Source: Mustelus asterias (lineage: Eukaryota). Taken from it: a DNA stretch of 64,000 nucleotides. This document shows, one piece after another, positions 1 to 64,000 of this stretch. Each line of letters begins with the position of its first letter. Positions within the stretch are counted from its first letter, which is position 1. A program made the position numbers and the translations under genes. A model generated the notes under the pieces. That model saw only the letters and a list, made by a program, of their open reading frames with translations, did no database searches and was not told where the DNA came from. The stretch lies in assembly GCF_964213995.1 (NCBI RefSeq), contig NC_135811.1, positions 84,258,001 to 84,322,000 on the forward strand. Reading direction: 5' to 3'.

Positions 1-1020
1 AGTCCTGCCAATTTTTTGTCGTCCTCAAACTTACTGATCACCCCAGTTACACCTTCTTCCAGATCGTTTATATAAATCACAAACAGCAGAGTCCCAATAC
101 AGAGCCCTGCGGAACACCACTAGTCACAGGCCTCCAGCCGGAAAAAGACCCTTCCACTACCACCCTCTGTCTTCTGTGACCAAGCCAGTTCTCCACCCAT
201 CTAGCCACCTCCCCCTTTATCCCATGGGATCCAACCTTTTTCACCAGCCTACCATGAGGGACTTTGTCAAACGCTTTACTAAAGTCCATATAGACGACAT
301 CCACGGCCCTTCCCTCGTCAACCATTTTGGTCACTTCTTCAAAAAACTCCACCAGGTTAGTGAGGCATGACCTCCCTCTCACAAAACCATGCTGACTATC
401 GTTAATGAGTTTATTCCTTTCTAAATGCGCATACATCCTATCTCTAAGAATCTTCTCCAACAACTTCCCCACCACGGACGTCAAGCTCACCGGCCTATAA
501 TTACCCGGGTTATCCTTCCTACCCTTCTTAAATAACGGGACCACATTAGCTATCCTCCAATCCTCTGGGACCTCACCTGCGTCCAGTGACGAGACAAAGA
601 TTTGCGTCAGAGGCCCAGCGATTTCATCTCTCGTCTCCCTGAGCAGCCTTGGATAGATTCCATCAGGCCCTGGGGATTTGTCAGTCTTTATATTCTCTAA
701 CAAACCTAACACTTCCTCACTTGTAATGGAGATTTTCTCCAACGGTTCAACACTCCCCTCCGAGACACTCCCAGTCAACACATCCCTCTCCTTTGTGAAT
801 ACCGACGCAGAGTATTCATTTAGGATCTCCCCTACTTCTTTGGGCTCCAAGCATAATTCCCCACTTTTGTCCCTGAGAGGTCCGATTTTTTCCCTGACAA
901 CCCTTTTGTTCCTAACGTCTGAATAAAATGCCTTGGGATTCTCCTTAATCCTGTCTGCCAAGGACATTTCGTGACCCGTTTTTGCCCTTCTAATTCCCCG
1001 TTTGAGTTCTTTCCTACTTT
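1..1020 (-). mobile_element. CR1-clade (HER1-like) LINE, ORF2 reverse-transcriptase fragment; continues beyond window start
   Basis: ORF 77..1030(-) has KSPGPDGIYP, DWRIANVVPLFKKG, NYRPVSLTS, QHGF, YMDFSKAFDKV and SGVPQGSVLG motifs; frameshifts near position 80. Confidence 0.95.
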
Positions 1021-1021
1021 C

Positions 1022-1868
1022 TAAAGGCAAAGTCTCTGTTCAAAAGGCGTAACAAAATTTATTTAAAAACACAGAAATCATATAGGACGAACAAAACATA
1101 AACGTACAGCCATTCGGTGGTCTCCAAAGGGTTAAACAGCTCAGGTTCAGAGATGTAAAACCCCTCCAGAGATCTGAGGCACTCAACAAAAGGTATAGTC
1201 GTTCTGTATTTTGGCTATCTAAAATACACTTCATTAGCTTAAAATCAATTTCATTTAGCGTACACATGTCAGTCCAGTTTTTGACAAAGTACCTCAGTCA
1301 ATTGCAATCTGCCATTCAGTACAATGATGTCTCATTCGTCTATTCAATCCGGACATCCTCCCATTTTGGCTAAACTCATTTTCTGGTCGCTCTGTAACTA
1401 TGGATGCTTTCCATAGATTAACTTTTCCCACAGGCACATCGCCAAGACAGAAAGATACGTGATTTCTGGGCCTTAGGAATGCATTATCTTATGCCTGGAC
1501 AATGTATGCTGCTATAATGTTCCAACATTTGTCTCAAAACCTTGAAACTTTCTAATAGTTTTGCTAACTAATGGATTCCCAGCTTATAGCTCTAACTTTC
1601 TTACCTTACCATTACACTTTACAGCATTTGCTTTTTTTGACTGAGATGAACAATACATTTTATATATTAAAATACATTCAATACTTTGATATATCCTTTA
1701 ACATCATATTCATTCATTTTAATACTGTTATTACATTCACATATTAACAAACTGTCCATATTAACTTGTTATAAGGAATCATTTAACCCCTTCTCGCTAA
1801 CTTGTTTCCCAAAAAGACTACATCTGTCTGTGAATCTCCCTAGCTGATTTGAAATTTCCTTCCACACA
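1022..1868 (-). mobile_element. Solo LTR, U5 end truncated by the adjacent CR1; same family as 31346-32559
   Basis: Reverse complement aligns by eye along its length with 31346-32490; minus strand begins TGTGGAAGG and has AATAAA near the far end. Confidence 0.7.
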
Positions 1869-2139
1869 TATTACATAATGTTTCAAGTTCATTTAAGCAG
1901 ATTCACGAATCTGCTTAAAGATACTGAAGGCGATGTTTGTTTTGAGTATTATTCAGGTAGTTGATGAGAATGGCGTATGCTGCAGTTGCATAGAAGAGTT
2001 AGCATGGAACATAATTCATTTTGGTCCTCATTATAATGGCTGGATGATGACCCGGTGGAGACTTCCTGGTCACGTTGCTTCCAAAGCTCATGGACTTTAG
2101 CCTGCTGTCCATATTTTCCAGTCCTGCCTGTGCCAATTC

Positions 2140-2430
2140 TCACCACAGGCGGCACTTGAAAATCCCAGCCCAAGACAATGACGGCTGGATGACAACAAGG
2201 CCCCCCCATCACAGCTGGGCAATCGAACACAAAGGACGTGGACCACTTCCTCTGCCTAGGAAGCAACATCTCCAGGGAGGGTGACATAGATTGACACCCA
2301 TACAAGAATCGGCAAAACAGCATTGGACTTCCAATGGTTCTGGATGGGTCTGGGCATCCAACAGCTCAGCACTGACCTGAAGCTGCGATTCTACATCTCC
2401 GTAGCGGTATCAACTACAATCTATGCCATC
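2140..2430 (+). mobile_element. Ancient RTE-clade LINE fragment (RT C-terminal region)
   Basis: Cross-frame translation gives DVDHFLCLGSNISREGDID...RIGKTALDF...TDLKLRFYISVAVSTTIYA, resembling the RTE consensus F.YLGS.I...RI.KA..AF...TKL..Y...V...LLY. Confidence 0.6.
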
Positions 2431-3020
2431 AAGAGAACAGTAAATGTGTCACCTTGTCAGGAAAAATGTGATAATATGAAAATGTCAGGAAAATCCAATA
2501 TATTGAAATGTTTTTGCTGGTGTTTATTAAAAAAAATCTTTTAGTCAATGTAAGCTACTCAAGGCAGAGACAGTTTGCTTACACTAATGGAACTAATGTT
2601 ATTGTTACATTGATGAGCCTAGTGACACTGCCAACAGATGTTTATCTAAAGCAGATTGGTAGCAATGGGAAACAGAATATAAAGGGTTTTGAATAAAGTG
2701 TTAGAGGTTCAAAGGAAGAGACAAGGGGCTGATTTTTCGCTGAACTTTTCTGCAGAGTGTGCAGTGCAGCAGGTGTACAAAACAGGGTGGAAGTCTCTGT
2801 ATTTTTAGCCACTTATTCAAAAGAAAGTTGAGGACTGGTCCCACAACGTCATGTTGGTGGGGTGGCCCCTGAATCTCATCGGTGGCGGTTAGGGACAATC
2901 GCAACAGGAAATCCCGCTGGTGTTAAACGCGTTTTGGGACTTGCAGAGGATTGTCTGCCCCCACCCACCGAACTCATGCCCTGAAACCAGGAGCATAACC
3001 CCCTCAGGGTGTGAACTAGG

Positions 3021-3660
3021 AGGCGGCACAGTGGTTAGCACTGCTGCCTCACAACGCCAGGTACCCGGGTTCAATTCCCGACTTGGGTCACTGTCTGTGT
3101 GAAGTCTGCACGTTCTCCCCTTGTCTGTGTGGGTTTCCTCCGGGTGCTCCGGTTTCCTCCCACAGTCCAAAAGACGTGCTGGTTAAGCTAAATCCTCCCT
3201 CTGTGTACCCGAATAGGTGCCGGAGTGTGGCGACTAGGGGATTTTCACAGTAGCTTCATTGCAGCATTAATGTAAGAAATCATAGAAGTCATAGAAATCA
3301 TAGAAACCCTACAGTGCAGAAGGAGGCCATTCGGCCCATCGAGTCTGCACCGACCACAATCCCACCCAGGCCCTACCCCCACATATTTACCCGCTAATCC
3401 CTCTAACCTACGCATCCCAGGACTCTAAGGGGCAATTTATAACCTGGCCAATCAACCTAACCTGCACATCTTTGGACTGTGGGAGGAAACCGGAGCACCC
3501 GGAGGAAACCCACGCAGACACGAGGAGAATGTGCAAACTCCACACAGACAGTGACCCGAGCCAGGAATCGAACCCGGGACCCTGGAGCTGTGAAGCAGCA
3601 GTGCTAACCACTGTGCTACCGTGCCGCCTATTTGTGACACCAATTAATAAACTTTAACTT
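3021..3660 (+). mobile_element. HE1-like SINE (tail type B) interrupted by a second SINE at 3278-3627
   Basis: tRNA-like head GGCACAGTGGTTAGCACTG/GGTTCAATTCC; tail ...AATGTAAG|CCTATTTGTGACACC split by the insertion. Confidence 0.85.
3278..3627 (-). mobile_element. HE1 SINE (CR1/HER1-type tail), nested in another SINE
   Basis: Full head-body-tail on minus strand ending in short TTCTATGA-type repeats. Confidence 0.9.
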
Positions 3661-6600
3661 TGCATTTGCATTCTAAAATGTACACTCATGAAATGAAGGC
3701 AATTAAGTTTGACTTCAGAAGGGGTTAGTTCAAATAAGAGAAGATCAAAAGGGAAAAATTCTGATCAGGAGATGATTAAACCGAAACCGGGTTAGCTGTG
3801 TCAGACCTCAGCCACAGCAGGAGTAAGTGTTTAACTCCCAATAAGCCTTGTCTATGAAAGCCTGTCTTGTGAAGCCAGTTATTTGTTTTATCTCCCAAGT
3901 ATACCCCAAAGAGAGATAACAGCCTGTTTTTTTAAACGTCTAAGTGTGATGGAATGTTCGAGGAGAATTAACTCTGAAGATGGTGCAATACAGGTTGTTT
4001 GAAACTAGGTAAAATTAGAAATACTGGGAGCAATCTTACCAGAATGTTGGTTCCGGTGAGAAAAATGGCCTGTTTCTCTCCGGATCTTGTTTTTTAAAAA
4101 AAAGAACCGGGTGGGTTTCATGCCATCATGGAGGGGGGGCCAGGGCCTAAACACTGGCAAAGCCCAGCTGCACTGAGATCGGGGCACCATGTTTAAAGGG
4201 TGTCCTGATAAGAATATGAATGATCCTCTTCCCAAGCCCAGCACAGAGGTCTCAGGGGCTCCCTCTAACCCCCACCTTGATCCAAGTCAGCAATTCCTCC
4301 CTCCCTCCCCGATCAGAGTCGGCACCTCTTCCCCACCCCCCCCAACCGAACACTGGACCCCTTCTCTACTGAACCCCCACTCTCACAGTCATTACCAGCA
4401 CCCACCTCCCCTCCCCAAACAGCCATTGCTGACTTCTCCCGGCTCCCGCATCTGCTCCTGGCCATCACCACATACAAATGAATCTCTTTGCCCCCTTCCC
4501 CCCACCCCCCGACACAGATTGGCTCAGGCAAGTTGGCATGTGCCCACCTAAGGGTCTCAATTGGTGGCGGGGCAGGGAAGCTGTCCATGGGCCTTCCCAC
4601 CAAAGACTTAATCCCATCCACTGTGCTCCCGTCTCATTAAATGCCCCCTCAACATCAAACTCGCCTCACATTAAATTCCACCCGTTACTTTTGGTTTGCT
4701 CTTCCAACGTTCCATTCACAATCAAGTGCAATACAGGATCATCTTTCTCCCTCAGTCTAGATTTTTATAGTTTGCAATTGACTTGACTTTTTATATGATA
4801 CTTATACCATTGAAGTGCTTGTTTGGATGGTGCAACACTGTGTCTACATTCAAGGCCGCATGTCCCTATAGAGGAGCACAGGGTGTCCACTGGCATCGTC
4901 AAACCCTTCCATGCCTGGTGGGCACCGCAGGGACTGGGGTGCCTCGACCCCCTTAATCACATTTTGGTTTGATGTTTTAAAGTTTGATTTGTGATTTGTT
5001 TGTTGTGTGAGTTAGTATCCCTTTAAGGGGCTGCTTCTTGAATGTGTCCCTCAGTTTATTTGATTCAGTTTAATTGGCTGCTGATTTATTTAAAATGGTA
5101 TTCTGAAAAGGTACATTCTGAGTAGCTTTTTCTCATGTATATCCGACCTCCAAGAAAGCACCCGAGGCAAATTTGCCTGGCTGTTCCACTGTAACGAAAA
5201 CCACTTTTTAACAGTACATTAAGCATACATTCATAAAAGTAAGTCACTTCTCCAAGAGATTATTGAGTGGAATGGTTTCGTGGGCATATGAGTGTATTTC
5301 CATGGACAAGAAACCAGCTACCAACGATATCTTGATGCTCTAATGCCTTCTTGTTTCCTGCGAACCTTTTGAAATGCTAACCAAGCAATTTGTACATGTT
5401 TGCGGAATTTATTTTTGTTCCAGGGTGAATATCTTGCCTATCAAAGCATTGGTCATAAAAGGACAGAGGGGCATTTGTTGCGTATGACAGGACAGTCTGG
5501 TGTGGCTTGGCATAATGCCACAGAATGACTTTACTGATGTAATGGTGCATCCAAGGTGCCTGATGTATCTGAAATTGGAAACCATACATAAAACACTAGA
5601 AATATCAGCTTTATGATCTAACTAAAATATGTATGCAACCTATTTTTGTGAATTGCTTGCGCATCACTTAAATGCGTGAGCCATGAAGCACCTTTTTTTT
5701 AAAGCTTTTGCAGTACTTCAAGACCATGCTTCATTTTCCAAAAAGACTTTGGGGAAAAATGCAGATCTGCAGAATTATTATCTCAAATAGGAAGTTGGCC
5801 TTTATTGATTTGTTTACTTTGTGCTGTTTGCCAGGATTGAGCATTGACAAAGAGTAAAATCTTGTTGCTCTTAGGAAGAGGTGAAAGTGGCAGTGTGTTT
5901 GAACAAGGAACTACAATTTGTTTGATGTGATTTAATTTGTGACAAATCACCACAGTCTCTTGGCATCATCGTATAAGGATGAATCTGTCTGGAAGCTTAA
6001 CCGTTGACCCTGGACTGCCTCCAACCAGCAGGTGTTAATCAAGTGCTCTGACACATCAGCTGCCTAGTTTTTTTTGGTGCAGTAAGTGTGGCTTTGTCTC
6101 CATAAAAGCATCCACGCTTGGGCTGTGAGCAGCACTGGATACCATTTTGATGAGAGAGTTAGTGCTTGCAGAGTGAACAGCTGCCGGATCTATGCAAAAT
6201 TGTAGATTTTGCTTTCAATTCGCGTGCAATTCTTCGAGATTATTTGCTGAATTTCTACTGGCCATTGCCAGTGGAAATGTTTGATGGGGCAGAATCTTAC
6301 CAGCCCCACAGAGGTGGGCTGAGTGTCAGCGGCTCAATAAAAAGGGAACAACAATTTATACCTCATGAGAAGAGAGTGCTGCTTGGTTGGCAAGTGGATT
6401 CTGATTGGTAGAGCATTGCCATGGATAATGAATAAGGGGAAAGTTAACTGTAAGAGCAATTCTCGTGCAGTATAAATTGTTGTTCCCTTTACAATCGGTA
6501 TTTTTGCAAACTGTCCTGGTGAGTGCAAGATGTAAAGCTTCAGCAACATGTCACTTGTCACGTTTACTTAGTTTTAATCGAGTTTCATTTAAAGTAATTT

Positions 6601-9100
6601 GCATGACAAGAAGGAGAGACTTTTGTGGTGTGGTGGGAGGGAGGCATGGTTAGGTAGGATAACATTTCTTACACCTGAAACGCAACTCGTATTGGAGTTA
6701 ACAGGTTTGCATAATTATTGGGTTGCTGCCCACAGGTTGGGTGAATCCGATTGCCTTGACGCCCATTGGGAATCTTGATTTTTGGCAGATGCCCCAGTCA
6801 GCGGGGATTCCTGCCTGCTGTCTCACGAGGCTGGAGAATCCTGTCCAGTATGTTGATAGTGGTATTGCTGGAAAAAGACTTGTTGAAGCTTTTTGACATG
6901 TCTTTTCAGCAATAAAATAATAAAAGTTATAACTTTGAGCTAGTCTGGAAGCATATCCTGAGTTGCCTATCCACAGCAACACCCACTTATTTTCCAGGAC
7001 TGGGCAGCATCAACTAAACTTTCAGGATTGTTTAGAGTTGTGGACACCCAGCCGATAAGTGAAGTTGAGTAGAGTGTGAGCGAATGTTACCTCCTGTCCC
7101 TCTTTGATTTTGGGTGTATTTCATGCTTTAATTAATGCTATTTTGCAGCAATTTCCTCAAGCCCTTGTCTTCAACTTAAAGTTTAAATTTTATTTATTAG
7201 CAACATAAGTAGGAAGACTGATGAGGTCCTGCAGCAGCAATTTAGGAAGTTAGGTAGAAAGTTAAAAAGCAGGACCTCTAGGGATGTAAACTCAGGATTA
7301 CTCCCTGTGCCATGTGTCAGTGAGGCTAGAAATAGAAGGGTAGTACAGCTCAACACGTGGCTGAATAGCTGGCGTAGGAGGGAGGGTTTCAGATATCTGG
7401 ACCGTTGGGATCTCTTCTGGGGCAGGTGGGACCTGCACAAAAAGGACAGGTTGCATCTAAACTGGAAGGGCATAAATATTCTGGCTGGGAGGTTTGCTGG
7501 TGTCACATGGGAGGATTTAAACTAATTTGGCGGGGGTGGGGGAGCGGGGGGGGGGGGGGGGGGGGTGGTGTGGTGGTGGGAACCAAAGCAAAGATGAATT
7601 AACTGAAGGGGAACCGGAGATTAGGGCCAGTAAGACTCGGAGAAAGAGCAGGCAGGGTGTGGTTGCTAATCAAAGAGGGTCTGGTGGACTGAAGTGCATT
7701 TGTTTCAATACGAGAAGTGTAACAGGTAAGGCAGATGAACTTCGAGCTTGGATTAGTACTTGGAACTGTGGTGTTGTTGCTATTAGAGACTTGGTTAAGG
7801 GAAGGACAGGAATGGCAGCTTAACGTTCCAGGATATAGATATTTCAGGTGGGATAGGGGGGGATGTAAAAGGGGTTGGGGGAGCTGCACTACTGGTTAAG
7901 GAGAATATCACAGCTGTACTGTGGGAGGACACCTCGGAGGGCTCATACAGCGAGGCAATAGAGCTCAAGAATAGCAAGGATGTAGTCACAATGTTGGGGG
8001 TTTACTATAGGCTGCCCAACAGCCAGTGGGAGACCGAGGAACAGATATGTAGGCAGATTTTGGCAAGGTGTAAAAGTAACTGGGTTGTTGTGGTGGGACT
8101 TCCCTTCAACTTCCCTTATATTGACTGGGACTCACTTAGTGCTAGGGGTGTGGATGGGGCAGAGTTTGTAAGGAGCATCCAGGAGGGCTTCTTGAAGCAG
8201 TATGTAGATAGTCCAACTAGGGAAGGGGCCATACTGGACCTGGTATTGGGGAATGAGTCCGGCCAGGTGGTCGACGTTTCAGTAGGGGAGCAGTTCGGGA
8301 ACAGTGACCACAGCTCAGTAAGCTTTAAGGTACTGATGGATAAAGATAGGTGTAGTCCTCAAGTTAAGGTGCTAAATTGGGGGAAGGTTAATTACAATAA
8401 TATTAGGCAGGAACTGAAGAATGTAGATTGGGCACAGATGTTTGAGGGCAAATCAACATCTGGCATGTGGGAGGCTTTCAAGTGCAAGTTGATAGGAATT
8501 CAGGACCGGCACATTCTTGTAAGGATGGAGGATAAGTATGGCAAGTTTTGGGAACCTTGGATAACGAGAGATATTGTAAACTTAGTCAAAGAGAAAAAGA
8601 AAGCATTTGTCAAGGCTAGGAGGCTGATAACACACGAAGCAATGTGGAATATAAGGAAAGTAGAAAAAAACTTAAGCAAGGAGTAAGGAGGGCTAAAAGG
8701 GTCATGAAAAGTCATTGGCCAGCAGGATTAAGGAAAATCCAAGACTTTTTATACATATATAAAGAGGGGGAGGGTAGTCAGGGAGAGGGAGAGGGTTGAC
8801 CCACTCAAGGACAGGGGAGGGAATCTATGCGTGGAGCCAGAGGAAATGGGCGAGATATTAAATGAGTACTTTGCGTCAGTATTCACCAAAGAGAAGGACT
8901 TGGCAGATGATGAGTCTGGGGAAGGGGGTGTAGATTGTTGAGATCAAAAAGGAGGAGGTATTGGGGTTCTTGAGAAACATTAATGTAGACAAGTCCCCAG
9001 GGCCTAATAGGATATGCCCCAGAATACTGAGAGAGGCAAGGGAGGAAATTGCTGAGGCTTTGAGAGAAATCTTTGTATCCTCACTGGCTACAGGGGAGGT

Positions 9101-9280
9101 ACAGTAAGAAGTTTCACAACACCAGGTTAAAGTCCAACAGGTTTATTTGGTAGCGCTACCAAATAGTGGACAATAAAGTGTGGCTTTTGCTACCAAATAA
9201 ACCTGTTGGACTTTAACCTGGTGTTGTTAAACTTCTTACTGTGTTTACCCCAGTCCAACGCCAGCATCTCCACATCATGA
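9101..9280. mobile_element. Penelope-like palindromic pseudo-LTR insertion with the ribozyme core deleted
   Basis: Inverted arms ACAGTAAGAAGT...GGTAGC / GCTACC...CTTCTTACTGT; 13-bp TSD CTACAGGGGAGGT (9088-9100, 9281-9293); same family as 9692-9939. Confidence 0.75.
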
Positions 9281-9749
9281 CTACAGGGGAGGTCCCAGAG
9301 GATTGGAGAATAGCCAATGTTGTTCCTTTGTTTAAGAAGGGTAGCAAGAATAATCCAGGTAATTACAGGCCGGTGAGCCTTACATCAATGGTAGGGAAAT
9401 TATTGAAGAGGATTCTTCGGGACTGGATTTACTCCCACTTGGAAATAAGTGGATGCATTAGTGACGGGCAACATGGTTTTGTAAAGGGGAGGTCGTGTCT
9501 CACTAACTTGATCGAGTTTTTTGAGGAAGTGATGAAGATGATTGATGAGGGTAGGGCAGTAGATGTTGCCTACATGGATTTCTGTAAGGCCTTTGACAAG
9601 GTCCCTCATGGCAGACTGGTGCAGAAAGTGAAGTTGCATGGGATCAGAGGTGAGCTGGCAAGGTGAATACAAACCTGGCTTGGTCAAAGAACAGTAAGAA
9701 GTCTCACAACACCAGGTTAAAGTCCAACAGGTTTATTTGGTAGCAAATA

Positions 9750-9786
9750 CCATAAGCTTTCGGAGCAATGCTCCTTCGTCAGATGG
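9750..9786 (-). ncRNA. Mirror-image hammerhead motif in the other palindrome arm
   Basis: Exact reverse complement of 9811-9847. Confidence 0.75.
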
Positions 9787-9810
9787 AGTGGTCTCTGAAC
9801 AGAGACCACT

Positions 9811-9847
9811 CCATCTGACGAAGGAGCATTGCTCCGAAAGCTTATGG
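9811..9847 (+). ncRNA. Minimal type I hammerhead ribozyme motif
   Basis: CCAT-CTGACGA-A-GGAGC ATT GCTCC-GAAA-GCTT-ATGG: core CUGANGA/GAAA, 5-bp stem II, 4-bp stem I, palindromic AGCT stem III typical of dimer-acting Penelope hammerheads. Confidence 0.8.
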
Positions 9848-10978
9848 TATTTGCTACCAAATAAACCTGTTGGACTTTAACCTGGTGTTGTGAGACTTCT
9901 TACTGTGCTTACCCCAGTCCAACGCCGGCATCTCCACATCTTGGTCAAAGAAGACAGAGGGTAGCAGTGGAAGGGTGCATTTCTGAATGGAGGGCTGTGA
10001 CAAGGGATCAGTGCTGGGACCTTTGCTGTTTGTAATATATATCAATGATTTGGAGGAAAACATAACTGGATTGATTAGTAAGCTTGCGGACGACGCAAAG
10101 GTTGGTGGATTTGCAGATAGCAATGAGGACCATCAGAGGATACAGCAGGATATAGATCAGTTGGAGACTTGGGCGGAGAGATGGCAGGTGGAATTTAATC
10201 TGGACAAATGTGAGGTAATGCATTTTGGAAGGTTTAATACAGATAGGAAATATACAGTAAATGGCAGAACCCTTAAGAGTATTGATAGGCAGAGGGACAT
10301 GTACACAGGTCACTGAAAGTGGCAACGCAGGTGGAGAAGGTAGTCAAGAAGGCATACGGCATGCTTTCCTTCATCGGCTGGGGCATTGAGTTTAAAAATT
10401 GGCAAGTCATGTTGCAACTTTATAGATCCTTGGTTAGGCCGCGCTTGGAATATAGTGTTCAATTCTGGTCGCCACACTATCAGAAGGATGTGGAGGCTTC
10501 GGAGAGGGTACAGAAAAAAGTAATCAGGATGTTGCCTGGTATGGATGGCATTAGCCATGAGGAGAGGTTGGAGAAACTTGGTTTGTTCTCACTGGAATGA
10601 CGGAGGTTGAGGGGCAACCTGATAGAAGTCTACACGATTATGAGGGGCATGGATAGTGGATAGTCAGAAGCTTTTTCCCAAGGTAGAAGAGCCAATTACT
10701 AGGGGGCATAGGTTTAAGGTGCGAGGGCAAGGTTTAAAGGAGATGTACGAGGCAAGTTTTTTACACAGAGGGTGGTGGGTGCCTGGAGCTCACTGCCGAG
10801 GGAGGTAGTGGAAGAGGTGACTTTGAAGGGGCTTCTTGACAAATACATGACTAGGATGGGAATGGAGGGATATGGTCCCAGGAAGGGTAGGGGGTTTTAG
10901 TTCAGTCGGGCAGCATGGTCGGTGTAGGCTTGGCGGGCCGAAGGGCCTGTTCATGTGTTATAATTTTCTTTGTTCTTT

Positions 10979-11454
10979 GGCCGAGTGTCACAAGTAGGCT
11001 CGCATTAACACTGCAATAAAGTTACTACGAGAGTTTTTGATTTTGATTTATTATTGTCACATGTATTGTGACATGTGAGAATAATAACATTTTGTGAAAA
11101 GTATTGTTTCTTGCGCACTATACAAAGCATACCGTTCATAGTGAAGGAAAGGAGAGAGTGCAGAATATAGTGTTATAGACATAGCTAGGGTACAGAAAAA
11201 GATCAACTTAATGCGAGGTAGGGCCTACACTCCGGTGCCTGTTCGGGTACACTGAGGGAGAATCTAGCATGGCCAATGCACCTAACCAGCATCACTTTGA
11301 GTCTGTGGGAGGAAACCAGAGCACCCGGAGGAAACCCATGCAGACACGAGGAGAACGTGCAGACTCCGCACACACAGTGACCCAAGGCGGGAATTGAACC
11401 TGGGTCCCTGGTGTTGTGAGGCAGCAATGCTAACCACTGTGCCATCGTGCCGCC
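10979..11454 (-). mobile_element. HE1-like SINE (tail B) interrupted at about 11032-11222 by a short LINE 3' end (possibly Rex1/Babar-type)
   Basis: SINE head at about 11454 and tail at 10979-11030; intervening segment ends on minus strand in TGTGACAATAATAAAATCAAAAATCAAAAA. Confidence 0.7.
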
Positions 11455-12194
11455 CATACTTCAGCTGACTTACTTTAGCTTTCTTTCCGTTGTCCTCTTT
11501 TTGTCTAACTTCATATTTGCTGCAGCTCACTTCAGCTGTGACTCCCCTTTTTATTTAACTTTGCAACCCTCTACTGTGGTACTGTCTATTTTCTTTTTAA
11601 GAATCTCAGATTCTCCAGCAATATTTTCTGTTCATAGTAAATTCCAAAGGAAAATGTGAGATTTTTCTTCATGAGGAATTCACTGTAAACAGGGTATTGT
11701 ACTAAATGACAAAACGTCTTTCACAAAGGGGAAGGCAGAAAATCTGTCACAATATATTGACATCCAGTCAAAATGCACAATGCAAAATGCAACACGTAGA
11801 TGGTACGAGGCAAAGCAGTATACATAGAAAATTTAATACATACACCTGTCTGATGGTCATGTAATCTATAGATGTGTTCTGTACTTGAAGAAAAACGTCT
11901 TGCAAATTGGCACCAGGAGTATTATCGAAGGTGAATTGCACAGGAGCAATTTCTTTTGGAAATGAATCCATTTGAGTGTATCCACTACTGTCCATGTATT
12001 TGGAGTGTAATGATTCAAATAAGAATCCAGCACTTCAAATTAAACCAGGCATAACAGCATCAGTGCTTGTGTCTTTGCATATAAGTATATTTCTGTGACC
12101 ATGCAGTCTGTTATAAATGAAAGAAACCTCAGACGCTCAGGTTGCCATCAACTGTGACTGCAAGTATTGATGTCCAAATCACCCTGTCTGCATT

Positions 12195-12450
12195 TTCAAT
12201 GTTTGTATGTGTGTGTGTGTACCCGTGCATGTATCTTTGTATTCATGTTTTACATTCGTTTGTCTCTCATTGCGTGTATGTTTCCATATGTCTGTGTCCC
12301 ACCGCATTTTTGCAAGAGTGCATCTATGCTTTAGTTCATGGCTTCCTCAGTTTGGATGTATTTTTGTATCTTTACTTGCATTCACATTTGTACATCTCTG
12401 TGTTCCTCAGAATCTTGGTATGTCCGTATGTAAATGCATATGTGGCTGTA
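12195..12450. repeat. Degenerate GT/AT-rich microsatellite
   Basis: TGTGTGTGTG core with decayed TGTA/TGCA/TGTC flanks. Confidence 0.6.
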
Positions 12451-12913
12451 GTGACCATCAGAACTGCCAACACATTTCTACGAACACATAATAAATCAGT
12501 GCTAACAGATCTTTCATGCATTCCTTGTACATAGTCTTTCACTTGGAACTCCGGTTCTAAAGCTTCCTGAAGTCTCAGAATAGCCTAACTGCAACAATTA
12601 GTGAATTTGCTGAAACAAAAAGTAATACAGCTAGCACAAGTTTAAAAATAGGATCACATCTTCCTGACATTGAAAGATCCAACATGGACAAACAGTAACA
12701 GACAGGAAAAGACCCTTTGGTCTATCCAGCGTATCCCACACAGGAGCGATACTTGGCGATTTCCAATCTTTACATTCTTTATCTCACTGAAAAGCCTGTG
12801 ATCTATTGAGAAAGAAGAAAAAACAGATTAAAAACAGACCAATTTGGGGAAAACTATCTGGAGAAATTCATCTTCAATAACATCAATCTTCAATTATAGT
12901 TAATCTTCAAAAA

Positions 12914-13218
12914 GGGTGGCACAGTGTTAGCACTGCTGCCTCACAGCGCCAGGGTCCCAGGTTCAATTCCGGCAGCGTCGGGTCACTGTTTGCACATTCT
13001 CCCCATGTCTGCGTGGGTTTCCTCCGGATGCTCCTGTTTCCTCCCACAGTCCAAAGATGTGCGGGTTAGGTTGATTGGCCAGGGTAAATTGACCCTAGTG
13101 TCAGGAGGATTAGCAGGGTAAATATGTGGGGTTATGGGAATAGGGCCTGGGTGGGATTGTAGTTGATACAGACTTGATGGGCCGAATGGCCACCTCCTGT
13201 ATTGTAGGGATTCTATGA
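12914..13218 (+). mobile_element. HE1 SINE (CR1 tail)
   Basis: Head GGTGGCACAGTGTTAGCACTG, tail GGCCGAATGGCCACCTCCTGTATTGTAGGGATTCTATG. Confidence 0.9.
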
Positions 13219-13660
13219 TCAACTGAACATGATTAAAGCTAACTCAGGATAAACAATGAAAATTTCAACATGTGTGTGGGTTGTCTTTTTTTGTGATCTT
13301 CAGGAAAGGCTTCCGGTTCGGCTACTCAACACTGGTACAGAGGCATTTAAAATCCATCTAATAATATTTTCAAGACTGTAATGGTTTTCAAGCAAAATTG
13401 AATTTGCTCTCTCAAACCCCTTCATCTCAACAATTTATATTGAAAATTAAAAAGGGAAGGATTTTTGACTTCTGCCTTAAAATGAAAAGGGTGGAAACTC
13501 CAGCCCTCTCTCTGCATCTTTCTCTCTCTTGCTCAGAGTTTGTCAGTGGGACCTATAACTCTAAAGAATAAAATATTGCAAAACTCAAGTCACCTTGCTG
13601 CAGGGTTATGATAATGTCCTGGAAAAAACATCCAATCCTACACACAGCTGCATTGACAAT

Positions 13661-13796
13661 GGGCGCAATCTTACCGACTGTTCATGCCACGCTCCCACTG
13701 CAGTGAGGTCAGAGAATTTGGCGGCAAGCCAAATCACCGTTCACTGCAGCGGGATGGGAAAATCCCACCAGCGTTAACGGTGGTAAGATTCCGGCC
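13661..13796. mobile_element. PIF/Harbinger-like MITE
   Basis: Imperfect TIRs GGGCGCAATCTTACC / GGTAAGATTCCGGCC; 3-bp TSD AAT. Confidence 0.7.
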
Positions 13797-14882
13797 AATG
13801 TGTTTTTTTCCACTATTACATAATTTAAAGGTCTCTGTTGACTGATGTTTTGAGATCCTGATTGAAGATGATTGAAGGTTGATTTGAAGATTCCCTGACC
13901 TGTCCATTGAATGGAGTTGGTTATTAATTACCAGCAGGAGTGAAACATTTGAGTCAGTTGGCATGGTTAACAGTTGGGATTTGTTTGATTCTCTCCCGAT
14001 TCCCTTTGTTGTGAAGACAGGTCACACTTTTGAAATATGACCCTCATTGCAAACTCTGCAAGATGCAACATTTTAATTATATAGTTACTAATAACAAGTG
14101 CAAGGATAGGAAAACAATCTCTTTGACAGCAAGTTATAGTGTACAGGGGACACAGCCAAATTATATTGCTTTGTTGTGGAATATTGTAAAAGAAGCAGGC
14201 CAATTAAAATATTGTAGAATGCTGAAAGTGCACAATACGAAATAAATGGCAATGAAATTGTAATGATGAAGCTCATGTGGACTGCAATGAGTCCTCTGAC
14301 TGAACAAATGTAAGTGAAGATTTTTAGTGCTTATTAATTGTGGTTTTATCACAAGTTAATTTCCCACAAACAAGCAATAAATTATTATGAAGCAGACATA
14401 GGAATAGCAAGGAATGGCAATAATCAACTTTGATCCCCATTGGCATGATTCTATCCAGGTATCCATTTGGTTTTCATATATCCATAATACCTAATAGATG
14501 AGGAGAGATTGAATAGAATGAGCCATGGCACATTCGAGTAGTCACCCTCTGTGCTGTAACCACTCGATAGTTCTACAGCCTCTGGAGTTTTGAAGAATGA
14601 CTGTGACATTGCAAGATATAAAATTCTTGGAGGTTTTGGCAGGATAGATATTGAAATGCTATTTTCCCAAGCTGGAGAGTTTAAGGCTAGGTTATACAGG
14701 CCTGGGATTTTGCAGTTATGGAAACACCATGGCATAGTTCCACAGTTTCAATAGCTGTTTGTTGACATAAATGTAAGTGCAATAATCATGCATTAGTAAT
14801 GCTTGATCTCCATCTTCAACCTATCATTATCATAGTAAGTGAACAGTTTAACTGACGGTTCAAAAGTTTATTAAAAGATTGT

Positions 14883-15008
14883 GGGTGCGATTTTTTGGCC
14901 GCACTCGCCCCCAAACAGGAAAGTCCCGCCTGAGGTCAACGGACATTTCCATGGTCCACTCTTCATCCACTATGATTCCCAGAGCAGGCAGAATGGGAAA
15001 ATTTGCCC
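14883..15008. mobile_element. PIF/Harbinger-like MITE
   Basis: Imperfect TIRs GGGTGCGATTTTT / GAAAATTTGCCC; internal GTCAACGGAC motif related to other copies. Confidence 0.55.
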
Positions 15009-15169
15009 TATCTGTCTTTAATGTAGGGTTATGAATATAACTGTGTTTTGATATGGGCATAAGTACTTGAGGGGGATTTAAATGTATTAAAAGGACATTA
15101 CTGAATGGAGTTTTTTAATATATGTTCTGGATAGGAGGGGTGCTAATTGAAATAGTACTAATTTCTTCT

Positions 15170-15970
15170 GGAAACATGGAAAATAGAAGCAGGAATAAGC
15201 CAATCAGCCCTTTGAGCTTGCTCCGCCATTCATTTTGATCATGACTGATCATATTCAATATCCTGATCCTACCTTCCTGCAATATCCCTTGATCCCTTTA
15301 GCCTCAAGAGCTTTATCTAATTTCTTCTTGCAATCACACACTGTTTTAGCCTCAACTAAATTCTGTGGTCATGAATTCCACGCATTCACCACCCTCTGGG
15401 TGAAGGAATTTCTCCTCACCTCACTTCTAAAAGGTTTACCCTTTATCCTCAAACTATGACCCCTAGTTCTGGACTCTCTCCCACGATCAGGAACATTCTT
15501 TTTGAATCTACCCTGTCTAGTCCTGTTAGAATTTTATAAGTTTTTATGAGATCCTCTCTTACTCTTCTAAACTTTAATGAAGATAATCCTAGCTGACTTA
15601 GTCTCTCCTCATAGGTCAGACCTGCCATCTCAGGAATCAGCCTGGTAAACTTTCGCTGTGCTCCCTCTATAACAAGAACATCCTTCCTTGGATAAGGACA
15701 CCAAAACTGCACACAATACTCCAGATGTGGTTTCACCAATGCCCAATTTGCAGCAAATTGTAGCAAAACATCCTTCTCCCTACACACAAATCCTCTTGCT
15801 ATGAAAGCCAGTACACCATTTGCCTTCTTTACTGACTGCTGTACCTACGTGCTTACTTTCAGTGACTGATGCACAAGGACACCAAGGTCTCACTGTGAAT
15901 CCACCTCTCCTAATTTACACCCGTTCAGATAATCTGCCTTCCTATATTTCCACTGAAGTGGATAACCTCT
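15170..15970 (-). mobile_element. CR1 LINE 3' fragment
   Basis: ORF 15449..15787(-) LVKPHLEYCVQFWCPY...YEERLSQLGL...DLIKTYKIL plus CR1 3' UTR. Confidence 0.9.
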
Positions 15971-17339
15971 TTTTTTAATGCATCTTACTACACATCCTTA
16001 AACAGAAAGGTGCTTTAATTTGCTTCCATAAGCGGTGGGATATTCCTTAACCCCTTAGTTTTGGAGTGATCCAATTCTCTATTGACATCCCACAGCAAAC
16101 TCGAGATAGGTTGAACTCAAAAAGCTAGTTTAGATGTACACACTCAAAATGAGGGAGGAGGGTCACAACAGTGCCTCCTTTGCATCCACTCAATAAAAGT
16201 GGGAAAAAAGAAGGATTTACAGTGCAGAGACCACAGAGAAAAGAAATCGTCTTCCACATGGGCTTCAGATTCCAGAATCAAAGTTCAATGAGGTCAGTGA
16301 GCTGAAAACCAATGCTGGATGATTCATTTTCCCTCTGGCGTTGACTTCAAATGATGAGATAGGCATGCAGATATGAATCATTCTCGAAGACAGTGATACA
16401 GAATATCCAGCAGAAGCAGTGTAGATGGAGCCAGGTGTCCAACCTGGGCCAGTGCTCCATGTCTATGAGGCTGCCAGTCAGACGATAAAAGGCAGACATA
16501 GTTTTGTAGTTCAGTAAGGCAATGTTTCCATTTCCCAAACCAGTGGCTCATGTCACATGTCTCCCACATCTCCATGCTATCTTTGACAAGGGATGGGTAT
16601 CCCTCATCTGGGACCTGAGACTGTTAAACGTCTCAACCATTAAGAATTGAAAGGAAGGGTGCAGTGCCCTTTGTCTTAGCAAATGAGCAGATTCTCTTTG
16701 GCCAGCCTGGTTTATGAAATGCAGATGGTTTGAATTTGGTTTGTGCAGCCCACAGGAAGTAATTAATGACTCTTAAGGGATAACGATGTGTGAGTTTTCC
16801 CGATACTGTCTGGTAGCATCTTTTGTTCGGTATCACAGGCATGGATTCAGCCAGTTGTCTAGTTTGAATTCTTTTTTAAGATAGCAATGAGCATATCTCT
16901 ATCTTTTATTAAAAGGTCTGTGGGGGTCATGTGTTGGCGCGAGTTGTCACGAGGTTGTCATGGGGCCACCTTTTAAGAGCCATTGGGATGAGTACATTCG
17001 GGATGTGGTGGTTATGAGCTGGCATGTCTGAGGCATGGGGATTGGTTGGGGGAAGTGTGAGAGGTGAGGACTAGAGGGATTAAAACATCAGCAAACGACT
17101 GGGACTAACTCCCAGAGAATTGGAGGTGGCTCTTATAAATAGCCCGCCTTGGCCCTCAGTAGCCCCCAAGGCCATTTCCAACCCCTCTCTATCCTGCACC
17201 TACCCTCACCCAGAACAAGGATTCTGCCATTTGGGACACTTTCTCCTGAGGCGGGCAGGATGAGCTGGGAAATTTCCTGACTCTAGCCTCCCAACTCGGG
17301 CCGTAATGTCAGGATGAGGGATTGGCTGTTTCGGACTGT

Positions 17340-17585
17340 GGTGAGGAAAAATCCATTCATTCAGAGGGTTGTTAAGCTCTGGAGTTCTCTACCCCAGAGG
17401 GCTATAGATGCTCAATCAACAAGACTGAGATTAGTAGATTTTGGACATTGAGGGAATTAAGGGATATAGAGAGGGTTGATTAAATGAATTCAATGTAGAA
17501 GTTAAGCCATGATTTTATTGAATGTCATTCCAGGCTTGAGGGGCTGTATGGCCAATTCATGCTGTTCGTTCACATGTTGTTATGA
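17340..17585 (+). mobile_element. Old CR1 3' remnant
   Basis: TTCAGAGGGTTGTTAAG...GGGAATTAAGGGATAT...AGCCATGAT CR1 3' motifs. Confidence 0.65.
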
Positions 17586-18477
17586 AGTGTCGGCCGAGAT
17601 TAATCGAAGAGCCTGTTGCACTTTCTTTAAACTGTTCCTCTTGTTTCTCTAGTCAGAGTTGAATTGGCAGAATGAACCTCGGGTAAAAATGGATGCATTG
17701 CCAGAAGCTACTGAGAAGCTTTCATAGAGTTGTATAAACATCACAAACTCTAATAACCACCAGCAAAATGTCACCTATTGCATTGCAGCATTTCTAACAA
17801 TGATGCTTCCTCTGAGCCTATGCTGCCATAGTTTGTGGGTGGATGGAGGAATTAATTAATGGTGACAGCCACAGAAGTAACATTGGAGGTCCTCATCATG
17901 GCTCAGATTTAGTAATAGATATAACAATTAAAATGATAGCACTTACTGTTATTATGGGATAAACGAGATAGTAACTACCACCATCTGCAAATGTGCAGTT
18001 AAATGCAGCTGTCAGGAAGTTGCTGTCTAGTTTACCCTTGTTTTTGACAACAGCTTTGTTATGCCAATGGTAAAACTTTCCATTTGTTTTGGGTGGGTTT
18101 GACAGTGAGAGTGGAAAATATCGTGCGAAGGCCTTTTGTCACTTTTATGTTGATGTAAATGAAGGATGTAATCGTCCCCTCCTGCTGTCAGTGGTGGACC
18201 ATATTTCCCATTTAACATCGGGAACCTCATTGTAATACATTATCGGGCTCATACGCTAGAATCATACTCCCACATCAAATAATGCACCCATGGCAGCGTG
18301 ATGTCAAAATGGCATGATGCATAATTGCTTTCAGAATGTGTTGCACCTGGTGAGCAGAACTCCAAGGGGAGCACAGAGGTCAGCACAGTGCTCTTGGAGC
18401 AATTCCGCATCTTCAGGGAGAGATGGGTTGAGTTGGGGGGATGGGGAGGGGTGGGGTGGAATGCTGGGGGTCATGCA

Positions 18478-18890
18478 CAAGCAGTGCCAGGGGGCAATGC
18501 CTGGCAACGTTTGGGGCAATGTCCAAACAGTACCAGGAGGCAAAGCTTGGGCAGTGCCAGGGGCAGTGTTGGGGGTCAGTACCAGGGTGTAGAGCCTGAG
18601 CAGTGCAAGAAGGCAGTGCCAGGGGGCAAAGTCTAGGCAGTGCCTGGGTAGTTTTGGGGCAATGTCCAAGCAGTGCCGGGGGCAAAGCCAGGGCAGTGTC
18701 AGGGTCAGTGATGGGGGTCAGTGCCAGGGTGTAGAACCTGGGCAGTGCAAGAAGGCAGTGCCAAGGGGCAAAGCCTAGGCAGTGCCAGGGGTAGTGCCTT
18801 GGTAGTTTTGGGGCAATGTCCAGGCAGTGCTGGGGGTCAGTGCCAAGGGGCAGGGCAAAGGTGCAGTGACAGGGGACAGTGCCCAGGCAT
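18478..18890. repeat. GGCAGTGCCAGG-type minisatellite with about 143-154 bp higher-order period
   Basis: Dozens of 11-13 bp units; marker GGGGCAATGTCC recurs at 18513, 18656 and 18810. Confidence 0.8.
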
Positions 18891-21099
18891 GACCTCTCTC
18901 TGGCAGGCCCTGCTTGCCAGATGCACGTCACGAGAGACCTGTTGTAATTCATGTTGGCATGCCTGAATGCTGACTTGAATGGGTTCTGTAATGGGGGGAT
19001 TATCAGGCCTAATAGCTAGATGTAAAGGTGTTGTAATGGGCCTCCCAATGGTCAAGATTCCCATTACATCATTGGCAGAGGGTGGGGGCAATCATAACAG
19101 GATATCCCACTGGTGTAAATCCAGTTTTGGGCCTCTTGCATTATTTTGCGCTCCTGTCGCCATTCTCGCCCATTGGGAATGTGAGGATAAATTCCCTTTT
19201 TGACCAGAGTGATGAGAACCATATGCAAAAAGCCTCATGCAGACACTTTTCTACTTGTCTCCACGAATCTCAAAACACTGTGGAGAGTCCATTGCTTTGG
19301 CAGCACAGAAATACTACCCAAATGATCCCTTGTCAGCCATGACCATTCACCAAGAAGGATGGGGGTTTGGAGTTGTGAATTGATTGCCCTCCACCAGCAG
19401 TGCCCCTTTGAGACATCCACCTCCCTCCCTCCCTCCCTTCCCTCCCTCCCTTCACCTCGCCTCTGACTGAAGCCAAAGGCTCAGAATGAACAGCAGCTCT
19501 ACACCTGGCTGGGATCTCTATACAATGTGAACAAACCTGCTGTAATGCAGGCTTCACCATGGAGAGGAAAACAGAACGGAGCAACTTTGACATCTAGTTG
19601 CCTCATAATTATTTAGGTGTCCCTTTTGTCAGCCACTTGTGCCCAAAAATACATTTCTTCCACCCCGAGGGATCTCACTGACTGACTTAAATAGTGCACA
19701 TGACCTTTTGTACTTGGTCCACCAAATCTTCCCCACCACCAAATACCCAATCCATTATCACCATTCCTCTCCGCTCTGTCGCCCCCTTACTCTGAAGCCT
19801 ATCACAATCCACTTTCACATGCCTTCCCTCACCTCCGAACCGACACTCTTTACTGTGTTCATGCCCACCCAGACTCTGTCCTTCTCTCGTTGTCTGAGCC
19901 ACCATTCTTGTCTCCATCCACGACCCACCCGTAGCCCTTTACCTACCAGACTTTCACCCTGGACATGACACCCTATCGTGTCCCACTCTCCCCTGTGACT
20001 GTAACTCTTCTCGCCTATCACCAGTACCCGAATTTCTCCCCTAGTGAACCCTACTGTTGACACCACTGGCCCCACCCTCTCAGACACCCTCCACCACCAC
20101 CTCCCCAGACAGTCTCCGGACCCTTCCTCGGACATTCCCCTCAACTTTCTCTGTAAGCCTGCCTCCCCGCCTTAGCCTTTGCTCCACCCTTCCACACTCG
20201 CGTCCCTCTCTTCCAGCTTATGCCTGCCTCCCCTGTCCAGCCTTGGAACAGTATTTGCTAACGGCACTCCAGTGAAGTTATGCGAGGTCTCCGAAAGGGA
20301 GAATGTGTCATCTACGGACTTCAAAATTGTGGATGAAACAAAGTTTGTTGAATGCATGCCACATGTATCTAGTTGGGAAGCAGGCCATCGTAATTATTCA
20401 CAGATGGGGCACAGAATTGGGAGGGGGAGCATATTCCATTGAGTGGATTATTTAATGAGCAATCATGAGGTGCGATTGATGTTCCCGACATGGTGAATTT
20501 TAACCTAAAGAAATGGGTGGATTGAGGTTAGGTGGGAACTTGAATCTGGGGCGATCATTTGCCCCACCCAAATCAACCTCCAACCTTCCCATTTTCAGCT
20601 TTAACTGATAGTGAGTTGGAACTCCAAATGTGATAATGAGGCTGCAATCTTCATTGGAATTCCGATTTTCAACTTTAATACTGCCAGCTGGATTTCTCCA
20701 GCTTCAGGGAATTTAGCCATACTGATGAGCCAAGGATATGGTGCCTTTACAACCACCTCCTGGATCGAGGTGCCTTCCTGAGGAGCCTCCACGATTGGTC
20801 ACCCTCCAATGACTTCTTTCCCCCAATTCCGAGGCCTCAGATCCCACCATGAGACTCCAATTCTGCTCTCCCGGGCTCAGAACTCTAAATTCAATCCCAT
20901 TCTTTCAAGGCATTACTGGCCCTATCCCAGGTCCTGTGGTTTTCACCCCCAGCGAGGCCTCTAACTCCCCACACTCCTACCTGCCTACAGCAACCCCCAC
21001 CCTCAGTGCACCCCCCTCCCCCCTCAAGACAAGGCCATTTGTCCTCTGGTATTCGTCCTAAAACCACTTTGATCACATGACCCCACTGGATTTTAAAAA

Positions 21100-21525
21100 A
21101 ATTCAGCCCAATGTTTTTGGTCAATGATCCTTCATCAGATTGGGTGTGCCTCCCATTTATACATGATTATATATGGAGATATTGGTCAGAATTTACCCAT
21201 TTTCTTGGCAGAGTGGCACAGTGGGTGGGAAAAATTGAATTTTCTGGCCCCCTCACAGCTGGTTTTCCCCTGCGCCAGATGTGGTGAGATATTGGCCGCT
21301 GCAATTCCGGTCCTGCCAAAGTCTATTGGCTTTTGCGTGGCTTCCCTGTCCTGCTGCCAGGAGAGGTCGGCTTCAATGGGACCGGAAGATCCTGCCGGCG
21401 GGAAGGGCTGGAAAATGCCGCCCATTAAATCTATTTCATTCCACAAATGCTGCTTGGGCCACTGATTATTTCCGGCATTTTCTGTCTTTATTTCAACTTT
21501 CCAGCATCCACAGTTTTTCATTTTC
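21100..21525. mobile_element. Degenerate Penelope-type pseudo-LTR (second family) interrupted by a MITE
   Basis: Minus-strand decayed hammerhead CTGATGAAGGATCATTGACCAAAAAC (about 21110-21138); downstream CCACAAATGCTGC...CCAGCATCCACAGT block shared with 37272-37422 and 61442-61636. Confidence 0.55.
21184..21423. mobile_element. PIF/Harbinger-like MITE
   Basis: TIRs GGTCAGAATTTACC / GGAAAATGCCGCCC; 3-bp TSD ATT. Confidence 0.7.
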
Positions 21526-21734
21526 ATATCAGTCTCCTACCTATATCTCTCAAGGCAAAACAGGGGGGAAAGGTGAAGGACTACTGGCAGTTATGTTGGA
21601 CTGGCAAGCAATTGATTGTGGTTGCAGAAAACCTATGTTTGGACAACACTTCTACCCTTCAGTAATTGTTAGGTGTTGTCATGTCATCCACCATTGTGAT
21701 GTGGTTGGATCCATTCTGTAGAGCATTAAATTCA

Positions 21735-22033
21735 TAGAATCATAGAATCTACAGTGCAGAAAGAGGCCATTCGGCCCATCGAACCCACATTGACAACAAT
21801 CCTATCCTATCCCCGTAATACCACATATTTACCTTCTTAGTCTCCCTGATGCTAAGGGTCAATTTAGCATGGCCAATCAACCTAACTCACACATCTTTGG
21901 ACTGCAGGAGGGAACCCACGCAGACATGGGGAGAATGTGCAAACTCCACACAGACAGTGACCCGAGGCCGGCATCGAACCCGGGTCCCTGGCGCTGTGAG
22001 GCAGCAGTGCTAGCCACTTTGCCACCGTGCTGC
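21735..22033 (-). mobile_element. HE1 SINE (CR1 tail)
   Basis: Head and tail motifs on minus strand. Confidence 0.9.
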
Positions 22034-22834
22034 CCTCTTCAGCACAGTGTCATCTCAATATGTCTCCCTCATTCACTGTCTACTCCATACATACGACATT
22101 TAGTGTCTCATCTGATATTGTTTGGGAAAAATGACTTCAACGTGGAGGTAAAAACAGAAAAGTCTAGTGTAACCGCGTCAAATTCCAGATGAACTCCTCC
22201 GTTCTTAGTTTTTCATTTTCAATGCTATATGGTTAGTATTTCTACCTCAGGAGACTTGAGCAAAATTTGTTGTTGAGTGTAACATAGCAGTATGTGTGCT
22301 CGTGTAGTTTTCACCTGATTTAGGAATTCTTTTGACCTGTGGCAGAGGATGTTTACAGTTTCAACATTTTCTACATTGACTTTTCAGATGAAAGACTGGT
22401 TCCAGTAAGCAGATTTCAATTGGATGATGAAATCTGAAAATAGTCATCATCATGTATTGTGTAAATAAACGATCAGAACCTTTCAATTAAAGTATATAAT
22501 TTGGAAAATGCTCTCACCTACCATTATTCCATGTACAAATCAGTCAAACCGGTAATTATAGCTTGTAAATAATTCTCAGACACTCATTATTCTATGTATG
22601 AACCATTTAAATCCCTTGATTAAATTCCAGCCTCAAATTCACTCATGGGTAACCAAGAATCCATTTGTTAAGCTCTCTGCATTCTTTAATTAGATTTTCA
22701 ATTCACTTCTGGGTGTTTGTTATTTTATGCATCTGAATCCATTCAACAAATTCTATCTTGTGACTCTCTGTTCAATGTTCAAATATATTCTCGATATAAA
22801 ATATCCGAATTTTATATCAGATAAAGGGCCTGAA

Positions 22835-23180
22835 GGGTGGCACGGTGGTTAGCACTGCTGTCTCATAGCTCCAGGGACCTGGGTTCGATTCCTGGCTTGG
22901 GTCACTGTCTGTGGAGAGTTTGCACGCTCTCTCTGAGTCTGCGTGGGTTTTCCTCCAGGTGCTCCGGTTTCCCCTCTCAGTGCAAAGATGTGCGGGTTAG
23001 GTAGATTGGTCATGCTAAATTGCCCCTTTGTGTCCTGGGATGCATAGGTTAGACGGATGAGCGGGGTAAATTAGCAGGGTGGGATTACGGGGATAGGGCA
23101 TGGGTGGGATTGTTGTCAGTGCAGACTTGATGGGCCGAATGGCCTCCTTCTGCACTGTAGTGTTTCTATGATTCTATGAT
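22835..23180 (+). mobile_element. HE1 SINE (CR1 tail)
   Basis: Full head-body-tail. Confidence 0.9.
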
Positions 23181-23569
23181 GATTTGTCAATGAGATTTTA
23201 ACCTCTCACCGAATGCATAAATAATCTAAAACTAATTATCAAATTTCTTTCCTGAACATGACTCATTATTACCATTTATTTCATCATCTTTTTGGGGGAT
23301 TTTTCATATCTGATTTGGAACATTTGAGACCACATTGAAATATCCTTTGCAGCTTCCTCTGTTATAGTGATCGAGTCATTTTAGCTGCATTTTCAGTTCA
23401 TTTCTTCCCGGCGACAAAAATTGGACTTGACTGTTTGTGGTGTTGACATGACAACACTTCCATGATGTCAGAACGGATTTGACTGCGGTGATTTCAATAA
23501 GGATAACGATTGAAATTATTACCAGAACGCCCAGTTTTCTGTTAGCTGCCTTTCATCCAAGCACCCAGC

Positions 23570-26270
23570 ATTAGCATAAGGAGTTGGCCATTTGGTCTTT
23601 CAAGCCTGTCCTGCCATTCGATAAGATCATGGTTGATCTGACTGTAACCTCCTGCCTACTCCCAATAACCTTTCACCCCCTTGTTTTCATCTACCGCTGC
23701 CTTGAAAACATGCAAAGGCTGCTTCACTACCCTCTGACATAAAATAATTCTTCTCATCTCCGTATTAAATGGGGACCCCATATTTTTAAACAGTAACCTC
23801 TCGTGCCAGATTTTCCATCAAGAGGAAATACCTCTCCACATCCACCCTGTCATGACTCCTCAGGATCTTATATATTTCAATCAAGTTGCCTCTTACTCTT
23901 CTAAACTCCAGTGGATACAAGCTTAGCCTGTACAATCTTGCCTCGTAAAACAACCTGCCCATTGCTGGTATTAGTTCAGTAAATCTTCTTTGAACTACTA
24001 ACACACTTCTATCATTCCTTAAATAAGGAGACCAATACTGTACACCCTGCTCTAGATGTTGTCTCACAGGCATCCTGTACAACTGAAGCATAAACTCCTT
24101 ACCTTTATATTCAATTCCCCTCGCAATAATTAGTTTACCTAATTACCCGCTGTACCTGCATACGAGCGTTTTCTGACTCATTCACTTGACCACTCAGGTC
24201 CCTCTGAATCTCAGACCTCGGCAATCTTTCACCATTTAGATAATATGTTTATTTTGTATTCTTTCAGCCAAAATGGACAATTTCACATTATGCTCCCTTT
24301 TCCCGATCTTTGTCCACTCACTTAACCTGTCTGTATCCCCTTGCGGCCTCCCTACGTCCACTTCAGAACTTATTTTCCTACCTATCTTTGTATCATCAGC
24401 AAAATTAGCCACCATACCTTTTGTCCCTTCATCCAAGTCATTTATATCAATTGTAAAATGTTGAGGCCACAGCGCTGACCCCTATGGCACATCACTCATT
24501 ACATCCCGCCAACCAGAAAAAGACCCATTTATGCCTACTCTTTGGCTAGCTAACAGGAAGCAATCTTCAATCTATGCCAATATGTCAGCCTTTCACAAAG
24601 TGTTTTTATTTTCCGTAACAACATTTGATGTGGCACCTAATCAAATCCTTCTGGAAATCTAAGTACAGAACATTCACCGTACCCCTCGATCCACAGCATA
24701 TGTGATTCCTTCAAAGGACTTCAAAAAATTGGTTAAACATGATCTCCCTTTCACAAAACAATATTAACTCTGCCTGATTGCCTTGAATTGTTCTAAGTGT
24801 CCTGCTATAACATCTTTATAATAGCTTCCAACATTTTTTCTTTGACATATTAAGCTAACTGGCCTGCAGTTTCCTGCTTTCTGTCTCCCTCCCTTTTTGA
24901 ATAACATTTGTTGTTTTCCAATCTAGTGGCACCTTCCCCAAATCCAAGGAACTTTGGAAAATTAAAACCAATGCATCAACTATCTCACTGGTCACTTCTT
25001 TTCAGACCCAAGGAGGAAGTCCATCAGGACTGGAGAATTTGTCAGCCCAAAGCCTCAATCATTTTCTAAATGTCACTCTCCTGGTGACTGTAATTTTCCT
25101 GAGTTCCTCCCTCCTTTGCTATTTCTGGAATGTTACTTGTATCCTCTATAGTGAAGACCAATGTAAGATATCTGATCAATTCACCTCTGATCTCTTTATT
25201 TTCCATTATTAATTCCTCGGCCTAACTTTCTGTCAACACTCCCTTTGTTATCGCTTTTCTTATTTAGAAACTTACTGTCTGTCTTTATATTTCTTATCAT
25301 CTTTCCTTCATACTCAAATTTTCCCTCCTTGTTAATCTTTTTGTCATTCTTTGCTATTCTTTATATTCTAGCAAATCCTCTGACCTGTCACTCATCTTTG
25401 CACAATTATACACTTTTTTGTCAAGTTTGATACTGTCTTTAACTTTTTTAGTTAACCATGGATGGTGGGTCCTCAATCTTGAAAATGTTCTATCTCATTG
25501 GACTGTATCTGTTCTGTGTATTCTGAAATATGCCTTTAAATGTCCACCACTATGTCTCTATTGTCATATCCCTCAGCCTCACTTACTAGTTCATTATACC
25601 TGGCCCTTATTTAATTTTAAAATACTAGTCTTGGATCCACTCTTCTCTTCTCTCAAATTGAATGTAAAATTCAATCATTACTATACTCACTGCTACTAAA
25701 GGATGCCTTCGCTATTAGGTTATCAATTAATCCTATCTTGTTGCACAATACCAGGTCTAGTATATCTTGCTCTCTGGTTGACTCCAGAATGTGATAGAAA
25801 CTATCCCAAGAATATTCGATGAATTTCTCATCTAGGCTACGTTTGCCCATTTGATTTTTCCTGTCTATACGCAATTTAAAATCCTCCATGATTATCACCG
25901 TAACTTTCTGACAATTTGCCATAATCTTTTTCTCTTTACTCTGTCCTACCATGAGGTTACATTCAGGGGGCCTGTACACTATTCCCATCGTGACTTCTAA
26001 TGTTTATCTTTTCTCATCTTTACCCACACCACTTCCTCTTTCTTGACCTTGTTTCATTTTTTCTAATGTGATAATGCCAACATTAATTAGCATATTTTTC
26101 TAGCTCCTGTCCTTCCTAAAAAATCACACACTTTACAATATTCAGGTGTCAATCTGTGTCATCCTGCAGCCATGTCTATGTAATGGCTATCAGACCATAC
26201 TTATTAAATTCTATTTCCACTATCAGTTCATCTGTTTTGTTTTGTTGTCAGATTAACATTCCTATGAACC
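23570..26270 (-). mobile_element. Old degenerate CR1 LINE (ORF2 endonuclease to 3' end)
   Basis: Minus-strand ORF fragments: GIVYRPP...ILDLVLCN (EN), FADDTKIG (RT), HLEQGVQYWSPY. Confidence 0.88.
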
Positions 26271-26282
26271 TTACTTGAGCTG

Positions 26283-26590
26283 TGGGTGGCACGGTGGCAC
26301 AGTGATTAGCACTGCTGCCTCGCAGTGCCAGGGGCCCAGGTTCCATTCCCGGCCTAAGTCACTCTGTGCAGAGTCTGCACATTCTCCCCGTGTCTGCCTG
26401 GGTTTCCTCCAGGTGCTCCAGTTTTCTCCCACAGTCTGAAAGATTTGCAGGTTAGGTGCATTGGCCATCCTAAATTCTCCCTCAGTGTACCTGAACAGGT
26501 GCCAGAGTGTGGCAACTAGGGGATTTTCACAGTAACTTCATTGCAGTGTTAATGTAAGCTGACTTGTGCCATTAATAAATAAACTTTAAA
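26283..26590 (+). mobile_element. HE1-like SINE (tail B)
   Basis: Head plus CACAGTAACTTCATTGCAGTGTTAATGTAAG tail. Confidence 0.88.
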
Positions 26591-27011
26591 AAGAATTGGC
26601 ACAGACCTAAAAGAGCAGAGCAGGTAGGTAAGTAAACTCTTTGCCGTTAGACGCTAGCTTCTTGTGCACCACCACCTCCCTCCCCTCCCCGCCCTCCCCA
26701 TCCTGCACTGCCCACCACTGCTCCACAGGCAGCCTCGTCTTGAGTCATCTCGGTCCTATGTTCTGGAATTTCTTTCTTAAACTCCTCCCTCTTATCCTTC
26801 AAGGAGCTCCTTAAAACGTACCTCTTTGATCAAGTTTTTGGTCACCCCATCTAATATCTTCTTTGACTTGGCATCCATTTTGAACTGTGGAATTTCAATC
26901 TAGTCTATGAAAAAAATAATGAATAAAAATCTAGTATCAGTAACAGTGACCATTAGGCTATCAGATAGCCATAAAAATCCATCTCATTCACTCACTATAG
27001 TCCTTCCTGAC

Positions 27012-27345
27012 ATTGTGATCTCCTCTAGCTCCACAACCCTCTGATCTGCACTTATCTAATTCTGACACCTTGAGCATTCCCAATTTTAATTACTCCACAA
27101 TTGGCAACCATGTTTTCTAGGACCTAAGGTCTGGAATTCTCTCCCTAAACAGCGTGGCTTCTTTACTTTGCTTTCCACCTTTAAGGCATTGCTTGAAACC
27201 TACCTCTTTGGCCAACCTCTTGCCCATCTGTCCTCATATCGGCTTACGTGGCTAGGTGTTACATTTTGCTTTATCATGTTCCTGTTAAGTATTTTAGGGT
27301 GTTTTATTGGATTGAAGGCTCTATATCAGTGCAAATTGTTGATAA
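27012..27345 (+). mobile_element. L2-clade LINE 3' remnant
   Basis: TCTGGAATTCTCTCCC...TGAAACCTACCTCTTTG...AAGGCTCTATATCAGTGCAAATTGTT resembles L2 3' ends; shorter copies near 26730-26880 and 63700-63790. Confidence 0.6.
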
Positions 27346-27489
27346 CATTGATGGTGATGATGAAAATCTTCTGCCATGTTCAGATCGGCCCCATATATGA
27401 TCCAGAACGCTAGCTCTGAGACTCTTACTACCCTCTGAATGGCCTGGCAAGCTCCTTAGTTGTCAAGAAGGTAGCTCATCACAACCTCA

Positions 27490-28170
27490 TACAAGGAGTA
27501 CAAAAAGTTAGCATGAAAGCACAGTGAGCAATTAGGAAGGCAATGGCACGTTGGCTTTTAATGTATAAAGTTTGAAGTACAAGAACAGGGAAACTTTTCT
27601 ACAATTGTATAAAGCTTTGGAGAGATCACCTCCGGAGTAGGCTACACAGTTTTGGTCTTCATATCTAAGAAAGGGTATACTTGCCTTGGAGCTGGTACTG
27701 TGAAGGTTCACTAAATTGACCTGAGTTGTGGCGAGGGAGGGTTGTCTTGTGTTGAACGGCTGAGTACCCTGGGCCTTTACTCTCTGGAGTTTAGAAGAAT
27801 GAGAGGAGATCTCGCTAAAACATCCAAGGTTCTGGAGGGTGTTCACAGGGTTAACAATGAGACATGTTTTAACAGGCTTGGGAATCTAGAAAACAGGGAC
27901 ACGAACTCGGGATAAGGGGTTGATAACTTAGAACTGGAACAAGGAGAGATTTCTTGACTCGAAGGGTTGTGAATATTTGGAATTCTGGCTATTGCAGAGG
28001 GCTTGATCGTTGACTGTATCCATGACTGAGTTAGATAGATTTTTGGTTTCAGGGAATCAAGGGTTGTGGTGAGCAGGCAAGAAGAGGTTTTAAAACCATA
28101 GGTCAGCCATGATCATATTGAACAGCGGAACAGGTTTGAGAGGCTGTTTGATCTAATCTTAGTTCTTATG
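27490..28170 (+). mobile_element. Old CR1 3' fragment
   Basis: Decayed LEY..QFWS and YSLEFRRMRGDL coding motifs plus 3' UTR. Confidence 0.8.
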
Positions 28171-28934
28171 TTGTCAAGAGCAATTGGGGGTTAGGATAAT
28201 TGTTAGTCTTGCCAGCATCCATATTCTGCAAATGGGGAAAAAAAGTTAAAAAGTGAACTTAAAAAACAGTAAATGAGCAAATATTAAAATTTGCATTTTC
28301 ATCGTGATTTTTAATCTTTGCTAAATTCCTCCAATAGTTGGGACACAATAGTTTGCAGTTGCACGACGTACAAGTTATAATCAATCTTCTTATGCAGTGA
28401 TTATTTTTCCCCTTTCCCCAGAAGTTATCTAATATCATTATTGGTTTTTGGAATTCACAAAAGGGCTATTTCTCGAATGTTCCGGATGAAACATTTATCA
28501 TCCCTGGATTTTTCAAATCAATACCATCAAAGCAGTTGTCAGGGATGTACATACATAACTGTTAAATTCAAAAGTACTTGTCAATCAAGAAGTTATCTGA
28601 ATAAATCAGACAGTGCGTTTGTGTTTGAATTGAAACCCGAAGCCCAACTGCCTGGAGATCAAACCAACCAGTTGTCAAAACCACCACTTCAGCTGGGGCA
28701 TGAGATCTGTGAGTGAGCCATATTTTTAACAAGATAAAAAAAAACTTTGAATGTACAATGGCAGAATGCAAGAAGTTAACATTGAACTTTTTGTCACAAT
28801 CCTCCTCCCTTTCACAAAAGTGAAACCTGAATCAGTTTGTGATTTTAAAAAAAACTTATCCTAGAAGCTGCCTTCAACATCAAAACTTTAAGGAGTTGAT
28901 ACTGGAAAATGGCTCAGGGAAGTTCAATTTGGAC

Positions 28935-29258
28935 TAGAATCATAGAATCTCTACTGTGTAGAGGAGGCCATTTGGCCTATCGAGTCTACACTGACCACAA
29001 TCATACCCAGGCCTTATTTCCATAACCCCACATATTTACCCTGCTAATCCCCTGACACTAAGGTCAATTTACAATGGTCAATCAATCTAACCTGCACATC
29101 TCTGGACTGTGGGAGGGAACCGGAGCATCCGGAGGAAACCCACGCAGACACGGGGAGAACGTGCAAACTCCACGCAGACAGTGACCCGAGGCTGGAATTG
29201 AACCCAGCTCCCTGGCGCTGTGAGGCAGCAGTGCTAACCACTGTGCCACTGTGCCGCC
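28935..29258 (-). mobile_element. HE1 SINE (CR1 tail)
   Basis: Head and tail motifs on minus strand. Confidence 0.9.
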
Positions 29259-29414
29259 ACTGGAAGCCAGCAATGACGCTGCAACTTAGCGAAATCCTCA
29301 AACATTTGCAAATGTTACTGGTTGGATCGATCGGAAAAGCATGATTTTTTTTCAATTTCTTTATAAAGCACCAGGTAACAGCATTTTCAACTCTATCTCC
29401 TATAATGCAAATAA

Positions 29415-29610
29415 ATATATCACCATTCCTTCGCAGTCGCTGGGGCAAAATCCTGAAATATCTCTCCCTAACGGCATTGTAGGTCAACTCACAGCACGTG
29501 GACTGCAGCGATTCAAAAAGGCAGCTCATTCCCACCTCCTCAAGGGCAACTAGGGCTGGACAATAAATGCTGGCCAGCGACGCCCATGTCCCACAAATGA
29601 ATTTTTAAAA
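29415..29610 (+). mobile_element. 3' end of a second CR1-type lineage
   Basis: GGACTGCAGCGATTCAAAAAGGCAGCTCA...AATAAATGCTGGCCAGCGACGCCCATGTCCC, shared with 37570-37670 and 45030-45075. Confidence 0.7.
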
Positions 29611-30417
29611 AAGGCCCTAAATCCCTCCCCCCTGGCGAAATGAATTGGTAGGAATCTGTTGAATGCAGAGGAATAGAAGAGAATTGTGGTAAATTGATTG
29701 CAGGTGCAGAAATTTGTTTGGTGGAATTACTTGGCAAGTGATTCATTTTCATTCCTTAATTATAATTGTAGCTGTTGAGAAAAAGAATGATGTCTCAGGA
29801 GGTGATAAGGTTTGCAGATGTGATGAGGATCTTGATGCAAACTTTATCCACTGCCATTGGGTTGCACTGAAGTAAAGTGGTTACATGTGTTTACTAACGT
29901 GATGGCGGTCTAGCTCATGGGTCACAAAGTCAAATGATTTGAGATCTCCAAGATCCACTTCAAGAGGTCAGTTCGCCTCAGTTTGTGTTTGTTTTTGCAT
30001 CAGGTGCAGTATAACGAGAGCTATTGCAAAGGTGCCCAGCTTTAAAAAAAAATGTTTTGTTTTCCAAGTTTTTTTATGTTAGGACGAAGCTTTGCACCGC
30101 TCTTACTGAGCTATGGCAATTTGCCAATGGAGGGTGTGAAACTCTGCAGACACTTGCATGCATGTTGGTATGCACAGAGCTCCTTTATTGCTGAACTAGG
30201 TACAGCTTGTACTTACCAGTATTACTCAGCTGAGTTCATGACCCAAGCCATTTCCGAATACAAGTATTTTGAGCAGAATTTGAGCAGAAGTATTTGGAGA
30301 AGCTGCAGTTTAATCATTGCTAATATTTGAATCCTCAAAGAGACTGCATATTAGACAGTGACAAGAGGGAAGAAGTTGTAATCATTGATCTTGCATTTGA
30401 TATAGTGGCTTCTGGAT

Positions 30418-30720
30418 CACAGAATCCTGACAGTGCAGAAGGAGGCCATTCAGCCCATCGAGTCTGCACTGACCACAATCCCACCCGGGCCCTATTCCCA
30501 TAACCCCACATATTAACCCTGTTGATCCCCTGGCACTAGTGTCAATTTAGCATGGCCAATCAACCTGACCTGCACAGCTTAGGGCTGCGGGAGGAAACTG
30601 GAGCACCGGGAGGGAACCCACGCAGACACAGGGAGAACGTGCAAACTCCACACAGACAGTGACCCGAGGCCAGCGGAATTGAACCCGGGTCCCTGGCACT
30701 GAGGCAGCAGTGCCACCCCA
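30418..30720 (-). mobile_element. HE1 SINE (CR1 tail)
   Basis: Head and tail motifs on minus strand. Confidence 0.88.
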
Positions 30721-30789
30721 AATAATTTACAGCTAGTTCATTACTTTGGATGGTCACTGGCTCTTAGGTAAATACAGAAGCCGATTTGT

Positions 30790-31090
30790 GTACATTAAGG
30801 TCCCACACACAGCAATGACCTCAAAGTTACTCAGTTTTCAGTGGTGCTGGTTAAAGGATAAATATCGGCCAAGGCACTGTGAGAATTCTCTTGTCTTGCT
30901 TGACTTGTGCGGTGGGATCAATTATATCCACTTGAGTGCAGGCAGCCACTTCGTTTAACATCTCATTTAAAAGAAAAAAATCTCTGACAATGCAGTATTC
31001 CCTTATAGCACTGACAAAAGTGCAAGCTTAGATTGCATGCAAAAATCAAGAAGGTCACAAACCCATTCAAAGGCAGCCTGACTGCGAGCA
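30790..31090 (-). mobile_element. Decayed DeuSINE-type element
   Basis: GTTTAACATCTCAT...TCTGACAATGCAGTATTCCCT resembles the reverse complement of the Deu domain; a plus-strand relative is split across about 44430-44520 and 45640-45840. Confidence 0.55.
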
Positions 31091-31345
31091 CAACTGTGCC
31101 AACATTATGCCACGCTGGTAGTAAGAATGAATAACAATGAGGAGGATGAATTGCTCCAGTTTGTGGTGTTAGGGAAACTTTTTAACCCAGAAATGTGAAA
31201 TTATTGCACATGCTTGCCTACAGGCTTTCTGAGAACTTTTCCACTGGAACTTGTGGTTATTAGAAATCCAAAGGGTGGCACAGTGGTTGGCACTGCTGGC
31301 TCACAGCACCAGGGAACTGAGTTCAATTCCAGCCTCTGGTGACTG

Positions 31346-32559
31346 TGTGGAAGGCAATTTTAAATCAGCTAATTAAATTCATAGATCGATGTAGTCCTTG
31401 TCGTGACAGAATAGCTAGAGGGGATTAAATGTTTCTATCTAACGAGTTGATGTTAACAGTTTGCTCATGTGAATGCAATGACAATATTAAAACAAAATGA
31501 ATATGATTTTAAAGTACATATTGAAGTATTCAATGTATTTTAATGTGTTGTCCATCTTAGTCAAAAGTGTGAATGCTGCAGAAAGTAATGATAAGGTCAG
31601 AAGTTCAAAGCTGGGAATCCACTAGTCAGTAGAAATAAGCATTAGAAGTTTCAAGACCCGGTACAAATGTTGTAACATTATAGAGGTGTACATTGTCCAG
31701 ACATAGGAAAGTGTATTTCTAGGGCCCAGGGAGACACATCTCTCTCTGTCTTGGTGAAGTGCCTGTGGAAAAGGTTCAGCTATGGAAGTTTCCTTGAGTA
31801 TATAGCAACCAGGAAGTGGTTTTAGCCAAAGTGGGAAGATGCCTGGAATTAAAGGGACAAATGAAATATCATTATGTCGAGTGGCATGTTGCAATTGACT
31901 GAGCAACCGTTGTCAAAAACTGGACTGACATGTTAACACTAAATGAAATTAAATCTAAGCTAATAAGGAGGTGCATCTTAGATAGAATCATACAGTGTAG
32001 AAGGAGACCATTTGGCCCATCGAGTCTGCACCAGCCACAATCCCACCCAGGCCCTATTCCCATAACCCCCATGCATTTACCCTATCTAGCCCCCCTGACA
32101 CTAAGAGGCAATTTAGCATGGCCAATCCGCCTAGCTCGCACATCTTTGGACTGTAGGAGGAAACTGGAGCACCCAAAGGAAACCCACGCAGACACGGGGA
32201 GAATGTGCAAACTCCACACAGACAGTGATTGAAGCTGGGAATCGAACCCAGGTCCCTGAGGCAGCAGTGCTAACCACTGTGCCTTTATGCCACCCATATA
32301 ACAAAAGGTATAATTGATCTGTATTTTGGCTGAGTGCCTCAGATCTTTGGAGTGGTTTCACAGCACTGAATCTGGGCTGTTTGACCCTCTGAAAGCCTCC
32401 TACGGCGTATGTTAATGTATTGTCTAACTTGCATGATTTTTGTGTTTAAAGTAAATTTTGGCTACTTCCTTTGAATAGAGACTGCCTTTTGCGAGTTTTT
32501 CAAACAGAATCTAAGTTTATAGAAATCAGCCACCTTTTTCAAAGGAAACCCCCACTACA
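31346..32559 (+). mobile_element. Solo LTR inserted in an HE1 SINE (31272-31345 / 32560-32598) and itself containing an HE1 SINE
   Basis: Starts TGTGG and ends CCACTACA; GGTATAA at about 32307; AGTAAA at about 32450; homologous to 1022-1868(-). Confidence 0.72.
31983..32293 (-). mobile_element. HE1 SINE nested in solo LTR
   Basis: Head and tail motifs on minus strand. Confidence 0.9.
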
Positions 32560-33035
32560 GGAGTTTGCACATTCTCCCCGTGTCTGCATGGGTTTCCTTC
32601 TATCAGAGATTTGGGACTTGTGTTAGGAGGGTAAACAACTGTGATCCCCTTAATGAGTCACATTGAAGAATCCTTGCTGACACGTGCAGGCCCTGATATT
32701 TATGGGGAGGGTGGTGAAGAAAAGGGAGGCTGTTTCATGATTGGCAAACCTGGAAGAATACATTTCCGTCAGATCCCATTGGTGGGTGTGGGCGTGTTGG
32801 AGGGAAGGCAGTGGTGGATGTAATTGCAGGGCTGGAGCTGTGTATGAGCACAGAGGAGACTAACACCCTGGTAAGTCAGGGTGGTATGCAAACTCTCCTG
32901 CCCCTCCTGGCCCACAAGCAGTGCTGGAAGGGCACTTGCCTGTCCATTCAACAATCCTCAGCACTTACCAGCTTCCAGGTTCTGTGACAGCTGAGAAACC
33001 AGAACGACCAGGGTAGCAGCTGAAACTGAGATAAA

Positions 33036-34556
33036 GGGGGTGATTCTCCCGGCCTGCTGTGCTGCTTGAGTAGCATAGCAGGCCGGAGACATCATGGGGG
33101 ACCTGCAGCGGGACTTGTGACCAGCCGGATGCCAGTCACGAGTCTCCCAGGCAATGTTGTTGAATGTAATTAGCCTCGTGCTTCATATTGGCACGAGGCT
33201 GATTACCATATTGAAATTAGAATTCTGCCTCCTCCCCCACTGGGAGATGTTTCTACCAGTGGGGATTACAGCTGGACCCCATCAATGGGGACCAGGCATG
33301 AACATTCTGCTGGTGGGGACAGAAAAGATTGAGGCCCCCTTGGGAGGTCAGGGGCAGGGAGGGTGCCCCTAGAGCAGTGCACACTGGGCACATAAGAACA
33401 TAAGAACATAAGAAATAGGAGCAGGAGTAGGCCATCTAGCCCCTCGAGCCTGCCCCACCATTCAATAAGATCATGGCTGATCTGAAGTGGATCAGTTCCA
33501 CTTACCCGCCTGATCCCTGTAACCCCTAATTCCCTTACCGATCAGGAATCCATCTATCCGTGATTTAAACATATTCAACGAGGTAGCCTCCACCACTTCA
33601 GTGGGCAGAGAATTCCAGAGATTCACCACCCTCTGAGAGAAGAAGTTCCTCCTCAACTCTGTCCTAAACTGACCCCCCTTTATTTTGAGGCTGTGCCTTC
33701 TAGTTCTAGCTTCCTTTCTAAGTGGAAAGAATCTCTCCACCTCTACCCTACCCAGCCCCTTCATTATCTTATAAGTCTCTATAAGATCCCCCCTCAGCCT
33801 TCTAAATTCCAATGAGTACAAACCTAATCGGCATTGGGCACCAGGTAGTGCCAAGGGGGCAGTGAAAGATGGGCGGGGCCTATTGGGGGTTGATCGGTGG
33901 GGGGGCGGGGGGGACCTGCTGCACACTCTGCAATGGGATCGGTAGGCGAGGGAGGGAGGAGGTAATCTGGGCAGCCTGGGAGGGTGGTGGAGGCAGGATG
34001 CCTCACATCCTTTGAAAAGTACCTGGATGAGTACTTGGCATGCCATAACATTCAAGGCTATGGGCCAAGTGCTGGCAAGTGGGATTAGGTGGGCAGGTCA
34101 GGGCCTTTCATGCATCGGTGCAGACTCAATGGGCCGAAGGGCCTCTTCTGCACTGTAGTATTCTGTGATTCTATGGTGGGGGGGTGAGATCAGGGCTGGG
34201 GCATGGGGGACTGGCGATTGGAGCTGGCCCGGTGGGTCAACTGGCTGGTGATCCGGGGTGGTCGGGTGGACTGGTGATCCGGGGGAGGGGGGGTGCGATC
34301 AGGGGAAGGAGGCCAGAGTTGGGGGGGGTGATCTCCCCACTGAAAGATCGGCGCATGGGCAGTAGCCCGCTCAGCACGCTGATTTCCGGCGGGTTGAGGC
34401 CCTGTCCCCCACTTTCCGGCGTGAATCCCCCGAAGCTCTCTGTGGAGCACAGAGTTCCGGCGATTTGTAAAACTAAGTGCGCTCAAAGAATGGGCGGGAA
34501 AATCTCCTGTTTTCCCACCTGTCGGGCACTTAACTTTCTTTGGGGAAAATCCCGGC
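33036..34556. mobile_element. Large Harbinger-like non-autonomous element carrying CR1 insertions
   Basis: Termini GGGGGTGATTCTCCC / GGGGAAAATCCCGGC resemble the MITE TIRs; G-rich internal tracts. Confidence 0.5.
33389..33826 (-). mobile_element. Young CR1 3' fragment
   Basis: Open LGLYSLEFRRLRGDLIETYKIMKG...FFSQRVVNLWNSLP frame; (TTCTTATG)n tail. Confidence 0.92.
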
Positions 34557-34679
34557 TGAAATCTTACACATGCAGCCTCATCAAACTATTTAGGTGAGGG
34601 ACCAGTCTCCTGAGAGATCTTCCCCCAACCCGGCATGCCATCCTCTACTAAAACTGGATGTGGATGGAGGTTTGGGTTT

Positions 34680-34972
34680 GTGTGGCACGGTGGCACAGTG
34701 GTTAGCACTGCTGCCTCACAACTCCGGGGACTTGGGTTTGATTCCCGGCTTGGGTGACTGTCTGTGTGGAGTCTGCACGTGCTCCCCGTGTCTGCGTGGG
34801 TTTCTTCCGGGTGCTCCGGTTTCCTCCCACAGTTCGAAAGACGTTGCTGGTTAGGTGCATTCTCCCGCAGTGTATCTGAACAGATGCCACAGTGTGGCGA
34901 CTAGGGGATTTTCACAGTAACTTTATTGCAGTGTTAATGTAAGCCTGCTTGTGACACTAATAAATAAACTTA
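34680..34972 (+). mobile_element. HE1-like SINE (tail B)
   Basis: Head plus type-B tail. Confidence 0.88.
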
Positions 34973-35859
34973 AACAAAATTTAACATTTTTAACTTCAGA
35001 TATGCAGCAAACCTTCCTATACTTGGCCTGTATTTGAATCAGGGGGGTAAGTTAGCATTGTTAAGTCAGTGCCAAATTATGTGCAGAAAGCAAAGGCAAG
35101 AGAGGGAAGAAAGATGGGATTTTTTTGTTCCAAGTTGGCTGTCTTTAATCAAGGTTGTAGCAAGAGGTACACTGCTATTAGTCCCAATGTTTTTGCCTGC
35201 AGTTCGCTGCTCTGACCATTAATTACTGAGACGACACACTTGGTTGTGTTAAGAAGTCAATTAAGTATTCAGATAGGAAGCATTGGATATATCCCTGATA
35301 AAATGATTGGTGCATTATTTTAATAGATGCAAGCTACTTAGAAAAGAGCAAATCATTTTCTGTTTCTGCAGAATCCGATGCTGTCAGGTTTGTTTCACGC
35401 TGTGAACAATACTTTACACATACCTTGCACATCAAACAGTTTCTTGTTTCTTTTTATCACAATTTTACCATGCCTTGAGTTCAACCGTGCGTTTGGAGGA
35501 TTCAAAGTGCTCCTGACGCGGGTGCATTGATGAGCATTTGTATTCCATCGCTGGGATTTGCATGTTAGCACAGCCTGCATCAAACTCTGACACTAAGCAT
35601 CATTCTGAGCGACTGCCTGTGTTGTCCTATCTCAGACATTCACAGTCTTTCCCTCAACTACATCAGTCTGTTTTAGGAGAAAAAAAATGCTTAAACATTG
35701 ACATGAAAGCAATTTCAATGTATAAGAACAGATGTAATACTTTGATACATGAACAGGACAATTTTGGTAATATTACCCACTAAATATCTGAGCAGAATAA
35801 TTGTATTAGTTGCATGCGAATGATTGAGGTAAGTAGACAAATCCCTCAGAAGTTTCACC

Positions 35860-36210
35860 TTTAGATCATAAGACCATAAGATGTAGGAGTAGAAGTACAC
35901 CATTCGGCCCATTGAGTCTGCACCAACGTTCAATCAGGTCATGACTGATCTGATAATCCTCAACTCCACTTTTCTGCCTTATCCCCATAACCCTTGAATC
36001 CTTCACTGATTAAAATCTGTCTATCTCAGCCTTGAACACACTTAATAACCCGACCTCTACAGCCGTCTGTGATAGAGAATTCCACAGATTCACTACCCTC
36101 TGAGAGAAGAAATTCTCCTCATCTTTGGTTGACCCCTTGCTCTGAGATTATACCCTCTGGTCATAGACTCTTCCACAAGGGGAAACAACTTCTCAGCATC
36201 TACATTAAGA
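35860..36210 (-). mobile_element. CR1 3' fragment
   Basis: CR1 3' UTR and RVVNLWNSL-coding region on minus strand. Confidence 0.8.
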
Positions 36211-36709
36211 ATCCTATATGTCTTTATTCTTCAATGCCTTGCAAGTTTCCTCAATATTCCCTTATATCCCTCAGCTTTTGTGCACCTATCAATATAGCTC
36301 AATTTTCCATAATATCCTGTTGTGTGCAATAATATCCTCAGATATTGTTTCATACGTATTGCTTTTTTAGTGACCTTTCCTCTCTTACAGTTCTTCTTTT
36401 CTTTGACATGAGCATTTCAAGGATTGGTGAAATGATATGATGGGTTCTTTATTTGGAGACAAGACTATAGATAGATTTACTGGGAGGCTAATTATAGTAT
36501 GTCTGACTTCCATCAGCACTGTTCGTAGACTGACTGCAAGGCATGGGGCTAATACATCATATTCTGTCAAGGTAAAAATGATTGATTGTGCTTGAGTAAT
36601 GCCTCCTGTATGGACATCATATCACAACATCCTGCAGCAAAAGGTCAGAAGTGAAGATGATTGTTGCTGATTGCTCATTGTCCAGTACCATTCGTGACTC
36701 CTCAGATAC

Positions 36710-37670
36710 TGAAGCAGTTCATGTGTGCGTTAAGGCTGGAACAATATGCACACTTGGGCTGATAAGTCACAAGTAATATCTGTGGCGCACAAATGTGAGG
36801 CAATGGACAATATCCAAAAAGAGTCTATCCAACTCTCCTTGTCTTTCCGATGGCCTCACCATCATTGAATCCCGCCCTCACCATCAACATCCTAGGGGTT
36901 ACCATTGACCAGAAGTTTAACTGGTCCAGCCATATACTGTAGCTATAAGACCAGATCAGAGGCTGGGAATTCTGCTGAGAGTAACTATGATTCCCCAAAA
37001 TCTGTTCACCAACTACAAAACACAAGTCAAGAGTGTGATGAAAGAGTACAGTTCTAACAACACTCAAGAAACTTGATGCCATCCAGGACAAAGCAGCCTG
37101 CTTGGTTGGCACCCTATCCACCACCTTAAACCTACACTCCATAGGTACTGATGCACAGTGGCAGCAGTATGTAACATGTCCAAAATGCACTGTAGAAATT
37201 TGCCAAGTCTCCTTCAATGGCACCTTCCAAATACACAATTTCTAACACCTGGAAGGACATGGACAGCAGTTCAGACTGCATCTGTGGGGAAGGGTCTGAC
37301 AAAGGATCATCTACACTCAAGTTGGCTCTATTCTCTCTCCATGGATGCTGTCAGACCTGCTGAGATTTTCCAGCATTTTCTGATTTTGTTTCAGATTCCA
37401 GCATCTGCAGTATTTTGCTTTTATGGACAGCAGTTGCTTGGGAACACCACCAAGCTCCCCTGCAAGCTCCCCTCCAAGCCAGCCTGTCTAGGAATTATAT
37501 CATTATTTCTTCAATGTTGCTGGGTCAAAATCCTGGAACTCCCGAACAGTGATATGAGTGTATCTACTCAACATGGACTGCAGTGATTCAATATGTCAGC
37601 TCACCACCGACATCTCAAGGTTCATTGGGGATGGACAACAAATTCTGGCCTTTCTACTGATCACATTTAA
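36710..37670 (+). mobile_element. Old CR1-type LINE 3' region (second lineage) with a Penelope-type insert
   Basis: Decayed NILGVTIDQKFNWSSH, YKTQVKSVM and LDAIQDKAACL motifs. Confidence 0.75.
37272..37422 (+). mobile_element. Penelope-type pseudo-LTR insert with a decayed hammerhead
   Basis: 13-bp TSD ATGGACAGCAGTT (37259-37271, 37423-37435); TCTGACAAAGGATCATCTACACTCAAG is a broken CTGANGA...GAAA. Confidence 0.65.
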
Positions 37671-37802
37671 TGAAAGAATCAAAATAAAGAGGTTCTGGTC
37701 AAGTTTATGTTTCTCTTTGTTATGTACTGTATGTCTTGTTTGGTTTGCCATACTTTACAAGCCAGTGCATTATGGGTTTGCAGAATCCATATTGTTTGTT
37801 AA

Positions 37803-38128
37803 TCATAGGATCCTGAGTGCAGAAGGTGGCCATTTGGCCATTGAGTCTGCACCTACTCTCCAAAAGACCATCTTACCCAGGCCCACCCCCCTGCCCTATC
37901 CCCATAACCCCACCTAACCTGCACATCTTTGAACACTAAGGGGCAATTGAGCATAGCCAATCCACCTAAACTGCATGCACATTTTGGACTGTGGGAGGAA
38001 ACTGGAGAACCTGGAGGAAACCCATGCATTCATGGAGAGAATGTGCAAACTCCACACGGTCACTCAAGGCTGGAAGCGAACTGGAGTCCTTGGCACTGTG
38101 AGGCAGCAGTGCTAACCACTGTGCCACT
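37803..38128 (-). mobile_element. HE1 SINE
   Basis: Head and tail motifs on minus strand. Confidence 0.85.
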
Positions 38129-39642
38129 GTTCATTTTAATAAGCGAAGTATAATAAATGGCATTTGCAATGTTTAATTACCTCTATGCTTAAGTGAGAAT
38201 TGATTAATCTTGAAAGTTATCAATACTACAAGTATTAAAACATAGCAAAGAGGTGATGAGGTTGATGGATCTTTACGGTCATGCCTTGAAAAGTGAAACT
38301 AAAGTAAGGGAACTTTTTTCTACCATGAATCGCATGTTGGATTTGAACGATACCACAGTATTGGCAGAGGCAATTATTCTCGATAATGGGAAGGAGGAAG
38401 ATGCAGCAAAAAATACCAGGAAAGAGCTATGGGCCAAGTGCTGGTAAATGGAATTAGGTGGAAGGTCAGCTGTTCCTCGCGTGTCAGTGCAGATTCGATG
38501 GGCCGCAGGGCCTCTTCTGCACTGTATGATTCTATGATTTCATGATTCTAGTGAAAGGAAATTATCAGTAAAAAATGGGAACAACAAAAGACAAAAAAGT
38601 AACTGATGAAGAGAAAATAAAAAGGCTGAAAATGACAACACTTACCAGATCTATGGGATATTTCGATGAGACTATTGAACACTGGAGCTCCTATACTGAA
38701 CGCTTTGCATTCTTTGTCCTTGCAAATGGAATTGAAGATGATAGAAATGTGGCAACTTCCTTAAATGTGATGGGAATTGTTCTGTGAGTAACTCGCCTCC
38801 TGATTCCCCTTTGGCTGATTAAGAAATTTGCAGCCTGACAAACCTGGCACAAATCTTCTAAAGATTTTGTACAAGTCCTGGAGGCACATTTTTCCCCTAA
38901 GCCACTTGTCGTAGCGGAAAGCTTTAGGTTTCACAAAAGAAAATAAGAAGAGGGAGAAACAATTGCACGGTGTACTGCTCACTGAACATTGTGAATTCAA
39001 TGAAGCACTGAATGAGACAGGTTGGTCTGTGGCCTTCAGAGTGAAGCAATCCAGAACCACCCCCCACCCCCCTGACAGAGGCTATCCTTACCCTGTAGAA
39101 AGCCATAGAGATTGCAGTCTCCATGGAGTTGACTGGAAAAGAAGCACAGCAGCTGAGTGAATCAACTCAAGTGCATGACAGGACAACTGAACATGCACAC
39201 AGGATAGCAAGCAGCCGAGAATGTTGCCATAGTGAGAAGCCTGGTCACCATCCAACTGAGTGTTGGTGCATAGACCTTGAATGCCATCAGTGTGGCAAGA
39301 AGGGACACAATGAGTGTGCACATAAAAACAAGAAAAAATGAAGCAGTGAACCAGAGAAAAAGAAATCTGCAGTGTGGCGTAACAAGACAAATCTGCATGT
39401 CACATAGCAGGAATGGGAGTACCAGAAGGACACGGAGTCCAAAGAAGAAGTGCCTCTTTTATATCTTGTCAGTGGCAGATGGTTTACAGGGCCACTGTTG
39501 GAGGGACGGCCAATGCATATGAACTGGATACAGGGCCAGCAATTTGTCTGGTTCCAGATGCTGTGTATGAGGAGAAGCTTAAACATCTTCACTTGATGCC
39601 TGCAAAAATCATTCTGAAAACATATACAAGAGAATCTGTACC

Positions 39643-40545
39643 TATGATTCCTGGGATAGCAGGTCTGTCATATAAGGAGAGACTAAGTCGGTTAGGATTA
39701 TATTCACTGGAGTTCAGAAGAGTGAGAGGGGATCTCATTGAAACTAATATAATTCTGACAGGATTAGACAGGGTAGATTCAGAAAGAATGTTCCCAATGG
39801 GGGGGAGTCCAGAACTAGGGGTCATCGTTTGAGGGTAAAGGGTAAACTTATATAATTCGAACAGGGTTAGACAGGGTAGATTCAGAAAGAATGTTCCCAT
39901 TAGGTGGGAAGGCAAATGGTATGTTGACCTTCATAGCAAGAGGATTTGAGTATAGGAATATAAATGTTTTACTGTAATTATATAGGATGTTGGTCAGGTC
40001 ACACCTGGAGTATTGTGTGCAGTTTTGGTGCCCTTATCTGAGGAAGGGTGCCCTTGCTATAGAGGGAGTGCAGCACAGGTTTATCAGGTTGATTCCTGGG
40101 ATGCAGGTCTGTCGTATGAGGAGAAACTAAGTCAGTTAGGATTATCTTCACTGAATTTAGAAGAGTGAGAGGGGATCTCATGGAAACTTATGACATTCTA
40201 ACAGGGTTAGACAGGGTAGATTCAGAAAGAATGTTCCCAATGGTGGGGGAGTCCAGAACTAGGAGTCATAGTTTGAGGATAAGAGGTAAACCGTTTAGGA
40301 CAGAGACTTCTTCACCCAGAGGGTGGTGAATGTGTGGAATTCACTACCATAGAAAGTAGTTGAGGCCACAACATTGGTGATTTCAGGAAGAAATTAAATA
40401 CAGCTCTTGGGGCGAAAGGGATCAAGAGATATGAGGGGAAGGGGGGAATCAGGATATTGAATTTGATCAGCCATGATTAAAATGAATGGTGGAGCAGGCT
40501 CGAAGGGCCGAATGGCCAACTCCTGCTTCTATTTACTATGTTTGC
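39643..40545 (+). mobile_element. CR1 3' fragment with reiterated 5' segments, inserted in the Gypsy protease
   Basis: MIPGIAGLSYKERLSRLGLYSLEF block present twice; GACAGGGTAGATTCAGAAAGAATGTTCCCA present three times. Confidence 0.88.
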
Positions 40546-41059
40546 ATGATAAGCAGAATGGAAGTTAAAATTGAACTAAATGGACAGGCTGCTAAGCTAC
40601 CACTGCTTGTAGTGAAAGGCAACTACCCAATTTTGATGAGATGATCCAGTTAAACTGGGCAGAAGTACACAGCATTGCAACAGACGAAACTGGTCTGACA
40701 GCTGTTTTGTTAAAAAAAAATGCTGTTTTCAAGCGCGATTTGGGAAGCTTGAAGAGACTTACCGTAAAATTGAATATCAAAGCTGATCCTAAATCAAAAT
40801 TTCTGAAGGGCAGATCATCTGCCATACAACAAACATCAAAGCCAACTGGAGCACCTCGTCAAGTATCTATTAACTGAGACCCTTGCTCCAGTTAATGGAC
40901 AGAGACAAAAAACTTTGGGTGCAATCTTACGACAAGAATTCTAAGTGTCAAACGAGTGAGAAAACAAGAGTTTCAGACCTGTATTTTGGGCGAGTTTGGA
41001 AATGCAATCTTATGACACTCTTGTCAATTTTTTGGACGAAAGTGCGATTCTTTTTTATT

Positions 41060-41348
41060 GGTGTCGCAAATAGGCTTATAATAACACTGCAATTAAGTGA
41101 CTGAAAATCCCCCATTCGCCACACTCTGACGCCTCCGGTGCCTCGGGTACACTGGGGGAGAATTTAGCATGGCCAATCCACCTAACCAGCACGTCTTTTA
41201 GACTGTGAGAGGAAACCGGAGCACCCGGACGAAACTCACGCAGACACAGGAAGAATGTGCAAACTCCACACAGACAGTGACCCAAGCCGGGAATCGAACC
41301 CAGGTCCTGGTGCTGTGAGGCAGCAGTGCTAACCACTGTGCCACCATG
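41060..41348 (-). mobile_element. HE1-like SINE (tail B)
   Basis: Head and tail motifs on minus strand. Confidence 0.88.
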
Positions 41349-43140
41349 CCAGTTGGGGGGCGGGTGGGGGGAGCGGGGTGGGCTTGGATGGAGCCTAAGC
41401 GTACCACTGATGCCGGCTGCGACTGCATAGGCATCCTGATCTCCCAGTGAACTGGGAGATCACCTATCACCCTGACCCCACTGACCCCCATGGACATCAC
41501 CCCGCCCCATCGTCATATAGCCCCACCCCTGGGGCAACACAGGTCGCCAGCATCGTGACCCCCTGATGAGTCATGACCCCTGCTGATCACCCCCGCTTGC
41601 ATAACCCCCTGCAAAACACCCCCCCTTGCATACCCCAAACTAATCACCCCCTTGCATACCCCCAACCGATCACCCCCCTTGTATAAGCCCTTGTTGATCA
41701 ACCCTTGTCTGCAGGACTCCCCCCTTGCCTTCCTCCCCCCCCCCCCCCCAACCTCTGCTGAGCTCCCCACTTTCTCCCCCTGTCATAGCCTCACCCCACT
41801 CAGGCACCTCCCCCTTGGCACTGCCCCTAGCACAGTTATGGCGTCTGGTGCATAGTGTTAGGGTGCCTGGTGGGTAGTACTGGGGTGCCTGCTAGGCACT
41901 GCCAGGCTGGCACTGCCCCATGGGCACTGCCTGGCCATGCCCCAGACCAGGTGGGAGCTGCAATAGCCTCAGATTCCCCTGGTGAAGTCATGAGTTCTGG
42001 TCTCTGCTGGTGGAGACCAACTCTGATCCTCGCAGGCTCAACATTCATTCATATTAAATCAGCTTTGCACCCATTTTCGGGGTAAAGAAGTTCCCTTCAG
42101 CAAAACGGTGCTGGGAACTTTGCGTGCAGCGAGAAATTGTGAGCAAACCCAACTTTCCATTCCACACGCAATCTTACCGGCTCACCGCACCGATCGACCG
42201 CAATTCCTTCTAATCTGACAACAACTGCACACATACTTTGATCTGCTGAAACCAAAAAAACATGACAGGTTGTGCAAGATCAACAGCACTACCAAGTGAA
42301 GAGAAGAGCTCAAATATCAAAGCTGAGAATTTTCTGTTCTGGACAAGAGGTATGAGCCTGTGATAATGCTTTTGGAGCTAAATGGGTTCTTGTTACTGTG
42401 ATTGCTTAAACATGACCTATTTCGTACACTGTCCAAACAGTGAATGATCTCAGCTGGCGGAGACATGTTGAGCAACTGTTGCCAAGTCGAGCACCATCCG
42501 AGGATACACCGCTTCTTGAGGAGCCTGATTTCTCCGATTCCAACCATCTCCAAGTCAAGGAATGCTGATTCCAGTCTCGCCTCCTCAGTCAAGCTTGACT
42601 GACATTAAAGGCATCTCACCTTCATTAGACGCAACTCCAGATGCTGTTACATGTCCTAACTTGTCATTAGTCTCCAATTAATATTCTGTAAAGCACCAAG
42701 AAGTCTACCATAACCCACACCAGGAGAGAAGACCTCCTGAGCATCTGAACTATAATTAAAACGAACCCATGTGTTTTTTTTGGGCAGAATAATCCCCAGG
42801 GTTCAGCCGGGAATAGAGACAGTTTACTCTCCCCTTTTTCAGAAAATGTCTTCTTAAACTGACATTTCTAATAAAGGTGGGGCGGGGGGGACTGACATTG
42901 CTAATAAAGGGGGGTGTGGAGGGGATATGTTATGTACTGTTTGTCGTGTTTACTACCTTGCTGTAATTTATAAGCCACAGCGTTATGGAATCAGAGTTCA
43001 CGTTGATTGTTAATTCAGTTGCTGATTAATCCTGGAAGTTGTCGACAGCCCCAGTATTAATGTGCAACACTGTTGGATTGTTTAGCATCTTTGGAGACCT
43101 CAGCACCCTCTGTGACACACACACATATCTTAAAAGATGT

Positions 43141-44203
43141 TGTTGTGGCTCAGGTTAGAAGCTCCAAAGTATTTTATGGAGACTGCCCGAACCAGTAGTT
43201 AGCACTGCAGCCTCACAGCACCAGCGATTCTGACCTTGGGTCGCTGTCTGTGTGAAGTTTGCACATTCTCCCCGTGTCTGCGTGGGTTTCCTCCGGGTGC
43301 TCCGGTTTCTCTCCTCAGTCCAAAGATGTTACGTTGATTGGCCTTGCTAAATTGACCCTAGTGTCAGGGGGATTAGCAGGGTAAATATGTGGTGTTACGG
43401 GGATAGGGGCCGGGGTGGGATTGTGGTCGGTGCAGACTTGATGGGCTGAATGGCCGCCTCCTGCACTGTAGGGTTTCTATGATTCTATCTTGAATTTGGC
43501 TCGGATGAGCGTGATATGTTTCACCTTGGGTATGATTCAACAACCCACGAAAGAGCTTTTATCAAACAAAGTCTATTTAAGAATATAGTTAACATGTATA
43601 GTAAGAAAATTACCAATAGCTTTTATCAATTGCAAACAAAAAAAACAGAAAGAAAACAACAATAATGTATTAACCCTTAATTGAATGTTAAAGCTGTTCC
43701 AACAAACCAAAACCTTTCTTAAACAAAACCCTTTCAACAGGTTTAACACAGCATAGATTAAAATCTCACTTGACTGGAATTGAGTCTTTTCGAAAGCTAC
43801 ACTTTCTTTCCGGAAGGCAAAATGTTGCCTCGAGATAACCAGCAGAATTTCCAAATAAAACAGGGAGAGAGAGAGAGAGAGACTTCAGCTTCTTTCTTGC
43901 TTGATGCCCCTGCTAAAACTAAATCTAATCTGCAGACTCGGGATTCTCCAAACTGAAACCTTAAACTCACTGAAAAGAAAATAATCTGTCCAAAAACACA
44001 TGACCTTTACTCCTAACAATGCAGGATCGTAAAACTAATTCCAGAGTAAACATAAACAACCCCCACTTAAGCTATTGAAGTAGCAATAAAAGGACTCATC
44101 ATAGTCAGCCCAGCAACAATAATGACATCACTGAAGCTGTGAGAGCTGCAAAAATCATGTTTTTTTAAAAAAAAACCTTTCTTAAAGGGACACTAACGTC
44201 ACA
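43141..44203 (-). mobile_element. Probable solo LTR containing an HE1 SINE (43195-43488, +)
   Basis: TG...CA termini (TGTTGTGG...GTCACA); near-TSD ATGT/ATAT; internal (GA)n. Confidence 0.5.
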
Positions 44204-44552
44204 ATATATATACTAGTCTCAGGATACTTCCTGATTTCTTAATGCTTTCCAGTTTACTGACAAACTGAGCATCATTGACAGGCGCAATAGTGTTGAAGAT
44301 GGTGGTGGAGGAATGGTTCATGACTCACTCTGACATGCAATTCAGCCTTGCTCAATTGACAACATTCTCATCTTTCTTTGTCAAAAATCTTTGCTCTTAA
44401 GGCCCCCATCAGGATTTGAACCCATAACATCAATTAACCGAGGGAATACTGCATTCTCAGGGAATCATCATCAGAAACTTCATTATCCTTCCATCTACTT
44501 CAGATAATAGACATACAGCAAATCAAATCCGTTAGGGATGGGGTACCAACAA

Positions 44553-45080
44553 CTGGTGATGGCCTAGTGATATTATCCCCATGAACTATCAGAATAGGAA
44601 GGTTTGGTGTGGCACAGTGGTTAGCACTGCTGCCTCAATGCCAGGGACCTGGGTTCGATTCCCAGCTTGGGTCACTGAATGTGCGGCGTCTGTACGTTCT
44701 CCCCGTGTCTGCGTATGTTTCCTCCCACAGTCCGAAAGACGTGTTGGTCCCGTGCATTGGCCTTGCTAAATTCTCAACTACTGTTCTGGGAAACTGGGTT
44801 TGATTCCCGCCACGGCAGGTGGTGGATTTTAAATTCAGTAGAAAGTATCTGGAATTAAGAATCTACTAAAGACCATGAAACCACTGTCAATTGTCGGAAA
44901 AACCTATCTGGTTCACTAATGGCCTTTAGGAAAGGAAATCTGCCATCCTTACCTGGTCTGGCCTACATGTGACTCCAGAGCCACAGCAATGTGGTTGACT
45001 CTCAGCTGCCCTCAGGCAACTAAGGATGGGCAATAAATGCTGGCCAGCCAGCGACGCCCATGTCCCATGAATAATAATTT
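44553..45080 (+). mobile_element. tRNA-head SINE with CR1-type tail, interrupted by a partial HE1 copy (44579-44775)
   Basis: GGCCTAGTGATATTATC head...CTGGGTTTGATTCCCGCCACGG...GCAATAAATGCTGGCC tail; relatives at 51298-51385(+) and 61145-61688(-). Confidence 0.7.
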
Positions 45081-45284
45081 TTTGCTGAAAGCTGAAGAGA
45101 CCAAACCTTGAGAAGCAGGTTGTGCTCCAAACGTCACATGTGAAGCAGTGTTATCAGGTTATTGCTTTTGGTGTTGGTGTCTGTTGCCAAGTTGCTGTAG
45201 CCACCGATCGTCATGGCAATGTACATTGGCACACAGGTGACGTTGACAGTTTCCTCTGTCATCAGCTAATGTCAGGATAGTTTA

Positions 45285-45578
45285 TTTATTTGTTAGTGTT
45301 AAAAGTAGGCTTACGTTAACACTGCAATGAAGTTACTGTGAAAAACCCGTGGTTGCCACACTCCGGCACCTGTTCGGATACACTGAGGGAGAATTTAGCA
45401 TGACCAATGCACCTAACCAGCATGTCTTTCAGACTGTGGGAGGAAACTGGAGCACACAGAGGAACCACACGCAGACCCGGGGAGAATGTGCAGACTCTGC
45501 ACAGACAGTGACCCAAGCTGGGAATTGAACCCAGGTCCCTGGTGCTGTGAGGCAGCAGTGCTAACCACTTTGCTGCCC
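45285..45578 (-). mobile_element. HE1-like SINE (tail B)
   Basis: Head and tail motifs on minus strand. Confidence 0.88.
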
Positions 45579-46346
45579 CAAACATTCCTATTCTGATAGT
45601 TCATGGAGTGATGTGAATTCTGTGGAATTATTATTTTTAAAAAGGCATCTTGGTGTTCTCTGGCCCCTGATCTTTCAAATTTCAAAGAAGTAAATGAACT
45701 GGTCATGACATTGCTGTGTGTGGGAAGCTGCTGCCACAGAATCGCGTGTCGCATTATCAACATAACAGCTGTGCATTTAAGAGTCATTCCTCGCTTTGAG
45801 ACATTTTGATGTAATAGTGTACTATATAAGTATAAGTTTTACTACAAAGACCTGAGCTAGTACATGGAGCAGGGCTATTTATGTCTCTTGGCTTTCAGAG
45901 TGCGCTGTTTATCCGAATTATGCTCAAATATATGTGGCAGATACTGAAAGAGATTCTTTTTACAGAGATCAGTTGTTATCTTCCATTGTCGGGAAAGTTA
46001 GAGAATTCAGTTTTTCTCAGTTCACTTTTCAGTGGAGTGCAGCTTTCCCAGGCTAAGAGTGCGCCCAGGGAAATTTCACAAGTCAATCCCTTTAACATCA
46101 TTACCTCATTATCTGGATAGTAACCACAGTGCGAAGGTGCACTGTTCAAACGATGTCCTCAAAGATCTCATCATCCTTCATGGGATTCCTGTTACAGACT
46201 ATCCATGCATTTTGAGCTTAGGGGGAAATAAGAATATGAAACATCTCAGTGCGCTAGTTCACATAGAGCCTATGCTTGTTCTGACTGGAATGACCCACAT
46301 AGTTTCCTTTGGATATAGTATTTTTGCTGTTGGCTCTATACTCCTG

Positions 46347-46591
46347 TGATGCACTATCAATAAGGCGAAAGACTACCGATATGCCAATATAAGTGTAGGC
46401 TTTTATTCACAACAGAATCAGGAGCAGATCCCAACAATTAACCGACCTGGACTGAACAAGGGGGAGGAGACAGCCACCTTTATACTAGGTGCTGAGGGGA
46501 GGAACCAAACTGGAAGGGGATGTGTCCAGCTATGACAAACACACACAATGGTGGTCCATATAGGACAAAGGCACAACTGAGGTCCACCACA
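46347..46591 (-). repeat. 3' LTR of the intact Gypsy
   Basis: Direct repeat of 50631-50875, preceded on minus strand by PPT AAAAGGAAGGGGTGAA. Confidence 0.96.
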
Positions 46592-46640
46592 TTCACCCCT
46601 TCCTTTTAAAAAACAACACGGGGGTGAAGCGGAAACAATA

Positions 46641-49600
46641 TCACAAGTCCAGACGAACCGGTGGCTTGATCCGTCGTCGCGATCGTCGTAGTGCAGGTCG
46701 CAGAGTCGTCCGAGCAGGGAGCGATGTCGGCCCAGGCTCCGTACAGTGAGCGTCGAGAGAAGGCGCTGGGTGGTGTGAAGCGGACCGATCCGTCGTCCCG
46801 TCCAGTCGTCGGGTACTGCGTGGCGACGGCTCCGGCGACTCAAGCGAGCTGTACATAGGGGCGAGAGGAATGGGCTGTGGCCCTGGTGGCGTATGGGGAA
46901 CAGTGGGAACCGGAGCTGGGGGGTGGGGGGCTGCAACAGGCTCTGGGCACACTACATTGGGGACAGGGACTGAGGGAGGAAGAGGCGTAGCAGTCTCCGA
47001 ATGGACGACACCAGGGACCGTGGGGCGGAAGGACGTGGTGACCTCCGGGGCACCCGCGGGTGCCAAGTCACGGACAGAAACCGTGTCCTCCCGCCCATCA
47101 GGGTACGCTACATAAGCATATTGGGGATTAGCATGGAGCAGTTGGACCTCCTCGACCAAGGGATCTGCCTTATGGGTCCGGACATGCTTCCGAAGCAGGA
47201 CGGGTCCCGGGGACATCAGCCAATCCGGGAGCGAAGTACCCGAGGAGGACTTCCTGGGAAATGAAAACATCCGCTCGTGAGGGGTCGTATTGGTCGCTGT
47301 GCACAAGAGTGACCTAATGGAATGTAATGCGTCCGGAAGGACGTCTTGCCAACGGCTGACTGGAAGGCCCCTAGACCGTAACGCTAATAGAACGGCCTTC
47401 CAGACGGTTGCGTTCTCCCGCTCTACTTGACCATTGCCCCTGGGGTTATAGCTAGTGGTGCGGCTGGAGGCAACGCCTTTGGCGAGCAGGTACTGCCTCA
47501 GCTCATCACTCATGAAAGAGGACCCACGGTCGCTATGAATATAGGCTGGGAAGCCGAACAGGGTGAAGAGCTTGTTCAGGGTCCGAATCACTGTAGCCGT
47601 GGTCATGTCCGAGCAGGGGAAGGCAAAAGGGAAACGTGAGTATTCGTCAATGATATTCAGGAAATAAACATTGCGGTTAGAGGAGGGGAGGGGGCCTTTA
47701 AAATCAACGCTAAGGCGCTCGAACGCGCGAGTGGCCTTCACAAGGTGCGCCCTACCTGGCCGGTAGAACTGCGGTTTGCACTCAGCGCAGACCCTGCATT
47801 GCCTGGTAATCGTCCGGACTTCCTCAAGGGAGAAGGGCAGGTTACGGGACTTGACAAAATGGAAAAATCTGGTGACACCCGGGTGACAGAGGTCGTTATG
47901 GAGGGACTGTAGCTGGTCTAGTTGGGCACTGGCACATGATCCACGGGACAGGGCGTCTGGGGGCTCATTGAGCTTCCCAGGCCGGTACATGATGTCATAT
48001 CTGTAGGTGGAGAGCTCAATCCTCCACCGCAAGATCTTGTCATTCTTAATCTTGCCCTTTTGCCTGGTGTTAAACAGGAAGGCAACTGACCGCTGGTCCG
48101 TAATTAAGGTGAATCGTTGGCCCGCGAGATAATGGCGCCAGTGCCGGACGGCTTCCACGATGGCCTGGGCCTCCTTCTCGACCGAGGAGTGTCGAATCTC
48201 AGGGCCTTGTAAGGTCCGGGAAAAGAAGGCCACCGGACGGCCCCTCTGGTTAAGGGTGGCAGCTAGGGCAAAGTCAGACGCATCACTTTCCACTTGGAAT
48301 GGGATGGATTCGTCCACAGCGTGCATCGCGGCCTTCGCGATGTCCGCTTTGATGTCATCGAAGGCCCGACAGGCCTCCTCCGCCAGGGGAAAAGAGGTCG
48401 ATTTTAGGAGCGGACGGGCTTTATCTGCGTAACGGGGAACCCACTGGGCATAATAGGAGAAGAAGCCCAGGCATCTCCTCAGTGCTTTGAGGGTAGTAGG
48501 GAGGGGAAGCTGCATAAGGGGACGCATACGGGCTGGGTCGGGGCCAAGGACACCATTTTCTATCACGTACCCAAGGATGGCGAGGCGGCGTGTCCGGAAA
48601 ACACACTTCGCCTCATTGTATGTGAGGTTCAGGAGAGTGGCCGTACGAAGGAATTTTTGTAGGTTGGCATCATGGTCCTGCAGGTCATGGCCGCAGATGG
48701 TGACGTTATCCAGATACGGGAAAGTGGCCCGTAGTCCGTGCTGGTCCACCATTTGATCCATGGCCCGTTGGAAGACTGAGACCCCATTGGTGACACCAAA
48801 GGGGACTCGGAGGAACTGGTAGAGGCGGCCATCCGCCTCAAAGGCAGTGTATGGGCGATCCTCCGAGCGGATAGGGAGCTGGTGGTAAGCCGATTTCAAA
48901 TCGATCGTTGAAAAAACCCTATAGTGCGCGATGTGGTTGACTATGTCCGCGATACGGGGAAGAGGATATGCATCTAGTTGGGTATACCTGTTTATGGTCT
49001 GGCTGTAGTCAATCACCATGCGGTGTTTCTCCCCCGATTTAACTACGACCACTTGCGCCCTCCAGGGGCTGGTGCTGGCCTGGATAATCCCTTCCTGGAG
49101 CAAACGTTGTACCTCGGACCGAATGAAGGCCCGGTCATCCGCACTATAGCGCCTACTCTTGGTGGCTATAGGCCTACAATCCGGGGTGAGGTTATCAAAT
49201 AACGGGGGGGGGGTGATCTTGAGGGTCGAGAGACTGCAGGTGGTGCGCGAGGGGCGCTGCCGTGACGGCGCCTTGCAGACGGAGAGCGGGGGATAAGGGC
49301 CATCATACTGCAGGGTGACGCTCCTATGATGGCTGAGGAAATCTAACCCCAGCAGTACAGCTGCGCAGAGTCGCGGCAGCACGAGGAGCCGAAAACGCTC
49401 GTAGACTGTGCCCTGTACCGTCAGCGTCACCAAGCAGCACCCGAGGACCTCCACTGAGTGAGAATTCGAGGCCATGGAGATGGTCTGGCTCCAGGGTTGC
49501 ACGGGAAGGGCATATTGACGCACTGTGCGAGGGTGTATAAAACTTTCCGTGCTCCCACAGTCAAACAGGCAGTTTTCTGCATAACCATTTACCTTGATCT

Positions 49601-50606
49601 CCATTATGGACTTGGAGAGTTGATGTGGCTGCGACTGGTCCAGGCAAATCGATGCCACTGTTGAGTTAAAGAAGAATCCATCTTCGTCGCCGTCTGATGA
49701 CGTCACGGATGAAGCTTCCTGCTCAGCTTGCCTTGATGCCAGTCTCAAAGATGGCGACTCCCGCACTTCCGGTGACCGCATCAAAGATGGCGATTCCCGC
49801 ACTTCCGGTGACCGCATCCAAGATGGCGATTCGCGCGCAGCCGCCGCCTGCATCAAAGATGGCCGCGCCCTCGGAGCACACATGGCTCCACGAGTCTTCA
49901 GAAGCGGCTTTGCTCTGCAGACTTTGACAAAGTGGCCTAGCTTACCGCATCCGGAGCAAATCGCGTCCTTTGCCGGGCAGTGACGCCGAGGGTGCTTAGG
50001 GAGGCCACAAAAGTAACATTTGGGCCCTGCTGGAGCAGCCGTCGCAGTGGAGCCGTCGGTGGAACGGGATCCAAGGTAAGACCCGAGATTATGGGAGGCT
50101 GCTTCTAACGTTTCAGCCATCGTGGCCGTTTTCCGGAGGTCTTGGTCATCTTGTTCCAGCAGACGCTGCTGGATGTATGTAGACTCAATGCCCGCAACGT
50201 AGGCGTCGCGGATCAGATCCTCCGTGTTCTGAGCTGCTGAAACAGCCTTACAGTCGCATGCTCGGGCGAGGACTCGCAGGGCGCGCAGAAATTGGGCGCA
50301 CGATTCTCCTGGCTGCTGTTTGCGGGTAGTTAGGAGGTGTCTGGCGTAAACCACGTTAGGGCTCTTTCGGAACTGCCCTTTTAGGAGTTCGATAGCGTCC
50401 GCGTAAGTAGCAGCGTCCCGGAAGATTCCATAGACAGTTTCGCTTACCCGGGCGCGGAGCACGTGGAGTTTAGCAGCGTCGGTGTCGATGGCCGTAGCGG
50501 TGTCGACGAATGCTTCGAAGCAGTCCAACCAATGATCAAATTTATCAGAGGCTCCAACCTCTTGAGGGTCTAAAGCTAACTTGTCGGGTTTTAGAAACTG
50601 CTCCAT
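46641..50606 (-). CDS. Gag-Pol polyprotein, 1321 aa (Gag with two CCHC knuckles, protease, RT, RNase H, integrase)
   Basis: CYFCGLPKHPRRHC and CSGCGKLGHFVKVC; LFDCGS; IDLKSAYHQL, PFGV, YLDN; SDAS, EKEA, ITDQ, DALSR; HHCC; SVDF, SDRG, QVER; Pro-rich tail ending LRRSRRRIKPPVRLDL. Confidence 0.96.
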   Translation of the reverse strand: MEQFLKPDKLALDPQEVGASDKFDHWLDCFEAFVDTATAIDTDAAKLHVLRARVSETVYGIFRDAATYADAIELLKGQFRKSPNVVYARHLLTTRKQQPGESCAQFLRALRVLARACDCKAVSAAQNTEDLIRDAYVAGIESTYIQQRLLEQDDQDLRKTATMAETLEAASHNLGSYLGSRSTDGSTATAAPAGPKCYFCGLPKHPRRHCPAKDAICSGCGKLGHFVKVCRAKPLLKTRGAMCAPRARPSLMQAAAARESPSWMRSPEVRESPSLMRSPEVRESPSLRLASRQAEQEASSVTSSDGDEDGFFFNSTVASICLDQSQPHQLSKSIMEIKVNGYAENCLFDCGSTESFIHPRTVRQYALPVQPWSQTISMASNSHSVEVLGCCLVTLTVQGTVYERFRLLVLPRLCAAVLLGLDFLSHHRSVTLQYDGPYPPLSVCKAPSRQRPSRTTCSLSTLKITPPPLFDNLTPDCRPIATKSRRYSADDRAFIRSEVQRLLQEGIIQASTSPWRAQVVVVKSGEKHRMVIDYSQTINRYTQLDAYPLPRIADIVNHIAHYRVFSTIDLKSAYHQLPIRSEDRPYTAFEADGRLYQFLRVPFGVTNGVSVFQRAMDQMVDQHGLRATFPYLDNVTICGHDLQDHDANLQKFLRTATLLNLTYNEAKCVFRTRRLAILGYVIENGVLGPDPARMRPLMQLPLPTTLKALRRCLGFFSYYAQWVPRYADKARPLLKSTSFPLAEEACRAFDDIKADIAKAAMHAVDESIPFQVESDASDFALAATLNQRGRPVAFFSRTLQGPEIRHSSVEKEAQAIVEAVRHWRHYLAGQRFTLITDQRSVAFLFNTRQKGKIKNDKILRWRIELSTYRYDIMYRPGKLNEPPDALSRGSCASAQLDQLQSLHNDLCHPGVTRFFHFVKSRNLPFSLEEVRTITRQCRVCAECKPQFYRPGRAHLVKATRAFERLSVDFKGPLPSSNRNVYFLNIIDEYSRFPFAFPCSDMTTATVIRTLNKLFTLFGFPAYIHSDRGSSFMSDELRQYLLAKGVASSRTTSYNPRGNGQVERENATVWKAVLLALRSRGLPVSRWQDVLPDALHSIRSLLCTATNTTPHERMFSFPRKSSSGTSLPDWLMSPGPVLLRKHVRTHKADPLVEEVQLLHANPQYAYVAYPDGREDTVSVRDLAPAGAPEVTTSFRPTVPGVVHSETATPLPPSVPVPNVVCPEPVAAPHPPAPVPTVPHTPPGPQPIPLAPMYSSLESPEPSPRSTRRLDGTTDRSASHHPAPSLDAHCTEPGPTSLPARTTLRPALRRSRRRIKPPVRLDL
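49745..49870. repeat. In-frame 36-bp tandem repeat (about 3.5 units) in the Gag-protease linker
   Basis: Units start at 49745, 49781, 49817 and 49853; encodes ESPS(L/W)MRSPEVR. Confidence 0.9.
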
Positions 50607-50630
50607 ACTAGTAACTGTTGTGAATAAAAT

Positions 50631-50875
50631 TGATGCACTATCAATAAGGCGAAAGACTACCGATATGCCAATATAAGTGTAGGCTTTTATTCACAACAGA
50701 ATCAGGAGCAGATCCCAACAATTAACCGACCTGGACTGAACAAGGGGGAGGAGACAGCCACCTTTATACTAGGTGCTGAGGGGAGGAACCAAACTGGAAG
50801 GGGATGTGTCCAGCTATGACAAACACACACAATGGTGGTCCATATAGGACAAAGGCACAACTGAGGTCCACCACA
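50631..50875 (-). repeat. 5' LTR of the intact Gypsy
   Basis: Direct repeat of 46347-46591. Confidence 0.96.
50734..50768 (-). promoter_or_regulatory. LTR core promoter: TATAAA plus Inr-like TCAGTC (predicted +1 at 50737)
   Basis: TATAAA at 50768-50763 with the Inr A 31 nt downstream; second element has the same pair at 32 nt (55926, 55894). Confidence 0.7.
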
Positions 50876-52828
50876 TCCTGCACAGTTGTGGGGGCGGGGG
50901 GTGGGGGACGGAAACTAGCAAGGCTATAATTTCCTACTCCAACTTTTTCTGACAGTAGAATACATTTTGGATAAGACAAACTGACCTGTGTGTAACAGAA
51001 TTCTCTCCAGAACCTCAGGCATATATGAGCATAATTCAGAAACTGAAAGTCAAAGATATTTACATCTATCTCTTACAACAGTAAAACACAATTTTGGAGC
51101 CTGTCTTGAGAGCCTGAGTGGTGTAGGATACAAAAAATGTTTTTGTTGTTTACGTTGAAAGGTTTTGTTTTACGGATTACGAACCAATAACATTTGGGTG
51201 CTTATTTTCAGTTGCAAGGGTTATGATTTGCAACCTGCTCATTTCATTGAGGAGGCAGCATGCAAAGTTAGCGCTGTCGCCTTGTTTGCATGACGGGGGA
51301 GGCAGTGGTGTAGCGGTATTGTCACTGGACTAGTAAACCAGAGCAAGATCTGGGGACCAGTGTTCAAATCCCACCATGACAGAAAGTTGTGGATGACGTG
51401 CCCTTTGTGAGTCAAATGGTGCAGAGGCATAAATTGATCAGCAAGTTATGACGATTCATATCTCTCTTTCACCTTTTCGTGCTGGACGATTTGCATAATA
51501 ACAATGATACGCGTTGTTGAATTCTCATTACTTTTTCGAGGAAGAGTTTAGTTATTGTAAGCATGTGGGCAATATTCTGTGGTGATAATGATACCGAGCA
51601 AAACATAATCCACAGAAAGTTCACATGAGCTGCAGTAATAACAGTGCACTAGCACTTTAAATATCCATACGTTCAGATTGCATCGTTCATTTGTTCAGTC
51701 ATTCCAAAGGAAAGAAGATTTCTTTTAGTAACCTTATTTGAACCGAGATTGAATAGTATAATTGAAAGGGTTGAGGTCAAAGTTAAATTTAACAAGAAAA
51801 TGCTGTGTCAATTAATTTATAAAATGTAAATCCGGGCACGTTAATAGTGAAGACCTAGTATTATTGGCAAAATTTGTCATAAATAAGACCTTTGTTTGCC
51901 ATCATTCTCCAGACAGGGTGACAAGCTCTTAAGATAAAAGAAGGGCCACTTGGACCATAGCAGAGATTGTGCCCAAGGGAGCAAAGTGACTGGGTGGGTA
52001 TGTGTGTGAGAGAGGAGTTTGTTCCCCCATTACATGGCTAGGAATTATTGCATTTATCGCCTTTCAGTGGTGCTGCCTGGTGCATTCTTTTTTCTTTTGA
52101 AAAGGGATATTCAGTCAACATTTAAAAATAGGTAAAGGATACCCTCTTCCTACACGAATTCTTGCCTCTGAAGTTCAAGGGTATGAAAATAAAGTTGCGG
52201 TAAATAATCCTTCATTGTGATGTTTTGGATTTGGTATGTGTATTATACATCTGACCTCGAATAGTTTGGAAATACCTAGTCACAGTGAAATTGCTTATTA
52301 AGATACTTTTCTTTTGATGCTACAACGTTTAGCAGACCGCGATTAGATTGTGGAAAGGCTATAAGTTCATGTCATGACAGTAAAACTGCATTTTACTTGC
52401 AGATCAGCCTTTATGACATTGGAACCGCATCAATTACTGCAACTATCAAATTTTAGCCCCATCCATGAAAACACTCTCTCAATTTGTGCATTTGCTGGGA
52501 GTATGGTTAAGAAAATGACACTGGTCTTTACAAATGGCAAATGGTAAAAGGTGTACAACAGATGTTTTCAATTGGTTGGGAGAGCCCTTGGTCTCTTTAG
52601 TGACAATCCCTTAGCTCTCGCTCTCCACCTCTCTCTGGTCCTGACCTGATCTTGTTGCTGCTGCCATTATTACCTGGCTGGATTGTTGCTGCTGCTCCCA
52701 CCCTCCCTGCACAATCTAATCTCACACCATCCTCACTCCATCTCCTCATGGCCCAGTGCACTTACGCCCCAGTGACAAAGAAACAGCAGGAGGAGACTGA
52801 GAATCCCACGTCACAGCCTGGAGACTAT

Positions 52829-52954
52829 GGGTGGAATTTAATGGACCCTCCCAGCAGATGGATTTTCCAGTCCTGCCAAAGTCAATGGACCTTTAAATGG
52901 CTGGGAGCATTTTCAGCACTGCTCCCATTGCAAAGGGGCCATAATATTCCACCC
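52829..52954. mobile_element. PIF/Harbinger-like MITE
   Basis: TIRs GGGTGGAATTTAATGG / CCATAATATTCCACCC; internal AAGTCAATGGAC. Confidence 0.6.
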
Positions 52955-53404
52955 CAGAACTTTTCAGCTGCACTACTGCACACTAATTGATATTGGACAT
53001 AAATGGCATCCAAGAGAGATCCTATGTGTTGTGTGATAATGTTAAAAATTGATGCGTGTTATCATACACGAGGCTAGATGCTCAGGAAATAAAGGCTTTT
53101 ATTTGCTGTAACGAAGCAGCCAACAATTATATACACGATCCCAGACTGAGGGGTCCCAGCCAGAGCAGGGACCTTTATACCTCTCCCAGGAGGCGGAGCC
53201 CGACTGGGATGTACCACAACACTACAATACAAAGGTGTAACAACCCCACCCTAACCCAACAGCAACATATGTACATCCTTGTAGTACTGGCCAGACCCTG
53301 GCTCAGTACTATCCAGTGGGAACCAACGATGGTTCACCACATTCACCCCTCCTTTGAGAACAAAGGCCGGCGGGGTACAAAAAACAGAATAAAATGTCAT
53401 CAGT

Positions 53405-54824
53405 CTATAAGTTCAGACGGTCAGGGGGACCGCACCGTCGTTGTGACCTCCTCAATACCGGCGGTGACACCGGAGTAGGCACTCGCGGTGGCGTTCTCCC
53501 CGAGGCGACATCCAGCTGTTCTTCCACGGACTCACAGGCCGGTTGACCCTGAGGTGACGGTAGTCCATGGAGTCCCGACACGCCCTGAAGTGGCGACCAT
53601 CCTCTGGACTCAGGCAAGCTGTACACGGGAGTAAAAGGGTTAAGTAATGGTCCCGATGCTGCCCGCGCCGTGTCCGGGGGAGAAACAAGAGTTAAGGGGT
53701 TTGTAACAGGGGGTATGGGAGCGACAGGGGTTGCTACGTCCCCTGCTGGCGCCAGGTCTCGGATCGAGACCGTGTCCTCTCGCCCGTCAGGGTATGCCAC
53801 ATAGGCATACTGAGGGTTGGCGTGGAGGAGATGGACCTGTTCGACCAACGGGTCGGACTTGCGGGCCCTTACATGTCGCCGCAGGAGGACGGGTCCTGAG
53901 TACGTCAACCAAGACGGTAATGAGGTCCCCGAGGAAGACTTCCGAGGGAATGAAAACATCCTCTCATGGGGAGTAGCATTGGTTGCCGTACACAGGAGTG
54001 AGCGAATAGAATGGAGCGCATCAGGGAGCACCTCTTGCCAACGGGAGACTGGAAGGCTTTTTGACTTCAACGCCAGTAAGACAGCCTACCAGACTGTAGC
54101 ATTCTCACGTTCCACCTGTCCGTTACCCCTAGGGTTGTAGCTCGTGGTCCTACTAGAGGCAATCCCGTATGAGAGCAGGAATTGCCTCAAGTAATCGCTC
54201 ATGAACGACGAGCCCCTGTCGCTGTGAATGTAGCCGGGGTACCCGAACAGGGTAAAGAGATCACGGAATGCCTTGATAACCGTGGCAGCGGATGTATCAG
54301 AGCAGGGAACAACAAAAGGGAACCTAGAGTACTCGTCAATGATATTGAGGAAGTACACATTCCGATCTGTTGAGGGAAGGGGGCCCTTAAAATCGACACT
54401 CAGTCTCTCGAAGGGACAAGTGGCCTTGACTAAATGTGCCCGGTCAGGTCGGTAAAAGTGCGGTTTGCATTCCGCGCAAACCCGACAGCTTCTTGTTACG
54501 GACCTGACGTCCTCCACCGAGTAGGGCTGCGGGCTTTTATAAAGTGGTAGAGCCGAGTGACCCCAGGATGGCATAGGTCATTATGGAGAGCCTGCAAACG
54601 GTCCTCCTGTATACTGGCGCATGTTCCACGCGAGAGGGCATCCGAGGGCTCATTGAGTTTCCCTGGACGGTACATGATGTCGTAGTTATAGGTGGAGAGT
54701 TCAATTCTCCACCGCAAGATCTTGTCATTCTTGATCTTGCCCCTCTGCGTGTTATTAAACATGAACGCCACGGACTGCTGGTCCGTGATCAGGGTGAACC
54801 GTTTTCCCGCCAAGTAATGGCGCC
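53405..54824 (-). pseudogene. RNase H C-terminus plus integrase, disabled
   Basis: WRHYLAGKRFTLITDQ...HHCC...SVDFKG...SDRG...QVER; frameshift near 54528 and TAG at 54086-54088. Confidence 0.9.
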
Positions 54825-55747
54825 AAACTCAGCGACCCCTGGTGGTCACACACCTCCGACTCCGTCGACCGTAATGGCGTCGTCCTGGCCTCGCACGTGG
54901 ACGAACCCCTCGATGATTTCGACGACGAAGAGCCGGGCTCTGAAGAATCGCAGGTCGCACTGCCGTTCCTAGATTTAGATCGGCACACTTTCGAATAGTG
55001 CCCCTTCTTACTGCAGGCAGAGCACAACACAGCCTTAGCGGGACACCGTTGCCGAGTATGCTTCGCTCCCCCACAGAAGTAACACCGCGGGCCGCCCGGA
55101 GCTGCTGCCGTCGTCTGGCCCGAGTGTGAGCACGCCATTATGCAGCATTTCGAACCCGAGGGACGAGGAGGGATTGGCGACTGCTTCTGCCACGTTGTCT
55201 CCACGTGGTCTTCAGGATACAATACTAGGCTTTTGGAGGCCGTCTCCAGCATCTCCGCTCGCTCGATTGCCTGGGTAAGGTCAAGGTTACCTTTCTCCAG
55301 TAGTTTAAGTCGAATGTACGACGATCCGACTCCCGCCACAAACGCATCTCGGGCGAGGTCGTTCATACTCTGCTCAGCCGACACAGCTTTGCAGTTACAG
55401 CCCCTGGCTAGCTGTAGGAGCTCGTTCGCATATTCCTCCATCGTTTCGCCAGACTGCCGTCGTCGAGTGGCTAAGAGGTAACGAGCGTGTATTTCATTGG
55501 GCGGTTTGATATAACGCTTCTTCAGAAGCTCGAGGGCCTTTGTGTAATCGGTGGCCGCACGGATCGCGAGGTAGACAGTGTCTCTTACCCTCGCATGGAG
55601 GACCCGGAGTCTGTCATCATCTGTGGTGACCGCTGCGGAGGCTGCCAGGTAGTTTTCGAAACACTTCAGCCAGTGGTCGAAGCTGTTAGAGGCGCCCGCC
55701 GCACGTGGATCTAGTGTAAGGCGTTCCGGCTTCAGGATCTGCTCCAT
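54825..55747 (-). pseudogene. gag of the deleted Gypsy, open up to the deletion junction
   Basis: MEQILKPERLTLDP...CYFCGGAKHTRQRC...CSACSKKGHYSKVC; true start at 55747 by homology with MEQFLKPDKL. Confidence 0.88.
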
Positions 55748-58659
55748 ACTCTCTTTTTTTGTTCTTCGATGAGAGTTTAACAACAGCAAATAAAATTGAC
55801 GCGCATTATCATACACGAGGCTAGATGCTCAGGAAATAAAGGCTTTTATTTGCTGTAACGAAGCAGCCAACAATTATATACACGATCCCAGACTGAGGGG
55901 TCCCAGCCAGAGCAGGGACCTTTATACCTCTCCCAGGAGGCGGAGCCCAACTGGGATGTACCACAACACTACAATACAAAGGTGTAACAACCCCACCCTA
56001 ACCCCAACAGCAACAAGTAGCACAACCCAACAGTAACATATGTACATCCTTGTAGTACTGGCCAGACCCTGGCTCAGTACTATCCAGTGGGAACCAACGA
56101 TGGTTCACCACAAAAATAAGGGACAATTCTGTAAAATTCAAGACTGTTGATCACCCTGTTTCCAGCACTGACCCAAATCTAAAATTGCCAAGGAACCCAT
56201 GTTATATGCCACAGCAATGATAAGGTTACACTAAGCAACCTTGCAGCAGTGCTAGATACAAGCCAGCAGTATACACCGGTCAGATTCATTTAAGGACTGT
56301 CTTGATCCCTGTGGGGATCTGTAAATCAAAAGAACCAAATTTCAGAGTGATTCCCCAAATGAAAATATTACACAATAAGATTTCACTTTTTGTAACATTT
56401 ACTTTAACACAGATCAGAATCAATGTAAATTACACCTGAATTAACAGATAAATCACAGTTGGCACAAACAATAAATTGCACATAGAATTGCAGATACAGT
56501 AAATATTAGTTCATTGTATTAGTAGTAAATTCACTGCGCCTGTCCCAGTTTTAGCCAGTCCTTCCAAGCACAATTCCAGTCCCTTTCCTTCAAGGCCTTA
56601 GCCAATTCTCAATTGGCAGCAATGCTCTGCCTGCACAGTCTTCTCTATATAATACATTTCTTTCTGGAATGTTCTCAACTCTGTTTCTGTTGGTTGTGTA
56701 GCATGAGTCTACTGGAACCCCAATCTCCAGCTCTCCCCTTTCCTCTATATATCCCCCGCGTTTTAAGTTTCTCCTTGGTCAAGGGTCGCCACTTCACATG
56801 GACTGGTATTTGTTAATTTCCAAACATTATAATAGATCACATTGCAAGTGATACAAACTCTCAAAAGTCCTTCTCAAACATTTTAAAATAAATTACAGAT
56901 TCCCCAAATCTATTAAAGTAACTAAAAAATTTCCTATTGTTATGGCTGTCAAATGTTATGAAGTTGCATGTGTAAGGTTAAAAATGTGGTGTTTGACAAA
57001 TATAAATATTGAAAAGAAATGCTGAAACCAAAAGAAGAAATCATATAGCACCGTCTCTTTAAAAAACGTGTATCTTTCTGTAGGTTTTAACCTGCAATAG
57101 CAGGTTTGCAACATTCGTATCCAAAGTAGCAGTCAGGGTTCCAACATAGCAAAACAGGCTTTTGAATTGAACCAATGAGTTTATAGCAAGCACGCAGACA
57201 CAGGACCAATGGAATTCAAATGTGAGATTTGCTGACAGCCTCAAGCCACTCAGATCACAGGAATACTGTGAGGTAATTCCAGGTACATAAACCCAGGCAG
57301 GAGGGGTAACTGTTAGAGTAAGCTTGCCACCTCTTTAGTTGGAAGAAGGGGTGGCGAGGCTCTCATATAGAATCCTGCAGTAATATATATATCTTCAGAA
57401 AATCACCATCTAAATTGTAGTATTCCAGATGAGAGCATCACAGAAGAATGTTCATACATCCAAAATACGCCTGGTTGTATATTCTTTGAGAGTGATTGTA
57501 TTCTATAAGGATTTATTTCATTATTCCTGAATGAGTCTTGTAATATTTGGACTGCATTCTATTGGGATTTTATTTAGTTTGTTAATTCTTTAATAAGGTT
57601 GTCACCAGTTTAAAAAATAAAGACCTGTTAATTGTTCATTTTAGAGAGTGGCAGATCCTGCTTTAATTTATCAAAAGCAGTAGCTTCCTACGACACCACA
57701 CACATTCGTATAAGATTATGAAGCGAGGTATAATACATTACCTCCGCATCATAACACAGGTCAATGGTTATCACTGGCAGAGATGTCAGTGCTCAATGGA
57801 AAATCCTATTATCATTGATAAAATGTATGAAAACAGTAGACCTTTAAAATTCTCACACATCAAGCTGCCTTGAAAAGTACTTTTAACAATATCTTCGAGA
57901 TTGTTGCAATAATTCACAAATCCTCAATGGTTCCAGACAAATCTCAAATCTAATGCGATTTTTACTGTATCTTGTGTTTGTTAGTAACATTAAATCTGAG
58001 AATACTAGTAGCTCAGTGCTTCCATTGTCTTGGTTGGCCACCATCTGAATATAGTCATTTATCTCTTTTTAAATTACCCATAGAGAGCGTGTAATTTTTG
58101 CACTTTGAGATTATGTACATTCTACTGTTGATAGCCTGAGTCGTTTGTTGGGTGTTGTGTGTCAACCTCCGTAATTGTAATTTAATAAGCTTTCCAAATA
58201 GAAACGCTTTGAAAATTGGTTGAGGATGAATTAGAGGGTGGTGGTGTTGTTCTGAAGAGAATAGGATGGTGCACTGATAATCAAACTGGCTAATGGAAAT
58301 CAGTGAATTTTATCATGAGGCTTTTCGAAGAGTGTTTTCAACAACCTATTTCTTCCTGCACTTAGTAAAACAAAGATGAATAACCATAATTATTCTGCAC
58401 ATTAACGGCTTGTCGCAACAGATAGTCATCTGCGGCTATAGTTCTGGTATTATTAAAAGTAATGATAAACTATTGCTGTGTAGAAAGTTCCTTTCTATTC
58501 TCAGACATGTACACAGATGAATCCATAATTAAGTTCGATTTCCTCTCCTTTGTGTGCAAGGAATATATAATTCTTTGGCAAGAAAAAGGAGAAAAGGAAT
58601 CATGAACTGTTACAATGCCTAGGGATTTACTGAGAGACCGAAGTTTTGCTTCATACTTT

Positions 58660-59600
58660 TTTTTATTAGTGCCACAAGTAGGCTTACATTAACACTGCAA
58701 CAAAATTACTGTGAAAATCCCCCAGTCGCCACACTCCAGTGTCTGTTTGGGTACACTGAGGAAGAATTTAGCATGGCCAATGCACCTAACCAGCATGTCT
58801 TTCGCACTATGGGAAGAAACCAGAGCACCCGGAGGAAATCCATGCAAACACAGGGAGAATGTCTGTGCGAGTCTGCACAATGACCCTGTAAGGGGAAAAT
58901 ACAAGGGGGGCACACTTTAAAATGGCAGCACAAGAAAGCACACTCTGAAATGGCTGCCTGGCACACACAGGGTTAACTGGGAAAGAAGCCAGAAAAACAG
59001 CCACAGGCTCCCGCTGTTCAGAAATAACGTCAAGCCAGAATCCTGACAGACAAACCACTTACAAAGTACAGACAGTGACTCATAGCAAACAAACACCTCA
59101 GGAAGCCAAAGCCAAGGGTCGAAACATCTTTAAGATAAGGAAACCCCTAAACAAAGAGCTTAGATTAATGTTAGAGGAAGGCGGGAAATATGAATGCGAG
59201 GGAACCGATTAGCACCCGCACAAGACGAAACGAGCCATTGATAGACCCATTCATAAAATGCTAAATGTCTATACCTGTTTGTATTCTTGTAAACATGGGG
59301 AAATGTACCCATTCATGAAATGTTAAATACTTGTACTCACTTAAACAATGTGATAATCTTCGAATCACTGGTCTACCCATTGTGTAAAGGGTATAAAATT
59401 GAACCGCTCCCGGTATACATTTGAGAAAAGGTGTTCTATGAACATAGTGCCTTTCTCCACGGAGCTCCGTTTAATAAATCGTATTTTCTGAATCTCGAAG
59501 TCTGACTACTGGTGGATTTTTCCCACAACAACCCAAAACGGGAATCGAAGCTCTGTCTCTGGCGCCGTGAGGCAGCAGTGCTAACCACTATGCCACCGTG
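58660..59600 (-). mobile_element. HE1-like SINE (tail B) split by a solo LTR
   Basis: Tail and body at 58660-58886, head at 59531-59600. Confidence 0.85.
58887..59530 (+). mobile_element. Solo LTR (ERV- or Gypsy-type), 644 bp
   Basis: TGTAAGGGGAAAAT...ATTTTTCCCACAACA; 4-bp TSD ACCC; GGTATAAAA at about 59390; AATAAA at about 59473. Confidence 0.85.
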
Positions 59601-60091
59601 AGGTTTGAACAGTTGCATGATGTCCTGCCTCAATTTTCCTTATCAAATATCAAAATTATGCCTGTTTTGAGAGCTGCCCAGAAGTTGGCGTTTGATCCTA
59701 CATGCTATCCTTGCCAAATGGGATTTGGTGGGACCTTAGAGTCAGGCAGTAAGTGAGGCTGACAGAGTGTTCACACTTTTCCTTTGCAGTTACTGGACAT
59801 CATCCTTGAGTCTTAGCCCTTCTGCTGCTGTTTTTGGATTGCAGCCTAAAGACCTGCAGCTGTCAGCTGTTACCACCACCTTGTTCTGAGAGGCTTGCAG
59901 CAGGTGTTACAATTCCACTCCTTGTTTCCAGGCACAAGTTCTGCCCGAGAACTCCTGAAGCAGGAATGATCTGGGCAAATGACTTGAACCTAAAAATACA
60001 GGCAGGTGCAGTCAGGTCCATGTCAGGTGAAGTGAAATTGCTTTCTTTCCCCTCATCTTTCATCATATTCTTTTATTTTTTCTTATTTTCA

Positions 60092-60420
60092 GGGTGGCAC
60101 GGTGGCACAGTGGTTCGCACTGCTGCCCTCACAGCACCAGGGACCTGGGTTCAATTCCGGCCTCGGGTCACTGTCTGTGTGGAGTTTGCACATTCTCCCT
60201 ATGCCTGCGTGGGTTTCCTCTGGGTGCTCCGGTTTCCTTCCACACTCCAAAGGTGTGTGGGTTAGGTGGATTGGCCATGCTAAATTGCCTCTTAGTGTCA
60301 GGGGGATTAGCAGGGTAAATACATGGGGTTAAAGGGATAGGGCCTGGGTGGGATTGTTGTTGATGCAGCCTCGATGGGCTGAATGACCTCCTTCTGCACT
60401 GGAAGGTTTCTATGATTCTA
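60092..60420 (+). mobile_element. HE1 SINE (CR1 tail)
   Basis: Full head-body-tail. Confidence 0.9.
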
Positions 60421-61441
60421 AATGCTTTTCAACTTTACTTTTGAAAACCATTCTGGGTTGTCTTTCTCCTGGAGGATTGTGAATGGCCTGTGAAAACAGA
60501 AAAAAATGTTTCTCCTAATCTTTCTTGATCATTAGTTTACTTCCTCCTGTCACTATTTCACTGACCAATCGAAGTAGTTTATCCTGGTTTACCTTGTCAA
60601 TACCCATTGTAATTTTGAAGCATCAGTTAATGGCTGATCGCTGCCATGGGTGTGGGGCATTAATCAGGGATGTATTTCTAGTAATTGCCCCAATTTTCTG
60701 AACTACGAAACAGGTCTGATGACCTGTCATCAACAGGTCAACTTGTCCCCAAGTTGATGAGGACACCAGGCAAGTAAATTGAGCACTAGAAAGAATTTTG
60801 TGGTGTTACCTGAAGCAATAAAACACAGACTATGCTTAGATTGAGGTCCACAACTATCCTCAAACATATTCTGGGCGGAAGCAACTTTAGAGATTGGGCA
60901 TAGGAACATACAGATGTTGACATTCCCCTCTCTGGGTATCCCAGTTGTGGGCTGTCGTGCGGATGGCAACCCGCTCCTCGAGGCCAACTAAAACCCCTCT
61001 TAAGAATCGTTTTCAGAAGCCGCTGTTTTTTTCCCAGTATTTATTGGACACTCCTCTGAGGCAATGGCCAGCCAGCAGCAGGCCGAGAAATCACCAAAGA
61101 AATCTCCTTTCAGTCCCCCCATCATGGAGCTTTTCAGAAATCCTTTCCCAGGATGTGAAGGCCGCTGGTTGTCTGACATTTATTGACCATCCCTAATTAT
61201 CCTTGCAGGGGCATTTAAGAGTCAATCACTTTGTTGTAGGTCTGGAGTCACCTGCAGGCCAGACCAGGTAAGGACGGCAGACTTCCTTCCCTAAAGGACA
61301 TTAGTGAATCAGATGGGTTTTTACGACAACTAACAATGGTTTCATGGTCATCATTAGACTTTTAATCCCAGATTTTTGTATTCACTTCAAATTTCACCAT
61401 CTGCCATGGTGGGATTCATACCTAGGTCCTCAGAGCATTAA

Positions 61442-61636
61442 GATAAAAGCAAAATATTGCGGATGCTGGAGTCTAAAACAAAAACAAAGTGCTGGAAAAT
61501 TTCAGCTGGTCTGACAACACCTGTGGAGAGAGAACAGGGCCAATGTTTTGAGTCTGGTTGACTCTTCATCAGAGCTCTATTCTCTATCCACAGATGCTGT
61601 CAGACCTGCTGAGATTTTCCAGCATTTTGTTGTTCC
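61442..61636. mobile_element. Penelope-type partial palindrome (second family) with a near-intact hammerhead on the minus strand
   Basis: 11-bp TSD CAGAGCATTAA (61431-61441, 61637-61647); minus strand CTGATGA-A-GAGTC AACCA GACTC-AAAAC (61540-61574). Confidence 0.72.
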
Positions 61637-61691
61637 CAGAGCATTAACCTGGGTTTCTGGGATACTAGTCCAGTGACAGTACCACAATTAG

Positions 61692-61972
61692 GACGGCTCG
61701 GTGACACAGTGGTTAGCACTGCTGCCTCACAGTACAAGAGACCCGGGTTCGATTCCTGGCTTGGGTCACTGTCTGTGCAGAGTCTGCTTGCTCTCCCCTG
61801 TGTCTGCGTGAGTTTTTCCGGTTTCCTACCACATGCTGGTTAGGTGCATTGGCCATGCTAAATTCTCCTTCAGTGTACTCGAACAGGCGCTGGAGTGTGA
61901 CGACTTGGGGCTTTTCACAGTAACATAATTGCAATGTTAATGGAAGCCTACTTGTGACACTAATAAATAAAC
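61692..61972 (+). mobile_element. HE1-like SINE (tail B)
   Basis: Head plus type-B tail. Confidence 0.86.
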
Positions 61973-62304
61973 TTCACAGCCTCTGCCACTTCAAGGATTA
62001 ATAACCCTTAGCCATGGTCACAGTAAATCCTGTTGAGAGGTTTCCACTCCAGACTGATGACCCTGTAGCCGCCTTTATTTTTAGATTTCCAGCATGTTTC
62101 TAAGCGAGTCTCCATTTTGAGGTGACCTCACAGTCCCCTACCTGTCTCAGCAGTGTCCACCTCTCCCAAATAAGCTGCCGACCGCCCAGTGTTGTGGACT
62201 CTTAGTTTGGACCTCAGAACACCAGAACTTGCTCATAATCCATAAATTAGACAGCGAATGTGGAGTTGACCTTCTCATTGCTGGACAACCCTCCACAGAT
62301 GTAG

Positions 62305-62603
62305 AGCGGCACAGTGGTTAGCACTGCTGCCTCACAGTGCCAGGGACCCGGGTTCAATTCCGGCTTCGGATGACTGCCTGAGTGGAGTTTGCACGTTGTT
62401 CCCATGTCTGCGTGGGTTTCCTCCAGGTTCTCCACAGTTTACTCCACAGTCCAAAGATGTGCAGGTTAGGTTGATTGGCCATTAGTGTCAGGGTAAATTA
62501 GCAGGGAAGTATATGGGGTTCCTGGGATAGGGACTGGGTGGGATTGTTATCGGTGCAGGCTCGATGGGCCAAATGGCCTCCTTCTGCACTGTAGGGATTC
62601 GAT
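62305..62603 (+). mobile_element. HE1 SINE (CR1 tail)
   Basis: Head-body-tail. Confidence 0.88.
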
Positions 62604-62978
62604 GAGAAGTGAGCCCAAGGCCCGAAAGCCTGGAAAGCTGAGAGGATTCCACTCTCTGTTATTAAATGATTAAAGTGCCAGTAATAATAAATTAAAATAT
62701 TTTAATCTGGCTATTTCCAGCAAATAGCAGTGACTAGATAGACCCCACTTCCTTTGCAGATGGCACCGTGAATAACGAGGGCCGAGATCTATTAATTAAA
62801 CCACCCAACCAGATGCAATGTAAGGCAATATAAATTTATCCATGTCAGTGTTCTAGCTTATCAGAACTGTTTTCTCTTTTAAACATACTTTCCCTTTTCA
62901 AATAGCCTGACATCAGTTTATGCAAGTGAAAGCATGTCCTTACAATCTTAAATTTTTCTGCGTTTGTGCAGTTAATAG

Positions 62979-63291
62979 TGTAATGACTTCAGTCAGGCCA
63001 TTGAGGTTGGCCTATTGGAATATGAACTCCCTGATCAAGGAGTCAGTTGTTGGGCCAATCAGGGAGCCTTTTCCTTGTATTTAACTGGGAGTATCAGTTC
63101 CTTTGGCACTCCCGAAGGTAGACTGCTGACTGAATACACTCTGTGTACAGCTGTTGGAATTATAATAAAGGGATTTTGGTGAAGGGGCTGGGTGGGATTG
63201 TTATCGGTGCAGGCTTGATGGGTCAAATGGCCTCCTTCTGCACTGTAGGGATTCAATGAGAAGTGAGCCCAAGGCCCGAAGACTTATTACA
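62979..63291 (+). mobile_element. Short solo LTR carrying a 98-bp locally copied insert
   Basis: TGTAATGA...TTATTACA; 5-bp TSD AATAG; CCAAT, TATTTAA and AATAAA in order. Confidence 0.8.
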
Positions 63292-63387
63292 AATAGAATC
63301 TGGGTTTACCACTGCAAACTCTTCCAGGCCTCCGGGCCTTAGTTTCTGCTCCTCCAATACTGACATCTTGTGCATCCCAGTTTTAAA

Positions 63388-63665
63388 GTTTATTTGTTGG
63401 TGTCACAATTAGGCTTACATTAATACTGCAATGAAGTTACTGTGAAAATCCCCTAGTCGCCACACTCGGGTGCCTGTTCGGTTACACTGAGGGAGAATTT
63501 AGCATGTCCAATGCACCTAACCGCGTTTTTCGGACTGTGGGAGTAAACCAGAGCACCTGGGGAAAACGTACAGACACTGCACAGACAGTGACCCAAGCCG
63601 GGAATTGAACCCAGGCCCCTGGTGCTGTGAGTCAGCAGTGCTAACCACTGTGCCACTGTGCTGCC
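63388..63665 (-). mobile_element. HE1-like SINE (tail B)
   Basis: Head and tail motifs on minus strand. Confidence 0.88.
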
Positions 63666-64000
63666 CCGTTGCACCATTGGCAGATGTGGTTTCAGTTGTT
63701 TGGACCTTCCTGAACACCTCCACCGCTCCATCTATCTCCATCTTTAATACTGCTTCAAACCTATCTCTTCAATGAAGGTTTAGGTTACCTGTCCTGATTG
63801 CTCCTTCTGTGGAAAGGGTGTCAAAGATATGTATTGCTATTGCTCCTGTTGAACAAAGTTCCAAGGCATAAGAAAAATAGCAACTCTTCACTTTGAACGC
63901 TTTGTGGAAACTAACAGTTAGACCAGTTGGTTTCAGGACTTCATATAGCTCTGAGATATTATTTCTTTTTGCTTTGAATTTGATCATTTTTTAAAATCAT

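What the first reader, a model, noticed from the sequence alone, without database searches (positions are those of the whole stretch)
50615..50699. Gypsy lineage with no tRNA PBS: the PBS position pairs with the LTR's own poly(A) signal (candidate self-priming system)
Seen: after the 5' LTR end (...GCATCA) there is no TGG-type PBS. After a 1-nt spacer comes TTTTATTCACAACAG (50629-50615), the exact reverse complement of CTGTTGTGAATAAAA (50699-50685) in the LTR, which contains AATAAA: a 15-bp stem with a 55-nt loop. The second family does the same with different bases. From the TATA/Inr-predicted start, the LTR arm begins at +39 in both. Established: Tf1/sushi chromoviruses self-prime using the first about 11 nt of the transcript. 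These elements are Mag-like and use an internal, AAUAAA-bearing segment instead. Inference: (a) a cut after AAUAAAA would give a 3'-OH correctly oriented to copy U5, with the stretch between AAUAAA and the poly(A) site serving as R for strand transfer; (b) the duplex can form locally only at the 5' LTR, so it would also mask the promoter-proximal poly(A) signal. I do not know a description of this geometry but cannot check the literature.
Basis: partly seen in the sequence, partly recalled or inferred. Interest (0 to 1): 0.9.

Follow-up and report, generated by a model that had tools for sequence, protein, structure and literature searches.

The report
Self-priming Gypsy clade of marine animals
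This young jumping gene in a shark-like genome, and 30 related families from sharks and other animals, lack the usual tRNA landing site and carry instead 12-18 letters that pair perfectly with their own end repeat, so the group likely starts copying itself with a piece of its own RNA, which in the sharks is predicted to be cut from inside the transcript.

Summary
Confirmed. A young, intact Gypsy element (identical 245-bp LTRs, one 1321-aa ORF) has, one base after its 5' LTR, a perfect 15-nt complement of an LTR stretch ending AATAAAA^GCC. This is a clade-wide trait: 49 of 54 two-LTR relatives show it. In 30 selected families the first 13 positions pair Watson-Crick in 387 of 390 cells, with no G.U, while the letters change. 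One family switches C:G to T:A in step (45:45). Three out-of-clade Gypsy elements have ordinary TGG sites. Self-priming is therefore likely (about 85%). It is known from Tf1/sushi chromoviruses, but this is a separate, chromodomain-less clade, probably Cigr-1 (recalled, untested). The start site is unmeasured. In sharks, fixed TATA-Inr spacing with a variable arm position, and a second helix pairing the bases 5' of the arm with the gag start, favour a primer cut from inside the RNA. Overlap with a poly(A) hexamer is not universal (21 of 30), so masking looks secondary. This scan noted the same clade before in other genomes. Ten literature searches found no description, but key older papers were unavailable.

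The parts
50631..50875 (-). 5' LTR of element E1 (245 bp, TG...CA), identical to the 3' LTR; target-site duplication CAGGA at 50876-50880 and 46342-46346
50763..50768 (-). TATA box, 31 nt upstream of a predicted initiator (A+1 at 50737); same arrangement (31-34 nt) in 18 of 20 shark elements tried, 2 not parsed
   Evidence: prediction from motif only
50705..50711 (-). Short LTR motif just 5' of the arm, predicted to pair with the gag start region 50604-50598 (second helix, shark families only)
50685..50699 (-). LTR arm, the candidate self-primer; holds AATAAA (50691-50686); inferred cut between 50685 and 50684 (AAA^GCC)
50630..50684 (-). 55-nt loop (rest of R and U5 plus the 1-nt spacer at 50630): template of the inferred minus-strand strong-stop DNA
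   Evidence: role inferred
50615..50629 (-). Primer-binding-site position: perfect complement of the arm, no TGG
46641..50606 (-). Single gag-pol ORF, 1321 aa: Gag with two CCHC knuckles, protease, RT (YLDN at about 48716-48705), RNase H, integrase; no chromodomain hit
46596..46607 (-). Polypurine tract, followed by a 4-nt spacer ending AA before the 3' LTR
46347..46591 (-). 3' LTR of E1, with the second copy of the arm and of AATAAA
55797..56112 (-). 5' LTR of element E2 (second family; internally deleted copy; 3' LTR 53341-53050; target duplication ATTTT)
55844..55856 (-). E2 arm (13 nt, ends AATAAAA^GCC)
55783..55795 (-). E2 primer-binding-site position, complement of its own arm

Best explanation
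The site after the 5' LTR pairs with an arm of the element's own LTR and is likely a self-primer binding site, with the primer predicted to be cut from inside the RNA rather than from its first bases. Shown: the pairing, its fixed register, its family-specific covariation across one RT clade, and intact RNase H acidic residues. Inferred steps: (1) in the shark families transcription starts at the TATA/Inr, so the arm ends about 50-53 nt (74-75 in one family) into the RNA; (2) the arm anneals to the site as a 13-16-bp strict Watson-Crick duplex, helped by a second helix onto the gag start; (3) the element's RNase H cuts at AAA^(G/A)CC, as Tf1's does at the end of its duplex, leaving a 3'-OH whose last A sits where a tRNA's last A would; (4) RT copies the spacer and U5 back to the cut (21-77 nt); (5) this DNA jumps to the 3' end using the stretch between the cut and the poly(A) site. 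In sharks the duplex would also hide the 5' AAUAAA, as a secondary effect. Self-priming in any form: about 0.85; this internal-cut form: about 0.5.
For: 49 of 54 two-LTR elements have at least 10 perfect pairs: 46 automatically, 3 more after correcting LTR ends. Shuffle maxima per element were 6-12. In 30 family representatives, positions 1-13 are Watson-Crick in 387 of 390 cells with 0 G.U. Position 13, not used in the search score, pairs in 29 of 30, against 8 of 30 at positions 17-18. Own arm versus own site scores 8.0 of 8, other families' sites 4.4. The arm ends AAA in 28 of 30 and is followed by GCC or ACC in 24 of 30. E2 family: C:G 45, T:A 45, discordant 5 of 95 parsed copies (102 examined). 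Out-of-clade L148, L149 and L151 have TGG sites and 4-7 nt self-matches. TATA-to-Inr stays 31-34 nt while the arm end moves from +50-53 to +74-75. A GCTCC-like motif precedes the arm in 12 of 12 shark elements, moves with the arm, and its C-to-U changes keep pairing with the gag start. Stem probability 0.91-0.99 in 18 folded elements. Ty3 RT spans about 13 bp between its two active sites, and Ty1/Ty3 do not rebuild the PBS from the primer, so a long 5' extension on the primer need not block replication (PMC5371799).
Against: No start site, cut or poly(A) site was observed; the runs on hand were contigs only. The sharp end of pairing at 13-16 bp would also fit a short primer whose 5' end is the RNA's 5' end. 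The second helix is absent in 17 of 17 non-shark families tested, and these show no clear TATA, so the internal position is argued for sharks only. The shark families are related (RT 81-86% identical to E1) and are not independent. Tf1's known primer is the first 11 nt of the RNA (PMC7175516); no internal cut of this kind is known to me. E2 folded only up to its AUG forms a local hairpin over AAUAAA instead of the stem; with 20 more bases the stem wins (0.91). Two of 36 representatives (L123, L139) showed no arm, and five of 54 elements have an interrupted or rearranged stem.
Confidence: 0.5

Rival explanations
1. Ordinary Tf1-type self-priming in a new clade: the replicating RNA starts at the first base of the arm, and the primer is simply its first 13-16 nt.
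For: Pairing drops sharply after position 13-15, as expected for a primer of fixed short length. Tf2 uses alternative start sites and only one supports replication (PMC5341516). Non-shark members show no sign of sequence needed 5' of the arm.
Against: No conserved TATA lies about 30 nt before the arm in the shark families, whereas TATA plus Inr at fixed spacing lies 36-60 nt further up in 18 of 20. The second helix needs bases 5' of the arm.
Confidence: 0.2
2. The primer is the arm in the 3' LTR copy (or from another transcript): the RNA's 3' end, trimmed or cut at AAUAAAA, anneals to the site and primes on a circle.
For: The 3' LTR carries the same arm just before the predicted poly(A) site. 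This route would leave all of +1 to +38 for strand transfer, useful where the loop is only 21-24 nt (L085, L081). Ty3's primer site is partly in 3' U3 (PMC5371799 figure legend).
Against: The 5' arm is 55 nt from the site and is predicted to occupy it (0.91-0.99) long before the 3' end is made. Sequence cannot tell the two copies apart.
Confidence: 0.13
3. The stem serves to hide the promoter-proximal poly(A) signal or to control gag translation, and priming happens by another route.
For: All 10 shark families have AATAAA in the arm; it is predicted paired at the 5' LTR (free 0.02 or less) and mostly more open at the 3' LTR (0.06-0.85). The second helix covers the gag start.
Against: A masking hairpin needs neither an exact start one base after the LTR nor zero G.U pairs. 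Nine of 30 families lack AATAAA and ATTAAA in the arm, and L061 and L065 have one in the loop instead. No other primer site is visible.
Confidence: 0.1
4. A host tRNA fragment or small RNA primes at this site.
For: Half-tRNA priming exists in copia lineages (PMC6317226). The genome's tRNA set was only thinly sampled.
Against: The site starts with TTT, which cannot pair with a CCA end. Each of 30 families matches its own LTR and not the others'. The longest match in 26 tRNA-like sequences of 7 types was 6-7 nt.
Confidence: 0.04

Closest known systems
Tf1/Tf2 and Tj1 of fission yeasts, Tf1/sushi group and Tcn1 clade (self-primed Ty3/gypsy chromoviruses)
   Same: No tRNA site; the site after the 5' LTR is complementary to the element's own LTR; RNase H cut proposed at the end of the duplex (shown for Tf1; passages of PMC7175516, PMC4600332, PMC10085805, PMC6317226).
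   Different: No chromodomain, separate RT clade. Duplex 12-18 bp against 11. Arm predicted 37-60 nt inside the RNA and ending AAA, often on the poly(A) hexamer. The extra helix in sharks uses bases 5' of the arm, whereas both extra helices of the Tf1 'pretzel' use LTR sequence downstream of the primer.
TAR lineage of plant Ty1/copia elements (Houba, Osr-1)
   Same: Self-priming predicted from the same kind of LTR complementarity, outside chromoviruses (PMC6317226 passages).
   Different: Copia superfamily and plants; I did not examine its geometry.
Cigr-1 clade of Ty3/gypsy elements (Ciona; also molluscs and annelids)
   Same: Recalled, not checked: Cigr-1 has 245-bp LTRs, one ORF of about 1200 codons and a sea-urchin-type Gag. 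That matches this clade, which has a tunicate (Styela) member at 62% RT-RNase H identity. It is a clade of its own in the text of PMC6238403 and listed under 'Mag' in its supplement 1.
   Different: No Cigr-1 sequence could be obtained, so membership is untested; the passages seen say nothing on its priming.
Ty3 (Saccharomyces cerevisiae)
   Same: Closest solved RT (4OL8, E 1.4e-47); about 13 bp between polymerase and RNase H sites.
   Different: Ty3 is primed by initiator tRNA and has YLDD where this element has YLDN.

Membership tests
Ty3/gypsy LTR retrotransposon | LTRs with TG...CA, target duplication, polypurine tract, domain order PR-RT-RNase H-IN | tested here: met
Tf1/sushi self-priming group | Site after the 5' LTR complementary to the own LTR, no tRNA match | tested here: met
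Tf1/sushi self-priming group | Chromodomain on the integrase and RT grouping with chromoviruses | tested here: not met
   No PF00385 hit; the clade is apart from the one chromodomain-bearing protein in the tree, P0056
Tf1/sushi self-priming group | Primer is the first 11 or so nt of the RNA | tested here: inconclusive
   Motifs put the start 37-60 nt before the arm in sharks; no RNA ends seen
Tf1/sushi self-priming group | Three-duplex 'pretzel' with both extra helices using LTR sequence downstream of the primer | tested here: inconclusive
   E1 fold shows a U5 end hairpin and an upstream helix; an (A/G)CCT...AGG hairpin follows the arm in 11 of the 32 representatives with a stem, none of them shark; no systematic pseudoknot test
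Tf1/sushi self-priming group | RNase H cuts the RNA duplex to free the primer | not testable with these tools
   RNase H domain present with its acidic residues; activity needs an assay
Mag lineage (A/B/C clades) | RT-RNase H grouping with Mag elements | tested here: inconclusive
   The clade (49 rows, SH-aLRT 100, quick tree) is apart from P0055, P0057 and P0058, whose Mag-like label is recalled from Gag motifs; no named reference was available and deep branches are long
Cigr-1 clade | RT grouping with Cigr-1 of Ciona intestinalis | not testable with these tools
   Original paper not held; supplements list names and accessions only

The most novel reading that the evidence does not exclude
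A large animal Gypsy clade, independent of Tf1/sushi, primes reverse transcription with an internal stretch of its own RNA. RT's RNase H measures a 13-bp duplex and cuts at AAA^GCC, about 50 nt behind the cap. In sharks the same fold hides the 5' poly(A) signal and the gag start codon, so one RNA switch decides between translation, premature polyadenylation and priming.
Probability: 0.35. Interest if true: 0.8.

Novelty: new variant of a known kind. Interest (0 to 1): 0.6.

Why it matters
Self-priming has been tied to Tf1/sushi chromoviruses and one plant copia lineage. A further independent origin, in a clade with 1135 proteins at E 1e-80 or better and with very young families in sharks, means tRNA-free priming is more common in animals than assumed. 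Such elements would escape control by tRNA fragments and are missed by tools that demand a tRNA site. An internal primer would show that RNase H can cut an RNA duplex without a nearby 5' end, which bears on how tRNA priming and hairpin priming are related.

Tried and rejected
IMG/VR gave no relatives. tRNA check: the own-genome search returned mostly one tRNA-Lys cluster, so only 26 tRNA-like sequences of 7 types were compared. A Mag-like control from the own genome failed: the copies are decayed and LTR ends could not be set. Second helix in non-shark families: 0 of 17 at p < 0.05. Splice acceptors before the arm as a clade-wide feature: rejected, 4 of 22. Copying of the primer into the site as the cause of perfect pairing: not decided; Ty1/Ty3 do not inherit the PBS from the primer, so selection alone may explain it. 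The careful tree did not finish; the quick IQ-TREE tree was used. Papers not held: the Cigr-1 description (id recalled), Levin 1996, Lin and Levin 1997 and 1998, Atwood-Moore 2006, Esnault and Levin 2015; Butler 2001 was not looked up.

Full report
Observation. On the minus strand the window holds a full Gypsy element, E1: 5' LTR 50875-50631, identical 3' LTR 46591-46347, target duplication CAGGA, a polypurine tract, and one ORF of 1321 aa with protease, RT, RNase H and integrase and no chromodomain hit. One base after the LTR's final CA lies 50629-50615, the exact complement of 50699-50685; 5000 shuffles of the LTR gave at most 9 nt. A second, internally deleted element, E2 (56112-53050), has a 13-bp version with other letters. 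TATA and an initiator 31-32 nt apart put both arms at +39. The closest protein relatives come from sharks and rays (79-84% in RT-RNase H), so the host is shark-like. E1's family is very young: all 150 scored hits of about 15,000 candidates had an identical Gag N-terminus, and 29 of 30 fetched copies keep the perfect 15 bp.

A clade-wide trait. Protein searches found relatives in rays, catsharks, a tunicate, a sea cucumber, a sea anemone, nematodes and many unnamed assemblies. I fetched DNA with queries blind to the stem: 80 metagenome loci, 11 loci lying in bacterial bins, and own-genome loci hit by four Gag queries. Of 133 sequences screened, 54 had both LTRs and a Gag start; 50 had ends set by a 5-bp duplication. 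46 of 54 had 10 or more perfect pairs with the 5' or 3' arm. Three more reached 13-14 after correcting their LTR ends. Four are interrupted by changes in that copy and one is rearranged. Of 36 representatives, 32 gave a stem at the 5' junction; L102 has one mismatch in 16 (read by eye), L071 matches its cut-off 3' LTR, and L123 and L139 show no arm. I dropped these four and two same-family duplicates, and replaced L259 by its relative L270. In the 30 left, positions 1-13 were Watson-Crick in 387 of 390 cells with no G.U, falling to 22, 20, 13, 8 and 8 of 30 at positions 14-18. Positions 1-12 were part of the search score; position 13 (29 of 30) was not. Each arm fits its own site (8.0 of 8) and not other families' sites (4.4). 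The spacer is one base (A in 25), the arm ends AAA in 28, GCC or ACC follows in 24, and loops are 21-77 nt. In the E2 family one position is C:G in 45 copies and T:A in 45, with 5 discordant, of 95 parsed among 102; copies are related, so these are a few events, not 90. Three more distant Gypsy loci from the same search have TGG sites and only 4-7 nt self-matches. A quick RT-RNase H tree puts 49 rows in one clade (SH-aLRT 100), apart from those three, from a chromodomain-bearing protein and from three proteins with Mag-like Gag (labels recalled).

Why priming. Minus-strand synthesis has to start at this place (established). The register CA + 1 nt + T is that of HIV-1's tRNA site (recalled), with the arm's last A standing in for the tRNA's last A. 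A site starting TTT cannot bind a CCA end, and no single host RNA can fit 30 different sites; a thin sample of 26 tRNA-like sequences matched at most 7 nt. The strict 13-bp core equals the spacing of about 13 bp between the two active sites of Ty3 RT (PMC5371799, passages and section 2.2; cuts at 11-13 nt in PMC11363490, passages). Ty3 RT is the closest solved relative. That RNase H measures and cuts this duplex is inference from Tf1.

Where the RNA starts. This is unmeasured: no RNA holder was listed, and contigs showed no ends. Two indirect lines favour an internal arm in sharks. First, TATA-to-Inr stays 31-34 nt in 18 of 20 elements (2 not parsed) while the arm end lies at +50-53, or at +74-75 in one family, and no second TATA is shared. 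Second, a GCTCC-like motif 16-26 nt before the arm end is present in 12 of 12 shark elements, moves with the arm, and is complementary to the gag start, with C-to-U changes at three G-paired positions. In a duplex test, 4 of 10 shark families reached p < 0.05 (combined p 7e-6, but the families are related) and 0 of 17 others did. Against it, the sharp 13-16-bp edge also suits a short 5'-terminal primer. Ty1 and Ty3 do not rebuild the PBS from the primer, which removes one objection to a primer with a long 5' extension.

Poly(A) masking. AATAAA lies in the arm in 15 of 30 families (all 10 shark ones), ATTAAA in 6, neither in 9; L061 and L065 have a hexamer in the loop instead. Folding leaves AAUAAA free at 0.02 or less in the 5' context and at 0.06-0.85 in the 3' context. 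Masking is plausible in sharks but is not the common denominator; closeness to the cap can suppress a 5' signal anyway (recalled).

What is known. Tf1 primes with its first 11 bases after an RNase H cut (PMC7175516, passages) within a three-duplex pretzel (PMC10085805, passages). Self-priming is assigned to Tf1/sushi, Tcn1 and the copia TAR lineage (PMC6317226, passages; PMC4600332, passages; PMC5341516, passages). The clade is probably Cigr-1, from recalled LTR and ORF sizes. PMC6238403 (passages and supplement rows; its PDF and slide supplements were unreadable) and PMC8556966 (one passage) name that clade without a word on priming in what I saw. PMC3601003, PMC6934838 and PMC3670739 (passages) and PMC7472051 (one reference line) added nothing on it. 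Ten full-text searches found no description of self-priming in this clade. The Cigr-1 paper and the Levin papers were not held, and Butler 2001, Repbase and GyDB were not read, so an earlier mention is possible. Earlier notes of this scan report the same kind of clade in other genomes; they are not independent evidence.

Verdict. Real and clade-wide. It works like Tf1 but is not a member of Tf1/sushi (chromodomain test not met). Self-priming about 0.85; internal cut in the 5' LTR 0.5, Tf1-type start 0.2, 3' arm 0.13, masking only 0.1, host RNA 0.04. New variant of a known kind, interest 0.6.

Noticed in passing
window 48716-48705 (-): The RT motif is YLDN; it aligns to Ty3's YLDD, so the second catalytic Asp is Asn in a clearly active family. 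112 of 153 relatives with a readable motif have N and 41 have D (7 not parsed). A search for YLDN with retrotransposon found no paper. The same change cripples Ty1 transposition (recalled).
   Followed up: partly
window 50711-50705 with 50604-50598 (-): Shark-only second helix that pairs the LTR with the gag start and may control translation versus priming.
   Followed up: partly
L071, L073, L094, L144, upstream of the arm: Strong pyrimidine tract plus CAG, like a splice acceptor, 3-30 nt before the arm in 4 of 22 non-shark families; this could be splicing or trans-splicing onto the arm.
   Followed up: partly
L061, L063, L065, L067, L068, L073, L081, L085, L089, L142, L145: A small hairpin (A/G)CCT...AGG(T/C) starts right after the inferred cut in 11 non-shark families and in none of the shark representatives.
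   Followed up: partly
window 56112-53050 (-): E2 has lost most of protease, RT and RNase H by one deletion, and its LTRs differ by a 24-bp indel; its target duplication ATTTT happens to equal the start of its own leader.
   Followed up: no
L169: A copy whose LTR and leader are present as an inverted duplication reaching upstream of the predicted start; likely a DNA-level rearrangement.
   Followed up: no
L141-L151: Eleven loci of animal-type Gypsy elements sit in GTDB bacterial genomes and bins, most likely host contamination.
   Followed up: no
window 3022-63660 (many copies), 77-1039, 7799-8686: Many copies of a tRNA-derived SINE (HE1-like, name recalled) and LINE RT and endonuclease fragments.
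   Followed up: no

Follow-up and report, generated by a model that had tools for sequence, protein, structure and literature searches.

Self-priming of reverse transcription is on record for the Tf1/sushi chromoviruses, and two plant lineages are predicted to use it. According to the accessible portions of the reports on Tf1 and Tf2 of S. pombe, Tj1 of S. japonicus and the Tf1/sushi chromoviruses, these elements carry no tRNA site, the primer-binding site (PBS) directly behind the 5′ long terminal repeat (LTR) complements the element's own LTR, the reverse transcriptase (RT) is said to cut the primer free, and a copy of the primer persists in the cDNA (PMC4600332, PMC5341516, PMC11042837, bioRxiv 10.1101/2022.12.06.519325). 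For plant Tcn1 (Ty3/gypsy) and TAR (Ty1/copia), self-priming was predicted from at least 10 bp of complementarity between the 5′ LTR and a site 0 to 5 bp behind it, and the accessible part of that report gives no evidence on cut sites or by-products (PMC6317226). Ty3 and Ty1 are tRNA-primed; as far as the source consulted in part describes them, displaced primer-tailed plus strands pile up as dead ends, and the primer sequence is never inherited (PMC5371799).

The window analyzed here comprises 64,000 nt of the 3.68-Gb genome of Mustelus asterias, and the closest named homologues of its LTR retrotransposon protein come from sharks and rays. Two related elements lie on its minus strand, each with a PBS complementary to an arm within its own 5′ LTR:

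53050..56112, minus strand: element 2, an internally deleted Ty3/gypsy LTR retrotransposon with the 5-bp target duplication ATTTT
55797..56112, minus strand: 5′ LTR of element 2, 316 bp, TG...CA
55921..55926, minus strand: TATA box TATAAA, predicted promoter (sequence motif)
55891..55896, minus strand: Inr-like TCAGTC; transcription is predicted to start at its A (55894), with the 13-nt arm following 38 nt downstream
55858..55864, minus strand: GCTTCGT, 5′ strand of a second helix and predicted partner of the gag start AUGGAGC, overlapping duplex position 15
55844..55856, minus strand: arm ACAGCAAATAAAA, complementary to the PBS and predicted to act as self-primer; the poly(A) hexamer forms its end, and the RNA is predicted to be cut at this 3′ edge or 1 base short of it
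55797..55843, minus strand: rest of R plus U5 (the loop), 47 nt plus the 1-nt spacer; predicted template of minus strong-stop DNA
55783..55795, minus strand: PBS TTTTATTTGCTGT, 1 nt after the LTR
55741..55747, minus strand: gag start ATGGAGC, 3′ strand of the second helix, pairing with 55858..55864
53344..53355, minus strand: polypurine tract (PPT), 2 nt (AA) before the 3′ LTR
53050..53341, minus strand: 3′ LTR of element 2, 292 bp
46347..50875, minus strand: element 1, a young Ty3/gypsy element with 100% identical 245-bp LTRs and the target duplication CAGGA
50685..50699, minus strand: arm of element 1, CTGTTGTGAATAAAA, 15 nt, complementary to the element 1 PBS
50615..50629, minus strand: PBS of element 1, TTTTATTCACAACAG, complementary to the element 1 arm

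The TG...CA LTRs, the PPT and the target duplications identify Ty3/gypsy LTR retrotransposons. Element 1 retains the order protease-RT-RNase H-integrase within one frame of 1349 codons, preceded by a Gag with two zinc knuckles, and has neither a chromodomain nor env. Element 2 lacks the middle of this arrangement: its deletion corresponds to residues 262-850 of the element 1 protein (the end of Gag, protease, RT and most of RNase H), and its integrase part is interrupted by one frame change and one stop. The target duplication of element 2 (53045-53049 and 56113-56117) also equals the first five bases after its 5′ LTR, a match that may reflect chance or an insertion guided by microhomology. 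Elsewhere in the window, RT and endonuclease Pfam matches at 77-1039 (minus strand) and 7799-8686 (plus strand) are probably LINE remnants, and a short dispersed repeat with many copies 60-90% alike (e.g., 3022-3629, 11227-11455, 29031-29259 and 60102-60416) is probably a SINE.

On the minus strand, TTTTATTTGCTGT at 55795-55783 starts one base beyond the LTR end ...GCGTCA and perfectly complements ACAGCAAATAAAA at 55856-55844, with 48 nt between them. The 13-bp stem, 48-nt loop and 1-nt spacer reported by the sequence-only reading are thus real, and the comparison with shuffled LTRs that it proposed bears this out: 13 bp was attained in none of 5000 dinucleotide shuffles of the element 2 LTR (maximum, 9), nor were the 15 bp of element 1 attained in 5000 shuffles of its LTR (maximum, 10). 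Outside the AATAAAA core, the composition-based chance of the pairing is approximately 8e-5 for element 2 and 4e-5 for element 1. The 3′ LTR of element 2 carries the same arm at 53097-53109, with no PBS after it. Because TGG is absent, the PBS of element 2 does not correspond to a tRNA 3′ end. An Rfam search of 55600-56200 returned three matches, all far under the gathering score, which we took as chance. In both LTRs of the element 2 family (family 2), the bases directly behind the hexamer (GCCTTTATTT, window 55837-55854) can pair with the hexamer as a local hairpin, possibly a rival fold to the arm:PBS duplex; family 1, that of element 1, does not have it.

The second family had been called independent, with LTRs largely unalignable to those of the first. 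The alignment is indeed poor (global score of 62, against 27 ± 9 and a maximum of 60 in 200 shuffles), but both LTRs have in common the TGTGGTG start, TATAAAGG, TCAGTC, AATAAAAGCCT and the TCA end. Independence did not hold: the Gag N-termini are 52% identical, and the two elements are therefore relatives rather than separate origins.

Across the genome, a pattern running from the hexamer to the LTR end, the spacer A and TTTTATT gave 11,471 matches, compared with 126 for the control. We fetched 100 regions, 95 around pattern matches on contig 1 and 5 chosen deliberately from protein searches because they were mismatched, and obtained 103 junctions. The search pattern fixes the A/T core, and only duplex positions 8 onward count as a test. 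At positions 8-13, 596 of 618 pairs were Watson-Crick, 8 were G-U and 14 were mismatched, whereas sliding the arm against the PBS by 1 to 3 nt left only 134-275 of 618 Watson-Crick. The arms comprised 33 different 8-mers, with all four bases seen at positions 8 and 9. Pairing extended to position 14 in 86 and to position 15 in 87 of the 103 junctions and then ended sharply, position 16 being paired in 7. The perfect run measured 15 bp in 64 junctions and 13 bp in 13, so that element 2 represents a short variant; the second helix, which overlaps duplex position 15, would explain its 13-bp stem. On a gag tree of 99 copies (4 copies without a gag start were left out), the paired columns underwent 46 joint changes, compared with a mean of 8.6 and a maximum of 15 for 265 wrong column pairings. 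The covariation first noticed between two elements consequently extends to many more families, and complementarity reaches well beyond the A/T-rich core. The small TGAT...RTCA hairpin said to close U5 did not generalize, occurring in only 52 of 103 junctions.

Sets selected by protein are free of the pattern bias. In such a set, 29 of 30 family 1 loci matched the junction pattern, and in family 2 one position read C-G in 9 of 30 loci, T-A in 19 and was discordant in 2. Distant relatives came from 80 metagenome loci, of which 43 had a Gag start and 38 of these enough upstream DNA, many of them redundant. With Gag only 32-50% identical, 34 of the 38 had a stem of 10-18 bp, while control windows in pol reached at most 8 (36 computed). 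These relatives keep the pairing up to an AAA-GCCT or AAA-CCT edge, as well as the CA and approximately one base before the PBS. Their distinct arms number about 21 by eye, and roughly 20 different arms (by eye) exclude one single host RNA as the primer. A three-duplex 'pretzel' structure characterizes the Tf1/sushi group; when 21 leaders were folded here as single sequences, the inner helices varied and the arm:PBS stem was kept in 20.

The duplex might serve only to mask the poly(A) signal of the 5′ LTR, the sole place where it forms, with priming left to another primer and the covariation due to selection on RNA structure. In its favor, every shark copy examined has AATAAA at the end of the arm, about 12 of the 21 distinct distant arms (by eye) close with AATAAA or ATTAAA, and the hexamer would lie inside the transcribed leader. 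About 9 of the 21, however, lack a canonical hexamer, one arm pairs through GAAGA/TCTTC, and in L092 the duplex leaves out an AATAAA that lies elsewhere. A fixed distance of 1 nt from the LTR end is not required for masking, which also tolerates G-U pairs and does not predict the by-products described below, whose joints lie at the PBS and the arm's edge. No other primer site is visible. We regard masking alone as very improbable; the function of the duplex is most likely priming and not chiefly poly(A) masking, and hiding the 5′ poly(A) signal is likely at most a side benefit in sharks.

The covariation had been read as evidence that the structure is selected. That the duplex is functional stands, but selection on RNA structure is unsupported as it was stated. 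Among 22 multicopy haplotypes, none of 132 pairs was G-U or mismatched. In 88 elements with two LTRs, arm and PBS differed at 16-17 of 528 sites at positions 8-13, compared with 13 of 528 between the two LTR arms; 15 elements were left out of this comparison (10 in which no 3′ LTR was found, 4 with more than 3 differences in the compared stretch and 1 rearranged). Since arm and PBS have diverged about as much as the LTRs have from each other, they matched at insertion. The second helix behaves differently. The 7-mer just 5′ of the arm pairs 7/7 with the gag start in 78 of 99 copies, compared with 12 of 1386 control windows, although one control offset was also high (59% with 6 or more pairs) and one side of the helix is constrained by coding; its 661 pairs include 85 G-U (13%), and 19 copies have one compensated change. 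This helix, made in RNA only, wobbles and the PBS does not, which makes it an internal control.

Retroviral PBSs are also rewritten from the primer. We suggest that in the shark elements, too, the PBS is probably often rewritten from the primer during reverse transcription; such copying fits the covariation as well as selection on RNA structure does, probably better, and under it compensatory changes would need no intermediate. Selection acting strictly in each cycle is another possible cause. The accessible part of a report on Tf1 states that the DNA copy of the primer is retained in about half of the cDNA molecules (PMC11042837), and a Tf1-like retained copy would allow the rewriting; the absence of inheritance in Ty1 and Ty3 counts against it (PMC5371799, as seen in part). 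At positions 14-15, several subfamilies, that of element 2 included, have inherited mismatches (26-28 of 176 sites, compared with 2 between LTRs), and copying would thus be incomplete at the outer end of the duplex. Copies with a PBS extended by the next arm base and still leading to gag gave 3 matches, belonging to another family. At one locus, L284 (G000:C1:4795685-4801401), the duplex measures 19 bp, compared with 15 in its siblings, as though four extra primer bases had been copied.

Where transcription would start was predicted from promoter motifs; four contig sets compared with element 1 in search of RNA evidence yielded neither a start nor an end. TATAAARG occurs in 65 of the 103 junction sets, an Inr-like motif follows 31-34 nt behind it in 62 of the 65, and in these 62 the 15-nt arm begins 36-40 nt after the Inr-like motif. 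Under plain Tf1-type priming, transcription would instead start at the arm, and the primer would be the first 13-17 nt of the RNA. By the conserved TATA-Inr spacing, the start is placed 36-40 nt before the arm, the 7-mer lying 5′ of it still pairs with the AUG through wobble and one compensated change, and duplex position 15 is a pyrimidine in 103 of 103 junctions. A pyrimidine is an unusual Pol II start. Promoter spacing and second helix together would speak against a primer formed by the 5′ end of the RNA, as far as motifs and predicted pairing can tell. On the other side, most distant relatives have no obvious TATA box (10 LTRs read), a pattern search for a tail that ends at the predicted start and leads into gag gave 0 matches, and the strand of one by-product (L319) stops 15-16 nt into the arm. 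Tf2 has alternative start sites, according to the accessible part of the source (PMC5341516). The sharp limit at 15 bp keeps plain Tf1-type priming alive, and a primer of about 52 nt alone does not account for it; we nevertheless consider this explanation unlikely.

Integrated by-products supplied further evidence for self-priming. The first case was one of 30 pattern loci; it had a 5-bp duplication, and the LTR was followed by the A and by an inverted arm that ran back as far as the first U3 base. A pattern for such palindromic junctions gave 110 matches, compared with 0 for the control, and 139 without the TATA term. Of 30 fetched, 25 were LTR-A-inverted arm/U3 palindromes with the loop intact, and where both ends were found, the 5-bp duplication was perfect in 22 of 24 and had one mismatch in 1. 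Among 20 further loci, both ends were called in 13, 7 of them with a perfect duplication. Family 1 has 14 aberrant compared with 847 normal junctions; the 14 comprise 6 full palindromes with perfect duplications, 4 of the fold-back class described next and 4 without one recognizable end. Palindromes joined at this position show that the site behind the LTR works as a PBS.

In the fold-back class (30 matches at 29 loci; control, 0), 19 loci have an insertion that opens with the whole loop in reverse complement, changes direction at the arm's edge, and then runs back to the LTR end and on through the A, the inverted arm and inverted U3. Target duplications were perfect in 13 of the 19 and had one mismatch in 3, with 3 left without a call. 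For the 18 loci with a clean interval (L364, in which a mismatch blurs it, was left out), turn-point offsets of 0 and +1 each fit 17. Among the remaining ten loci, 4 run 7-12 nt into the arm (by eye), as expected after strand transfer, 2 turn early, 2 represent a duplicated locus of another make and 2 are chance matches. These joints suggest that the end of minus strong-stop DNA marks the cut by which the primer was released from the RNA, and by analogy the stop within about a base of the AATAAAA edge points to a Tf1-like cut. With a cut one base inside the edge, the terminal CA would be followed by AT, a counterpart to the AA that separates PPT and U3. The fold-back point coincides with the inner stem of the loop, and homology rather than the template end may favor the turn; other 4-7-nt fold-back chances occur along the strand.

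The same by-products bear on which arm serves as the primer. The 3′ LTR arm is identical in sequence and polarity, and an RNA 3′ end trimmed to AATAAAA could pair with the PBS and circularize the genome. Every palindrome runs on from the arm to the first base of U3, and discordant LTR pairs are balanced (approximately 7 each) and thus silent on which arm the PBS follows. A free 5′ arm, however, would let strong-stop DNA extend to the cap, and the 19 fold-back products stop at the arm's edge; no product was found at the predicted start in a limited search, strands turning near it giving 2 matches and the control 1 among the families with AGTCTGG that were covered. The U3 ends can be explained by fold-back of displaced plus strong-stop DNA with re-use of the PPT, as described for Ty3 in the part of the source consulted (PMC5371799). 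Priming from the 3′ arm therefore appears highly unlikely, and self-priming by the 5′ arm would account for both classes. For the palindromes, a plus strong-stop strand ending in the primer copy would fold onto its own arm and be extended, after which Ty3-like re-use of the PPT would unfold it into DNA with two U3 ends. By analogy, displaced plus strands of the Ty3/Ty1 kind are the likely source; a tRNA-tailed strand of those elements cannot fold on its own LTR.

Assembly chimeras can also generate inverted repeats, and the core of the duplex is A/T-rich. The palindromes have 5-bp target duplications, contain 0-7 mismatches between their arms and come from several families, and for the duplex, chance is refuted by the shuffles, the covariation, the distant relatives and the slid-register control. 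We give chance complementarity or an artefact virtually no credence.

Rarer insertions were also seen. Three loci (L173, L180 and L193) consist of U3 to the arm followed by part of the inverted loop and then jump to gag, integrase or foreign sequence; in two of them the strand folds back to a U5 end and a 5-bp duplication is present, and L180 captured about 150 nt of foreign sequence. In two palindromes, L318 and L319, synthesis had continued beyond the PBS as far as the gag ATG before the strand changed template to the LTR at the second helix, which is therefore also a template-switch point. The RT active site reads YLDN instead of YxDD (P0001 residues near 663-666, window 46641-50690; loci L218-L317), in 85 of 85 motifs found in the 100 fetched regions, and YxDN occurs in 80 of 121 proteins. 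The Ty3 RT is the best solved-structure match (E value of 3e-50), and the accessible part of one report describes a Ty3 with a like change as keeping activity at lower processivity (PMC5371799). By analogy, a YLDN-type RT might promote fold-back products.

Collectively, the sequences themselves show the duplex, its covariation, the sharp outer limit at 15 bp, the absent tRNA site and by-product joints that fall exactly at the PBS and the arm's edge. We consider it likely that the element primes itself with a piece of its own 5′ leader, the arm acting as primer once the RNA is cut at the arm's 3′ edge. Transcription would start approximately 37 nt upstream of the arm, making the primer internal, unlike the first RNA bases used by Tf1, and the leader would fold into the arm:PBS duplex and the second helix, in which the gag AUG is held. 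The RNA would be cut 0-1 base before AATAAAA ends, by analogy with Tf1 through the RNase H of RT, and the 3′ OH would thereby be freed. Minus strong-stop DNA would then comprise only the 47-55-nt loop and jump to the 15-20 nt that separate hexamer and poly(A) site at the RNA 3′ end. Plus-strand synthesis would copy the primer, so that the PBS would often be rewritten from the arm. A fold-back of either the copied tail or the strong-stop DNA, in 1-2% of events, would yield short palindromic DNA with two usable ends that could then be integrated.

The shark elements resemble the Tf1/sushi group in the absence of a tRNA site and in a PBS directly behind the 5′ LTR that complements their own LTR, and their complementarity lies within the length and spacing used for Tcn1 and TAR. 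The latter belong to plant chromovirus or copia lineages. From Tf1/sushi, the shark elements differ in having no chromodomain, a primer predicted to be internal (36-40 nt behind the start), a duplex of 13-18 bp, an arm ending in the poly(A) hexamer, a second helix with the gag AUG, integrated fold-back by-products and the YLDN motif. No Chromo match was found in P0001 or 4 homologues (one of which ends before integrase), nor in precomputed lists for 120 homologues, and for this reason we did not file the elements in the Tf1/sushi group, though they appear to work like Tf1. The short LTRs are shared with the animal nonchromoviral clades Mag and CsRN1. A Gag with two zinc knuckles presumably recalls Mag-type elements, and both CsRn1 and Mag use tRNA priming. 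The 5′ end TGTGGTG fits the CsRN1 motif TGTGGYG listed in Table 3 of a partly accessible source, a likeness of motif only (PMC3601003). In the accessible portions of the literature searched, we found no account of the PBS of this clade, of YLDN retrotransposons or of such by-products, and nothing bearing on the subject in those of PMC12471100 and PMC6934838; Butler 2001, Goodwin and Poulter, GyDB, Repbase and supplements lay outside this scope and may describe the clade. The integrated by-products with 5-bp target duplications are what is new here.

The junctions mark a whole nonchromovirus Ty3/gypsy clade. A joint reading, which we offer tentatively and hold slightly less probable than its negation, is that self-priming arose separately in this pan-animal clade, the poly(A) signal being where an internal primer is cut out; one 15-bp duplex would prime, hide the 5′ poly(A) signal and be rewritten from the LTR in each cycle, and the miscopied insertions would form a fossil record mapping the cut to one base. 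Through the by-products, reverse-transcription intermediates can be read in an assembly. These insertions also give rise to short perfect palindromes whose two LTR promoters read outward. The case is a warning, too, that a perfect compensatory change at a PBS may arise from copying and not from selection on RNA structure. With more than 11,000 junctions in a single vertebrate genome, a large self-priming animal clade outside the Tf1/sushi and plant lineages would mean that tRNA-free priming is common and probably of convergent origin, and it bears on whether hairpin priming preceded tRNA priming.
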